A stretch of 64,000 nucleotides of DNA, taken from assembly GCA_946965045.2 (NCBI GenBank), contig OX337232.1, positions 2,976,001 to 3,040,000 on the forward strand, in the 5' to 3' direction. This document shows, piece by piece, positions 1-64,000 of this stretch. The translations under genes were made by a program, and so were the position numbers. Numbering within the stretch: the first letter of the stretch is position 1; each line of letters opens with the position of its first letter. A model generated the notes under the pieces. The model was not told the origin of the DNA. It did not search any database and saw only the letters and a list, made by a program, of their open reading frames with translations. This DNA is from Epithemia pelagica. Taxonomy: Eukaryota > Protista > Bacillariophyta.

Positions 1-1
1 T

Positions 2-946
2 CTTACCAAACTAGTATCCGAAAACTTCAAAAAGCTGAGTCCGGAAGAACGCAAAAAATGGGACGATCGCGCCGAAAAAGATAAACAACGGTACAAGACG
101 GAAATGGCTTCGTACGAACCACCAGATGACGGTTCTGATGAAGAGGACGAGGCCCCCAAGAAAAAGGCAAAGAAAGATCCCAATGCACCCAAACGCGGCA
201 AGTCGTCGTATTTCTTTTACATGGATGCAATGCGCGACAAGGTCAAACAGGACAACCCTGAAGCCAGCTTTTCGGAAATTGGCAAACTCCTTGGTGCAGG
301 ATGGAAGAAACTCTCCAGCGATGAAAAGGCAAAGTATGAGAAAATGGCAGAAAAGGACAAGCAACGCTACCAAAAGGAAATGGCAGGATATACGAAACCA
401 GCTTCAGCAAGCCCCAAGAAAAAGGGAGTCCAAAAGAAGCAAAAAGATCCCAATGCTCCCAAACGAGCACAAAACGCTTTTCTGTTCTTCTCACAGGAAA
501 TGCGTCCCAAACTTAAACAAGAAGATCCCAAAATGGCCACAACAGAAGTCGGCAAGAAATTAGGTCAGTTATTCAAGGAACTGTCACCGTCGGCCAAGGA
601 AAAATACGAACGCAAGGCCGCGAAAGACAAGGAACGCTACAAGAGGTAAGTGCTGGGTAGATGGATGCGGTTTTGTGCGTGTGGGAAGGAATGCAATCTT
701 TACTAAAACCTTGATACTCCCTCTTTCTTCAGAGAGTTGGCGGCGTACAACAAATCCAAGTCCAAAGACGATGACGACGACGACGATGATGATGATGATG
801 ACGACGAAGAGGAGGAAGCGACACCACGGAAAACAAAGGGTAAAGCTTCAAAGGCGAAGCAGGAAGAAGACAGCGATGAAAGTGAAAGTTCCTCTGAGGA
901 TGATGACGGTGATAGTGATAGTGATGATGACGACGACGATGACTGA
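2..946 (+). CDS. Multi-HMG-box (HMGB/Nhp6-like) protein with acidic tail; 5' partial; intron 646..732
   Basis: Frame open from base 2 (..W DDRAEKDKQRYKTEM = end of one HMG box), then two KDPNAPKR-led HMG boxes. GTAAG donor at 646 and TTTCTTCAG acceptor at 732 join in frame (YKR-ELAAY) to a D/E-rich tail ending TGA at 946. Confidence 0.9.
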
Positions 947-1224
947 GCATATCCCCCGACGCTTCCTTGAATGAGTGTACTGTTGACATTCAGAGGTTGT
1001 TTCATGTATCCAAACAACGGCTTTCACCGAAATCTCCTTGAAAGGAACAACTTATTCAACCACGGTCATTTGGGCGATCACCACTTGAGGCCGTATGCTA
1101 ACATAGATGTAAATCATAGGGACAAAATATACTTGCTCAAAGCATTGAGTGATGTGGCTTAATTAGCGGATCTAGTAGAGTGCATCTAATGAACTTGGGG
1201 AATCAAAGCGAGGAATTGTTGGAT

Positions 1225-2022
1225 CTATTCCTGTTTTCGATATTTGCTGTCGCGCGAGAGAGCGGCCAGAACAGACAGATATTCGTTTTCGGCCAGGTCT
1301 ACCTTGACCATGGACCGATGTCCTTGTTGAATGGCTTTTGCATCTTCCTCAATAGCTTTGAGGTCACTGGAAAGCTCCTCGCTTAAACGACGCTTGCTAC
1401 GTGTCTGAATCAAATCCAGCGCCTTGTCTGGTTTGTCCTGTCGATACACATACATGGCGGCCAAGGAAACGGTTGCCGAATCGTAGTCCGGATCTTGTTC
1501 CAAGGCTTGTTTCCAGAGCGATTCAGCCTGTTCCTCCGCACGCTGTTTTTCACGTTGCAGAGCATATGATTTTCGTCTGGATGCTTGTTGAGATTTTTGT
1601 TTCGATGGCTTTCTGGTTGTTATATGGGATGCTTGCGTTGAGGCATTCTTGACATCTCGCTTGGACTCATGCTTGTGCTGTGGTTTGCTGTCAGGTTCTT
1701 CGGGTATGACTGGAAGGTTCCTTCGACTAGTGTGTTGGAGAGCCTGTAATCCTTGCTTGTGCAACTCAACAGCCGAATACGGGCACAACCAGCGATAGAT
1801 CTTGTGACCAATATAGGCCAAAAGCGCAGCCATGATGAGAAAAATAAAAATGGGAACAACAACGTCCCGAAAGAACCATTGTAATGTGACTTTCCATGCG
1901 CCCGATTCCACATATTCGCGAAGGGAATTGGAAATATCTTTCAAGGCCAGAATCATACCGGATCCTCGTGGTAAGGGTCGTTTGGAACACAAGGGTTGGG
2001 AATACGCAGCGTGTGGTCCACT

Positions 2023-2056
<34 letters not shown>

Positions 2057-2223
2057 GGTCCACCCAAGAAGGACGAAAAGACACCCTCTGGTGGTAGAGC
2101 CTCGTCATGGAAATTCATCATGGCGTTGGGTTTGACCTTTTCCATTCGATTCATCATTCCCCAAAACATGAATCCTTTTCGGACCACATTTTCGTTAGTG
2201 TCACAGCTGTTGTCGCCTCTCAT
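1225..2223 (-). CDS. Hypothetical protein with one TM helix and a TPR-like C-terminal helical region; start uncertain
   Basis: 332-aa ORF; hydrophobic VVVPIFIFLIMAALLAYIG; TPR-like AESLWKQALEQDPDYDSATVSLAAMY. Confidence 0.5.
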
Positions 2224-2974
2224 GCCTTGTCGTGGTCAGGAGTTTGAAACTATGAATGAAAATATGTCGTCTCTTTCGTGTGCTACCAAACAACCACGAG
2301 GACTGTTTGGATGTAGCGAATCAATGAAGCAGATCGCTGGTTCATTCCCAGATTTTTGTGGCGCCTACGGGCCATGTCGGAGCGCATGCAAGGGGAGAAG
2401 ACGGACGGTCTGTCATGCGATACTATATGGATTGGTGTACTTGTCGTGGCTTCGCGTGGAATCTGACCGGGCTGGCGCGAGCGCATCGCCAGGTTTGGGG
2501 GCAAGCCCCCCCCACGACCAGAAAGCTCTTGCTATTTTGGGTCTCGCATCCTTCCCCGGAACAAGACACTACACGACCATGACGAAAAAGAAAGGTGGTG
2601 GAGGAGTAATGTCCGATGAAGACATCTGTCGATGGACGTCCAGTCTACCGGATTCTGTCTTGTTGAAAGCCTTTGACAAACCCTTGGAAGAACAGCTCTC
2701 TAGTCTCTCAGTGGTGGAGAAGACGGGGTTGCGTGTTTGGTGGTTCAACCCCAATCAATGGCCGAGTTTGGACCGCCTCACCAAGCTCAAGTTTATTCGA
2801 TTCTTGTTGGAACACGCGTCGACGCAGCATCAAATTGCCGAAAAATTCCGAGCAACCGTCGTGGAAGTGGGCAAAACCTTGTGTGGGTACAATGCTGTCA
2901 AGGGCGCCTGTACCGCGGGGTGGGGTGGATTCTTTCATCATGGCAACAAAGCCACCACGGCCAATCACACGTGA
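2222..2974 (+). CDS. Hypothetical ORF, possibly frameshifted near its 3' end
   Basis: Distal part of a 380-aa ORF. The portion from MTKKKG (2579) looks protein-like; no recognised motif. Confidence 0.25.
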   Translation: MPCRGQEFETMNENMSSLSCATKQPRGLFGCSESMKQIAGSFPDFCGAYGPCRSACKGRRRTVCHAILYGLVYLSWLRVESDRAGASASPGLGASPPHDQKALAILGLASFPGTRHYTTMTKKKGGGGVMSDEDICRWTSSLPDSVLLKAFDKPLEEQLSSLSVVEKTGLRVWWFNPNQWPSLDRLTKLKFIRFLLEHASTQHQIAEKFRATVVEVGKTLCGYNAVKGACTAGWGGFFHHGNKATTANHT

Positions 2975-3549
2975 AGAACAAACTTCTCAACCTCATTGGA
3001 AAGACTGGAGTGAGAACGGAATCTCATGGAATTGAATGTGACATGCTCACTCGGACAGCAAGCCGTAGTCGTGAAACGTACCACTGTCAGCCACTCATCA
3101 AGACTTTGTGTTTGGACACATTCGGGGTCCAGACATTGCAGTTCTTCAGCATAATCGTTTCTTCTTTATACAGGTTTAATTTATGCCATTTAGCTTTACC
3201 GAAGTCTTTCTCATTGTCTTGGTTTTGTCAGCGAGTCCACTGTCTGTGCTTTCCAAATGTGAACAACAATATACTCCTAGAGGATCATCCATAGCAACCC
3301 CATCGTGGTAGTAGAGGTAGCGAGAATACAAGATCACGACCATCTGCACGCCTGCGATGCTTCTTTTGGTCTTGATATGGTCTTGTCAGAGCACACGTTC
3401 GGCCATGTCACAAACGCAATTGTGACGATCGATGAATTCGTCGCTTGACATCATGGAGACATGGAACTTTTGGAACATCATGAGAAAGACACAAAACCAA
3501 GAAGCCGAACCTTTTCGACATTTGACAACAACTCTCAAACGTCGAAACA

Positions 3550-6500
3550 ATGAACATGACAGCCAAAAAGCGACGAATCTCCTCTGCTTTGGAACATTGG
3601 AGGCCATCGACCAAGCTCTCCAACCTTCTACTGACCCTATGTCTCTTGCAAAAGGCCGGTGATTCCTTTTGTCCTCCACCATGTCCACGACAGGCACCAA
3701 GTTTCCAGTTCAGTCCCCAGCCGACAGAACTACCACGTTCAAGACACGGTGGAAGACTCTGGAACGCCTTTGCGACTCGGGAACAAACAACAACGCCGCC
3801 AGTTGGCACAGAGACGCGCGAATCGTCGTCGTCATCGTCTTTTCCCGAGGACAATTCTGCTCGACCCGAGGAGACCTTGTACCGAATTGATGCAGCCAGT
3901 AAAGCGTTGGAGGGTCAACTGATACAGTTGCAGACTCTCTCGGATAAGTTTGAACAATTTTTGATGCGACGGCAAGCCGAAGACTTGGCTGGAAAGGTCT
4001 CGTATGCCAGCGACAAGGAGCTCCAAGAGGCCGAACATCAAACAGCCATGTTTGTCCAACGAATGGAGAACGTCCAAAAGGAATTAGGGAGTATCAAACG
4101 TCAGTTACAGGAAAAACAGGACGAAAAGGAGCGTTTGTTGGCAGAGATTGCCCATCAGAAAACGCACATGGCAAATGAGAGACAACAGAGCCATGTACAA
4201 GACCAAAGTTGGTTGGAACATGCGAGTATGAATGTTGACGTTCAATCTCAACCAATCCAACAACCAATCCAAAATCCGATACAGCACCCAATCCAACAAC
4301 AAGAACAGCCAAGAGATCAAACAATACAAGAACCAGTACAGCAACTAGTACAAAATCCGATGCAGCAACCAATCCAACAACCAGAACAGCCAAGACAGCA
4401 ACCAATACAGCAAGTAGTACCAATTCCGATACAGCAACCAATCCAACAACCAGAACAGCCAAGACAGCAGCCAATACAACAACTAGTACAAAATCCGATA
4501 CAGCAGGCAGTACAGCAACCAATCCAACAACCAGAACTTTCAAGACAGCAACCAAAACAACAACTGGTGCAACAACCAGTACAACAAAGACAAGAGACAT
4601 TACAACCATTCTCATCCCTGACCGACTTGATGACACCCATGCCATACCTGATGAAGATTGCCGATAAAATTTCCGAAAGTAGTAGCCTTGGCGTACAACA
4701 ACTACTACAAAGTCCGATGCAGCAGGCAGTACAGCAACCAAGCCAACAACCAGAGCATTCAAGACAGGAACCAAAACAACAACTGGTGCAACAACCAGTA
4801 CAGCAAAGACAACAGAAGTCACAACCATTCTCATCCCTGACCGACTTGATGACACCCAAGCCATACCTGATGAATATTGCCAATAAAATTTCCGAAAGTA
4901 GTAGCATGGCCGGGCAACTCTTTGGAATAGTCAAGGAAGCCGCTGCTAATACTCAGTGGCCATCGGAATTCAATGCAGGTGATCAAACGACCGTGGCAAC
5001 AGAACAAAACGAGCCAAAAGATTCGGTCCAACGTCCCACAAAGGAGGTGGGTCAAATATTGGGAATCGTCAAGGATGCCGTTGCTACGAAATGGCCACCA
5101 GAATTTAAACCAGGAGATCAGCTGGCAGCAGCGAAACCGAAAGAGCCAAAGGATCCGGTCCATCCTCAAATGAAAGAAGTGGGCAAAGCATTGGGAATCT
5201 TCAAGAATGCCGATGCTGCCAAATGGCCATCTAAATTCATTCCACGAGATCGACCAACAACGAAAGAACCAAATGATCCGGTCCATTCTCAAATGAAAGA
5301 AGTGGGCAAAGCATTGGGAATCTTCAAGGATGCCGTTGCTACCAAGTGGCCCCTAGAATTCATTTCACGCGATAGACCAACAACGGCGAAGCAGGACGAG
5401 GCAAATTATCAGGTCCATCCTCAAATGAAGGAAGAGGGTCATGTATTGGGAATCTTCAATGATGCCGTTGCTACCAAGTGGCCCTCGGAGTTCAATGTAG
5501 GAGATCGGCCGGCAACGGCGAAACAGGACGAGGTAAAGGACTTGGTCCCACGTCCAATAAATGAAGTGGGTAAAGTATTGGGAATGGTCAAGGATGCCGT
5601 TGCTACCAAGTGGCCACCAGAATTCAATGTAGGAGATCAAACGATTGTGGCAACAGAACAAAACGAGCCTAAAGATTCGGTCCAACATCCCATAAAAGAG
5701 GTGGGTCAAATATTGGGAATCGTCAAGGATGCCGTTGCTATTACCCAGTGGCCATCAGAATTCAATCCAGGGGATCGACCGGTAGTAATAGCGGAACAAG
5801 AGCCAACGGATTTGGTCCCACCTCCAATAAAGGAAGTGGGCAAAGTATTGGGAGTCGTCAAGGATGCCGTTGCTACCAAGTGGCCCTCAGAATTCATTCC
5901 ACGAGATCGACCGAGACAAACAGCGAGACAAGATGAGCCACAGGATGAGCCAAAGGACTCGGTCGAACCTCCAATAAAGGAAGTGGGAACAGTATTGGGA
6001 ATCGTCAAGGAAGCAGTTGCTACCAAATGGCCATCGGAATTCAACCTAGGGGATCGACCGGTAGAAACAGCGAAACAGGAGCCAACGGATTCGGTTCAAC
6101 CTCAAATAAAGGAGAATCCAGTTGCTTACAAATGGCCATCGGAATTCAGTCTTCGAGATCGCTCTAAAGTGAACCGGAAGAAGGAGTCCAAGGCTCCGGC
6201 CAAAGTCCAGTCACTACGAAAGTTGGCGTGGCAAAAAACCTTTGAGATCATGCCGAATGTGTGTTACCGGAAATCACTCGTGTCTTTGCCAAAGCATATT
6301 ATCTTTCGAAAGAAGCTTTTCTTACACAAGAATCTACCCTCACCCATTGTTGTCCCATTGTCTTCTGTATTGGAAGAACGAGTTCGCCAAGAACGAATGC
6401 CGCTCTCCACAACCAATGCTCAGACCCCAACATTCTTTTGGTACATTCCCATGAAAGCATCAGCTGCAGCTCGCCGTCACCTCACAGAGATCACATTGTC

Positions 6501-7068
6501 CTTGTCGATCAAGAGGAGCTGTCCGTTTTACTTTCCACAACCACTGACGGCTCTACATCGTGGTATTGAGTGGGCGCAATGGTGGTGGCTGCCTCGGACG
6601 TCGTGGCCACAACTGTTGGAGGTGGATTCATGTGTCGGCCAATTTTTGCGGGTCTTGGACCATGACCGACTGAAATTTTTAAAATCTCACAACAACAACA
6701 TCGATGACGACGAACAGGAGACATCTAATCCATGGGACCAAATGGAGATATGGACCTTAAAGGACATACCGGACAATGCATCGATTTTATCTGTGGCCGA
6801 TAATGCTCGAAGGGCTTGGAATTGGGCTCAATGGCAGGGCTATACCACCTTGTCCTTTCTCGATCCGTTGCAAGGAGCACAGTCCTATTTTGTGGTACCT
6901 CCCGTCAAAAAACAACGACATCTGTGGATTCTTACCCAAGACACTTTCCGTAATAAACAAAGGTACGAGAGGTCAGAGATATTGCCGTGGACCTGGGATG
7001 AGCTACAGCGAGAGACTACTAGTGCGTCGGAGGAGACAAACACGGTGGAACTGGAGGTGATTTCATAA
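3550..7068 (+). CDS. Large hypothetical protein: coiled coil, Q/P-rich repeats, ten ~44-aa KWPSEF repeats
   Basis: Uninterrupted 1172-aa ORF with internal repeats visible in the translation. Confidence 0.8.
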   Translation: MNMTAKKRRISSALEHWRPSTKLSNLLLTLCLLQKAGDSFCPPPCPRQAPSFQFSPQPTELPRSRHGGRLWNAFATREQTTTPPVGTETRESSSSSSFPEDNSARPEETLYRIDAASKALEGQLIQLQTLSDKFEQFLMRRQAEDLAGKVSYASDKELQEAEHQTAMFVQRMENVQKELGSIKRQLQEKQDEKERLLAEIAHQKTHMANERQQSHVQDQSWLEHASMNVDVQSQPIQQPIQNPIQHPIQQQEQPRDQTIQEPVQQLVQNPMQQPIQQPEQPRQQPIQQVVPIPIQQPIQQPEQPRQQPIQQLVQNPIQQAVQQPIQQPELSRQQPKQQLVQQPVQQRQETLQPFSSLTDLMTPMPYLMKIADKISESSSLGVQQLLQSPMQQAVQQPSQQPEHSRQEPKQQLVQQPVQQRQQKSQPFSSLTDLMTPKPYLMNIANKISESSSMAGQLFGIVKEAAANTQWPSEFNAGDQTTVATEQNEPKDSVQRPTKEVGQILGIVKDAVATKWPPEFKPGDQLAAAKPKEPKDPVHPQMKEVGKALGIFKNADAAKWPSKFIPRDRPTTKEPNDPVHSQMKEVGKALGIFKDAVATKWPLEFISRDRPTTAKQDEANYQVHPQMKEEGHVLGIFNDAVATKWPSEFNVGDRPATAKQDEVKDLVPRPINEVGKVLGMVKDAVATKWPPEFNVGDQTIVATEQNEPKDSVQHPIKEVGQILGIVKDAVAITQWPSEFNPGDRPVVIAEQEPTDLVPPPIKEVGKVLGVVKDAVATKWPSEFIPRDRPRQTARQDEPQDEPKDSVEPPIKEVGTVLGIVKEAVATKWPSEFNLGDRPVETAKQEPTDSVQPQIKENPVAYKWPSEFSLRDRSKVNRKKESKAPAKVQSLRKLAWQKTFEIMPNVCYRKSLVSLPKHIIFRKKLFLHKNLPSPIVVPLSSVLEERVRQERMPLSTTNAQTPTFFWYIPMKASAAARRHLTEITLSLSIKRSCPFYFPQPLTALHRGIEWAQWWWLPRTSWPQLLEVDSCVGQFLRVLDHDRLKFLKSHNNNIDDDEQETSNPWDQMEIWTLKDIPDNASILSVADNARRAWNWAQWQGYTTLSFLDPLQGAQSYFVVPPVKKQRHLWILTQDTFRNKQRYERSEILPWTWDELQRETTSASEETNTVELEVIS
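4250..4905 (+). repeat. Coding QQP(I/V)QQ repeats plus a duplicated PFSSLTDLMTP.PYLM.IA.KISESSS block
   Basis: Seen directly in DNA and translation. Confidence 0.85.
4905..6150 (+). repeat. Coding tandem array, ~130-bp unit (EVGKVLGIVKDAVATKWPSEF..GDRP..), 10 copies
   Basis: Ten (K/Q)WP.(E/K)F cores at about 4955, 5090, 5221, 5347, 5477, 5609, 5748, 5878, 6025 and 6131. Confidence 0.9.
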
Positions 7069-10000
7069 ATGTCGTTGGTATGAGAGGGTAGAGATCTTGT
7101 CATGGACGGGGAGCGAGCGGCCGCAGGATACAAATACGGTAGGACTCGATGTGATTTCATAGTGTCATGGGGAATCGCCCTTCTTCCCAGTGACTGATGG
7201 CCAAACCAACGATTATCATGCTGCAATGATAGTTGATATGGATGTAACGATTGCTTGGAGCAGTCGTCACATAACATTGTATTCTTCATGGCAAGCTTTG
7301 TTCATTCGTTTTACAGGACACAACAACGAGAGGGTGACCATGAGTCGATACACTGTAGGTGTCTCTGTAACAAAAGCGATTCATAAATGTATATGCACAC
7401 CGTAGAGTTGACTATTTCCTTAGCTTAGTTAGCACATTCAGGGAACATTGTGGCAAGGAGCTCACTCAACTGAACTAGGTACCGGTTGATCTTCAGGTGA
7501 CTGCTTCACTAGGGCTTACCGTTCTCCCGTGTCATTGTCTTTCGCTGTGGATATTGCAAGTATTCTCTACATGCGACATTTTCTGCAGTAAATCTAGCGT
7601 CACCCTGAATCGTTTGGTTTGGTAAAAGGTAGGAGCTCAGCATGTCCAATGGATGATGTTGTTCTTCAATCGATGCAGCACTGCGTCGTCCATGATCTTT
7701 GCCTGGCAAAGACAGCCTCGTTTGACAAGATAATCGATGACAAAGTACGTCACCATGAGCTCCTTCAGACGCGCTGTCGTTGCACGATCGACACACACAG
7801 CAACGCATCATCCATATGATCTTACATCTTACTCCCTGTCACATACAACAAGATGACGCTCTTTCGATGGGGGAATGACGCACCCAATGCCGACTTGGAT
7901 CAACTTTTAGTGTTGTTTTTGAGAATGGGGACGAGGGAGGCAAGATTCGGTGAAAGCAACGCATCGTCATCGACTTTTTGTGCCTTTGCGAGAGATAGCT
8001 GTCAAATACAATACAATGATTGACGGTGTTCGTGGCAGTTCGTGGATGGGAACTGCGTCACGATAAAATCGTCGAACAAAATGCCGTTCGACGTTGGCGA
8101 AGATGCACCGCATCATTCATCCAGAGCAGCTGACACATACAGCTGGAGGATGCTTCTTCCGTGGTGGAGCGGCAAAGGAGCCCGATCAACTTTTGGTGGT
8201 GATTTGTGAAAATGGGGACTAGAAGGAAAGGCACGATTCGATCCCCCTGGAAAGAGGATACACTGGATACTCACTGCTGCTGGAGCATGGGGCACCAGCG
8301 TCCCGAGGAGATGCGAATTTATGTTCCCAACAATGATAGTGTTCTAGTTCTAGAGGAGTAAAATAGATGTGGCTCGCAATGATTCTTCGATCGACGGTTC
8401 CGATTCCCGCCCGGCGCCGCCGCCCCCCACGACCGCTCTTTTTCATATTATTCTTATTTGTCTACAATAGCCTGACTCATAGTGTGTATTATTATGTCGA
8501 TCGGACAACTTCCTCCTCGGACCACATTTTGATATAATATGCGAAATCCGAATAGACGATTGACAATGGGATTGAGCAGACAAAAAGCGAATTGCCAGTA
8601 GGCAGTAGGATCCAGTTTCCAGTGTGGGTGAAGTTGACGGTTATGATGATATTGGTAGTAACATCATTCAGCGAATTGGTATGTAGAGTATAGGTAATTA
8701 GTATTCGTAATTCGTCGATCTGGGATTGGGGCTGGTTGCTGGTGATCTGAGATCGACATATCGTTAGACATTATCAATATCTTTGTGCTTTCGGATCTCT
8801 TGTTGATGAGCTTTTGATCGGAAATCGGAAAGCAGAAAGCACAACAAACAACAATAACATGCCGAAGTTAGTACAGCAGTGACATGTTTTTGCTTGTGAA
8901 TTATGTGTCTCTAATCATTGATTCTTTACCAATTACCAATACGTCGAGGATTGACAGAATGAAATCAATGATAGCGACGATGTCTCGTAAAAACGGCTTG
9001 AAATTGAGTGGTGGACTCTCAATATGGAAGAGACAGGACAGATATTTTCATTGATCCCTGCACAAATCCATCATTCTTTCTGTGAAACCGAGACCGATTT
9101 GCAAGGATAAGCAGAATGAATCCTCACGTTCTCCATGCGTGCAATACACATGTAAAGGATGAAAAATGAACCGTGCGCTGTCGGTGTCTGGCACTCGAGA
9201 TACATCAGTGTTCGTATCAAGTACTCGCTTCTGTTCATCGATGCTCTCGGTGTTTGTAATCGGAATCCCCCAAAATCAAAACTGGACAACTCATAAAATT
9301 TACTTATTCGTCTAAGTACTCATACCAAGTCATTTAAGCAAATCCGAGCTTCTTTGAGGGCTTTAACAATGTTGTAAGAATCTCCTTAGAAGGCTATTAT
9401 GTTTCAAACGTTGGAGGCGATGCGCATTTCGCTAATTTCTGGTAGGACGTGAGATGCTATCATATTTTTACTATTGCTCATTGGTATCTCTGGTGGCAGG
9501 CTTAATTATTTTGAAATGTGGGTCTAAGTATTCTTTCTGAATGGTAACGGAGGGCAATTACAGTACAAGTATTAAGCTCATCTTCTCCAAAACCGACTCC
9601 TCGATCCGTCCTCACAAAACGTTTTCACGTTGTTCTCTCCAGTTTTTCACCGATGGACAACTCGAAGCGTAAAACAAACATGTGTAAGACATGAAGCACA
9701 TGATCCCCCAGCTCATCTTGTTTAAGCTCACTGCGACCAGAACAACCTCTTGTAATCCGCTCGAACTTTATTGATGGGCCTTGTACTCTGAATGGCTGGC
9801 CCTGCTGACAATCGCAGCGCCCAGAAACATGTGTAAGACACAACACACATGAATGGACCAAGACACTTGAGTTTGTTCCGGAAGATGTAGCGTCCCGTAA
9901 AGACGAGAATTCTCAGGAGTGGAAAGCCTGAAGCCTGAATGGACAGTTTTGTTCGGAAGATTCGTTCTATGATTTTACTCCGTTATAACAGATAACAGAT

Positions 10001-10172
10001 ATCAGTACTACTTTATCCGCAACCCACAACAAGCGCCCACGTTCCCGTTGGTGTTCCTATAGTGTACCATGATTGTAGAGCTAGTTAGGCCTTACTACCT
10101 CGTTGAGAACCACCTGTCGGATGAGATCAGAGACTTCCAGATTGTTTGTCTTTTGTCATTTTCAAAGAAACC

Positions 10173-11162
10173 ATGACTTGGGAAGGCGCAAACCAGTTTA
10201 AGTATGAGGGCTGGGATGTTCACGAAGACGACCACACGAAGACTTGCAAGGCCACGAAAAGTCTGATTGGTCGAGAGGAACCTCTTGAGCTAAGTTTGGA
10301 GGTATGCCATGGACCGATTGCGTACCAAGGCTCTTGGCCAAGAGAGGTCCCCAGTACATGGCCCAAAACCATTCTGACCGGCTCGTGCATCTACTCAGAC
10401 TGCTGGAAGGTACAGTTTGCTTCCCACAGTCCCAAGCAAGCACCTCCAAGAGCATTAATTCTGGGATTGGAACGTGATCGGGAAAAGATTCGAAAGTACC
10501 TGGAACGAGGCCGAGCAATCGTCCATGTTGATGTCCCAACCAAGCTTTGCGGGTATCAAGAAAAACTGTTGGCTTGGCAAGTAGCCTCAGTTGCGGAAAT
10601 GCCCAACGTTGAAACTGTTCGATACCATTTGCCGGTTTCGGTGTATCATTCCTTCATTGATGATTTTGAGAAAGCTTCGTCCAAGCAGCTACACTTTATG
10701 CACCTGATGCTAGATGACTACGCTGACATGTACAAGCAACGTGTAGGTGAAGAATTTGCTGCAATTGGACAGAATGTCACATTCTATGACCCTACGCACG
10801 ACCAAGATGGTAATGTCCTTGATGCCCATGGCGCGGACCAAGCTCCTTATTTGGAAGCGGTGAACGAAGACCATGTCATGGGGTTGGAGGACCTAGCCCA
10901 GCTATCTATATCTGCTATCGTTGCCGAGAAAACGGGCATCACGATTCCATGCCGTGTCGGTGTACTTGGGTTGCCCCACCCAATCAAAACCTGTGCGGGC
11001 GCTTTTTGTAGCTGCCAAAGCTTTTCGGGGAACGATTCGAACCTTGCGTGTGTTCCTTGCCAGCCTATGGAACATGCGGGTTCGCCATCAGAGCCAACAT
11101 CGCTCAACGATAAGGTGGAGAGGATTTCCATTATTGGAAATGTCGGAATTAAGGGATATTGA
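10173..11162 (+). CDS. Hypothetical globular protein (~329 aa)
   Basis: Long ORF of normal composition, first ATG at 10173; no family recognised. Confidence 0.6.
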   Translation: MTWEGANQFKYEGWDVHEDDHTKTCKATKSLIGREEPLELSLEVCHGPIAYQGSWPREVPSTWPKTILTGSCIYSDCWKVQFASHSPKQAPPRALILGLERDREKIRKYLERGRAIVHVDVPTKLCGYQEKLLAWQVASVAEMPNVETVRYHLPVSVYHSFIDDFEKASSKQLHFMHLMLDDYADMYKQRVGEEFAAIGQNVTFYDPTHDQDGNVLDAHGADQAPYLEAVNEDHVMGLEDLAQLSISAIVAEKTGITIPCRVGVLGLPHPIKTCAGAFCSCQSFSGNDSNLACVPCQPMEHAGSPSEPTSLNDKVERISIIGNVGIKGY

Positions 11163-11982
11163 TGAACTTCTTCAGACTTGACAACTCAAGTTATGGAGTA
11201 GAATTAACTGATAGATCATCGTTAGGGTTAGACGAGACTAGGCGCTTCTCCCCGCATCCAAGGGTTAGATGAGTTTGAACCTGACATTTTCGCTTCGGAT
11301 TTGGACACGGTGATCATATGCATCCATAATACGAATTGTCTCTCCGAAATTTCCCAGATTCATCATAGAAGCGGTTCGGGATAAGGACGTCCTAGAAGGA
11401 CAACAATTCGCTTTTGCGGACTACTCCAGAACTATACTACCACGGATAAACAAATCGATAGTTTAGCTGGCTCTTGAGGAATACCACAAGACGACCATAG
11501 TCTCCTTGATTGCGCTTACGAGTCGGCGTGAGGTCATGGAGGTTGTCACGATAGCCTACAAAGAGAACAAGCGCAAGTGCGAAACGAGACTTTCCTAACT
11601 ACCTGGGTTTACTTCATTTTTTAGTATTGGACAAAGGGAGCAACTGTAAGACTGATCTCCTCGATTCAGGCGGTATCACTTCCTGCTGTTCAGCGTATCC
11701 CTGACGAACTTCGGCTTCGTACGTCACAGTCGGACCAGTTTATGTTGATAAACAAACGAAGTCAGCTTCTCTGTTCATGCACTGCATCCCATGCCACGGA
11801 CCTGGTCTTCGGCGTACATTAAGATTAATCGAGGAAAGGTCCATGAGCGATCATTGCACATTTGAAGATACCGGCAAGTCCCGTACTGACGCTTCTTTTA
11901 GGGTGAACTCTCATAGGGCCACGATAGCTTCGTGTGAAGCTAGCAGTCTTCAGCAATAATGGCGTGGCTTGAGGGATGGTCG

Positions 11983-14900
11983 TCAGTCTTCATGCTCCAA
12001 TTTCTCCCGCAACATTTGTTCCACCAATTTCTCCAGAGCGCCAAGTCTCGCATCGGCATCAGAGTCATCCTCAACGGGACTCGGAGTATCAGAAGCGTTG
12101 TCTGCTGTATCCTCTTCACTTGGCAACGATGAGACAGATGTTCCCCTCTGTTCCGGCAAATGGTCAGAGGGTAATTCAAATGCTGAATCGTCCGGTTCTG
12201 TTTCAGCATTTACATCTGTCGAAGGTTCGTTTAGGAGAGTGGGTCTGTCTTGGTCAGCAACCGATTTCTCTGTCGATTCCCCTTCGACTGATAATGGCGA
12301 TGTCTGTTCGGTACAACTGCTTTCTGGTTCATCTGTATTGCCAGCCAGAAATTCTTCTTCCTTTCCATTGACTTGGAGCTGGGGTTCTGTTGCATCTGAA
12401 AGGGGACTCGGGTGCGTCGAGACTTCGAAGTCCGAAGCCATTTCGTCACCAGGACCACCTGACGAGCTGTTTCCCTTCTCTTCCTCGACTGATGACAAAG
12501 AGCTCTCGTCATCAGTGTAGCTGTATCCATTTCTTTTGCTATTGACAGCGTGGAATTCTTCGAATGACCGCTGGAGTTCAGACACCGCACGAGTGTTTTC
12601 ATCGCGTTCAGAAACGGCGAACGGTCCGAGTGAATAAGGACCCAGAGGCGACGATGCACGAGAATCAACATCATTGGATCTCGAAGGTTGGTCATTTTCC
12701 GATGCGTCTGTATTCAACAAACAAGAACTATCGTGTTCCTTAATTTCGACAGTCGGCGATTCCTGTCGCAAAGGATCATTCTCGGGTAAATCTTCTTCGT
12801 AGCCATTATGATTTGAAACAGGAACTGGCCCGATCAATGACAGGCCACTGAAAAAAGCAACATCCGACTCATCCGACATATCACGCTGTTCTGATTTATT
12901 CTCATTTCTTCTTGGGGACTCCTGTTGTGACATCTTGATGTTAGATACTTCACGAGCATTTGCATCAAGCTGAGAAACAGCGAATGGTCCGACTGAGTAA
13001 GGGCCGAGGGGTGATGCTGCGCCCCTATGCTGAACAGTTCTAAATCCTCCTTGGTCGGCCAAGGAGGAGGACACGTCGACCGTTGACCTTTTCCCATTTT
13101 TGTTGTCAGAGAGGGAGCTCTGAATGTTCTCTCCTGAGAGAGGTGGCTGTGAAACGAGTGCCGTCACGGGAGATGTGCTCTTTATTCTTGGAACTGCTTT
13201 CGGATCAACCACGGCATCGCCATTTATTTTTGTTGCACCGTTCCAGAACTTGCGCTTCTCCACTGGCTTCGCACCGTTGACAATTTCTTGAAACTCAGAC
13301 GCTCTTTGCTTGTTTTCCTGTGCCAAGCGATCATTCAACTTTTCCATTCCGTTAATCCTCTCACCATTATCTGACGAACTAAGGTATAGTTGGTTGATAT
13401 GACCGCTGTCAACCTCCTCTTCATTTGCCATTTCTTCATCTACCGCTAACAAAGATTTCATGTTTGGGCTATCTTCGTGGTAGAAATCGCTCGTTGAATA
13501 CGTATCAGCTTCCAACCTCAAAGAGGCGGACAGATCATGTGCAATTTCTGTCAACTCCGAATCATCGAATGGACCAAGCGCAAACGGATCATTCATCGAG
13601 AAGAAGTAGTCCTCGTGTTCGTGTCTTACTTCATACACCTTCTCCGATGCCGGCTCGGCCATCTCATCTGGTATATCTGCGGAATGCTGTTGGAGCGCAT
13701 TTTCCATTGCAAGTTTTTCTCTACGCAGTTGCTCTAATTCCATTTTCAAGGAGTCCAACTCGTCTGTCGATCCAGACAACGGCCCCGTCGTCGTTTCAAC
13801 ATCAAACAACTTGGATGGAATTTCTGAATCATCTGTGCTTGACGAGAGAGTAGACCCGCTTGATTCCGAATCAACTGACGAACTCACGGAGAAGAGTTCT
13901 TGTTGAAGACGTCGGTCCTCCTTTTCCTGTTCATCAAGAATAGACACCACCGATGTTGTTGATTTAGGGGCTTTGCAATTTTTCTTAGCAGTGGATCCAG
14001 GATCTCTCCTTCCATCGCTGAAGTTTGATTCTCCTGCGACTGGTTGCTCCGATTCGGGTAAAAATGCTTCCAGCTGTTCGGTCGTCTGGTAAACACCATT
14101 GATTCGTCGCTGGAGTTCAGTTTTTCTTGTCAACTTGTCGAATCGCATTTGTGCATTCTCTTTGACGGTATCAAGCCTGTCTGTGGGATAAGATGGATCA
14201 GCCCCTTCTTCGAGAGAATCTTTAAACATGTCGGGATAGTCGGATGAGGGTTGTTGTGTTGTTTTTTGGATAGACAGCGATGATTCGTCGACCCGCCTAT
14301 TTTCCTGCGGTTTCAATGGGGACGATGGAGCTGCCTGCACTGTACCACTGTCATATGATAGCTCGCGAAGCTTGGACTGGAAAGCAAATGGACCGAACGA
14401 AAGAGGGTCAAGGGATGAAGATGAATCAAGCTTTTCGACACGTTCGAACGATCCATCACCGGATACTTCTGATTTCCCTTCGAAGCCACCACTTTGTTTG
14501 TTAGGAAACGGGTCTTGAATAGAAAATAGCGTTGGATCGTTCGGTACACTTCTTTCTTCTCCCGAGCTAGATGAGCGTGTTGTCGCCACGGCACTGTCAC
14601 TGGCTCCAGTGGAAGGATCATAACGCCCTTGAAAGTTTAGTCTCATTCTAGGGTTCTTGTCGCTTGTCGGCCCCAATTTCGGTCGAGGATCCAGACTTTC
14701 TGTTCCGGGGCGGCGGAGCGTAGTTTTTCTCGTGCGGCTCTCTTCTCTCATTTTCTCCACCCTTCTCCTCAACGTTTCCAGCTTCTCCGCGGCGTCATCT
14801 GATTTGTCGGGAAAAGCTGTATTGCGTGATCGAGCCGAATTTCCCTGATTAATTCCTGCAAAACGACTCTTTTCAATGCGACTTGATTGAACCGCATCTT

Positions 14901-17900
14901 CTGTAGTCTTTGGACTGGGTCCAGAACGATTTCTCGTACCGTTCTCGGCGAACGAAGATATTCCAACGAACGAACTCATTGAGGGAGGGTTTGAAGTTGA
15001 TGCCGCTACACGGTCTTGAACGCGCTCAAATGCTCCATTTGCAGGGTAACGAGAAATGTCTTCATTCTGGCCGAGACGAGAATTTGGAGCCGTCTCTGGC
15101 TCGTTCAATCCTCGAGAATCATCCCTTGAACTATCAACACCACTCAATTCTGACCCTGTTTGAGACGTGCTCTGACGGGACGACTTGTTTCGACTTGAAG
15201 CTAGAGAGCAAAGAACGCGATCTTTGTCTTTCAGTTTGAGTATAAGGGGGGAATGAACTGGATTGATATCTTCACCATTTTCCAAGGTGAAATGAAGGGT
15301 ATGCGCGCGAACTCCTTTCATTTGTGCATACATTTCAAATAATTTCGACATTCGGGTGGATTTCCGAATCCGAAAAAAGGAATCCGTCCCACCTTGATCC
15401 CTCACCACAATAAAAATGAGCTCCCCATTGTTCGTTACACGAATGGTACCGCCTTGTTCTAATTTCAATGGCACGGGAGTATCCGATGGCTCAATGTCTT
15501 TGCCATCTTCTGTCATGAATCGGAGGCTCTCGCTGAGTACACCCTTGCCATCGGCATACATGTCAAAGAGTTTTGCCATTTTGGTTGAGCGTTTCACCTT
15601 GAAGGCTTCTTCCCCAATTTGATCCTTGATTCGTATGGTGATTAGTCCGTCATCATTAAAGCAACTAACCAAATCACCACCCCCCAAGCCCAGCTCACCG
15701 GCAGTTGACCATGGCTCAATTTCCCGGTTCCCGGACATGACAAATCGGAGACCGTCGATTTCGACTCCCTTGCGATCAGCATACATCTCGAACAACACAG
15801 ACATTTTCGCTGACCTATCAATATCAAAGACTGAAATCTCGTCACCGAAATGATCTTGTACCCGGATTGAGATAGATTGACCGTTGTTGCTGTAGCACGA
15901 AATCTCGTCTCCCTCAAACAAGTTGAGCGTCAGAGCGGTATCGTACGGCATGATTGTTCCTTTCCCATCCAAACTATATCGCACTGTATCAGGATCAAAG
16001 TCCTTTTGACTGGCGTGCATTTCCATTAAACGTTCCATGACAGTGCCTAGTTTGATCTGGTAAAAATTCCTTACCCCCATGGCATCCTTGACACATACTG
16101 TGATCCGGTCCCCACTGTTTCTTGAAGGCGGTACTCCTCCATTCATTTGAATTTCGTCCGTTATCAAAAGAGGTTGTGGTGGCATTGGAAGAGAAGTGAA
16201 TTCATCCGTCGGGTCTGAATCCGCGTCGAATGGTTCGGCATTTGGTATGGAGGGATCTCGGGTGAAGGGTGCCTCAGCCCCTGTCGCAAACGCATCAACA
16301 TCCGTTGTTGCAAACGACCGTGTGAAGGGTACATCAGCGCTGGGGTCATACGGAGTAACATCTGGTTCCTCAAACGTCGTGTCGGAATCGGAAATGAATG
16401 CATTGGTATCTGGTGGCGACGACCCCAGGTTGTAGAGCGCACCAGGAAAAGAGTTGAACGTCATGTTCGACGCAGATGCATCAAAGACGTTCGGGTCGAC
16501 TGGACTCGATGTTCGTACAAAGGGCGCGTCGGCTTCACTTTCGAACGAATTTGGATCGGAGGAATCATATTCGTCATATTCGTCGTCGAACGGCGCTTCC
16601 GTACTGTCCATGTCGAACTGATCGGAAGGAGAAGAGGCGTCATACATGGATTCAAAATTTTCGGACTCTGTATCGTCATTGAATAGCGCTTCTTCATCAT
16701 CATCCATGGGTCGCAAGAACGGAGCCGGCGCATTAATGTTGTCTTGACCTTCTTCCAACGATGGGTCATAATCGGTATCAAACGAAGATTCCGGATCGTC
16801 ATTGTACATATCATCAAAGGACTCTTCTTCCTCATCCTCATATATGTCGTCGTCGTCCAACGAGGGCGGTGGAGGCACACTCTCTGGCGCGTCGTTGTTG
16901 AATGAAACATTGTCCACGAATGGAGTATCATAAAGATAAGGCGAACTGGTGGCGTCAAAGGGCTCCTGTTCGTCCATGAAAAAGGGTACTCCTTGGCCGT
17001 CATTGTTGCCATTGTCGTAGACTTCACTGTCATTGTCATAGAGTTCATTGTCAACCAGGTCATTGTCGTACAGACTATTTTCGCCCAGGTTATTGTCGTC
17101 GAGGTTATTGTCGTAAAGTTCATTGTCGCCCACGTCATTGTCGTACAAATCATTGTCGTCCAGATCATTGTCATAGAGTTCATTGTCACCCAGGTCATTG
17201 CTGTACAGATTGTCGTCACCCAGGCCATTGTCGTACAGATAATTGTCATTCGGATTGTTGTCACCCAGGTCATTGTCGTATAGACTATTATCGTATAGAC
17301 TATTGTCACCCAGGTCATTGTCGTACAAGTCATTGTCATACAGGCCATTGTCGTAGAGAGTAGTGTCATAGAGGTCACTGTCCTCGTCCGTATTCAAAGT
17401 GTCCGAAGGGTTGTAAATGGGCGAGGGAGCTTCCTGATCGGCATAAAACGCTCCAAGTGTATCCGACATGGTATCGGACAAGGATGTGGGTTGTCCTGCT
17501 CCTCGTTTCTTTTCATTTTCCTCCATCCATTCGGCGACATCACTCCACGAATTGGGCCCCAACGACGATGACTGTGCAAAGTCATTTTCCTCATCATAAT
17601 CATCATCATCGTCATTGTATTCTGCCAAGGGATCCTCCCAGGTCCATACCGACCCCTTGACGGGTCTCTTTTTGTGATTACGGTCCGTGTTGCGGCCCGA
17701 TTTGGCATACCCCATGGCTCGCAATTCCTTGACTTGATCGACAAGTTTTTTGGTCGGCTCTTCCAACGAGGCTGCCACCTCATCGACCTTGTCGACGGTA
17801 TCTTCAATGGCGCGGGCCGTTTGGACCAGGACTTTGGACAGATTGTCGGTCGTATGGACCACGGCCCGACTGAGATTGCCCGTGGTGTGCGCGACAAATT

Positions 17901-19152
17901 GCGCCGCCTTGGTCAGGTTGCCGCGCGTCACTTCGACAAAGCGTGCGACATCCTGGGGATCAATCTGTTCGGCGGCATCGTTCAAGACCTTGACCACATC
18001 GGCCGCCGCCACGGCACAGGATCGTTCCGTTTCCGCCGCCACGGCAATGGCCGATCCCAAACTTTGGGTCGTGCGATCCAAAAAGCGGGCCACTTCCACG
18101 GCATCCGGGACGGGCACCAGTTGTTCACTTTGACGTTCCGACGTGCCCAATTGACGTTGAATCTCGAGCAATCGGCCAATGGATCGTCGGGCCCGTTTGT
18201 AAATTTCCAACGTCAAGTGAATATTGGCTCGTTCGAGGGCCAGGGAGGTACTACTACTGCTGCTGCCACGACGACGACCCGTGGCACTGCTTTCGCGAAA
18301 GTACAATTCCAATTCGGCCAACATGCGATTCAAATCCTGCCAAAATTGAGCCAAATCTTGCCAGACCATGGATCGCGATTGCAAATTGGCCACCCGTAGG
18401 GTTTCCAACGGCGGTGGCTCTTGTGGTGGTTCCGGCCACAATTTGAGTTTGTACTTGCTCACATAGGTCCGTCGCGTGCGACGACGGTTGCGTGGTTTGG
18501 CGGTTGGTGGGGGAGGTGGTGGTTCGTCTTCCTCTTCTTCTTCCTCTTCTTCTTGTTGTTGTTGTTTGCGAGACGATGGAGTCCAGGAGAGTCCCCAGGA
18601 TGGTTTCTGGGTTCGACGTGGATTCTGCTTCTTTTTCTTTTGTTGCTGCTTTTGGGTGGCGGCTTCGGCCTTGGCGTGCTCGGCGGCCACGAGTCGTTTG
18701 AGCAACAGTTCGTCTCGCGTTTGTTGTCGAAAAAACAGGGGATGTTCCATTTCCCGCAAGGCTCGTTCAATCACCATTAATTCATCCCGCAGTTCGGCCA
18801 AGATGGGATCGACTATCGGACGAGGTGGTGGTTCAGTGGCCTTGCTGCTACTGCTGCCCTTGTTGCGTCCCTTCCACATGGAGAGCGCATCGTGATCCTG
18901 TGCTGGTTTGGAAAGGGGGTTGGTGGTTGGAGGAGAACGGTCGGGACGTCGGGGTCGTCGTGTCAAAAAGTCACCACCCGACGACGACGACGAGGGTGGC
19001 GTCGTTTGAAAGGCCACGAGGGGCAGACGCAGGGCCGAGGCTGTGGTGGTACCTGGGGGCGGCTGGGACGAGGACCACCAAGAAGGGAGTAGTAGGAGCA
19101 AGAATGACACGACGACCACCCATTGTGTCGCGGCCCGCCGAACCACGTTCAT
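11983..19152 (-). CDS. 2389-aa protein: N-terminal hydrophobic signal-like segment, acidic pentapeptide array, four tandem SUMO-like (Rad60-SLD-type) domains
   Basis: Single ORF. WVVVVSFLLLLLPSWW near the N-terminus. Four units matching I.I.V.DQ.G....F.+...T.M..LF.MYA..KG.....L.F....G..I.P..T...L.L..GD.I at 15205..16110. Confidence 0.85.
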   Translation of the reverse strand: MNVVRRAATQWVVVVSFLLLLLPSWWSSSQPPPGTTTASALRLPLVAFQTTPPSSSSSGGDFLTRRPRRPDRSPPTTNPLSKPAQDHDALSMWKGRNKGSSSSKATEPPPRPIVDPILAELRDELMVIERALREMEHPLFFRQQTRDELLLKRLVAAEHAKAEAATQKQQQKKKKQNPRRTQKPSWGLSWTPSSRKQQQQEEEEEEEEDEPPPPPPTAKPRNRRRTRRTYVSKYKLKLWPEPPQEPPPLETLRVANLQSRSMVWQDLAQFWQDLNRMLAELELYFRESSATGRRRGSSSSSTSLALERANIHLTLEIYKRARRSIGRLLEIQRQLGTSERQSEQLVPVPDAVEVARFLDRTTQSLGSAIAVAAETERSCAVAAADVVKVLNDAAEQIDPQDVARFVEVTRGNLTKAAQFVAHTTGNLSRAVVHTTDNLSKVLVQTARAIEDTVDKVDEVAASLEEPTKKLVDQVKELRAMGYAKSGRNTDRNHKKRPVKGSVWTWEDPLAEYNDDDDDYDEENDFAQSSSLGPNSWSDVAEWMEENEKKRGAGQPTSLSDTMSDTLGAFYADQEAPSPIYNPSDTLNTDEDSDLYDTTLYDNGLYDNDLYDNDLGDNSLYDNSLYDNDLGDNNPNDNYLYDNGLGDDNLYSNDLGDNELYDNDLDDNDLYDNDVGDNELYDNNLDDNNLGENSLYDNDLVDNELYDNDSEVYDNGNNDGQGVPFFMDEQEPFDATSSPYLYDTPFVDNVSFNNDAPESVPPPPSLDDDDIYEDEEEESFDDMYNDDPESSFDTDYDPSLEEGQDNINAPAPFLRPMDDDEEALFNDDTESENFESMYDASSPSDQFDMDSTEAPFDDEYDEYDSSDPNSFESEADAPFVRTSSPVDPNVFDASASNMTFNSFPGALYNLGSSPPDTNAFISDSDTTFEEPDVTPYDPSADVPFTRSFATTDVDAFATGAEAPFTRDPSIPNAEPFDADSDPTDEFTSLPMPPQPLLITDEIQMNGGVPPSRNSGDRITVCVKDAMGVRNFYQIKLGTVMERLMEMHASQKDFDPDTVRYSLDGKGTIMPYDTALTLNLFEGDEISCYSNNGQSISIRVQDHFGDEISVFDIDRSAKMSVLFEMYADRKGVEIDGLRFVMSGNREIEPWSTAGELGLGGGDLVSCFNDDGLITIRIKDQIGEEAFKVKRSTKMAKLFDMYADGKGVLSESLRFMTEDGKDIEPSDTPVPLKLEQGGTIRVTNNGELIFIVVRDQGGTDSFFRIRKSTRMSKLFEMYAQMKGVRAHTLHFTLENGEDINPVHSPLILKLKDKDRVLCSLASSRNKSSRQSTSQTGSELSGVDSSRDDSRGLNEPETAPNSRLGQNEDISRYPANGAFERVQDRVAASTSNPPSMSSFVGISSFAENGTRNRSGPSPKTTEDAVQSSRIEKSRFAGINQGNSARSRNTAFPDKSDDAAEKLETLRRRVEKMREESRTRKTTLRRPGTESLDPRPKLGPTSDKNPRMRLNFQGRYDPSTGASDSAVATTRSSSSGEERSVPNDPTLFSIQDPFPNKQSGGFEGKSEVSGDGSFERVEKLDSSSSLDPLSFGPFAFQSKLRELSYDSGTVQAAPSSPLKPQENRRVDESSLSIQKTTQQPSSDYPDMFKDSLEEGADPSYPTDRLDTVKENAQMRFDKLTRKTELQRRINGVYQTTEQLEAFLPESEQPVAGESNFSDGRRDPGSTAKKNCKAPKSTTSVVSILDEQEKEDRRLQQELFSVSSSVDSESSGSTLSSSTDDSEIPSKLFDVETTTGPLSGSTDELDSLKMELEQLRREKLAMENALQQHSADIPDEMAEPASEKVYEVRHEHEDYFFSMNDPFALGPFDDSELTEIAHDLSASLRLEADTYSTSDFYHEDSPNMKSLLAVDEEMANEEEVDSGHINQLYLSSSDNGERINGMEKLNDRLAQENKQRASEFQEIVNGAKPVEKRKFWNGATKINGDAVVDPKAVPRIKSTSPVTALVSQPPLSGENIQSSLSDNKNGKRSTVDVSSSLADQGGFRTVQHRGAASPLGPYSVGPFAVSQLDANAREVSNIKMSQQESPRRNENKSEQRDMSDESDVAFFSGLSLIGPVPVSNHNGYEEDLPENDPLRQESPTVEIKEHDSSCLLNTDASENDQPSRSNDVDSRASSPLGPYSLGPFAVSERDENTRAVSELQRSFEEFHAVNSKRNGYSYTDDESSLSSVEEEKGNSSSGGPGDEMASDFEVSTHPSPLSDATEPQLQVNGKEEEFLAGNTDEPESSCTEQTSPLSVEGESTEKSVADQDRPTLLNEPSTDVNAETEPDDSAFELPSDHLPEQRGTSVSSLPSEEDTADNASDTPSPVEDDSDADARLGALEKLVEQMLREKLEHED
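17033..17377 (-). repeat. 15-bp coding repeat, xL(Y/G)DN pentapeptide x23
   Basis: Counted in translation from DLYDT to ELYDN. Confidence 0.9.
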
Positions 19153-19423
19153 TCCTTGGTGCGGTGCCGTCCGTCGAAACAGTGGTGCGACGACGACGAC
19201 ACCCTTGTTGTCACGCTCGACTCTTGGTTTCGTCTTTATGTTTCAGGAAGAGTTGCAATGGATACGCAGAAGATGCAGCAACTGCGGCTTGCCTCGGGTT
19301 GCCATTGGAATAGAGAGACGCTTGTCTATATGTTCGTCGTTTGGATTCTCTTGAATGGTTGTTTTTCTACGGTCTTCCCTCGCTCTCGTTCGGTGTGTGT
19401 CGTTGTTCGGTTCTCGGTTCGTA

Positions 19424-19441
19424 TGTGTGTGTGTGTGTGTG
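19424..19441. repeat. (TG)9 microsatellite
   Basis: Direct reading. Confidence 0.8.
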
Positions 19442-20004
19442 GTGCCTTCTGTCTTCTGTGTTTCTGTGGTTGCCTTTGGAGGAGCAATTGTTGCTGTCTT
19501 GGGGGCAAGTTCGTTGGAAGCGAGAAGCGACCGACCATTTCTGACACACACCGTGTCAGAAGCCGAACGTACTTTCTGGCAGTACCGAATGCGACAAAGG
19601 AACAGAGGAACACCGCGAAATTGCGTTTTGCGTTCTGGGTCGAGAATTGGATGGCAAATGGCAAACCAAAATCCCAAATCATCCAACCCACCGTGATGTG
19701 GAACCAAACTGCTAAGCTAGCTAGAATAAGATAATACTCCTAGAAACTATCAAGATTACGATTGAGTGTGATCCATGTTCATTGATTTAGGGCAATGTTA
19801 TTCTTTATCTACGTAGCTAATTGCTAATTGTGATCGGTGTGCATCCTCAATCCTCAGCCCTTCGTGTGCTATGCACTGCTATGTGACACAACAAACCAAT
19901 GCACTGATAGAATGAAAAAATGAGATGGAGACAAACGACACACACACAACATAGGATTAACTACGATGAAGCTAGCCAAATAATGAGGATAAGCTGAAAA
20001 CTCA

Positions 20005-20277
20005 AAACGGCAGATTGGAGCTAAACGGCAGATCGGAGCTAAACGGCAGATCGGAGCTAAACGGAAGAAAGGCGCTAAACGGAAGAAAGGCGCTAAACGG
20101 AAGGAGCTACGAGAAAACACGTAGGATTTTGTACTAGGAGGCGTTAAACGGCAGAAAGGCGCTAAACGGCAGAAAGGCGCTAAACGGCAGATCGGAGCTA
20201 AACGGCAGATCGGAGCTAAACGGCAGATCGGAGCTAAACGGCAGATTGGAGCTAATCGGCAGATCAGAGCTAAACGG
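20005..20277. repeat. 18-bp minisatellite GCTAAACGGCAGATCGGA in two blocks (6 + 8 cores) split by a unique spacer
   Basis: AAACGG cores every 18 bp at 20005-20095 and 20146-20272. Confidence 0.9.
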
Positions 20278-22074
20278 TAGAGCACGTAGTAAGTAGGACT
20301 GATCCATGACCATTTAATATCCCGGTTTGAATTTTTAGCTTGAGCCTTCTTAGCAATGATTCTGTCTTCTTTATGTGCTGATCCCCGAGTCGCTCACACC
20401 AACTCTATGTCTTGGGTCTTGGACAAATTTTTAAACTCTGTAGCTACTAGTTCTGCGACTCAATCTTATTCGGTTGCTAATGAATGTTCTATTTGTCTAT
20501 TTGGATGCTAATTGATTGTATCTATAGAGGTCAACAGTTTAAGCTGCAGTTCTACCTGTTACGAGCCACTGCTACGAGTGTCATCTTGTCTCGACGTTGC
20601 GGACCATCAGGCGCAAAAGGCAATTTCGCGATGTTCCAGAAAGACGGACGTGACGTCAAAACATAAAAAATGACGCACCCGCCAATCGTTCGAGCTGATT
20701 GGACTCGCGCTTCTTCGGTGGGGGAAGCTAACAGAGCTATCTGGAGAACGGATGCCGATGGCTGGGAATGGAGTCAAATTCGAAATGAAATCTCAACACT
20801 CTATATCCATGAACGGAATACGCAATTACGTGAAACAACGTTGGATCCAAACCACAACAAGTTTCTTTGATCTATGTAGTACAGTTCTACGGGCACCATC
20901 GAGATACGACACTCCTACGAATAGAGAGATGGAGTGTGCGAAGCGGGAATCTCTGGTCTAGCCTTGTGCTCATCCCTGTACCCGTTTTCCTCTCGGCTAC
21001 AACTCTTTGCAAAGAGGTTCTACTGCCAAGACACAGTTCGACGGTCGAGTTTGGACATTCTCTGTGACGGCATTTTGGTTGCATTAGGTTTGGTGCAATC
21101 GTTTCAGGGTCTCTACTTTGCCGTCCTGCGCTTCTGGATCCTCGAGCCATTTCTTCTGTCAAAGGCCGACAAGTTCGATGGACGATTGGTTGCTATCGTA
21201 AAAGCAGGGACGGGTCCATGTCTAAGTGAAAAAAAGTGGTAGTCTATTTTAACGCTGCCGTGCTTATCCACGCGGAATAAGTCGACCGACGCGCCCGGCC
21301 CCAGGAGGGCGAGGACTAACAAGATAGGGATATTATGTGGAAGTGTAGTGGAACGGAGAATGACTGGTGCCCAGGTGGCAAGCCAAGCCTGGAGAGAGGA
21401 TGAAGTTGGAAATGTTCGTCTGGAGTAGAGTAGAAGACTTGTTGAATCTCAGTGGGAACAGATAAGCGATGAGCATACAGACGACGAATTTCTCGTTGAG
21501 CAAGTACACAAGCAGCGACTTCTCGAGTGGCGGAATCACGGCCATGAACATCTTCATTTCGTCGTAGTCAAAGAGAGAACAGTCAAAGAGAGAACGTGTG
21601 GGAGAATATAAGTTTGATGGTGCCGGTGACAAAGACCCGGCCAGATATAAAGGAGGAAGAGATCCCGAGGGAGGAGAGATGAATCCTGCAAGGGTCCATG
21701 TCTAAGTGGACTACCTACCCAGGGTTGATGGGTCGCTCTGCGCCATGCGACCGAACGCGGCGGGAGAGCCAGAAATAATTAATCCGTTGGAAATTTTACC
21801 ACTTAACTACAACCGCCGGTAGCACCTTCTCGACCCGGCGCACCTTCCGGCGTCGGTCGTCCTGATCGTTCTCGTACTTGTTTCGAGGGTCTTGGAAAGA
21901 TACGTAAGGGGTCCTGCGTTGGGATTGGCACACGGGAATAAATATTGGCCGAACATGATCCATCATCATTCATCGTGGGTGTCGGCTTGAGAGTTTTGGG
22001 TGGGAAAGGATCCCACACCACCTCTTATGTATATAAAGATGATATGAGCGACGAACCAGGGGGACCCCATCAGA

Positions 22075-23499
22075 ATGCCGATCGTCAACACAACTAACAA
22101 CATGACTCCCAAGAGCCAACGCACTAGTGCTTTGCTTGTGCAAACCCGCACAAACAATAGAACTGTTGCTCTCCGTTGGATCCAAAAGCTAAAGTCAAAG
22201 GCAGTTTCTTTGAGTTTGTTGTACAGTTTGGCCATCGCGTCCCTCATTACAACTGTCTACTATTGGAACAACATTGAGAGCAATTTCCGCCATGCCTCGA
22301 CAACACTTCAAGAGAGCCACCAAGTCTTTTTCTGTCATGTGCCCAACACCACAGACTACCGTGTTTCGGAGCACATCAGCTCGGCATCCACGATCATCGA
22401 ACCAATTGCTTCCACCAATTGTTCTCCTACAGCTCAGGTGAAGATATTTTTGGTACCCAGTGATGGAAAATATCATATGCAGTCGATTGACGATAAAGGA
22501 AATCCAAAGACGGTTGGTGGTGATGAGTTTTATGTATCCTACCATGAAGGGGATCTCGATCACCCGACAGCGGTCGCTTCTGTTCAAGACATGAACGATG
22601 GATCCTACATTCTTGACTTTGTGGAGGTTCCACTTCCTTTCCTTCATCCCATTGACTTGGAGAACTCCACGACGACTCCCGATAGTACTTTAGTAGTCAA
22701 TTTTCAGTACACATGCTTCATTGGGCACATGACACCACCGAGCAAGGCCAATTGGACGCATGGTGGGAGCAGTCTCGTATCTCACGCATTCAGCAATTTT
22801 CCCAAACCCCCCGTCCACCCATTTCAGAAGCCTGTATCAGCAATCAATCTGAGTGCGCATGACTATGTCTATGCTTTTGGTGACAGTGTGATGGAACAAT
22901 TTGTTCGCGCTAAGACAAAGTCTGATGAGTCCCCCAAGAATCTCGATTTTCATCGGAACGTCGGAAGACCGTTTTCAAGCACAGAGTTGGAAACATTGTG
23001 GAGAATGTTCCTACAAGGCGGTGACGCAAAACTCAAAGCGGCGTCCAATGGCGGGATCATTATGGGCTCTGCAGCTTGGGATATTTTGTCGGATGCTGCA
23101 ATGAGTGAAGGAGTTTCGTTCTGCAATGAGACTGCAAGAGAGCTCATTCGTCGAGTTCGTAAGCGCTATCCCACAGTTCCAATCTATTGGAAGTCTCCAA
23201 CTGCTTTGCATAATCACATGGTCCGTGTACCACGAACGTTGGAAGATATCAAACGAGCAAATAGGCATTTTGATCTCAAAACAGCAAATTGGTATTTTGT
23301 TTCTCGTGTCAAATACATGAGCACGTCTCGCGTGGAAAAACTGTATCACGAACAGAAGGATTTAATGTCAGAACTCAATGTTTCTGTGATGGATACATAT
23401 GAGGCCAGTTATTTGTCAGCAGATTGGTTAGTTCCAGGAGACGGTCGGCATTACCAGTCGGAATTCAATGGCCTCATGTTGAGCTGGTTCTACAAGTAG
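22075..23499 (+). CDS. NXPE/PC-esterase-like type II membrane protein (filamin-like Ig domain plus SGNH acyl-esterase/transferase)
   Basis: TM anchor (AVSLSLLYSLAIASLITTVYYW); GGDEFYV..V.DMNDGSY..F filamin-like segment; FGDS nucleophile block and DGRH (DxxH) motif. Confidence 0.75.
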   Translation: MPIVNTTNNMTPKSQRTSALLVQTRTNNRTVALRWIQKLKSKAVSLSLLYSLAIASLITTVYYWNNIESNFRHASTTLQESHQVFFCHVPNTTDYRVSEHISSASTIIEPIASTNCSPTAQVKIFLVPSDGKYHMQSIDDKGNPKTVGGDEFYVSYHEGDLDHPTAVASVQDMNDGSYILDFVEVPLPFLHPIDLENSTTTPDSTLVVNFQYTCFIGHMTPPSKANWTHGGSSLVSHAFSNFPKPPVHPFQKPVSAINLSAHDYVYAFGDSVMEQFVRAKTKSDESPKNLDFHRNVGRPFSSTELETLWRMFLQGGDAKLKAASNGGIIMGSAAWDILSDAAMSEGVSFCNETARELIRRVRKRYPTVPIYWKSPTALHNHMVRVPRTLEDIKRANRHFDLKTANWYFVSRVKYMSTSRVEKLYHEQKDLMSELNVSVMDTYEASYLSADWLVPGDGRHYQSEFNGLMLSWFYK

Positions 23500-23879
23500 T
23501 AACCATGGATCCGTTGCTTGAAATCTTCGAGCTTTTTTGGTTTCCTGGAATCAACGGTTAATTCCGCCGTTTGCTTTGGTCCTTAGCGTCATGGAGTCTC
23601 GGGATGAGACCATTGTCTTTGAGAGGCCTCCAAGCGTAGCTAGAGTGCCTGAGCGAGTTATTAGGTAAGATTACTCCAAATTATGGCCCTACCGGAACTC
23701 CTACCCCTAAGCGGAAGGGTGAGTCGTGAGGTTTCGTGAATGAGCGAAGATTTATGTTCGGACACAAAAAAGGCAGTCACTCTCATGACTCACCCTTCCG
23801 CTGGGGGGTACAGGAACTCCTATTGTACAAAAGTATAGCTGAGGTAGCAAGAGCTGTTCAACGACACATGAAATCACAC

Positions 23880-25011
23880 CGGCGGAACACCGCATCCACT
23901 TACCGGCCCTTTTGTCCCCGATGACGAGTATGGCACTCCACATGCCAAGACCTTCGATCCGATTCCGCTTGGCCAACCCTGTCTTCCGTACGACGATTCG
24001 TAGGAAACTCCGGATTCCCTTGTTTGTTGCCACCAACACAACTACCGACTCCAAATGCCGATGCCCTGCCCGGCAAATCCTTGACCCAGAAGGGGACCAC
24101 CTGTTCAACTGCGCGGCCACGTCAAAACTGCCCTCTCCAATGCCATTCGCGACACACTTTACGACATGCTGCGACACACGGCACCGCCCGCCAAAGTCGT
24201 CGACGGTCCGCACGATGTCCACGTTGAGCCGCCGGGTTTGACACCCGACCACAACCGCAACATCCGCCCCGCCGACGTGGGCCTCCGACTTGCTCATCCT
24301 CACCCCAACGAGCCTTTTTCGTATGCCGCAATCGACATCACCATCCCGCCGCCACAGAAAGCAGACCTTGCCCTTGACCCGTCCGACCCTCTCTCCATCG
24401 CCGCCGCTGCATCCAGGACGCATCAAGACTCCGCAAGAGCGAAATTCTGTCGCGATCCCGAAACCGCCCAACATTTACTCCGCAACGGAGTTTACCTTGT
24501 ACCCTTCACCGTCGATCACTTAGGATCGCTGGGTTCGTTTGCCCAGACGCTCCTCTTCCACCCAGACAACCACCCACACCCTTTCTCCACGGCCGTCCCA
24601 CCATCCTGGCCAAACCCTCACTTCGGCAAGGCGCCGGCACGAAGCATCCAACACCCGGCGGCATACGTCTTGTACCAACAACTCGACCGAGCACCGCACC
24701 ACATTTTCGACAAAGCAAACACCGACACCAAATTCCGCGATTATGACGCCAACATCTTCTCCCTCTCCCATTACGCCAAGGCTTCGCTCTCTCATGCCAT
24801 CATTTCCGCCCTCGCCATCCATGCGAACAACCAAATCAGTGCCATCCGAGAATCTGCTGTACAACGACGATTCCGGGCCACCCAAATGACCAACCTGGCT
24901 ACCACAAATTATGCTCCAGTGACACCAATCTACTCCCCCCGGTCCCTCTCGGAATTCTTCCCGGATACCGCCGTACCACCGCTCCTCTGCATGCCCACCG
25001 CTGAGGCGTAA
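23880..25011 (+). mobile_element. 5'-truncated non-LTR retrotransposon remnant (RLE-bearing LINE, CRE/NeSL-like), frameshifted near 24125
   Basis: LANPVFRTTIRRKLRIPL, zinc knuckle CRC..GDHLFNC, then after a 1-nt shift SNAIRDTL..VEPPGL..RPADV..AIDITI..ARAKF (PD-(D/E)xK-type RLE). No RT domain is present. Confidence 0.7.
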
Positions 25012-25280
25012 CACGTAGTCTAATAACACACCGTAATAGACAAATTCCAAAAAACACAAGACAACGTAGCAAAGCAAGTTGACCTGTCAAAGCGGGCGAC
25101 AATTGCAACTCTTGAAGAACGAGGAAAGATCAAGACACTCCGGACTACGACCCTTGCCGCATCTCTCTCAAACTACAATATGGGAACCACTGCCAGTAGT
25201 CCTCCTCCTTTACCGGAAGAGGATCCAACGAAACCCAAGAAGAAGGTGGTGTGTGAAAATTGCGCTCCCAGTACCCAACA

Positions 25281-25753
25281 TGTTCAAAAGATCTACGTAA
25301 TCGTCCGGGAATGGACCCGGGACTCCCATTCGGAAGTAGGAAATCGGCCGAAGAAAAGATGAGCATCATTCATCTTGAGAATTTGTCCCTCAAAGGACAA
25401 GAACGACGGGCATCCAAACAAGATGCTCACGAACGATACAACAAAGACAACGCGTCATCGTCATGAGCGTTTAGAAATGACAAACCGGCCCAATTCAACT
25501 GATACAGGCCAAAAGAATAACTGGCATTGCCTAAAAGGAACAACGGCCAAGAACGGGCAGGAGACACCCATTTAGGAAAACAAGATCGATGGACGATTGA
25601 GCTATCGCCCAACCATCGACTCAACGCATCAAAAGGAAAGACCTCAACGCCTTAGGCTACAACACCCTAGATTAACCAAATAAACTCACAACTTAACTTC
25701 GTTTACACGGGTTGAGCTCTTTCTCTTTTACCTACGGTAGGGAGAAAACAACA
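25281..25753 (+). repeat. 5' LTR
   Basis: Base-for-base match to 31141..31613 on reading. Confidence 0.95.
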
Positions 25754-25767
25754 CGCTTCCTCTGCGC
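25754..25767 (+). promoter_or_regulatory. Putative primer-binding site complementary to the D-arm of initiator tRNA-Met
   Basis: CGCTTCCTCTGCGC; its reverse complement GCGCAGAGGAAGCG matches eukaryotic tRNAi GCGCAG(C/T)GGAAGCG at 13/14. Confidence 0.65.
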
Positions 25768-25803
25768 TGTTAACAGCTTACACGTTGTCACTCAAGAATC
25801 ACC

Positions 25804-27057
25804 ATGGCCGCGAACTTCGCTCTATCTCCAGCCCACGCCAACGCCAATCAAGTGATCAACTTCACGACGGCAGGAGGCGCCAAGTTTTACAAGCAAGCGA
25901 CACGTGGATTGTACGATGGTGGTGACCTTTACGACCTCAACGCAGAAGGATTGAAAACGTTCCTCGATACCTTGCAGGATCGGATCGTGGAACAGAACTG
26001 GACGTCTATCTTTTCGATTCCAGAAGCAATCGCCGCTCCAGCCGCAAACCCTCGTAACTTGACGTCCGAATACGGTCGCGTCTCTCTTCAACAAGTCCGA
26101 GCCTTCGTCGACCATTACAATGGGCAGAATCGTCAGACGCAGAACTCATACATGGCCTACACATGTATCATGGCTTCACTTACCGAAGACGCAAAGGCAC
26201 AAGTGAATATTCGACGCGAAGATTTTACGATCAATGGCCGCGGAGCTGGACCTCTCCTTCTCAAGGTTATCGTCTCGCTTGCTCACGTGGACACGGAAGC
26301 CACGGTTATGGTACTCCGCCAACGCCTGGCCGACTTGCACGTGTACATTATGGACATCAACGCGGACATCGCCAAGTTCAATTTCTATGTGGATGAAACC
26401 CTTCGAGCCCTCAACGCGCGCGGCGAGCAAACTCTGGACCTCCTTCCCAACCTTTTCAAGGCGTATGAAAATGTGAACGACGATAACTTTCTGGAGTTTA
26501 TCCGTCGCAAGAAGAACGCATATGAAGAAGGTGACAATCCGGGATTGACCCCGCGCCAACTTATGACATTGGCACGCACCAAGTATCAGACCTTGATCGA
26601 GCAAAAGAAATGGCAGGCGCTATCGGCACGTGACCAGAAACTGATCGCTCTCGAAGCATCCGTGAACAAACTCAAGGACTCGAAACGTAAGGCAGTACAG
26701 ACGGACCAAAAGAAACAGTCAGCTAAAGTGAAGACGGACAAGACGACGGACACCGACAAGGGATGGCTTACGATTGGTCCCAAGAGCGGGCAACCGGAGG
26801 TTAAAGAAGTTAACGGCAAGACTTGGTATTGGTGCAAATGGCACCAGAAGTGGTCAACTAACAAGAATCACACGTCTGCGACATGCAACGGACGTGGTCT
26901 TACTGGAGACAAGAAACGCGCTTATGACGAAGCTCACGGGACTGGTGACGGTGGAAGTCAAGCTGATTCATCTACCCCAGGACTCCGCCTAGCAAGTGCC
27001 TTAGCTAACCTGTCTCCAGACGACGAAGAAGATGACGATGACAGCAACGACGAGTGA
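25804..27057 (+). CDS. gag: Copia Gag (417 aa) with variant C-x2-H-x8-H-x4-C knuckle
   Basis: First ORF after the PBS; WYWCKWHQKWSTNKNHTSATC; ends in TGA at 27055-27057. Confidence 0.85.
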   Translation: MAANFALSPAHANANQVINFTTAGGAKFYKQATRGLYDGGDLYDLNAEGLKTFLDTLQDRIVEQNWTSIFSIPEAIAAPAANPRNLTSEYGRVSLQQVRAFVDHYNGQNRQTQNSYMAYTCIMASLTEDAKAQVNIRREDFTINGRGAGPLLLKVIVSLAHVDTEATVMVLRQRLADLHVYIMDINADIAKFNFYVDETLRALNARGEQTLDLLPNLFKAYENVNDDNFLEFIRRKKNAYEEGDNPGLTPRQLMTLARTKYQTLIEQKKWQALSARDQKLIALEASVNKLKDSKRKAVQTDQKKQSAKVKTDKTTDTDKGWLTIGPKSGQPEVKEVNGKTWYWCKWHQKWSTNKNHTSATCNGRGLTGDKKRAYDEAHGTGDGGSQADSSTPGLRLASALANLSPDDEEDDDDSNDE

Positions 27058-30000
27058 CAACCAAACCCGGGGTGGCTCCCCGGGCTGCTTCAAGACATCA
27101 AGCAGCTCATATACACAGTATTAGTGACGATCGTGTTATCAGGTTATACTATACTGTGTTTCGAGCTATGGTCCCCTAGACGAACTACCATCGACTACTG
27201 GCTAAAGACCGCAAGCAACGCATGCGACCAGATGGCGACTACTATGGCGACCGCAATCAAGACGAAGAAGAAAAGACGACTCGACCATGGTAAACTACGA
27301 CGACGGAGGAAGATGACCGGACTCCTAAGAGCATTATGCATGGCGACGATTCTTACTTCAACAACTGGATTAGTATCCAACAGAGCGGCCCATGACGTCG
27401 GATTCGATACCGACAGCCGCAAAGTACTCATCGACAACTGTGCCACTGCGTCCATCACCAACGACATCAACGACTGTTGCACGAAACCAGTCAAGATTAA
27501 GCGACGAGTGAAAGGAGTGGCCGGGACGTTCCACCCAGACATTTACGAGACGACAATACGATGGGATATCGAGGACGACGATGGGAAAATACATACAATC
27601 ACGCTCCCCCGATCATTCTACATCCCATCAACGCCGACGCGACTCTTGTCTCCACAACACTGGGCTCAAACCGCAAAAGACAACAAACCTGTACCGAGAG
27701 GGACTCGATGCACAACGTATGGTAACAGTATCGAACTCGTGTGGGGACAAGGACACTTCAAACGAACAGTGCCGCTCAACAAGAAGGGATCAAACGTTGG
27801 AGAATTCACAACGGCCCCAGGCTTTACACGATACGAGACGTTCTGCAAGAAAGCGGGCACAACAATCGAACAAGAAGATAACAAACCACTGTTAGCTCAC
27901 AACGCGAATCTTATCGAAGACGACGACGAGTCCATCATGGAACGATCTCCAGCAACGGTCGGAGAAGACGAATCGACAGACGACGAGAGTATTTTCCAAA
28001 ACGACAATCTCGACGACGAGGAAAATGAGAAGTACTTTCCGAGTAGAGACGTACCGATGACTACAGAATTTCTCATCGGTCCGAATGAAACGGTACACGT
28101 GATCCCCAACGAAGAAGAACGACTACCCGAGAGTCCAACGCTAGAGTTACTGAGGACTCACCACCGTATGGGACACCTTTCTATGGCTAAGATCCAATCA
28201 ATGGCACGCCAGGATATACTCCCAAAACGACTGGCTAATTGCAAAATACCTGTTTGTACAGCATGCATGTACGGAAAGGCGACCAGACGCCCATGGAGAA
28301 TTAAGGGTCATCGAGGTACATTGGACGTCATGACGTCACCAGGACAATGCGTATCCGTGGATCAAATGATATCCAAGACTCCAGGGTATATAGCCCACTT
28401 ACGGGGGACTCCAACACGGGACCGATATAAGGTGGCTACTATCTTTGTGGATCACTATTCAGGTATAGGTTACGTTCACTTGCAGAGAACTACATCGGCA
28501 AAAGACACTATAGAAGCTAAAGATCGATTCGAAGCATGGGCCGATACGCATGGAGTTGCAATTCGTCATTACCATGCCGATAACGGTATCTTCGCTGACA
28601 ACAAGTTCCGAGAAGCCGTCCAAGCGAAAGGCCAACGCCTTACCTTCAGTGGGGTCAACGCACACTTCCAGAGCGGTATGGCCGAACGCCGCATTCGGGA
28701 CCTACAAGAATCAGCACGAACCATGCTAATTCATGCACAGAGACGCTGGCCGTCCACCATAACGACGAACCTATGGCCCTACGCCATAAGATACGCCAAC
28801 GACATGTTCAACGAAGCACCTATGAAGAAACAGAAAGACAAAACTCCAATGGAGTTATTCACTGGTTCAACAGTTCGGTTCAATACAAGACTAGCCCATA
28901 CGTTCGGGTGTCCCGCTTACGTGCTTGACAACGATCTCCAGAGTGGAACACCTATCCCGAAATGGTCAGAACGCGCTCGGGTTGGCATTTTCTTGGGATA
29001 CTCTCCGCAACATTCTAGAACCATTGGGCTTATTCTATCACTATCATCCGGATTGACGTCACCTCAGTTCCATGTGCAGTACGACGACGCTTTCGAAACA
29101 CTAAGGGCGAGTTTCGGAGAAACCCCGCCAGTATCACAATGGCAGTACAAAGCAGGATTTACGGAAAGAGCCCCACGAATGAGGGAGACAGCTAGTGAAC
29201 CTCAACTCGGAAGCACAGCGACGTCACCAAGGAGAACAAGAATCGCAAACGACGTGCCACATGACAACGATGTATCACATAATGAAGAACCGTCCTCGGA
29301 CACTATGCATCCTACCTTAGATGAGGGAGAAACGCTACCCCAACATGAGGGAGCTAGGCGGTCGCAACGTACAACCCGTCGGACTCAGAGGTATCAGGAC
29401 TATTTGACATCGCTACAAGACGAAAACGACGCCATTGCAGAATTAGCTATCACTGCTAACCCAGCGATTACGGTCAAGACAGCCCAAGCAAACAGTAACC
29501 CAGATGTAATGTACTGGCATGAAGCTATGAAACAGAAGGATCGAGAAGAGTTCATCAAAGCCGCTCAGAAAGAAGTACAAGATCATAGCGACAATGGGCT
29601 ATGGGAAGTTGTCAAAAGGAAGGACATTCCGAAAGGAGCATTGATTTCACGCGGAGTATGGAGCTGTGTCCGAAAACGAAGACTCAAAACAAGAGAAGTC
29701 TATAAATGGAAATCAAGGCTAGCTTACGACGGGTCTATGCAAGAAAAGGGAGTCAACTACTGGGAAACATATGCCCCAGTTATTCAATGGCCGGTCGTAC
29801 GTTTTGTCTTAACTATGGCACTTACTCAAGGATGGCATATCAAGCAAGTTGATTACGTCTTGGCGTATACGCAAGCAGTGGCGGAGACCGACATGTATAT
29901 GGAGGCGCCAAGGAGCTTTACATTCGACACCAAAGGCAATCAACGAGCCGAGGATTACGTGCTCAAAATCAAGCAAAATTATTACGGCCAGAAACAAGGA

Positions 30001-31113
30001 GCCCGAGTATGGAACCAACACTTGGTCAAGCGGCTGAAAAACGTGGGTTTCCAACAGAGTGCATATGATGAATGCCTCTTTTACCACGGAAAGTGCGTGT
30101 ACATTTTGTACACTGATGACTCTCTCTTGATGGGCCCAGACCAAGACGAGCTAAACAGGTTGATTGTCACAATGGAAGAAAGTGGATTGAAGATGACATA
30201 CGAGGACGGAGTAAATGATTTTCTCGGAGTCAACGTTGAAAAGAAAGACGATGAAACTATCCATTTGACCCAACCACATTTGATCGACTCGATCCTCCAC
30301 GACCTTCACTTGACCGACGAAACAACCAAGACAAAAGACACACCGGCACCCACAACGGTACGACTAAGACAAGATCAGGACGGGAAGCCTTTTGACGGGC
30401 ACTTCCATTATCGAGCCGCAATAGGAAAACTGAATTTTCTGGAAAAGAGCACTCGGCCAGATATCAGTTTCGCCGTTCACCAATGTGCAAGATTTTGTGA
30501 GAGTCCACGAGCAATACATGGCAAAGCAGTAAAACACATTGCACGTTACCTTGCTGCCACAAAGAAGAAGGGGATCATCCTCAACCCAGACGAGACACAG
30601 TCGTTCCAAGTCTTCGCAGACGCCGACTTCGCAGGCAATTTCAATAAGCTGGACCACCCGAATCGGGACATGGCACGATCGAGAACAGGGTTCGCAGTCT
30701 TCTATGCAGGTTGTCCCATCCTGTGGCAATCCAAATTGCAGTCAGAGATCGCATTATCAACAACCGAAGCCGAGATTATAAGCCTCTCACATGCATTACG
30801 TACCGTGATCCCATTGATGTCCATCACTCGAGAGATGAAGGAATTGGGTTTCCCAGTACTATCCACAACGCCACAAGTCCACTGCAAGGCATTCGAAGAT
30901 AACAGTGGCGCTGTGGAATTAGCAACCGTATACAAGTATCGCCCTCGAACACGATATCTCTGCACCAAGTTGTTCCACTTCAAATCTTTTGTGGAACGAA
31001 AGGAGATCGAGATCCTCCCATGCGCGACAGACGACCAGACGGCAGATATCTTCACAAAATCTCTTAGCACAACGCCCTTCGAGAAACACCGCATGAAACT
31101 TCAAGGATGGTAG
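27058..31113 (+). CDS. pol: Copia Pol (protease, GAG-pre-integrase, integrase, RT, RNase H), in frame with gag
   Basis: LIDNCAT protease; HHRMGH..CTAC; VSVD/ADNG/MAER DDE core; YTDD RT; FADADFAG, STTEAE, FEDN and ADIFTK RNase H. No stop between 27058 and 31111. Confidence 0.95.
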   Translation, partial: QPNPGWLPGLLQDIKQLIYTVLVTIVLSGYTILCFELWSPRRTTIDYWLKTASNACDQMATTMATAIKTKKKRRLDHGKLRRRRKMTGLLRALCMATILTSTTGLVSNRAAHDVGFDTDSRKVLIDNCATASITNDINDCCTKPVKIKRRVKGVAGTFHPDIYETTIRWDIEDDDGKIHTITLPRSFYIPSTPTRLLSPQHWAQTAKDNKPVPRGTRCTTYGNSIELVWGQGHFKRTVPLNKKGSNVGEFTTAPGFTRYETFCKKAGTTIEQEDNKPLLAHNANLIEDDDESIMERSPATVGEDESTDDESIFQNDNLDDEENEKYFPSRDVPMTTEFLIGPNETVHVIPNEEERLPESPTLELLRTHHRMGHLSMAKIQSMARQDILPKRLANCKIPVCTACMYGKATRRPWRIKGHRGTLDVMTSPGQCVSVDQMISKTPGYIAHLRGTPTRDRYKVATIFVDHYSGIGYVHLQRTTSAKDTIEAKDRFEAWADTHGVAIRHYHADNGIFADNKFREAVQAKGQRLTFSGVNAHFQSGMAERRIRDLQESARTMLIHAQRRWPSTITTNLWPYAIRYANDMFNEAPMKKQKDKTPMELFTGSTVRFNTRLAHTFGCPAYVLDNDLQSGTPIPKWSERARVGIFLGYSPQHSRTIGLILSLSSGLTSPQFHVQYDDAFETLRASFGETPPVSQWQYKAGFTERAPRMRETASEPQLGSTATSPRRTRIANDVPHDNDVSHNEEPSSDTMHPTLDEGETLPQHEGARRSQRTTRRTQRYQDYLTSLQDENDAIAELAITANPAITVKTAQANSNPDVMYWHEAMKQKDREEFIKAAQKEVQDHSDNGLWEVVKRKDIPKGALISRGVWSCVRKRRLKTREVYKWKSRLAYDGSMQEKGVNYWETYAPVIQWPVVRFVLTMALTQGWHIKQVDYVLAYTQAVAETDMYMEAPRSFTFDTKGNQRAEDYVLKIKQNYYGQKQGARVWNQHLVKRLKNVGFQQSAYDECLFYHGKCVYILYTDDSLLMGPDQDELNRLIVTMEESGLKMTYEDGVNDFLGVNVEKKDDETIHLTQPHLIDSILHDLHLTDETTKTKDTPAPTTVRLRQDQDGKPFDGHFHYRAAIGKLNFLEKSTRPDISFAVHQCARFCESPRAIHGKAVKHIARYLAATKKKGIILNPDETQSFQVFADADFAGNFNKLDHPNRDMARSRTGFAVFYAGCPILWQSKLQSEIALSTTEAEIISLSHALRTVIPLMSITREMKELGFPVLSTTPQVHCKAFEDNSGAVELATVYKYRPRTRYLCTKLFHFKSFVERKEIEILPCATDDQTADIFTKSLSTTPFEKHRMKLQGW

Positions 31114-31131
31114 CATCATCTTTCCCCGTCC

Positions 31132-31140
31132 GTGAGGGAG
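31132..31140 (+). promoter_or_regulatory. Polypurine tract
   Basis: GTGAGGGAG abutting the TG of the 3' LTR. Confidence 0.8.
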
Positions 31141-31613
31141 TGTTCAAAAGATCTACGTAATCGTCCGGGAATGGACCCGGGACTCCCATTCGGAAGTAGG
31201 AAATCGGCCGAAGAAAAGATGAGCATCATTCATCTTGAGAATTTGTCCCTCAAAGGACAAGAACGACGGGCATCCAAACAAGATGCTCACGAACGATACA
31301 ACAAAGACAACGCGTCATCGTCATGAGCGTTTAGAAATGACAAACCGGCCCAATTCAACTGATACAGGCCAAAAGAATAACTGGCATTGCCTAAAAGGAA
31401 CAACGGCCAAGAACGGGCAGGAGACACCCATTTAGGAAAACAAGATCGATGGACGATTGAGCTATCGCCCAACCATCGACTCAACGCATCAAAAGGAAAG
31501 ACCTCAACGCCTTAGGCTACAACACCCTAGATTAACCAAATAAACTCACAACTTAACTTCGTTTACACGGGTTGAGCTCTTTCTCTTTTACCTACGGTAG
31601 GGAGAAAACAACA
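31141..31613 (+). repeat. 3' LTR
   Basis: Identical to the 5' LTR. Confidence 0.95.
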
Positions 31614-32308
31614 CCAACAGGAAATGCCCCCGGATTCCCGAGTTCAGGATCAGTGTCACGACAGTTATCAACAAGTGGATCAATGCATGAAAGCCAATCG
31701 GGGACAAGTTTCGCACTGTGTCGAGGAATGGCAAGCCTTTCGAACCTGTCATGACACCAAGGTGGCCGTTCGACGAGACTGAATGCACAAAAAAAGGACG
31801 ACGACGACAGGGTGTCCAACCATTGAAACCACATTGGTCTCTGCCAAATATCGAGAGGACAAATGAGTTTGGCAGCAAGAGAAATCTCGTTGTCTGAAAT
31901 GGAACTCCACCACCAAACGACACCTACAACTTGCTATTAAAAAAACAGTGGGGAAGGAACCTTTTTCGTATGGAGAACACGTGTTCTGTACCGCTGGTTG
32001 GCTCGGTTTCGTGACATGCCTGGCATTGTGGGTTGTCGGTGATGACTGTGAACGAGGAACATGATACCTTGCAACGCCGTCACAAAAGAGGGGATTGTCT
32101 CAAATGGTCTACCTTTAAAATAATTTTGAAGTGACAAACATTCGTCTTCCAAGTATACTCCAATCAATTATTATTCCACCTGCAGAGAAATGGTTTCGTC
32201 ACTGTGCGACAAAAATCAAACGTGCACCAGCGTGGTTACAAAAGACAACACGGCATTCCGGTGGATGTTCATCATGACTGAATTTACAAAATATAATAAT
32301 AGACTGAG

Positions 32309-33940
32309 TTACTGGTCTACAGTGTCGACATATTGTATGGTTGCATCCTCATTCTTGCTGCTTGATTCTGGCGACGTGGGAGAAGCTATTGGGGACAGGG
32401 TGGCTTGCGTTTGCGTGGGCAGGAGGGTGGGAGTTTCCGAGGAGACAGACACGGAAGGAGACAACGCGGCAACAACTGCTGCAGCAGGGAGAGACTCGGG
32501 GGATGATGCCGACTCCAAGGTAGACTGGGAAGGTCGAGGAGTGGGAGTTTCCGAGGAGGTGGCAGCAGACAAAGGAGGAGATGTGGTATTGGTAGGACTG
32601 GATGATTGCGGGGGTGGAGTGAGAATGGCGGTGGATGGAGCCGTAGTGGTTCGTGGCACCGAGTTGGTCACTGCCCCCTCCTGGTGGTTGCGGTCTGCAA
32701 CGAGGGGACTATTGGTAAATTCCAATTCTTCCTCTTCTTCCTCGTCGTCGTCATCATCGTCTTCCAGAATGGTACGACGGCGTCGTTTGGGGGGAGAGCG
32801 TGCATCGGACACTCGAGCGGGTGCCCCTGTGTCAGGTTGCTCCACCACGGTCCCCCGTTCCGGTTCATCGTCGTCCTCTAAAAAGACGTGTCGTCGCTTT
32901 GGTCGAACTGTCGACTCGGTTGGTGGCAAGTCTTGACCGTTCTCTCCTTCCTCTTGGGCTGGTGCGGGAGTTTCATTGAGATCTTGTGGTGCATCCGTCT
33001 CTTGGTTTTCGGCATGGTTTGTAGCACTTTCGTGGGTGGTGTTAGTATTGGTTTCATTGTTGAGCGTCCATTCTCGCTCTTCGGGCTCCTCTTCCTCCTC
33101 TTGTTGTTGTGTGGGCCGTGGTCGACTCGCTTCTGGATCATCTTCTGGTTCTTCCAACCGCGCTGCTTGGAGTTGTTGTTGTTCGCGTTCTTCGTCCACC
33201 AATTGTTGGACGAGACGATGGGCCGTTTCCGATCCCAAGTGTTGAACGAGGTAGTGATTGCGCGCCGCGAGTCGTTGGGTTTGCAAACAGGCCTTGACGG
33301 CGGCCGTTTGCAACTTGAGTTGGGACGCGGCTCGACACGCCTCGTCGCCCGACCATCCCGGTACCCAATCGCGACCTACCGTCCGATACGCCACGAGAGC
33401 CCGCTGCAAAAAGAGGTGGGCCGCCTTGGTGGCTGTCTTGTTGTGCTTGTTGTTGTGAGTGGAGAGTCGACACTTGCGTACCGCCTGCGCACACGCGGGA
33501 GCCACGGCCGCCAAACCTCCTTCGTTGGCAGTGTTGTCGTTTGCAGTGTCTGTATCGTTGGGACCGCCGCCTCCCACCAAGGCAGCTTGCAATTTGGCCA
33601 AGTTGGGACGAGTACTGCCCCGGCGCTGCGTCAATCGAGCCTTGTCCTCGCGATTGTAGCGGGCTTCCAATTGCGCCCGTGACAATTGCGACGACGACGA
33701 CGACGCTGCTGTCGTAGTAGTGTTGGTACGGGAGGTGGTTGGATTTGAGTCTGCGGCCGGGTCCAAGGCGGCGGGTTCCACCTCCAATTCTTCGTCGTCG
33801 TCATCGTCGTCCTCGTCGTACAATCCTCCTGGATGTGGTTGAAATTGAACCAAGGATGCTCGTTGTTGTTGTTGCGTGGCTTCTTTTTGGCGCTGACGAA
33901 TCCGCCGTTCGTCCGCCAAGGTCGTCGTTCGCATCACCAT
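32309..33940 (-). CDS. Hypothetical low-complexity protein (acidic, T/S/P-rich, central helical region)
   Basis: Long ORF; first plausible ATG at 33940; 3' end may be spliced. Confidence 0.55.
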   Translation of the reverse strand: MVMRTTTLADERRIRQRQKEATQQQQRASLVQFQPHPGGLYDEDDDDDDEELEVEPAALDPAADSNPTTSRTNTTTTAASSSSSQLSRAQLEARYNREDKARLTQRRGSTRPNLAKLQAALVGGGGPNDTDTANDNTANEGGLAAVAPACAQAVRKCRLSTHNNKHNKTATKAAHLFLQRALVAYRTVGRDWVPGWSGDEACRAASQLKLQTAAVKACLQTQRLAARNHYLVQHLGSETAHRLVQQLVDEEREQQQLQAARLEEPEDDPEASRPRPTQQQEEEEEPEEREWTLNNETNTNTTHESATNHAENQETDAPQDLNETPAPAQEEGENGQDLPPTESTVRPKRRHVFLEDDDEPERGTVVEQPDTGAPARVSDARSPPKRRRRTILEDDDDDDEEEEEELEFTNSPLVADRNHQEGAVTNSVPRTTTAPSTAILTPPPQSSSPTNTTSPPLSAATSSETPTPRPSQSTLESASSPESLPAAAVVAALSPSVSVSSETPTLLPTQTQATLSPIASPTSPESSSKNEDATIQYVDTVDQ

Positions 33941-35739
33941 GGTCACTCTTCCTTTTCTCCATAAAAAATGGTTGTGGCGAAAATTTGCCGCCACCCACGC
34001 CAGCACAATGCGTGGGGTGCGCACAAAAGGAAGCTGGCCTCTCAACTTTCTTGGGCGCGAAAAGAGCTAGGTACTCTACCTAAGTTCCCCTCCCCACCAC
34101 CAGGATAGGGGTAGGTACTCCTATTCCTAGGTAGATCATAGAGGTACCATACATTTGGTTGGCTCATGCCAATAACTCGAAGAGATTTGCAAGTTATAAG
34201 AAAGAAAAGGAACACCATGGGCTATATCCTTTGTTGCTCTCTAGCTAGCTACCAACAGAGGATGAACTGGTCTCCAAGCGACCAAATTGGGTTGCAACCA
34301 GGTTACCAATCTCTCTAGAGGGAACGATGAAAAAGAAGCAGAAAGTTTTAGGGGTAAGATAGAATTGTTTGCTCCAAGCTCCAAGACCAGTCACTCTGTC
34401 TACTATAGGTCGAGTGAGGAGTTGTCGGTGGAGCAGAGTACATGACTAATGACTATCTCTCTCTCTCGATCTACCAACAAAGCCAACCACGTTCCCAATC
34501 TCAAAAAGGGAGACGACGACGACGACGACGAGAACGATGACAACGATGATGAAGACAAGGAGGCAAAAAGTTTGACAAACGAGAATCGTTTGTTCCAAGC
34601 TCCAAGACCATTCTCTGTCTGTTTACTCCTCCTACATAGGATTAGGTCGAGCAGGAGGAGGAGCAGCTCGAGAGCTAATGAGTTGTCGGTGGTGTAGCTT
34701 TTGACCGTCCGTCCACCATTCCAGAGGTGACTGGATGCTGTCCTTTGTGTAGGTGAGTCACGGATTAGTTGCCATAGTTGTGTAGCAGTGAACCGATCTC
34801 ATAATCTCTTACTATCAGGCGTTCTAACACAATCCCCGGCTCACACAACAATATCAATACCCATCCCTTTTTCATTTCTAGACGTTGAAAAGAACAGAAC
34901 ATGTAGCGACCCTAACGCCTCCGATTGTCGTGACGTTGCTACGCCGCAGCGAACGCAGCGATAGGGGGTGTATGGTGTATAGTTTTGAGACACAGTCCGA
35001 TTCAAGCCCACAAATAAAAAATGCTCAGACATCATGTGAGACAAGAACAGGACATGAATCAAATAAAGGTTACGTGTCTCAGGTCTCCCACAAAGCGCCT
35101 TCCGACTTTTGGACTTAATCGCAGTCACAGTTACGGATGGTTCTCAGTAATAGTAAAGTACGACACCAACAGTATTTTCACGAAGTTCTCATTCACACAT
35201 CAAAAAGACGCCCCCACACCCCAGAGGTTTTACGCCTTCTCTCAAATAGTGAATAGGCGAAGACGAAGACTGATGGACCTCTGCGCAGTCACATCGATGG
35301 AACACACTTGCAGGAGCTTAGAATTGAGATAATGAGAAATTTACTATTGAGTAAAAAGTACTACGATAAGTGAAAGAGTACTATTTTTTTGTACACTAAA
35401 AAGTGAGAATCTCACAAAGATTCCCCACCCAGCTCCACCCATCACTTTTTGGGAATACCTATGGACACAACATTGTCGACGAATCGAGTATTGGCTCTCC
35501 CCAAATTACAAAGATCCCCCTCCCTCACGTGAACGTTTTGGCAATAGAACACACCGCTGTGCAGTCTTGTCCAAATTGCGTGGTAAAGCGCGCATTGCGA
35601 AAAGGTTCTGGACGACGTCTTTCATGTTGTCGATACAATAGCTTGCGCATAATCTGGAACCACCCCCATCACGTTGCGATTCATCTGAGGAGAAACCAAA
35701 AAGCATTACTATAATTTCCTGGAGAGCATTATTTTGATC

Positions 35740-37111
35740 ATGTCTAGCCCAATCCATATCGACGACAACGACCACATGAACGACCAAGCGACGGTCCCTT
35801 TCCTTGGCGTCTTCACGAATGTTTGGAGGCGGCCGACCGAGAGGGCATTGAACAAATTATATCCTGGGCGCCACATGGACGAGCGTTTACCGTCGACAAA
35901 CCAGATGTTTTTGTGGAACATGTCATGACAAGGTATGTTGCACCTCTATTGCTGTATCTGTCGTTTGGCTAAGCCATGTACTCACCACTTGTTTCCTTCT
36001 CGTCGTCTTTTCAGATTCTTTGGACAAACCAAATTCCCATCTTTTCAACGACAATTAAACATTTACGGCTTTTCTCGCTTCACCGAAGGCAGAATAAGGG
36101 CGCTTACTACCATCTTTGCTTTGTTCGAGGACAACCATCGTTAGTGCGCAACATGGTTCGCCGAAAGATCAAGGGCAACAAGCATTCTCTCCGAGAAAAG
36201 AAGGTCCAACACAACTTTTACGATCCAGCCTGGGAAAACCACAAGTCCGACAGTGTGCCACCAGCCTTGCAAACAGGCGACAACCATTTCTCGGTGGACT
36301 GCCACAGAGTGTCAATCGACAGCTATTCGGCCACAATGTACAGTTACAGGGACTCGGTTCAAAGCAACAGCATGTCGGTTCAAAGTATCCGGACCTCGAT
36401 CCAAGGCAAGAGAGCTTCGATTGATGACTACCGAGCATCCCAAATCGCATGTGCGTCCCAGTCATTCTCTGCACCGCCCTCCGCTGCTGCTTCTTCCACC
36501 AAGAAGCGCCCCTCCATTGTGATTGAACGTTCCGACAGCGATAACCACCTGCCACTGTTTGAAGATACTGTACCATGTGCTCCCCTCCTTGTCAAGGCCA
36601 CAAGCAACGATTTTTCTCGATTCGCCGACGCCTGTGCTTCCGTCATTTCCAAAGAAGACGCTTGGGAATGTAGCTCCATGGCAGAAGATGAAATCGACAA
36701 GGCTTGCCGAGCCACGGCGGCTCGTTTTGTGGCCCCCCAGCTCCCTGGAAGAAATCTCCTCTCGTCACGACACCGGCCGCCGCCGTCCCCAGTACAATCC
36801 AGATACCAGCTTCGGAAGCTGTTGCCAGTGTTGTTCCCATTACCATCCAAGTGCCACCAGCTCCCGTTCCTGCTCTCGTCTCTCTAACCGTCTCGGTTCC
36901 CACCGTCATTAGCTTTCCATCGGCCTTTGACGACTTGGCTGGTGTGTGCGCCTGTCCAGGAGAAAGTGATTACGTAGAATTGGAGACATCTCCAGTCAAC
37001 GAGCTTGGTGCCATTGCCACTTCTCAAGATTGGATCCACCGCCAACAACGACAACAACAACGATTCTCCTTGTCCATGCCACTTGCGGATCCGCTCGCTG
37101 ATCCTTTCTGA
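35740..37111 (+). pseudogene. HSF: Heat-shock-factor-type DNA-binding protein, intron 35933..36014, with three apparent 1-bp deletions (pseudogene or assembly errors)
   Basis: FPWRLHECL..IISWAPHGRAFTV..[intron]..FFGQTKFPSFQRQLNIYGFSR..GAYYH.CFVRG..L..M.R.KIKG. Frame changes near 35797, 36090 and 36735. Confidence 0.85.
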
Positions 37112-39001
37112 GCCGTGGTTGCATGAACGGTCCAGTGAAACGAACTTGGGTTAAGAAGCCATTCCGACATGAATGCATCCGACATGAATGCATTATGAAA
37201 ATTACACAATTGTCATTTATAGGGGAGAATCATCATCATCGTCCAATGCTGCTTGCAAATGGTGAGAGATTCATGCTTTCTGCTGTCGCAGCTTTCCAGT
37301 TGCCAGATCAATCAATGTAACTGTACATAATTGCCTCTTTAGTGTTGCGACTTTGTTTTGCCTTTGTAGTATTTTCGTATGTGATGCGAGTCGTTGCACT
37401 CTTCTCTTCGAATCTTCTTTTATTCTCGTTGAATCGTCATCGATACCCGATACCACGTTTTCCAGCATGAGACAGCCCTCGTTTCAATAGCAGTGAAGGT
37501 TCCGCGCAGTCGCCCAAGGAATCTTGATGCCCACACCCGATTTTCGCGACCATTGTCCGCAGCATTTCTTTAATCTTGCTCTTCGATTGTAGGCACACTC
37601 AGCGAGTGGCCCTTTTATCGACTGTGCGGTACTTCGAGCCTCTCCAGTGGCCTTTGTAGAGTGACAGTGACAACAACCGAAACCAAACGACTTGTCTTGT
37701 GCTCAACTTGTTATGATCATGTCCATTCTGTTGTGGCTTGGTCCACCACCGTGTGAACTGGGACTTGTTGGGATTTGTGCGCCCACACTTCCACTCCCCT
37801 CGAAACACAGAGGAGGGCGCTAACGAGAAAACAGCATACAATTAGCAATTATCTTCAGGTTCATGCTGATTAGTAGATGTTGAGATTAGAAGACTTTCTA
37901 TATACCAAAAAGTACAAAATCTCATAGGACTAAGAGTAGCGAGTAGGAGGAGTCTACCAAATCAAAGCTACCTTCCGTGAAGGATTGGAGGCGTCCGTAG
38001 TTCGTCCAGATAGAAACGGGAATACGAATACGCCGCTTGCCGCAACTTGCCGGTGGTTAGGCAACCTACCCAAAAAGGAACGGGTAGCCTGGGCATAGTG
38101 CCATTCAAGACCACACATGACTCTCCAGCTACTCCTTGTTGAGGTATCGGTGAGCTTCATTGAGAATCATTCACTGGTGAGCTTCATTGAGAACCACCAA
38201 AGTGTGGATGTGGATTACCAACGACGCGTCGTGGATGCATATTTCGCCGGAATCAAGGCGCCACCGGAGCCCCAAGGAGGATTGAGAATGTAGACTCGAG
38301 GCAACCGGTTCGCGCTTTGGAACAAACTGGCTAGGTACTGGTCATCTCTAATTCCACAAATCCACTACAATGCTCCTACTCCTACATTTCTACGTACAAG
38401 CCGCTTACAAGCCTAGATTTTACTGTGTGGTATTCGGTTTGTCAGTAAATCTAAAAAATACTCTTGCCTCATTTATGACTCTGCATGGACACGGTTCGTG
38501 TCTGACGGAGAAGGAAGTAACACCATTCAGAACGATTGATCTATCTGGAATCTGGATCCTTTGATGGTGATGGGAAAGACAAGATCTGTCGTTCTCGTTC
38601 AGAGCGGAACATAAGTTGTTGGGAAAGGTCAAAATTGCTACTCCCTCCGGCCTTTTTTTATCGCACGAAGTTGAGAAAAACGACATAACAATAGGAGCAT
38701 CCCCCGTACAACTTTTTGTTCCAAAAAGCCAGCCACACCACCAAACCCCGGCTGGCGCCCAGTTTCACCGTCCCGCGTGCCTATGTATTCTTATATCCTA
38801 GTGTCTAGAATCATTTAACAACATTCCCACTGCGACACGATTTTTACTTCCGATTCCGATCTGGTACTGGCTGTCTCGGGGTCTCACATTCCCATCTCGG
38901 AGGACCATCAACCCAATGCAAATGGGTAACAAGACCATGGATGTTCCTCATACGAAGACACAACATCCACTTGATAGGCTCTAATTCATTTGATTCAAGA
39001 C

Positions 39002-40729
39002 ATGAGTGATTATACAGATCTTCAAATTGAGCCGGATTACCATGCTCCTCCGTTCTACAGTGCGTTATACAAGGATGTTTTTCGTTTCGGATCATTTGTT
39101 CATGTGGCGAGGCCCGGACAAGATCGAGGGACAACAACAGTTGCCCGTCTTATTAAATGGGTCCTAGGTGGAGTCCAAGTCCAATTGTTCTATCCACTCT
39201 TTCCGAAACCAGAAGAATGTCTCCGTTGCCATCCCACGATTCCGAAGCACAATAATCTAGCACTCTCCAAGTGGAAGACGACAGAATTATATGAATCGAA
39301 CGAGTTCATTGAATTCTCGGAGACCAACCACTCAACCGGTGCTCCTGTCCAGATTAAAGACATCTTCTACCCTGCCTTTGTGTTTTCACTAACTGATATG
39401 GAGTCCAGTGCAAACCAATGGGCGAATGGTACCAAGAATGTTTACGTGGTTCGTTTCCGTCAGCACTCAGACCGTGGTTTGATTGCTATATCGGAGGACC
39501 GATTGCGCTTCCTTGTCTCTTACGACACCACTCTAACCCATCACATTTGTCCTCCGCGTTCAGTGCACCTCAATATTTGGACAGGGTTACACATTCTCCG
39601 TAAGGGGATTGCTAAAATCCTTAACCGTCGCTCAGGCTCGTCAGAAGAACGTGGCGTCTACTCCTTGTCGCTTGGATATGTTCCTACGGAAACTTTCGAC
39701 TACCTTAATCTTATGATTGGGAGTCAAATATCCAAACACTGTCTCCACAAGCCCCACCCAGCTTCCGAAACGTACCTGGACATGGATCAGAAATTCACCC
39801 GACGCAAGATCAAGATGACGTTCCAAACTGCCACCTTCCGGTTTGCCTCTGTTCAAGAATTGGACGTTCTTAGATCTTTGTTGGGATTCAGTGCTACATA
39901 TGGTTCTACAGAAATTCGCCCAACTCTCTATCATGGTAGCAAAGGCCTTTCGCTCAAGAGAGGACACACTCTTTCTCTTGTTTGCGGCCGTCCAAACGAC
40001 CAAGCACCACCTCCCTTCAAGAAGAGATGCCTTGACCAGAGAATAGACATCACATTCTCCCAGTATGCATGCCGAATCACTGTCTCTTACCAGCGCTATC
40101 ACTACGATAAGCTGCGTAGTGGGTCCCTCAAGGTCCCACCACCTACGGAACATTTGCGTCTTGCTCTTAGTGGTGGCCGACTTGCAGGACCGAACCCAAA
40201 TCTTTTGGCAACCAGTACTTCAGTTCCAGAAGAAACCACTGCCAACCAACCTCGAGTCTCGGAATCTTCTCGTTCCTCTGACGATGATGCAGTACGTCGT
40301 ATTTCAGACAGCTCCTCATTGAAGGACGAGTTGCCGACGCCTGCTGCTGCTTCCGAAAACCGTGTTGAGTCGGACAATGAAGACTCAACTGACATCTCTC
40401 TCGAAGCCGGTGAGATGTTCCATAAAGACGGCACCATTTGGGAGGTGATTGACATTTTCAAACCAGAACCCCGAGCTTTGGCTGTGATTCTCGAGATCGA
40501 AACGGGCTCTCTGTACACCACGGACACGCCCGAACCACCAGAAGGCTACCCCCTCGAAGACGACGCGGCCAAATTGATTGGGACAATTCCTGCCAATGCA
40601 GGTATCTATGTCGCCTGCCGAGTGAGCGCGGGCGATAGGTTCAATAGGCATTTGCCGGACGAACAACAATCTGTAGAACTCTTGCGCCTGACTGATGATA
40701 TTCAAGAGGCCATACGAAACTATCGATAA
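39002..40729 (+). CDS. Unknown 575-aa partner protein, possible N-terminal BAH-like domain
   Basis: Intact ORF. FRFGSFVHV..VARL..VQVQLFYP..ELYESNEF..IKDI..AFV resembles the BAH strand pattern; acidic/Ser linker near the C-terminus. Confidence 0.7.
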   Translation: MSDYTDLQIEPDYHAPPFYSALYKDVFRFGSFVHVARPGQDRGTTTVARLIKWVLGGVQVQLFYPLFPKPEECLRCHPTIPKHNNLALSKWKTTELYESNEFIEFSETNHSTGAPVQIKDIFYPAFVFSLTDMESSANQWANGTKNVYVVRFRQHSDRGLIAISEDRLRFLVSYDTTLTHHICPPRSVHLNIWTGLHILRKGIAKILNRRSGSSEERGVYSLSLGYVPTETFDYLNLMIGSQISKHCLHKPHPASETYLDMDQKFTRRKIKMTFQTATFRFASVQELDVLRSLLGFSATYGSTEIRPTLYHGSKGLSLKRGHTLSLVCGRPNDQAPPPFKKRCLDQRIDITFSQYACRITVSYQRYHYDKLRSGSLKVPPPTEHLRLALSGGRLAGPNPNLLATSTSVPEETTANQPRVSESSRSSDDDAVRRISDSSSLKDELPTPAAASENRVESDNEDSTDISLEAGEMFHKDGTIWEVIDIFKPEPRALAVILEIETGSLYTTDTPEPPEGYPLEDDAAKLIGTIPANAGIYVACRVSAGDRFNRHLPDEQQSVELLRLTDDIQEAIRNYR

Positions 40730-40803
40730 GCCATCCACCAATTAGTACTTATATATTTATATGTATACGTATAGTTATCCATTGAGTGCCTTCCTAATTA
40801 CAT

Positions 40804-43800
40804 TCAAATCGAGTCATCGTCTGACCATGTCTCAAAATCAGCAGGTAAGGGTACAGGTTCGTTTGGTGTGTTCTGTTCTTTCCCATTGTTCAATCCAACA
40901 GTAAAGTCAAATACAAGCTCGGCATCATGCTCGACGTCGTCTTGATTTCTTACCGTCACACCAATGGGTTGGCCAAACTCAATCGTACCCCCATTCTTCA
41001 ATACCCAGTCGTCTACCTTGTCACCTGTATCCGATTGTCCGTTTGCCTTGTTGTCTTCAAGAATCTCTGTTTCGGGGATACCTAACATAAAAACCAACCT
41101 CCTTTGCAACCAACGAGCCATGGATTTCATTCGACTCTGTTGTCCACGCCCTTGATTGGTCGCTCCACCTCGTTGTGTCCTGGAGAAGTAGTATGATTTA
41201 AATGCACTGTTGAATGCTTCCCAGCCTTGCTGAGTATGTCGTGACAGATTCTTCCAGTGAAACATATATTCGGAGAGGTGTCCACTGCCAATCATGTGGG
41301 CGTAATTAGTTACACCCTCGGCCCCACATAGATCAATCCACAGAGCGAAGAAATAGTCAGCTTGCCGCTGGAAATTCCAGATTTCTTCATTCGAGAGGTT
41401 ATGTTTCCTGTTTGCTATTTCGATCGCCTGTCGGTAGTGATCAATACATTTCTTCCATTTGGCTTTCTTGTCGTCATCAACAATCATGGGATCAATGAGC
41501 TGGTCCATCTCGGCAACAATCTTGCGGATCTTTACGTTGTCCATGCAAATCTTCGACACTGTATTTGTCTCTTTGTCGAACGGCAATATCCAGTGCTGTG
41601 CATGCATCATAGACCCAATGATGGAAGTATTGAGTATATTCTCAACCTTCTCTACAAACGCTTTGCACTTCTTCTCCATGGAATTCTTGTCTTGGTCACT
41701 GATCCACTCCTGTTCGTCGTTCTTTGTGGAGGTCAGTCCAAACTTGAGGCACATGGACAAAATTTTTATGCCCATCCGATTTTCCAAATGAAGAAGGCAT
41801 GGAACAGCATCCATCATCATTACTAAAGCGGTCGAGACACCTTCGTACTTGAACTGACCGACTCTCAAGGATGCTTGCACGAACGACCATTCCGACATGT
41901 GCTGTACTTTGAGTCGTTCATGGCGTTCTTCCAATGACCCCTCTAGGGACATCTTGCGTAGTTGTAAATCATTCGTAATATTCCTCGAGAATTCTCTTCG
42001 GTCTTGTATTGTAGCATTTTTGTAATCGAAATGGATTGAGTCAGTCGAAGTCTCTTGTAGATCATCTGGTGGGAAACGAGGGTCTTCATCTGTTCTAATC
42101 TTGGACTCGCTTCTGATGCTTTCGATTGTCTTGCAAATTTGGGGGCACTCCGCTTCAAACTTTTTCACTTCTTCCTTCATCAATGCAGTGTGTTCTCTCG
42201 TGCACATGTCGATGTGCCTACAGACCCAATTCGGGTCATTCTCTGTATGACACATGTGCAAACACAATTTACATTCAGAAGGAAGTTGTGACGCAAGATG
42301 AAGATCTGCTGACTTCACAGCACATTTGCTGCAAGGGAACTTACAATTCTTCGCCGCACCTCCACGACCCGACAATTTCCAATCACAGGACATGTCGCAG
42401 TTAGTGGAGATGCGAATGGGCTTGATACCATGAGCCGTAGGGAGTACGGTGATTGCGGCTTCGTCAATTTCCTGGATCATTCGTCCGAAGAGTCCACGAA
42501 CCACGGGTGTTGTTTCTCGTCCACAGACGCATACAACGGGAAAGACCGAGTTACGAGATTGACTCAGAGGGTTTGATGAGTCGTTGAATTTCAACCCTCC
42601 GAGTGTATGGGAGAGATGTTTCGTGAGGACGGCTCCATCAATACTTTGAGCCATGTGGATAGGACGGTCTACAGCGTCTCCAGTCAACAATCCACCTGAC
42701 TTTAGAATGATCTTCATGACATCGGCAGGGCGAAAGTAAAAACCTTCTGTCATAGAAGTCTCGTTCCGAATCATTCGGAAAGGACAAATGCGAGACCCAT
42801 ACAATTCAATGGAAGCAGCACAGTTCTGAAGCGAACTAGTACTAGGAATGATAGTGCGCATACGGGCCTTCCCATTGCTCTCAACGCGTCGAAGGATTTC
42901 AATGCCTTCATAGTTGAGTACCCCTCCGGCCTTGTCCATTTCTTGAAGAATTCGAAAAGGAGTAAAAATGGTACGACGAATGTGTTGGCCAACAATCTGC
43001 ACCGCAGTGTCTTGCAGTACACCATGGTGAATGTTCGAGTCGAGGATCATCTGGCAGAATGACTGAAAAAACCTCGACGCCCTTTCGCTGTCTTTCCCAT
43101 GGCCTCGAACCGAACGAATAAGGATCATCTTTATGTGCTTGACGATCTGATCGCCACGGTCCTTGTCCGTAGCCTTGGTTGGAATGACAAGCTCAGTGTT
43201 GCTGCGCTGAACTTCCAGAAGCTTCGTCTTAAACTTTGCGATCTTGCGAGTTTGTCGTTTGGTAACCTGTTGCTGTTGTTTCAGTTTCAACTTGAAAGAG
43301 AGGACTTCACGTTGGAGGTTGTCGATGAGAACGTCTTTTTCCTGACGGCTGGACCTGAGTCGGTCATTTTCTTTCTTCAAGTCATTGAGCAAAAAAGAAG
43401 TCGACATGGTGGAATCGTCAAACAGAGATCTTGTCAAAGTGCTATCTGTCCTCGACTCGGAGGATAATCCGGCTGTGCCACTGTGGAGTGAGACCTGGTG
43501 GGTATTCTTGGCGCATTCTTCTTCTTCTTCGCCGGAAGACTTGAAAATGGAGTCCATTTCGGATTCTTCGGAGGACTGGGACGATTCATCAAAGGATCCG
43601 TCACTCTCTGGCGCCGTCTTGGTCTTCTTCGTTGCTTGAACAGCGATATCAGAGGGGATCGAATGCCTTGGAGGGACCTTTCTTTTGCCTTTGGCGGAAC
43701 GTTTGACGACTGACTCAATCTTGACTGTATCGGTAGGAAAGACAACGTTGTCGTGGCTAGCAATACATGTGTACGGCCCATTTTCTGTTCTTCGGTTAAT

Positions 43801-44121
43801 GGGAACGTCCGGAAACAACGTCTCTTGATCATCTGCGGCTTGACATTGCCCACAGAAAAAAAAGCCATTCCATCGTTCCTCTCGATCCCTGCCAAAAACA
43901 GAACAAGGCTTGCAGTCATCTTTCGCGAATTCTTTACAGAGACGAGCGATCCTTTGTCGTTCAAGGGAACTGCAATGGGGAGGACGCTTTGCTTCACGTC
44001 GTTTTGAACGGGTTTGTAAGTTCGGAGATGGAGGAGCATTTTCAGCCCCTTTTTCCGCAATACGGGACGAATATCGAACCGACGACATGGTGCTATCGAC
44101 CAGGGTGGGCGTTGATGTCAC
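40804..44121 (-). CDS. RAG1/Transib (CMC-related) DDE transposase, 1105 aa
   Basis: Ordered motifs SIDG, CDMSCDWKLSG..FPCSKC, PCLLH, TNYAHMIGSGH, QGWEAFN parallel RAG1 SCDG, YDEKLVREVEG..YICTLC, DALH, TNYFHKTLAH, EGNESGN. N-terminal Cys cluster and coiled coil. Confidence 0.75.
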   Translation of the reverse strand: MTSTPTLVDSTMSSVRYSSRIAEKGAENAPPSPNLQTRSKRREAKRPPHCSSLERQRIARLCKEFAKDDCKPCSVFGRDREERWNGFFFCGQCQAADDQETLFPDVPINRRTENGPYTCIASHDNVVFPTDTVKIESVVKRSAKGKRKVPPRHSIPSDIAVQATKKTKTAPESDGSFDESSQSSEESEMDSIFKSSGEEEEECAKNTHQVSLHSGTAGLSSESRTDSTLTRSLFDDSTMSTSFLLNDLKKENDRLRSSRQEKDVLIDNLQREVLSFKLKLKQQQQVTKRQTRKIAKFKTKLLEVQRSNTELVIPTKATDKDRGDQIVKHIKMILIRSVRGHGKDSERASRFFQSFCQMILDSNIHHGVLQDTAVQIVGQHIRRTIFTPFRILQEMDKAGGVLNYEGIEILRRVESNGKARMRTIIPSTSSLQNCAASIELYGSRICPFRMIRNETSMTEGFYFRPADVMKIILKSGGLLTGDAVDRPIHMAQSIDGAVLTKHLSHTLGGLKFNDSSNPLSQSRNSVFPVVCVCGRETTPVVRGLFGRMIQEIDEAAITVLPTAHGIKPIRISTNCDMSCDWKLSGRGGAAKNCKFPCSKCAVKSADLHLASQLPSECKLCLHMCHTENDPNWVCRHIDMCTREHTALMKEEVKKFEAECPQICKTIESIRSESKIRTDEDPRFPPDDLQETSTDSIHFDYKNATIQDRREFSRNITNDLQLRKMSLEGSLEERHERLKVQHMSEWSFVQASLRVGQFKYEGVSTALVMMMDAVPCLLHLENRMGIKILSMCLKFGLTSTKNDEQEWISDQDKNSMEKKCKAFVEKVENILNTSIIGSMMHAQHWILPFDKETNTVSKICMDNVKIRKIVAEMDQLIDPMIVDDDKKAKWKKCIDHYRQAIEIANRKHNLSNEEIWNFQRQADYFFALWIDLCGAEGVTNYAHMIGSGHLSEYMFHWKNLSRHTQQGWEAFNSAFKSYYFSRTQRGGATNQGRGQQSRMKSMARWLQRRLVFMLGIPETEILEDNKANGQSDTGDKVDDWVLKNGGTIEFGQPIGVTVRNQDDVEHDAELVFDFTVGLNNGKEQNTPNEPVPLPADFETWSDDDSI

Positions 44122-45589
44122 ATAGTCCTTATGGTCGGTTTGAATCCTCCGTCCTGTGTAGGATGAGGCAAGGAATCGTCAAATATCGACGAAAAAAACA
44201 GAACACCATTGTCATGGTCTTCCGGATGCATCGGCTTCGGGTTCTGCGATTGAGGTATTGAGAGACGATTGAAAAGCGACTACGGCTTTATATTGCATTC
44301 ATTTCTATATATTTTTTATATTCATTGAGAGCCAGATGAGCTTTGAAATTTTGTGAATGTATTCTCATAATTTGAGACTTAGCGAAATTTGGAAAATTGG
44401 GTTCCGCTTCGGGGCTGGAGTTGGAGGGTAAATCCGAGCATGGTAAGTCTTATGTAAGCATGGGTTATGGTTGTGAGACATATTGAGATAAAATGTGGAT
44501 AGTTACATAAGAGTTGGGAGCCTTTGATTACGTTGGAAATCGGATGCCTTCTAACAGGGAGTCACGGAGGTCTGTCACGGCAGAGTTGTGGTAATACTTA
44601 ACAAAAGTCTGGATAAAAATTTGGTACAGTTTCACTTATAGAAAAATTGTCGGTTTCTGGAACGGGATTCATTGGGTGAGGATGTGCTCGCGTGCCAAAT
44701 GTACCCCGAATGCTCCTATTGACGTCTCGAGCGTCAGCCCGTTTGCGCTAAAAATTATATAGATCGAAAGCTTATTACTAGACTCAAATTTCCATGTATA
44801 ATTTATATGTTCCATCTCACAATCCTGGAGAGCTACATGGAACTAAAAGAGGCTAAAAACGCAATCCAAACTTTGGCGTACCGGTTCTGGCCCCCCAGGC
44901 GCACCCAAGGGATGGCACCCTCCGGCCAGGCCCGCGAGGGGGTAAAGTACATAGACTTGCCGGCTAATGACTGTGGACGTTCATTAGACATTCATCTATC
45001 CTTCCCCATCTGAATGGCACCTTGCCAGAGGTGTTTTGTCTTTCGTCGCCAAAATTTTTGGAGTTCATCGATCCATCATAAGTAGGCTATGAGAGTGCGC
45101 AGAGCAACTCGCACGCGGTGGACTTAATTAACTCCCCCGAAATTTCATCCAACGCACGCGCGCGTGGTCGATTCCTATGTGTTCTTCGACTGCTATTACA
45201 GAAGCGGTTAAAAGTGTCACGCGATAGAAGGATAGTTAAGTTGTGGCGCGTGTCATATTGAATGTTCATCTCTAAAATTCGACTCCGAATGAGCCGGCCA
45301 TCCTCCTGTAGAAATGTACCAGGTCCTACGACGGGTGTTTATGCGACTGATTTTTAGAAACCCCCAGGGGTGTTAGTTTGCTCAGGCAGCAATATGATTG
45401 GGTGAGACCATGTCGTTCCACACAAAACACTTAAAGGAAAACTCAGAACGACATGTCTTACCATTTCAAAAATCAGTCCCCCCATCGCCCCCCAAACACG
45501 GATTGGCAGCTTGAAAATCTCACCAAGTGAGATTCCAAGTGCCGATCCGGTCGGTCGCGGCCGCCAAGTCTCATCTCGGAAAGACGACA

Positions 45590-48500
45590 ATGAGACATTG
45601 GCCACTTTTCTGGCCATCTCATCTCGTCGATGACACACCTGTAGAAAACGTAATAGAAAAGATGGTTAGTAGGTCACACCAAACAACACAATCTTGGGCT
45701 GCTCAACAGGCTGCAGCAAGGGCGGCAATGGGCCCCCAATCCCAACGACGAGGGAACATTTACAGTCGCTTGCCAGTGCCACAGGGGCAGCGACGCTCGG
45801 GCAACCAAACCATGACAGGAGTAGTGGAGTTTGAGCCCCACATAGACTGTTATGTCTGCAGGGCTGTCCACAATGGACAAAACAAGCCACACAGAGCCCA
45901 CCACATGCTCTGTCCACTCAACAAAACAACAAAGGGCAAGGCAAAGACACAGGAGAAGGGCCAGATCCAACGACTGCTCGACAAAGCAGCAAAACAACAC
46001 AAGAAGAACAACAATAGGCCAATGAATGGCACAGAACAACTCGCCCCAGGCAATGTCAGTGAGGAGGCACTGGGTGCCTTTTTTTCTGTTCGCAACAACA
46101 CGACGAAACAAGTGAAGACAACGGGCAAGCTCACGTTGGAGTCGTTGGCGACGAAGAAAAAGCCAGTAGAAAGGAAGGTTGGGAAAACATGTGACAGTCA
46201 CATACCAACGAGTGCACGCATGTCGGTCGAAAATTTCAAAACAGAAATTCTACATAGGACAAACATGCTGGTTGAGGCGAGTTCGATTGCTCCCAAGACC
46301 ATGCGGGCTCTCGCGTCACTTATTCAGGACACGTGCCTTCGTTCAAAGCGGAGTACAACGGTTCTAGAAGCTTTTTTCGAAGGTATGGAGTTTTGTGTAC
46401 CGGCTTGCTCTGGGAACACGTGTCCTTTGTACGACTCGTTTGTGGGACAGAAACTCTATGTAGTAGATTGGGAACTCTTTTTTCCAAACCAAGTACTGTT
46501 TTGTCCTACATGTGGAGGTAATCTCCAGCGGACGCGGACTAATTTCTCCAAGAATAAGTCGCTTTTCCCCCAATTCGGAATAAATGGTCCCCCAAGCTAC
46601 GCGATCGTGATGCACTATAAGTGCTCGGCATGTGGTGCCAATCACCAAGGCAACGAATCGCAATTTCTCGCGAAACTTCCTCCCCACATGGCCATGGCGT
46701 ACCCAGTCGACCCGAAATACGCGGTCGGCAACTCGCACCTCAAGACTGACGCGACGAGACTCATGGAGCGGCTCATGGTGACTCATGGGAATGCAATTCT
46801 ATGTGCAGAATATCTCTATGAATCAATCAACCAGTGCTATATGGACAAAACTATGAGATTCTACTCGGAGCTCCTAGCGACAGACCAAGCAAGTGACCAA
46901 CCTTATCCAAAGAAGGATGGCGAATGGCTCGTGTCTTATCCCCCTCAAGCGGACACCCTTCGTCAGATATACGAGCAGGGTGCTTACTCAGACTATGTGT
47001 GGTGGGGAGTATCCGATGTTGACCGACACCAGCGAGAAATACAAATGGTGAAGTGTAGATTATCGTTTGCTCAGGACCACACCTGGGAGGTGGTCAAGAA
47101 CTACCTTTCCAGTTGCAAGGCAAAGGTCCTGTGGGATGTTTGCACCGAGACAGGCGAGATTGCCTGTCTTGTCTTGGTGCAATCAACAAAGCTGCAAGAG
47201 ATTGCCCATGCAGCAGAGCAATTGTCGCGTCGTATCGGGTTTTCTCCCGTAATTATGTATTCCGATACCTGGCCCCACAAGGATGACTTTTGGGAACTGA
47301 TACTCGGAGCACGGTTGATTGGTAGGTTGGGGTTATTTCATTTTTTGCAGCGAATTACAAAGACGCTTCGACAGCGTCATTGCGACCATGGGCAAGCACT
47401 TCGTGATTTGAAGGCTTTCATCTATGAAGAGCACGATGAAGACCTTCAGAAAGTCATCCATGCCCTCAAGACCGGATTGTTGGGAAAGGAATACACAGAA
47501 GAAGAGATTTGTGAGATGAGAGCAACGAAAGTCTTTGCTCAACGATACAACAAATACATACGAAAAAGGATTCGTTCGGCCGAAGTCATCAAAGGGAAAC
47601 TCGACGAATTCAAGGTGAGGTACAAAGTCACCGCCTCAGATGGACAACCAGCTGCTCGTGGCCGTCTTGACCCAAAGTCGGGCCAGACTCTCTTCACTCC
47701 AGAAACACACGATGCCCTGGTGAATTGCAAAGAGAAGGCTCAGTTTTTGGCCGACCCAAAACCAATCGAAGAGATGTATTGTGAGTTGCCACCGAATCGC
47801 AATGCAAAACATGGTCTCCCTGAGTTTCGTGCTTACCGTGGCGAGAGCAAGTTGGAGTCGTTTCACGACAACCTTGCTCATTTTGGGAACTGTGGGATGC
47901 GCGAGTCATTGGCAGATGCACTAAATTTGTGCGGAACTGCCAGGTACAATCGTACCATTCGACACAAGCTCGCTCTGTTGGATATGAATCCAACAGAGCG
48001 AGCGCAAATCCCAGCTGGATGGGAGTCGGTTGCGCCGTTTGACAACCACTTGCAACTCGAATTTATAAACAAAATGGCAAGGGCAACTGGTGTTAGTGGG
48101 CCATTCGCTAACGTAGAACAAATCCCAGAGGACAACGGAGAACGATTTTTGTCTACTTACCTCAAGCAACAAATGGAAAGAGACAAAACCGTGCCAAAGC
48201 ATCCGCTCAATGATCGCTGTCAGTGTTCGTTGTGTCAGGGCAATGCCAAGAGATTGCCCCATGACAGCTCCATTCCACCCTTTGCTTCGTCAGCTTCCTC
48301 CTCGTCTGTTGTTGTGTCTGCTTCATCACCAACCATGGCCGAGATTTATTTGAATCCGTATTTTCCCCAAAGAGGACGGAAACAACCCAAGAGCACCGTC
48401 CAAATCGAAGAAATATCCGAAGAAATAGACAACAGCATCAGTTGTTGCGGTGATGTAGCACCAGAACAGTCGGTTCCGGTTGCGAAGGACGCAAACAAAC

Positions 48501-48988
48501 GAAAAGCCGGCAACAACACAACAACAGAATCCAACAATCCATCCAAAAAGCAACGCATAGAGCAGCAAACGAATGAGACAGAAACTGGTGAGATGGAAGC
48601 TACACCAGGAAATGCAACAAGGGAAGTGGTAAGCTTACCTTCTTTGTCACGACAACAGGCCCAGTTGCATACGGCGACACAGCAGAGCAACACGCAACAA
48701 ACAAAACAAACAACAAATCACCATGCACCACCAGCACAGCAATGCAATCGTCCACCATTCTTTGGACTCCCTGTTGCCATGGCCAAGTACTCCAACCTGT
48801 TGCCGCCACCACCACTCCATCCAGCTTTGTACCCGTGCCATCCGTTCGGCTATCCTCATCGTCCATCGCCACGAACTCAAATCCAGTTTTGTTGCGTGAA
48901 GCACAAAGAATACTACGACAGTGGCAAGAGGGGACGACCACCACACAGCAAAGACTGTCCAAAGCGGAATTTCCGAGGCTTCGATTGA
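45590..48988 (+). CDS. Putative DDE transposase of a MULE/DUF6729-like type, with zinc-finger motifs at both ends
   Basis: CYVC..H..HH.LC; CPTC..YKCSAC; QDHTW (D), YSDTWP (D), LGLFHFLQRI, RGESKLESFH (E); C-terminal CC.KH..PPH.KDC. Confidence 0.55.
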   Translation: MRHWPLFWPSHLVDDTPVENVIEKMVSRSHQTTQSWAAQQAAARAAMGPQSQRRGNIYSRLPVPQGQRRSGNQTMTGVVEFEPHIDCYVCRAVHNGQNKPHRAHHMLCPLNKTTKGKAKTQEKGQIQRLLDKAAKQHKKNNNRPMNGTEQLAPGNVSEEALGAFFSVRNNTTKQVKTTGKLTLESLATKKKPVERKVGKTCDSHIPTSARMSVENFKTEILHRTNMLVEASSIAPKTMRALASLIQDTCLRSKRSTTVLEAFFEGMEFCVPACSGNTCPLYDSFVGQKLYVVDWELFFPNQVLFCPTCGGNLQRTRTNFSKNKSLFPQFGINGPPSYAIVMHYKCSACGANHQGNESQFLAKLPPHMAMAYPVDPKYAVGNSHLKTDATRLMERLMVTHGNAILCAEYLYESINQCYMDKTMRFYSELLATDQASDQPYPKKDGEWLVSYPPQADTLRQIYEQGAYSDYVWWGVSDVDRHQREIQMVKCRLSFAQDHTWEVVKNYLSSCKAKVLWDVCTETGEIACLVLVQSTKLQEIAHAAEQLSRRIGFSPVIMYSDTWPHKDDFWELILGARLIGRLGLFHFLQRITKTLRQRHCDHGQALRDLKAFIYEEHDEDLQKVIHALKTGLLGKEYTEEEICEMRATKVFAQRYNKYIRKRIRSAEVIKGKLDEFKVRYKVTASDGQPAARGRLDPKSGQTLFTPETHDALVNCKEKAQFLADPKPIEEMYCELPPNRNAKHGLPEFRAYRGESKLESFHDNLAHFGNCGMRESLADALNLCGTARYNRTIRHKLALLDMNPTERAQIPAGWESVAPFDNHLQLEFINKMARATGVSGPFANVEQIPEDNGERFLSTYLKQQMERDKTVPKHPLNDRCQCSLCQGNAKRLPHDSSIPPFASSASSSSVVVSASSPTMAEIYLNPYFPQRGRKQPKSTVQIEEISEEIDNSISCCGDVAPEQSVPVAKDANKRKAGNNTTTESNNPSKKQRIEQQTNETETGEMEATPGNATREVVSLPSLSRQQAQLHTATQQSNTQQTKQTTNHHAPPAQQCNRPPFFGLPVAMAKYSNLLPPPPLHPALYPCHPFGYPHRPSPRTQIQFCCVKHKEYYDSGKRGRPPHSKDCPKRNFRGFD

Positions 48989-49814
48989 TCCGGGCTGTCC
49001 ATTTGTCGAGACGACAGGAAGGAAGATCCAATGGCACACCGAAAGACATGGCGATGCCATCCAGCCATCACAACCAATCCACCCACCCAAAAACCACCTT
49101 CATTACCACCACTGCATGCCCCATCATCGCTCCAATTACAAGAACTTAAAACATGAATCGACCAACAACCTGAATACCTGAATGACCAAGAACACAACAA
49201 GCACGACAAGATAGTTAGTAACAAAAATACGAAAAACAGAATTTATGAGACATCCATATCTTCTCTAGCCACCGTAGCACATGGAAAGGGCACCCGGAAA
49301 GTGACAAGGCTCTTGCGGAATTCGGGTGTCAAGTCAAACCTGTTGAACGACAGACAATTAAAGGTGAGAGGCCAATAAAGACAGAATGTTGCTACCGGTC
49401 TTGTAAGGGGAAAAATGCTTCCACGTACTTACCTGCCTGATCCCCCTCTGAGGACATGAAAGGTGATGTTACGACATGTCACAACAATCCTCGAAAATGC
49501 GAATGAAACGATCGAACCAGAACGATGGAATCCAGCTGCCAAAACTCTCCCCTTTTTCCTCCCCTTCTTCTTCCTCTCCTCCCCCTCCCCTTCTCTCTTC
49601 TGCCTTGGGCCCCCCCATTTTCCCCCCGGATCGTGCGATAAAAAAAGGCCGGAGGGATCAGGCACCCTTTATTCAGTCGTGACCGGGACTCCGATACTGT
49701 CTAATGACGTATGACGTCATTCACTTACGGATGATGGCAAGGTACGTGGCTCCATATTATTGTGTGCAAATCGCATTGGACAAATGGAAACTGCAATTGG
49801 TTCGTCTCTTTCGT

Positions 49815-51161
49815 GTTCACTCACCGTTCCAACGATGGGTCCATAGTCCATACTCGCAGTCTATATCAAGAAAACAAGAATCAAGAATCCTTTTAGAACT
49901 CTGGAGAACACTCTTTGAAGCGAACCAACCATCCAGAGTTGAGAGTTGAGACATAAAACATACACAAGAAGAGCTGGCAACTTTCCACCCTCGCCCTCAT
50001 TCAAAATCAACGTCATGCCAAAAGAGGCTCCATGTGATTCCATAGGAAGTACAATTCCCTCTTCAGACTCTGCAGCTGAGAAATCAAAGTCGCCCGTTGT
50101 GGAAGACTCCAACGACAACTCCAATTGGTTATCACTTGATTCGTCATGCAACGACAATGATCGAAGTATGAATCACTTTGACCTGACTTCGACAAGACTG
50201 CGATCATCGAGTTGTAGTCTCTCTGAAAACAATGCACTTGTGGAGGATTCCAGTTTTTCAAAATTAGATTCGGACGTTGAGTCGAAGCCCTTGCGTTCAA
50301 AGCCGGACGAACCGGTTTGGTCCAGGACATTGTGGACGTTTCTGCTTGTGGGGACACTCGTGTTCTTGCTACCAGACTTGTTGACAGACAGTCCCTTCAA
50401 GTCTTTGGAAACTGGACACAAGTCGGTTTACGTCACCGGTGGTGGTTTCTCTGGGTTTTGGTTTACTCTAGGGAGATTGAACAGCGTCCAAGATTTATTG
50501 GATCGTGATTACTACTGTGTATCGGCTGGTTGCCTAGCTGTTGCGGCGGTGTTTCAGAACTACACGGTACACGAAATGATTGACAAGGCAGAGGATGCCC
50601 GATCCGGCTGGATGAATGGAAAACTCAACAGATACGAAGTTGTTCCACGATTTCTCGACAATATGCTCAATGCTTCGGCCTCGCCATCCAACAATCATCG
50701 CATCTGGAAGAACGACCAAGTTCTGTCCAAGATTAATATCATTACGACTGTGCCCCATTCTCAGTGGCCGTGGGGTGTGCAGATCGCGATTCGAAACCCA
50801 ACGTCCATGGAAGATTTGCGAACCATGCTGCTTCAAACAACTTGGATTCCCTTTGCGGTTGGACAGAGTTGGTGGTATTTGGGACACATGGATGGGGCCT
50901 TTTCGTTATTTTACCACCCACGATGTGCGTCGACGGTTCGACTCCCGATTAATTTGGACTTGATTTCCAATGCTCTGAATATTGGGTTGGACCGAGAGAA
51001 AGCAACAGAGTATTGGGAGCTAGGCTTGCAGTATGGTGTATAGTTCTCGATTTTGTAAATCAGAAATGGTATGTGTATAAAACAACAAGAAGCGGACAGC
51101 AATGCTTTTGTCGAATAGAATCAAAGGATTGATAACTTTCTCAACAATAAAGGTTCTATGA
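49815..51161 (+). repeat. Segmental duplication copy 1 (other copy 58568..59906)
   Basis: Near-identical from TGTTCACTCA through ..AATAAAGGTTCTATGA, including UTRs. Confidence 0.95.
50015..51043 (+). CDS. Patatin-like phospholipase-domain protein with TM anchor, copy 1
   Basis: GGGFSG (Gly-rich), CVSAG (variant GxSxG), MDGA (DG motif); TM LWTFLLVGTLVFLL. Confidence 0.7.
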   Translation: MPKEAPCDSIGSTIPSSDSAAEKSKSPVVEDSNDNSNWLSLDSSCNDNDRSMNHFDLTSTRLRSSSCSLSENNALVEDSSFSKLDSDVESKPLRSKPDEPVWSRTLWTFLLVGTLVFLLPDLLTDSPFKSLETGHKSVYVTGGGFSGFWFTLGRLNSVQDLLDRDYYCVSAGCLAVAAVFQNYTVHEMIDKAEDARSGWMNGKLNRYEVVPRFLDNMLNASASPSNNHRIWKNDQVLSKINIITTVPHSQWPWGVQIAIRNPTSMEDLRTMLLQTTWIPFAVGQSWWYLGHMDGAFSLFYHPRCASTVRLPINLDLISNALNIGLDREKATEYWELGLQYGV

Positions 51162-51786
51162 TGGGTGAATGTAACAATCAAACTATATTGTATTATGGGG
51201 GGATGGGGAGGGTTTGGGCACGAGTAGGTTGGTGAATAGGACAGTCAGAAAAAGAAGTGGACATTGAATCGGACAAGTGGAATACAGACAATCACAGTCG
51301 GATAATGCAAACCAAGCACTGTACAACGAGATTATTGACGAGCAAAAATCAGACAACTATCATATTATTAGAAGAGATTACATAGGTGTGTTTGTTCTGT
51401 TGCCATATGATGATATGATTTGAGTTCGACGGAAGGGGGAAAACGAGCGAAGTTGAGTTCATTGCATGACCAGCCATGAGCAAAGATATTGTCTGGTGAA
51501 GCCCCATCCACCCATTGAACAAAACAGATTCATTGTTGCATTCACCCACTCGATGTTTGATTGTTGTCTGGCTTTCCTGGTGAGTGATGTTGTTTCATAT
51601 GGAGGCTGTCTGAGTGTCCGATTGGTTGTCCCATTGTCCGATTCATTGTCCAAATGACTTCATCCCTGTCTTAAACAATTCCACACGCATGGGTGGGAAA
51701 GTTTGATTGTTGTTTTGCACCTCATTAGTGTCAACATCATCGTGGTGGTTGACTTTGGTGGTTAGTAGTGCCGGCCCAAGTCCATG

Positions 51787-51917
51787 GTCCATGTCCTGTT
51801 GTCCCTTGTCCATGTCCTGTTGTCCCTTGTCCGTGTCCTATTGTCCCTTGTCCGTGTCCTATTGTCCCATGTCCGTGTCCTATTGTCCGTTGTTCGTGTC
51901 CTATTGTCCGTTGTCCG
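51787..51917. repeat. 21-bp tandem repeat GTCCGTGTCCTATTGTCCCTT x6
   Basis: Direct reading. Confidence 0.85.
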
Positions 51918-52430
51918 ATTCAATGGTCAGTTGTATTCCAGTTGCTAGCGTTCTCTATGCTTTCCTCAGTTACAATACTGCAAACTTTAAGAGAGTGAGA
52001 GCGCTAGAAAGTCTATTAAGATCTCCAACGGACCAATGGCAGACAGTGTCTGTGGAGGAAGTACTTATCATGCTATTGTGAGTGTTGTGACACATCAGTC
52101 AGTTAAATAATCATAAAAGGGCAGTACATTATGTGACACATGATGAATACATACAGGGCTATTGTGGATCATGTCCGAGTGTATCACTTTATAAGAGATG
52201 AAATCTACATAGGAGGACAACGGATGTCCAAGACCAAAACTTAGTTGGACACCTACTATTGCCCAGGGACCCTTTTCACACTATTATGGACAAAATACCT
52301 GGAGAGCAGATTTGTGAATTTCATCAAATATCACAGCAACGTCAGGCCACGTAGGCAGAAAGTGTGAAATGTGTGAAGTTTCACGCTTGTTAAGACCAGC
52401 CCTGACTGTACGAACAACTTTCTTTATTCA

Positions 52431-54137
52431 ATGAACTCATTGAAGACAGATGCAACCATGGCCCATGTCGACGGAATGGACGTTGAGAGCGCACAGCCCG
52501 TGCAACTTTCCGCTGCCTTCGAGGAAATAAAGAGAAAAGGAGTTGAACTTGGGGCCCCTATGGACGAATGCGTCGTTAAAATCGGCGCTGCTGGTTTATC
52601 CGCTGCCGGCATTGCCGATCTTGCTGTTGGCGACAAGGTGGATCTGGCATGTCTCAAACCGCTGCGAACAGCCAAAGATTTTCTGCCGGAAATGATCTAT
52701 GTTCGAAAGGAAATGCAGGAAATGCTTACCAAGCTGCTACCGCAACACGCAGGAGAAGAACAGCGAATTTTGGTGGGTTCGCCTGGGGTAGGCAAGTCGG
52801 TTCTTTTCTTCCTGACTGCGCTGTGCCGTGTTGTGGCCCACGGAGAGATGATCCTTTATCTTCGAAAAACCTCCAATGCTAAATCTTTCTCACTCCTTCT
52901 TATGGAGAAGGGTACCGATGCCGATGCAGTCAATATCCTTTTCAACCGATCACTAAAAACCAAACTTCATGATGACCCACATTCTTTGTGCAAGGGTTTG
53001 CTTGGTTTGACGATCACGAATTTCTATGCAATGGTTGATGGCCCAAGGCACAATGACCCCAAAGGCGATCTTCTGGCCGGCGGCTACGACGCGCTCTGCA
53101 CGTCGGCTGGATATCCTGCATTGAGACAAGAGCAAATTGAAGACACTGTGGTTGAAGTACTCAGCGGTTGGACGGAGGTATCTATCAAAGAAGCGCTGAA
53201 GACGATGATTGTGGGCTGCACAGACGAACAAGCAGATGACAGATACAAGCTGAGTGGCGGAAGGATTCGATTGGGTTTTCTCGACCAGAAGAAAGTCGAA
53301 GCATGGTACGATCAAGTTATTGAGGCCGCCGGGAAAGAAAAAATCAAGCTGGCGATTACGAGTGAGGGAGCGACAGGGGAGGCAACTAGCAGCGATCGGC
53401 TCCGCACTCGCTTCCACAACCAAACAGACGGAACAAATCGCATGATTGTAGACTCTGAGTACTGTTTTTGTAAGCTCTCTGACCGGCTTGAATCGTCAGA
53501 TTTGATGGAGTCGTACAATTTAGCCCGGGCCCTACGATTGCAGGCTGCAAGAGGCTGGTTTTACGAGGAAATCATCCATCGGTGGTTCCAAAATACCGTC
53601 GTGCCCGAGTTGGGATCTTTCATGAAGGGATTGGGCACCAACGCCGAGGGAGTTCAACAGCTTCTCACGGGAATCCAACATTTGGCTGGAACTACTATCT
53701 ATTGGGCCCCCAGTAAACCGAACTTCGCGAACATTGATGCCGCCCTCCTGATTGGCCGAACGTTGATCTGTTTTCAGTACACGGTACAAAGTACCCACAA
53801 ATTTGATGGGGATACATTGTATGTGGATATCGTGGGGGTGCTGCTTGGCGCAGGAATACAGATCGAAAGAGTCCAGGTCGTGTTCGTCACTCCGGAAGAT
53901 GCCGCCTTCAGTTATGGCGAACATTCAGACTTCACCAAGGACTGTTCCGTCACACTACAGTCGGCAACTAGATCTATTCAACTCCTACAATTGCAGTTTA
54001 CCTTCCAATCAGCAGTGGTGGAAGCAGATTCTGATGTATCACTTAACAATGGAATTACAAGCAATATCCTTCCCATCCTACGAGCCGCTCAACCTGCTGT
54101 CGCCGATCAGGAACAGAATATGGCTGGGGTTTACTGA
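52431..54137 (+). CDS. Crinkler/RHS-type P-loop NTPase plus PD-(D/E)xK nuclease (CR-NTPase + CR-REase)
   Basis: ILVGSPGVGKS Walker A, MVDG Walker B, SGGRIR, GWFYEEIIH, P..PNFANIDAALL..FQYTV..H. Confidence 0.75.
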   Translation: MNSLKTDATMAHVDGMDVESAQPVQLSAAFEEIKRKGVELGAPMDECVVKIGAAGLSAAGIADLAVGDKVDLACLKPLRTAKDFLPEMIYVRKEMQEMLTKLLPQHAGEEQRILVGSPGVGKSVLFFLTALCRVVAHGEMILYLRKTSNAKSFSLLLMEKGTDADAVNILFNRSLKTKLHDDPHSLCKGLLGLTITNFYAMVDGPRHNDPKGDLLAGGYDALCTSAGYPALRQEQIEDTVVEVLSGWTEVSIKEALKTMIVGCTDEQADDRYKLSGGRIRLGFLDQKKVEAWYDQVIEAAGKEKIKLAITSEGATGEATSSDRLRTRFHNQTDGTNRMIVDSEYCFCKLSDRLESSDLMESYNLARALRLQAARGWFYEEIIHRWFQNTVVPELGSFMKGLGTNAEGVQQLLTGIQHLAGTTIYWAPSKPNFANIDAALLIGRTLICFQYTVQSTHKFDGDTLYVDIVGVLLGAGIQIERVQVVFVTPEDAAFSYGEHSDFTKDCSVTLQSATRSIQLLQLQFTFQSAVVEADSDVSLNNGITSNILPILRAAQPAVADQEQNMAGVY

Positions 54138-54485
54138 CCTACTTTCCTGTTGGAGGGACAATGGTTTGGAGGGCAGTTGTGCTTCCTTTGCCCCCAAAGT
54201 CTCAGGTGGATTGAAGGACGGCTTATTGAGAACGCCGGGTTCTCCAACGTAGATCTTGTTAAGAACGAACGGCGAAAAGGGACAATCAAAACATCCGTAC
54301 GAATTCAAGTCAACGCTCGGGGCTCTTTCGAATCCACCAAAATGATTACCTCTTGGACCACAATAATTGGCAGGTATATAGATAATAGGTTCTTGTTTGT
54401 TATTTGCGAGTGCAAGAGAACCGGTTGCAACCGACTCTGGTGATATTAACCTTACAGAGTCTACTAGAGTCTAGAGGACATTACT

Positions 54486-56220
54486 TTATTTGCTTGATCC
54501 GAGCGCTTCCTTCAATGCCTTTGTGAGACCCGCCTCCGTTCCAGTGGTGCATTGGAGCTCCGCGAGCAAAGCTTCAGGTAGTAATGGGACACGACTGCCG
54601 CGACTCGTCATCATCATGGCAGAGTTGAGGGACGTCAGAAAGTCTTTCAACGCCTCATCGTTTTTGCCATGATGTTGTATCATCAAGGCTTGTCGAAGAA
54701 AGACTACCAATTGAGAGATATCCTTCATGTTGCGTGCTTGCAAGGCATCTCGATCATCAAACGAGGGACTAAAGAGCATCTGAAAGAGACCGGGTACCAA
54801 GACTTGCAAGCAAAATTGTACGAGTCCTCGTCGCTATTGCTCCTGATGAGAGGAAGACGAAGCGTTGGGTCCACTCCACTGTTCGACAAGCTCTCGAAAG
54901 AAACGAATACATGTTCTCTTGACACTGGCATCTTCCACATGGATCGCGGCATGACTCATCGTCTGCAAGATATTTTCCAAACTCCCATCATTGGTGGGAG
55001 ATAAGAGCACCGGTGTCGCTCTGTGTAAGACCAAATGGTGTAAAACAATGTAACCCATCTTTTGAATGGCCAATTATTCTACAACCAAATGCGGAGGAAT
55101 CTCGGCAGAAGCTGTTGGTGTCAAACAGGTTCCATCGTTTGGAGCCATGCCTCCTCCCACCTGCATGGTGGGGACCAGACTTTGACACTTTTGAAGAAAG
55201 CGCAAAAGAGCCACATCCATGACCGCAACAGAGTCTTCACGAAACTTGATACAGAGTTGATTCAACAATTGTGCCACGGCAGAAAGATCCTCGGCAGTAC
55301 AGTGATCAATGAGCAGACAGATCATAGGTGGCATGGGCGCCAAGACTTTGGGTCCAAGTACAATGATCATTCGTTGTAAGAAGACCATTGATTTGTCTCG
55401 AATCGATTCCACCATGGGCAGCGTCTGTACCACTCTCAACACGACTTGTGTGGCCTCCAAAAAGAGACCTTGCACCTGTTCGCTAGGGGATTTGGCAAAT
55501 CCCTTGCTCAAGTGTGCCAGCGCGGCAATCGATCTGGATAGGGTCGACGCTAGGTCGTCCATTTCGTCACGTGATGAAGAACGATGTGACAGTAACGCGA
55601 GCTGTTGTTCCATTCCCTGCGCATGGGGCGCAAGGACTTGTGTCAGTAATCGACTCTGTACCTCCAATTCTTAATTCGTCATACCCAGCAAGAGACCCAT
55701 CGCGTCAAAGAGCTTGAGGACATCGTCAGATAGAAGCAGTCGGTTTGCCGCACTGTTGTGGGATGCTTCCGCAACTCTCATCACGAAACCTTGAACACCT
55801 TCAATAACTGATTCCGTGTACGGTCTCAATAAACGTATGGATGATTTGATGAGACGTGGAAGAAGATGGCAACATCTCGATCGAACTCGCAAGTCGGCAT
55901 TTTGTAGACCTTGTAGACCCGTCATGGTTTCCAACAGTCTTGCCAAGAGTGCGTTACCATTTCCCACCGTTGGCAATTCCGTCCCTTGAAAAAGGTCGTC
56001 GTATCGAAGGACTGTCTCATAGTACAAACTCAAGACACTAAAACTCGAACTTTGCACCATCGACGAGCTCAGATGCAAATTCACCAACAGCGTTTGAAAG
56101 GCTGGCAAACGAAGAGCACTATTCACGCCCGTTGTGGATGCCAGTCCTTCATAGTAGTGATAGAGGAGTCGGAGGGTGGCCATCTTGTGCCCATTCTTCT
56201 TCTCAGTAGGAGTCGACGAC
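54486..56220 (-). pseudogene. XPOT: Exportin-T-like pseudogene: C-terminal ~570 codons, three in-frame stops, 5' part missing
   Basis: Four ORFs in one frame (56183, 55667, 55073, 54809) separated by TAA, TAA, TAG. LRLLYHYYEG, YYETVLRY, VRSRCCHLL.RLIK, IRDKSMVFLQRMI and KRTCIRFFRELV match Xpo-t/Los1 HEAT segments as recalled. Confidence 0.7.
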
Positions 56221-56797
56221 TTGTTGTTGCTGTCGTTGTATAACCAGGCTCAAACGTGATGACGAGTCGGACAAGGTCTTTTGCATCATCACGAGGTTTG
56301 AATCGAAAATCAATACGTTCTTGCTTGTCGTTGTACAAAACTTGCCCATCGACAGATGCCCCTTTGAAAAACTGCTGGGCAAACTTGACGATTGACTTGA
56401 AATGCACCTGCAATGTCTCTGTAGAGAGGCGACTCCAACCCGTAGTTCCGTGATATGTAAAAGAATCATTGTACGAAGGGTCTGTTTCAAGAGAAGACGC
56501 TGATGGATAAATGAAGCCATCGTTCGCAAGCTTGATACAGTATCGAGATTTCCGGTGAAGGAAGTGGATAGGGAAAGGGAAGGCCGCCGACAAATACTCG
56601 TAGTGATCATATTTGTAAAGGATGTGCCAGCGTTTGTCATCGAGTTGGTCGCAAACAAAGCGCTTATCTGAGGAAAGTGTTGCTTCTTCCTCACACCAAG
56701 ATCGGATGATATCGTCGATACGTGTGAGCAGTACCCCCCCCCCAGCGGGGGTGAGTAATGAGGACTAGCGATAGAATACACGATTTGTATTCTCTAT

Positions 56798-57765
56798 CTC
56801 ACCCCCAAGGCGCGATCCTCGAAATCGGCGATTTCCCAACTTTGACACAAACTCAGCACAACCACAACGCAAACACCACGAGGCCCATCTGGCTGTGGAT
56901 GTAACAACACCCATGGACCCTCCCAAGTCCAACCGTGTTGTCCATCCTTTCTCTACCAACCCAAGAGTCACTCCTGGCGCTGCAATTACTGGTGCGGCCA
57001 GTCCGATCGCTCCAAGCGCTCAGTACCACTACGGTGCAAACCCAAACAACAACAATCAAACAGATAACCCTCTGTCTGAACGTGGTATGGATCCCTTTGT
57101 CTCTTTTCAAGTACCTCCCATGATCAATTACCCCTCCCCTATGTACCTGGTGACTCTCAGGATGCGTAGAACCAAGTTGGGACTTTGAAGTAAGGAACTG
57201 AGTGATACAACACGCAACCAGTGAGAATCCACTATTTTTTCAGCCTGAACGTTTTATCATGGTTCTACAGCAAGTTTGGTGATACCCACTCTAAAATCTA
57301 TGCATTTGGAAGGGTTCTATTTTGTTTTGCGTTTGTTTGGTAACCCCCTCCTTTGTTGTTCCGTTGGGCCGCTGCGGCCAAGTACAAGTGAGCACATCGT
57401 TGGACGGACATTTTCTTGGGAGACGATGGCTGTGTTGTTGTCGGCACCGCCTCCTTTGTAGGATCGTTTGTATGTGTCGTGTAGTGCATTGTCATTTGCA
57501 AGGATGCGTTGGTATCGTTGATTGTTGTACGTTTGGAGGATTCGCCGCGGTAGCATTGTGTTTGGAATGAAAGTGTGCGCACCAGCAATTGCAGCGCCAG
57601 GAGTGTCCCTTGGGTTGTTAGAGACAGCATGGACAACACGGTTGGACTTGGGAGGGTCCATGGGTGTTGTTACATCCACAGCCAGATGGGCCTCGTGGTG
57701 TTTGCGTTGTGGTTGTGCTGAGTTTGTGTCAAAGTTGGGAGCAGCCGACGCGCCTTGGGGGTGAG
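56798..57765. repeat. Foldback: ~190-200-bp inverted arms (56798..56996 / 57578..57765) around a ~580-bp spacer
   Basis: Arms read as reverse complements, with a core of about 110 bp identical; mirrored MDVTTPMDPPKSNRVVH translations on both strands. Confidence 0.9.
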
Positions 57766-58567
57766 TAAGGGAATACAAGCGCAGCGTATTCGATCACGCG
57801 GGACTCACTCACCCCTGCTTGGGGGTAGTGTGAGCAGGATGCGATCAGGGAGAAGTCGCTTCAATTTCCCAGCGAGGTATGTTCCTGTGTTTTACTTCAA
57901 TTGTGAATTGTCACAGATCGAAAACAGCAAAGAGTGTGAATACTAGTTTAGTTTCTTTCCCACCTAGGGCCGGGAAGTAATTCTACTTCTTAGTTCGCTA
58001 AATGCGCACGCCGGTTTTTGATCTTGGTGTAGACTAGACAGTCGTCACTCGCACTTCTGTCGCGTCCTCCAAAACTACATCATCAGTCATCAAAGATTCT
58101 TCGGCGGTCGGTAGGTCCTCAAGTTTGCTATCGTCCATTTGGATCACTGGGGGAGTGGTCTACGGGATACTGAAGGCAAACCTCGCTTTGAGGCCTTCAA
58201 GTCGCCTTTCTTGGTAGGACATCGAAGGGATTTCATTGAGCAAGCTCTCGTCCCTCCTGTCCTCACCAAAGTTGTTTACATCATTTGTTGTAGTCGTGTT
58301 GGGGGACAGGTTCGAGGTCCACGTGAAGCAAGAATAGCTCGAGTCAGTTGACGTGGTTGAGACAGGCCGAATTGTGACACATTCTGCGGGAGTATATTGC
58401 AAGCTCAAAAAGTTTGCCAGGATGAGGTGGGCTGGCGATGACGGTTATGAGCGTTTGCTCGTATATCGTATATGTTCTGTCAAATGCTCCGTATCTCAAG
58501 TCTCAAGTTCCGTATCAAACTTTGCACGATTTCTCACAATTTCGAAAACACATAAAGATCTCATATC

Positions 58568-59906
58568 TGTTCACTCAACGTTCAAAAGAACTGGGTCCAT
58601 AGTCCATAGTATCAAGAAAACAAGAATCAAGAATCCTTTTGGAGCTCTGAAGAACACTCGTTGAGGCAAACCAACCATCTCTGTCCTGAGTCCAGAGTTC
58701 AGAGAGACATACAAGAAAAGCTGTGAACTTCCCTCTTTGTAAATCTCAACGTCATGCCAAAAGAGACTCGATGTGATTCCATAGGAAATTCAATTCCCTC
58801 TTCATCAGATTCTGCAGCTGAGAAATCAAAGTCGCCCGTTGTGGAAGACTCCAACGACAACTCCAATTGGTTACCACTTGATTCGTCATGCGACAACAAT
58901 GACCGAAGTATGAATCACTTTGACCTGACTTCGACAAGATTGCGATCATCGAGTTATAGTCTCTCTGAAAACAATGCACTTGTGGAGGATTCCAGTTCAT
59001 CAAAACTACCAGATTCGGACGTTGAGTCGAAGCCCTTGCGTTCAAAGCCGGACGAACCGGTTTGGTCCAGGACATTGTGGACGTTTCTGCTTGTGGGGAC
59101 ACTCGTGTTCTTGCTACCAGACTTGTTGACAGACAGTCCCTTCAAGTCTTTGGAAACTGGACACAAGTCGGTTTACGTGTCTGGTGGTGGTTTCTCTGGG
59201 TTTTGGTTTACCCTAGGGAGATTGAACAGTGTCCAAGATTTATTGGATCGTGATTACTACTGTGTATCGGCTGGTTGCCTAGCTGTTGTGGCTGTATTTC
59301 AGAACTACACGGTACACGAAATGATTGACAAGGCAGAGGATGCCCGATCCGGCTGGATGAATGGAAAACTCAACAGATACGAGGTTGTTCCACGATTTCT
59401 CGACAATATGCTCAATGCTTCGGCCTCGCCATCCAACAATCATCGCATCTGGAAAAACGACCAAGTTCTCTCCAAGATTAATATCATTACGACTGTGCCC
59501 CATTCACAGTGGCCGTGGGGTGGGCAGGTCGCGACTCGAAACCCAACGTCCATGGAAGATTTGCGAACCATGCTGCTTCAAACAACTTGGATTCCCTTTG
59601 CGGTTGGACAGAGTTGGTGGCATTTGGGACACATGGATGGGGCCTTTTCGTTATTTTACCACCCACGATGTGCGTCGACGGTTCGACTCCCGATTAATTT
59701 GGACTTGATATCCAATGCTCTGAATATTGGGTTGGACCGAGAGAAAGCAACAGAGTATTGGGAGCTAGGCTTGCAGTATGGTGTATAGTTCTCGATTTTG
59801 TAAATCAGAAATGGTATGTGTATAAAACAACAAGAAGCGGACAGCAATGCTTTTGTCGAATAGAATCAAAGGATTGATAACTTTCTCAACAATAAAGGTT
59901 CTATGA
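58568..59906 (+). repeat. Segmental duplication copy 2
   Basis: Matches 49815..51161. Confidence 0.95.
58754..59788 (+). CDS. Patatin-like protein, copy 2 (344 aa)
   Basis: Same motifs as copy 1; scattered substitutions and two 1-codon insertions. Confidence 0.7.
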   Translation: MPKETRCDSIGNSIPSSSDSAAEKSKSPVVEDSNDNSNWLPLDSSCDNNDRSMNHFDLTSTRLRSSSYSLSENNALVEDSSSSKLPDSDVESKPLRSKPDEPVWSRTLWTFLLVGTLVFLLPDLLTDSPFKSLETGHKSVYVSGGGFSGFWFTLGRLNSVQDLLDRDYYCVSAGCLAVVAVFQNYTVHEMIDKAEDARSGWMNGKLNRYEVVPRFLDNMLNASASPSNNHRIWKNDQVLSKINIITTVPHSQWPWGGQVATRNPTSMEDLRTMLLQTTWIPFAVGQSWWHLGHMDGAFSLFYHPRCASTVRLPINLDLISNALNIGLDREKATEYWELGLQYGV

Positions 59907-60424
59907 GAGAGAGAGAGGACATATTTTCGGAAGAAATCAATCGACTTGGGAGTTATAATAGAGTACAAGTAAGAGTAAGTGTTCGAGAGCTTCCCCTCTT
60001 AGTTTCCAGAGGTATACGGGGACAAGTGAAAGATCTGATTTTTTCTCTCGTGTTGGAGAGTCCACAAGCATTGTTTGTGAGTCCTGCCAATCATCTCCTT
60101 TCAAAGTGTTTCCAAAGAGTGGTGGTACCAAATTGCATCATCTATGATGAACAGTGGTGAAGCAGCGTACGATAGACAGAGGGAATGGCACCGAGGATGA
60201 GGAGGAGGCCAATAGAGGTTGTAAAGTAATACAATATTAGAAGTGCGAAAGCTCTCAATCGTAACTACTCGTCCTCTTAAAGCGAAAATGTGAGGGAATT
60301 CATGTTTAATCCGGGTGCCACGACTCAGGGTCCCGGTTGTAGGGGAAGCCGCTCTCGACATTGATACAAATTTCATTCTACCTCCACACATCCATCACGG
60401 TGGTGGAGGTGCAGTGGTATCCAA

Positions 60425-61260
60425 ATGACCAACAACATGTCTTCTTCTTCCCACAAACGTCGCAAGCTTTCTCAGAAGCAAGTCCGAGCAGCCTATGAAC
60501 CTCAAGTTGCATCAAGACAGTCCGTGGCATCTGCAAGAGAAGGTTCTGATGCAGGCATCGCCAAAACAAACAAGACTCCTGCATCCAAGGCCCGTTCCTC
60601 CTCAACCTCTGGCATTGCATCTTGTGTCGTGGATTGTACCGATCCGTCGTGCGAGAAATCAAGCAAACTGTCCCTTTTGTCATTGCAGTGGTAGAGGAGT
60701 TGCCAGAGGAATTGCCAGACTCTTTGGATAGCACTGATGACAAGGATGCAAGCCTTGTCCGAGTACGTCGATCAACAATTGGCCGTGGTCAACGAGCGAC
60801 AACAAACCATGTCCCCTTGGGAACGATCGCTCACGGAAGGAGGCAACGGGCAGCAACAATGTCAATATTCAACAAGAAGGGGCTGAAGAAACGGCTGCCC
60901 TCCTTCAAGTCTTTCAGGGCTATGTGGTGGATGAATTGTCCATGGTACCAGCAAATGAACGATTGTTTGCCTTGGCCTATTTTGACCGATCAAACAGATA
61001 AAATGCAACGCGATTTGCAAGTGGGACGACCGCATCTGCCACCCAAATCTGTATCACAACAGACGATGTTGCTGTTGCTCAAAGTCGTACGCAGCGGAGA
61101 GTTGATGCTCCACTATGGTCAACTTGGTTTGATGATGCGGCTAACGACGAAAAGGAAGATCAAAACAACAGATTTGGAAATTATGGTGACAGTGGGAATT
61201 TGAATCTGTCTACTTTCCCATGCCGACACGCGCGCTACAAGACTGCCCGTCAACCCCACT
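60425..61260 (+). pseudogene. Degraded hypothetical coding sequence (frameshifts and an internal stop)
   Basis: Protein-like segments in alternating frames (..VVEELPEELPDSLDSTDD.. / ..VFQGYVVDELSMVPANERLFALAYFDRSNR*..WSTWFDD..). Confidence 0.3.
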
Positions 61261-61287
61261 GATGGACAGTACGCCCCACTTTGTGAC

Positions 61288-64000
61288 ACTCCCTCTCAGA
61301 CGTAGTAGCCGCGTAACAATATAGTCGTGCATGATTACCATCCAGCCAACATCTTTCTCGCTCGTTGAAACAAAGTCTTGTCCAGTCCTTTTGTCAAGCA
61401 ATCCGCTACTTGTTTGTCCGATGCGACTTTGACGAGGCGGATGTTTCCGTTGTATACGTGCTCCTTGAAGAAGTGATATTTCACTGCAATATGCTTGGAG
61501 CGAGGAGTCATGCAATGAACTGGACAATCTGCAACCATCAACACATAGCCGGTCCGTGATTTCACACACAGCGGATCCTGCGGATCCTCACTGTTCCACT
61601 GCCCCGCAAAATCAGCATCCACGTAGCAATCAACGGCCAAGCATTCCTTCGATGGAGTGAGGATCATCCCTTGATCTCTCGTTCCTTTCAGGTAGCGGCA
61701 GATGCGTTTGACGGCTTTGGCATGCGATGCCTTGGGGTTGTGTGTGAATCTTGCACACTGGTGCACTGCGTATGCAATTTCTGGGCGTGAGTTGGACGCC
61801 AAATACAATAGCATTCCTACCACTGACGCGTAGCTCCACTGTTCTGCGTAGTCCTCTCCGTCTTGTCTTTACCGAGCGGCTTTTGACTCGCTGGAGTCTT
61901 GTCTGGGTTACAATCTTGTAGCCCTGTTGCGTTCAACACTTTGTCAATGAGGCCATATTGTTTCAGTTTGATTTGGCCGTTGCTGAGACGTTCGAAGTCG
62001 ATGCCGAGGTACGCCAATACGTCTCCCTCAACCGTCATCTCCAAATCGTCCTTGAGCGATTCCAATACTTTCATAATGCGTGCTTTGTCCGGTCCGGCCC
62101 AAATTACATCGTCGATGTATACAAGGCATAGGATCCGTTTGTTTGGGTCGTAGAATAGGCATGGATCAAACGGACTCTGTTTAAATCCACGTTGCTCCAA
62201 ATGACCCTTTAGGTGGTCATACCACGAGAGAGGCGCTTGCTTTAAGCCATAAAGGCTTTTCTTCAAATGCAACACATATTCTTCACCGTCTTCGGTGTCC
62301 GGTGCAAAGTCCTTCGGCAGCTCCATGTAGACATCCTCTGTGAGGAATGCTTGTGCAAAGGCATTGGTGTAGTCCGTTTGGACTGTCTCCCAACTAAAGA
62401 CAAGGACCATCAACAATACCAGCCGAATCGTTATCCATTGGACAACGGGTGCATATGTCTCGAAGAAGTCGAGCCCGTACGTCTGTTTGTCTCCTCTGAC
62501 ACACAATCTTGCCTTCAATTTTTGCACTGATCCGTCGGGGTAGCGCTTTCTTCGAAATGCCCAGGTTGATGGCAAGGCCTTTTCGCCACGTCTTTCCATT
62601 TCGGACCGTAGAGTAAGTACCCATGTTCCTTTGTCCTCCAGCTCCTTTACTTTGTTGCCCATGGCTGCGATATAGCCCTCACGGTCATCACCAGTCATTG
62701 CCTCGTAGTAGGACGGCAAGTCTGGGTTGTTCTTTTTGTTTGAAGCTTGAAAGGCAATTGGGTCGCGAAAACCGAAGGTGTCTGACTCGGAGTCCACGTT
62801 GACGTACGCTTGATAGGCTGTGCCTGTCATAGCGTTGGTAACAAATGCAGCGAAACTCGCCAAGGCTCGGTAGCCTGCACCTTGTGTGCCATCGTATCCC
62901 CAACGGAGTGGCGCCTTGCGCGTTCTACCGGAGCGACGGGGAGGAGTCGGTGGTGGTTCCTCGGTATCTGGTTGTGGTTGTTGTGGTGGTTGAAGAGGAG
63001 GTTCTTCAACGTCAGGCTGAGGTTCTTCTTCAACAGGTGGTAAAGGCTGTTCCTCTTGTTGTTGAGGTTGAGTTGGATCGGACGGTTGGTTCGGTGCAGG
63101 CACATCCTGCTCCCTCTGTTGTTGCATCCCGTCATTGATGGGATCGGTTGGTTCTTCAAACCGAACTCGTTGTTGTGTTTTCCGAATTTGAGATGAGCGG
63201 TCAACATTGTCATTTTGATGCTCCACCCATTCATCCGCTAAAGCAACCGGGTCGTCTTCATCGAATGCATAGTGGTAGCGGGAGTCGCCAAACAATTGAG
63301 TCCATTCAGCTTCATGGAATGGGCGGTCCAATGCAGTTCCGATCACGCTTGAGAACCAATCGTCGAAGACAACGTGGAACTGTGGGGAAATATGCCCCGT
63401 CTTTGTGTTCAGAACCAAGGGAACTCGTGAAGAATGCCGTCGTGAAAAACCAAGAAAGATTCCTCGTCTCGATCTTGGTTTCCATTTTGGTAGTTTGTGC
63501 CCGTCCTGGAGGGTTGGATCCAAGACATAACACGGGCATCCCCACACGTGCATATCTGCAAAAACTTGGCGACCGGCCTTAGACTTGACAATCAACTCCA
63601 TTGGTGACATCATGCCAGCGCTAGTACGAGGCATGTGATTGTGTTGAAACACAACGTAGTCAACCGCCATTGGCCACAGACTAATATCTGCTGCATCAGG
63701 CCATCGAATCGCAGCATGGATGAGAATCGTTTGTGCCTTTGACAGGATGGTTCCGATGGCACGCTCGGCTATTCCATTTTGATGGTGAGCTCCGACTCCA
63801 CTGAACTTAATATTTTGGAGACCGGATTCGATTTCGTTCACAAAAGCGTTGGAAGCGAAGATGCCGTTGTCGGATTGATAGGCTTGGACGGTGATTCCAA
63901 GATCAAACATTCGCTTTTCGTATCGTTGTTTGGCGGCAATCGTCTCAGTGGCCGTGAAATTGACCAAATGCTCGATGTGGATGTCACCAGTAGCGCGATC
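61288..64000 (-). mobile_element. Second, distinct and defective Ty1/copia element (3' part; runs off the window)
   Basis: IN core (YQSDNGIF..HHQNGIAER), RT (YIDD), partial RNase H; PPT GAGAGGGAG (61297..61289) followed by TGTCAC at 61288; left LTR limit unresolved. Confidence 0.9.
61335..64000 (-). pseudogene. pol: Copia pol with a 1-bp frameshift near 61865 and an internal RNase H deletion near 61515
   Basis: KDKTERTT should read KDKDGEDYAEQWSYASVVGML; ADCPV joins directly to HCMTPRSKHI, lacking the STxEAE and FEDN blocks. Confidence 0.85.

Follow-up and report, generated by a model that had tools for sequence, protein, structure and literature searches.

V(D)J recombination originated from a Transib-like transposase that acquired RAG2, a subunit whose PHD finger reads H3K4me3, and to our knowledge this acquisition has so far remained a single, unrepeated event. 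Transib elements carry one gene, for a transposase of ~500–700 aa recognised by Pfam RAG1 models, and they have CACAATG-type terminal inverted repeats (TIRs) and canonical duplications of the target site (TSDs) of 5 bp; plant CACTA elements encode two proteins, TnpD and TnpA. The RAG1 catalytic core comprises DDBD, PreR, RNase H, ZnC2, ZnH2 and CTD; in it, the second catalytic aspartate and the CxxC motif are 19 residues apart, and the last histidine and the catalytic glutamate 20. Across the CACTA/Mirage/Chapaev/Transib (CMCT) clade, C(2)C and H..H motifs, the latter with a stated spacing of H(3-4)H, and CA..TG termini are common (Kojima 2025; PMC12730594), and DUF1280, which corresponds to Chapaev, clusters with RAG1 (PMC3985635). 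A RAGL transposon, AanRAGL, has been described in the stramenopile Aureococcus, with its RAG2L gene upstream and in the same direction (PMC9435367).

In the window (the whole stretch of 64,000 nucleotides of Epithemia pelagica DNA analysed here), we found a mobile unit of 6,033 bp, 38689–44721, in which two intact ORFs converge between TIRs. An earlier note on this DNA had described the converging pair, correctly placing the stop codons 74 bp apart, but had taken 39002–44121 as the unit, which proves to be larger and to include the TIRs. We read the locus, with a probability of roughly 0.8, as an intact autonomous two-gene cut-and-paste DNA transposon that combines a DDE transposase of RAG1/Transib architecture with an obligate convergent partner of BAH fold and that represents a new deep CMCT lineage. 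Its features are as follows.

38689–38710, plus strand: left TIR, 22 nt, CAATAGGAGCAT followed by five variable bases and GTACA (from the inverted repeat and the termini as read)
39002–40729, plus strand: partner gene, intact, 575 aa (ORF called at 38990–40729, ATG at 39002)
39041–39511, plus strand: predicted BAH-fold domain of the partner, residues ~14–170 (Foldseek, VIA-align, AFDB)
39563–40186, plus strand: middle alpha/beta domain of the partner, residues ~188–395, confident in the model and conserved family-wide in alignments
40193–40393, plus strand: acidic, Ser-rich disordered linker, residues 398–464, pLDDT <50, variable in length and sequence
40394–40726, plus strand: C-terminal SH3-like beta-barrel in the model, residues ~465–575
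40730–40803, no strand: 74-bp gap between the convergent stop codons, with an AT-rich palindrome at 40759–40778
40804–44088, minus strand: transposase gene, intact, 1,094 aa from the ATG at 44088
41062–42984, minus strand: predicted RAG1-fold catalytic core, residues ~380–1020, with D495, D576 and E968
43201–43392, minus strand: long coiled-coil helix, residues 244–307 (DSSP helix H244–307)
43717–43959, minus strand: N-terminal Cys-rich module, residues ~55–135, with C73, C90, C93 and C119 nearly invariant and pLDDT 78–94
44700–44721, minus strand: right TIR (from the inverted repeat, the edge of similarity to L005 and the termini as read)

The borders are visible in a comparison with the paralog L005, the nearest copy to the window element: blastn aligns the two at 88.5% identity over 6,039 bp, with edges exactly at the inverted repeats. 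A third large ORF, 45527–48988, was considered as part of the unit, as all three ORFs lie between the arms of a perfect 27-nt inverted repeat. It was excluded because DNA similarity to L005 stops at 44721, because the gene at the equivalent position in L001 is unrelated to it and because it encodes a DUF6729/Mutator-like protein.

The two ORFs of the unit are not chance products, since the transposase has 1,516 representative clusters of relatives at E ≤ 1e-3 and the partner has full-length homologs. As called, the transposase ORF runs from a GTG at 44121 (40804–44121, minus strand, 1,105 aa); the ATG at 44088 is the likely start, giving a protein of the same length as database gene model P0001, which matches residues 12–1105. 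Its AlphaFold model has a pLDDT of 80.5 overall and above 90 in the core. Every motif quoted in the earlier note is present in the translation, and the D/D/E residues that it had marked, like the zinc residues, are kept in 67–68 of 68 aligned relatives. We propose D495 (codon 42637–42639), D576 (42394–42396) and E968 (41218–41220) as the putative catalytic triad: they stand in RAG1 order and, in the model, on the expected secondary-structure elements, with D495 within the first strand (489–498), D576 just after the fourth (570–575) and E968 in the helix 965–981. D495 is conserved in all 68 relatives, and D576 and E968 are each conserved in 67. Candidate Cys/His ligands in the core are C597, C600, C617, C620, C634, H636, C775, H778, H942 and H948, of which C597/C600 (in FPCSKC) and H942/H948 (in NYAHMIGSGH) are kept in 68/68; the C597-x2-C600 pair is thus invariant, and the H942-x5-H948 pair is one residue wider than stated for the CMCT clade. 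For the helix 244–307, profile searches returned coiled-coil noise only.

Structure comparison bears out the expectation that the best matches of the transposase would be RAG1-like and not an unrelated DDE family. In a Foldseek search of the PDB, the top 49 matches were all RAG1, BbRAGL or HzTransib (best E 2.4e-11), and the next fold followed at E 0.05. VIA-align aligned model residues 380..1022 to RAG1 459..1008 with Z 16.7 and residues 383–1016 to HzTransib 21–478 with Z 16.4, and gave Z 15.4 for BbRAGL; the P element scored 8.6 and Hermes 5.3. Sequence comparison, by contrast, is silent. Pfam returned nothing at E ≤ 10 for single proteins or for sets of 34 and 58 family members, including the RAG1 domain models in the 58 members and PF06918 (DUF1280), PF02992 (Transposase_21) and PF06869 (DUF1258). 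No RAG1 or Transib chain appeared at E ≤ 10 when PDB sequences were searched by phmmer or hmmsearch, whether with the full profile or with that of the core. Among 5.8 billion proteins, a profile search retrieved family members only, none of them Pfam-labelled. Because no sequence-level homology to named transposase families was found, the fold match depends on the AlphaFold model, and the modelled relation to RAG1 is at the level of fold and motif only.

These results also weigh on the idea that the element is a true RAGL/ProtoRAG or Transib descendant, a divergent member whose BAH partner took the place of a RAG2-like gene or had no such gene before it. RAG1, BbRAGL and HzTransib are its only strong matches among solved structures, the gene pair converges as in ProtoRAG, a RAGL transposon is known from Aureococcus (PMC9435367), and RAG1_RNase_H clusters score 0.76–0.79 in language-model features. 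Yet the top neighbours by those features, at 0.85, are DUF1280 clusters; predicted EnSpm and DUF1280/Chapaev models share the fold and match about as well; and, as CMC structures are absent from the PDB, RAG1 might be no more than the closest fold among those solved. With the silence of the RAG1 models and of the family profile, TIRs of CAATAG or CAMTAC type, no 5-bp TSD and a partner that is not Kelch, we regard such descent as quite unlikely. The earlier label 'RAG1-related' therefore holds for fold and motifs but does not extend to descent from the RAG/Transib branch, because the whole CMCT clade has this fold and the C(2)C...H..H motifs.

We place the family in the CMCT clade as a new deep lineage, and not as a proven RAG/Transib member, because sequence methods link it to no named family and the EnSpm and Chapaev models share its fold; among annotated groups, Chapaev (DUF1280) and Transib/RAG1 stand closest to it. 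The suggestion that the lineage might be uncatalogued stands: we found no Pfam or PDB sequence match and no paper describing the family in the literature, and we consider it a large, previously uncatalogued family. The Lanisha lineage of moss, checked in the literature, has no evident link to it.

The partner, modelled with a pLDDT of 82.5, is not Kelch or RAG2-like, as the earlier note had anticipated, and no Kelch propeller occurs among its structural matches. Its N-terminus is instead a BAH fold by structure prediction, an assignment that is structural only. The top Foldseek matches in the PDB are all BAH domains (E 8e-5, probability 1.00), the top 19 in a wide VIA-align search, covering model residues 14..164–201, consist solely of BAH domains (highest Z 10.6), and an AFDB search of the model points to BAH also; the targets include Sir3, ORC1, DNMT1, BAHCC1, EBS and SHL. 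At the sequence level, the partner profile matched two PDB sequences only, both BAH, and the Pfam BAH model PF01426 matched 0/50 partner homologs at E ≤ 1. The middle domain has no structural match in the Foldseek, VIA-align or AFDB searches, and the C-terminal barrel has weak VIA-align matches (Z ~5) to KOW, Tudor and SAWADEE barrels. On these models, the partner is likely a chromatin-reading protein.

The two genes travel together. As the earlier note had supposed, homologous transposases are consistently linked to the partner, which is present in 55/55 loci with at least 1.2 kb downstream and convergent every time; this linkage holds down to ~24% transposase identity, and stop-to-stop gaps at the 55 other loci are 12–257 bp. 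The genes also co-diverge (Mantel r 0.94, a value that 0/2,000 permutations reach; r 0.74 for deep pairs). Relative to L005, at a dS of 0.4–0.6, the transposase has a dN/dS of 0.067 and the partner one of 0.137, and both genes are under purifying selection.

A passenger role for the partner is an alternative to that of a transposition subunit. BAH proteins are commonly found in silencing and chromatin regulation, and accessory genes that act on epigenetic marks are known from other DNA transposons, for instance the TET/JBP genes of fungal CMCT, KDZ and PHIS elements (PMC12730594), so the partner might benefit the element otherwise, as an anti-silencing or chromatin-remodelling factor or as a regulator of element expression. 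Universal linkage in fixed orientation and spacing and tight co-divergence point, however, to an obligate cofactor more than to captured cargo, which tends to be confined to particular lineages, and we judge a passenger role rather improbable, while noting that the evidence fits a catalytic cofactor and an essential non-catalytic helper alike.

For the two-gene transposon that we favour, a mechanism can be sketched. In the model, the transposase core consists of an RNase-H domain with D495 and D576, a zinc module built from Cys2 and His2, and a helix that carries E968, and it follows the Cys-rich module and the coiled coil; the enzyme would bind the CA...TG termini and use the nick-hairpin chemistry of RAG1/Transib to excise the element. 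As its second subunit, the partner would tether it to nucleosomes and thereby determine where or when cutting or insertion happens, which would make the partner a functional parallel to RAG2. More tentatively, and at somewhat less than even odds, we suggest that a RAG1-type nuclease and a histone-reading subunit were here united independently of RAG1–RAG2, yielding a two-subunit protist recombinase in which the BAH partner would guide or license cutting and integration on chromatin, in the manner of the PHD of RAG2. It seems that a helper subunit was acquired by RAG-type enzymes on more than one occasion.

Sixteen family copies have termini of the type CA[A/C/T]TA[C/G], and all 16 copies having both ends terminate in 5'-CA...TG-3'. 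The TIRs contain no CAC heptamer accompanied by another conserved element, and we saw no heptamer/nonamer arrangement in which the spacers differ; nor were repeats of the CACTA TnpA-binding type conspicuous in the subterminal regions. No TSD of 2–10 bp was found at the ends of six complete genome copies, and neither the 5-bp TSD of Transib/RAG nor the 2–4 bp TSD of CMC elements was found among 16 copies, in which metagenomic flanks are unreliable; the closest case to a 5-bp TSD in the six complete diatom copies is L005, with 4/5 bases matching. In 6/6 complete copies the two ends are flanked by just one identical base, and integration may have an unusual geometry in which the stagger does not exceed 1 bp. 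An absent TSD is odd for a DDE transposon of the CMCT clade. A 7-mer, ATCCTAC, beside copy L017 was discounted as a TSD because it is offset from the ends and occurs only on one short metagenomic contig.

The window copy is at most a candidate for present-day mobility, since it shares only 88.5% identity with its closest copy and three genomic runs containing the locus showed no excision joints. This distance, with the dS of 0.4–0.6 and the lack of TSDs and excision joints, would suit a dead relic, and strong purifying selection could reflect a host function, as for a pair of domesticated genes. Both possibilities are highly improbable in light of the family as a whole: one diatom assembly contains more than 30 distinct copies with unrelated flanks and conserved TIRs at their borders, a young subfamily has copies 97–99% identical, and 415 metagenomic stretches encode relatives, the family being found in diatoms and many aquatic metagenomes. 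The window copy itself has two undisrupted ORFs, has kept its putative catalytic residues and preserves the outermost 12 nt of each TIR.

Overall, this is a large and ancient family (~1,500 representative clusters) in which a RAG1-fold enzyme has a different, obligatorily linked and chromatin-reader-like partner. It raises the questions of why RAG-type nucleases recruit a second subunit, whether chromatin reading is the selected function and how deep the CMCT/RAG fold reaches in eukaryotes. If the independent pairing is true, the family would offer a second natural experiment in the chromatin coupling of RAG-like enzymes and a new deep branch for rooting the RAG/Transib origin in early eukaryotes. 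In addition, its intact, compact elements of 5–6.5 kb are candidate transposon tools in diatoms.

Set beside known systems, the element resembles CMC transposons (Chapaev, EnSpm/CACTA, Mirage) in its CA...TG termini and in the predicted EnSpm/DUF1280 fold, and some of its subfamilies (L046, L051) share the CACTAC start of En/Spm; it differs in its H-x5-H spacing, as opposed to H(3-4)H, in having no 2–4 bp TSD and in matching none of PF06918, PF02992 or PF06869. Like CACTA elements it encodes two proteins, but the second comes from a separate convergent gene, has a predicted BAH fold and bears no resemblance to TnpA. With Transib (HzTransib) it shares the core fold, the C(2)C...H..H...E motif order and the CA at the element termini, and it departs from Transib in its two genes, its 1,094-aa enzyme with a Zn module and coiled coil and its lack of a Pfam match. 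Partner residues 14–170 resemble the BAH histone readers ORC1, BAHCC1, EBS/SHL, Sir3 and DNMT1 in modelled fold (Z 8–10.6, TM by target 0.4–0.57), whereas the 50 homologs carry no sequence-level BAH signal and the domain is transposon-encoded and fused to an unmatched 200-aa domain. The convergent pair also differs from AanRAGL, whose genes run in the same direction. As for ProtoRAG, to which the earlier note had likened the locus, the comparison is apt for architecture and is an analogy, not membership, because the locus has TIRs unlike RSSs, histidines spaced H-x5-H and not H-x4-H, and no 5-bp TSD. ProtoRAG TIRs combine a CAC heptamer and a second element with asymmetric spacers, in place of the CAATAG or CAMTAC types seen here; RAG2L is a 6-bladed Kelch propeller, often with a PHD, in place of a predicted BAH fold and an unmatched domain; and no sequence homology to RAGL is detectable in the diatom transposase. 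What the two systems have in common is the RAG1 fold over the whole catalytic region of the transposase, an identical order of the DDE triad and the Cys2/His2 ligands, at similar local spacing, with 21 residues from the second D to CxxC against 19 in RAG1 and 20 from the last His to E in both, and two convergent genes between TIRs. The modelled partner, with its structured core, acidic linker and small C-terminal reader-like domain, even recalls the layout of RAG2, with its core, acidic hinge and PHD.

The window carries an intact member of an undescribed family of two-gene transposons, in which an enzyme with a RAG1-type fold is permanently paired with a protein predicted to have a BAH fold. 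As an earlier note made from the sequence alone had reported, the two genes are intact open reading frames (ORFs) that converge with 74 bp between their stop codons, and every transposase motif quoted there is found in the translation of the window.

39002-40729 (+), partner ORF, 575 aa, from the ORF listing
40804-44121 (-), transposase ORF, 1105 aa, GTG start
44088 (-), first ATG of the transposase, giving 1094 aa, the length of its database gene model
38689-38710 and 44700-44721, imperfect inverted pair, 22 nt, from an inverted-repeat scan

Inside the 74-bp gap lies an AT-rich palindrome (ATATGTATACGTATAGTTAT, 40759-40778), which could act in both directions as a 3'-end signal common to the two genes.

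The limits of the element come from its closest paralog in the diatom assembly, L005, which we retrieved via its partner protein (89% identical to that of the window). Its DNA matches the window at 88.5% identity, the highest of any copy, over 6,039 bp spanning 38689 to 44721, and the similarity is confined exactly between the 22-nt repeats, with none beyond. Both copies end in CAATAGGAGCAT, five variable bases and GTACA; similar termini occur in the more diverged L001, L004, L006 and L088 of the same assembly and in metagenomic copies (such as CAATAGCAGCAT, CAATACGAGCAC, CAATACCAGCCATAG, CACTACCAGCCATAG and CATTACGG), with a consensus of 5'-CA[A/C/T]TA[C/G]...TG-3' and element lengths of 4.7-6.6 kb. 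Because the paralog's similarity ends at the repeats and the copies have a common type of terminus, the window feature is a transposon of 6,033 bp, bounded by terminal inverted repeats (TIRs) and carrying just the transposase and partner genes.

No target-site duplication (TSD) of 2-10 bp was found at the ends of six complete genome copies, the nearest approach being four of five matching bases at L005 only. In all six, the one base directly flanking the left TIR is identical to that flanking the right TIR (a/a, c/c, t/t, c/c, a/a and a/a; chance ~2e-4), at these left and right positions:

window, 38688 and 44722
L005, 9687 and 15706
L001, 9633 and 15746
L004, 7447 and 13720
L006, 9646 and 15740
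L088, 4457 and 11014

Among 11 metagenomic contigs, possibly with chimeric flanks, the match recurs in only 3, and it could reflect a 1-bp target duplication or chance; to our knowledge, such a duplication would be unprecedented for the CACTA/Mirage/Chapaev/Transib (CMCT) clade. The metagenomic copy L017 has the 7-mer ATCCTAC on both sides (98-105 and 5135-5141), 1-2 nt off the TIR ends, which could be a longer TSD of that subfamily or an assembly artefact. In a young subfamily, the right ends of L089 (~11020) and L090 (~11006) stop at an identical internal position (...GGGGTGCT), without the last 7 nt (CCTATTG) of the TIR, and L089 additionally lacks the first 89 bp; aberrant processing of the ends may account for this repeated truncation point. 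Three public runs holding the locus, all genomic, yielded no excision joints.

Just right of the element is a third large intact ORF (45527-48988, +, 1153 aa), a DUF6729/Mutator-like protein (Atlas features 0.96), and a perfect 27-nt inverted repeat (38642-38668 and 49631-49657) encloses both. Because this repeat brackets the element together with the Mutator-like ORF, the 6-kb element may have landed in another transposon, 20 bp in from its left end; the fetched loci showed no further copy of the repeat. Other copies often sit among mobile elements, including RVT_2 (Copia-type) retrotransposons, DDE_Tnp_4 and MULE genes (L004 3066-6926; L005 352-5901 and 19907-21085; L001 20829-21653; L090 742-2412), which suggests that they accumulate in repeat-rich regions.

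The pairing extends well beyond the window. In the diatom assembly, the partner is convergent with the transposase at every locus fetched (L001, L002, L004, L005, L006 and L087-L090), separated from it by 32-74 bp. Across JGI metagenomes, 415 stretches encoding relatives were detected, of which 80 were fetched and searched with a partner HMM iterated to convergence. The earlier reading of a two-component transposon had been staked on consistent linkage, and where 1.2 kb or more of sequence follows the transposase, a partner homolog is present at 55 of 55 loci (full-length ones at E 1e-69 to 1e-139), always on the opposite strand and 12-257 bp away, down to ~24% transposase identity; partner homologs were found only beside transposase relatives. 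Pairwise distances of the two proteins are correlated across 40 loci (Mantel r 0.94, reached by 0 of 2,000 permutations; r 0.74 among pairs with transposase distance >0.5), and comparison of the window copy with L005 gives dN/dS values of 0.067 (transposase, dS 0.58) and 0.137 (partner, dS 0.39). Given this linkage, the distance correlation and the low dN/dS, the partner is an ancient, selected and co-inherited component rather than recent cargo.

The partner was modelled from an alignment of 50 sequences (pLDDT 82.5), which divides it as follows:

residues 14-170, BAH fold, from structure matches
residues 188-395, conserved alpha/beta domain with no recognisable match
residues 398-464, disordered acidic linker, from the model
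residues 465-575, small SH3-like barrel, with weak KOW/Tudor/SAWADEE matches (Z ~5)

All top Foldseek matches to the model are BAH readers (E 8e-5 to 4e-3, probability 1.00), among them BAHCC1, SHL, EBS, ORC1, Sir3 and DNMT1; the top 19 in an independent search of 48,161 chains are all BAH domains (Z up to 10.6), and a search of AFDB agrees. At E<10, the partner profile finds only two matches among PDB sequences, both BAH domains (Rsc1 and ORC1), and its language-model neighbours are BAH, Agenet, PWWP, Tudor and SAWADEE clusters. The N-terminal domain is thus predicted to be a BAH fold, a structural assignment, since the Pfam BAH model matches 0 of 50 partner homologs. Nothing in the partner resembles a Kelch propeller, bearing out the earlier description of a subunit that is not RAG2-like. 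A Kelch-repeat gene does lie near L088 (1443-2558, -), ~2 kb beyond the left TIR; because it is outside the element and absent at other copies, it is probably a host gene lying there by coincidence, not a RAG2-like partner.

The transposase has relatives in 1,516 representative clusters (E≤1e-3, among 1.84 billion representatives), with two NCBI relatives found in the diatom Epithemia clementina. Pfam gave no significant family for it or its relatives, and PDB sequences gave no match to it or the family profiles except coiled-coil noise. Its AlphaFold model (68 aligned sequences; mean pLDDT 80.5, residues ~320-1040 mostly >90) was compared with the PDB, which is without CACTA, Mirage or Chapaev transposase structures, and Foldseek's top 49 matches to this model are all RAG1, amphioxus BbRAGL or HzTransib (best E 2.4e-11, probability 1.00), the next fold being the P element transposase (E 0.05). 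A second aligner places model residues 380-1022 on RAG1 459-1008, the whole catalytic core (Z 16.7), with HzTransib at 16.4 and BbRAGL at 15.4 versus 8.6 for the P element and ~5 for Hermes. The candidate catalytic residues proposed earlier hold up in both conservation and modelled position: D495 (68 of 68 relatives) within strand 489-498, D576 (67/68) directly after strand 570-575 and E968 (67/68) within helix 965-981. C597/C600 and H942/H948 are invariant, and C617, C620, C634, H636, C775 and H778 are also conserved. Local spacing resembles that of RAG1, with 21 versus 19 residues from the second D to CxxC and 20 in both between the final His and E; the two histidines are spaced H-x5-H, unlike H-x3-4-H.

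How specific this likeness is depends on the wider fold group. In a shape search of predicted structures, RAG1/Transib, DUF1280 and plant Transposase_21 (EnSpm/CACTA) clusters score similarly, and AFDB returns many eukaryotic proteins that are uncharacterised; a C. elegans DUF1280/PHD protein ranks third there and RAG1 25th. Language-model neighbours are DUF1280 clusters first (0.85), then RAG1/Transib clusters (0.76-0.79), all below the 0.9 level and therefore leads only. Such a mixture follows from the CMCT clade grouping these families: DUF1280 corresponds to Chapaev and groups with RAG1, Mirage groups with EnSpm (PMC3985635), HHpred of ESTA likewise finds RAG1, and members have mostly CA..TG termini and TSDs of 2-5 bp (PMC12730594). 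We read the transposase as a CMCT supergroup member, placed at or close to the Chapaev/Transib/RAG1 side, and as too divergent for assignment to any named lineage by the methods used. The earlier term 'RAG1-related' stands for membership of this wider fold group and not for demonstrated descent from RAG or Transib; with that caveat, the original observation is confirmed and its interpretation supported. A confidently modelled N-terminal Cys-rich module (43717-43959, residues 55-135) has C73, C90, C93 and C119 with His nearby; Chapaev carries a 'Chapa' zinc finger (bioRxiv 10.64898/2026.01.24.700457), and a match of the module to that finger or to the RAG1 NZD, if true, would bear on placement near Chapaev/RAG1.

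In the literature searched (Repbase lay outside the search), we found no paper on Transib or CMC elements in diatoms and none on a BAH-encoding DNA transposon. RAG-like transposons do occur in a stramenopile, as AanRAGL of Aureococcus, which is bounded by bipartite TIRs of the CAC type, has a 5-bp TSD and carries a Kelch RAG2L gene that lies upstream in the same orientation (PMC9435367; PMC10629977). The present family differs from AanRAGL in TIR type, TSD, partner fold and gene orientation; what the two have in common is limited to the fold, the order of motifs and the arrangement in two genes. In plants, CACTA elements likewise encode two proteins, but both derive from a single transcription unit and neither contains a BAH domain.
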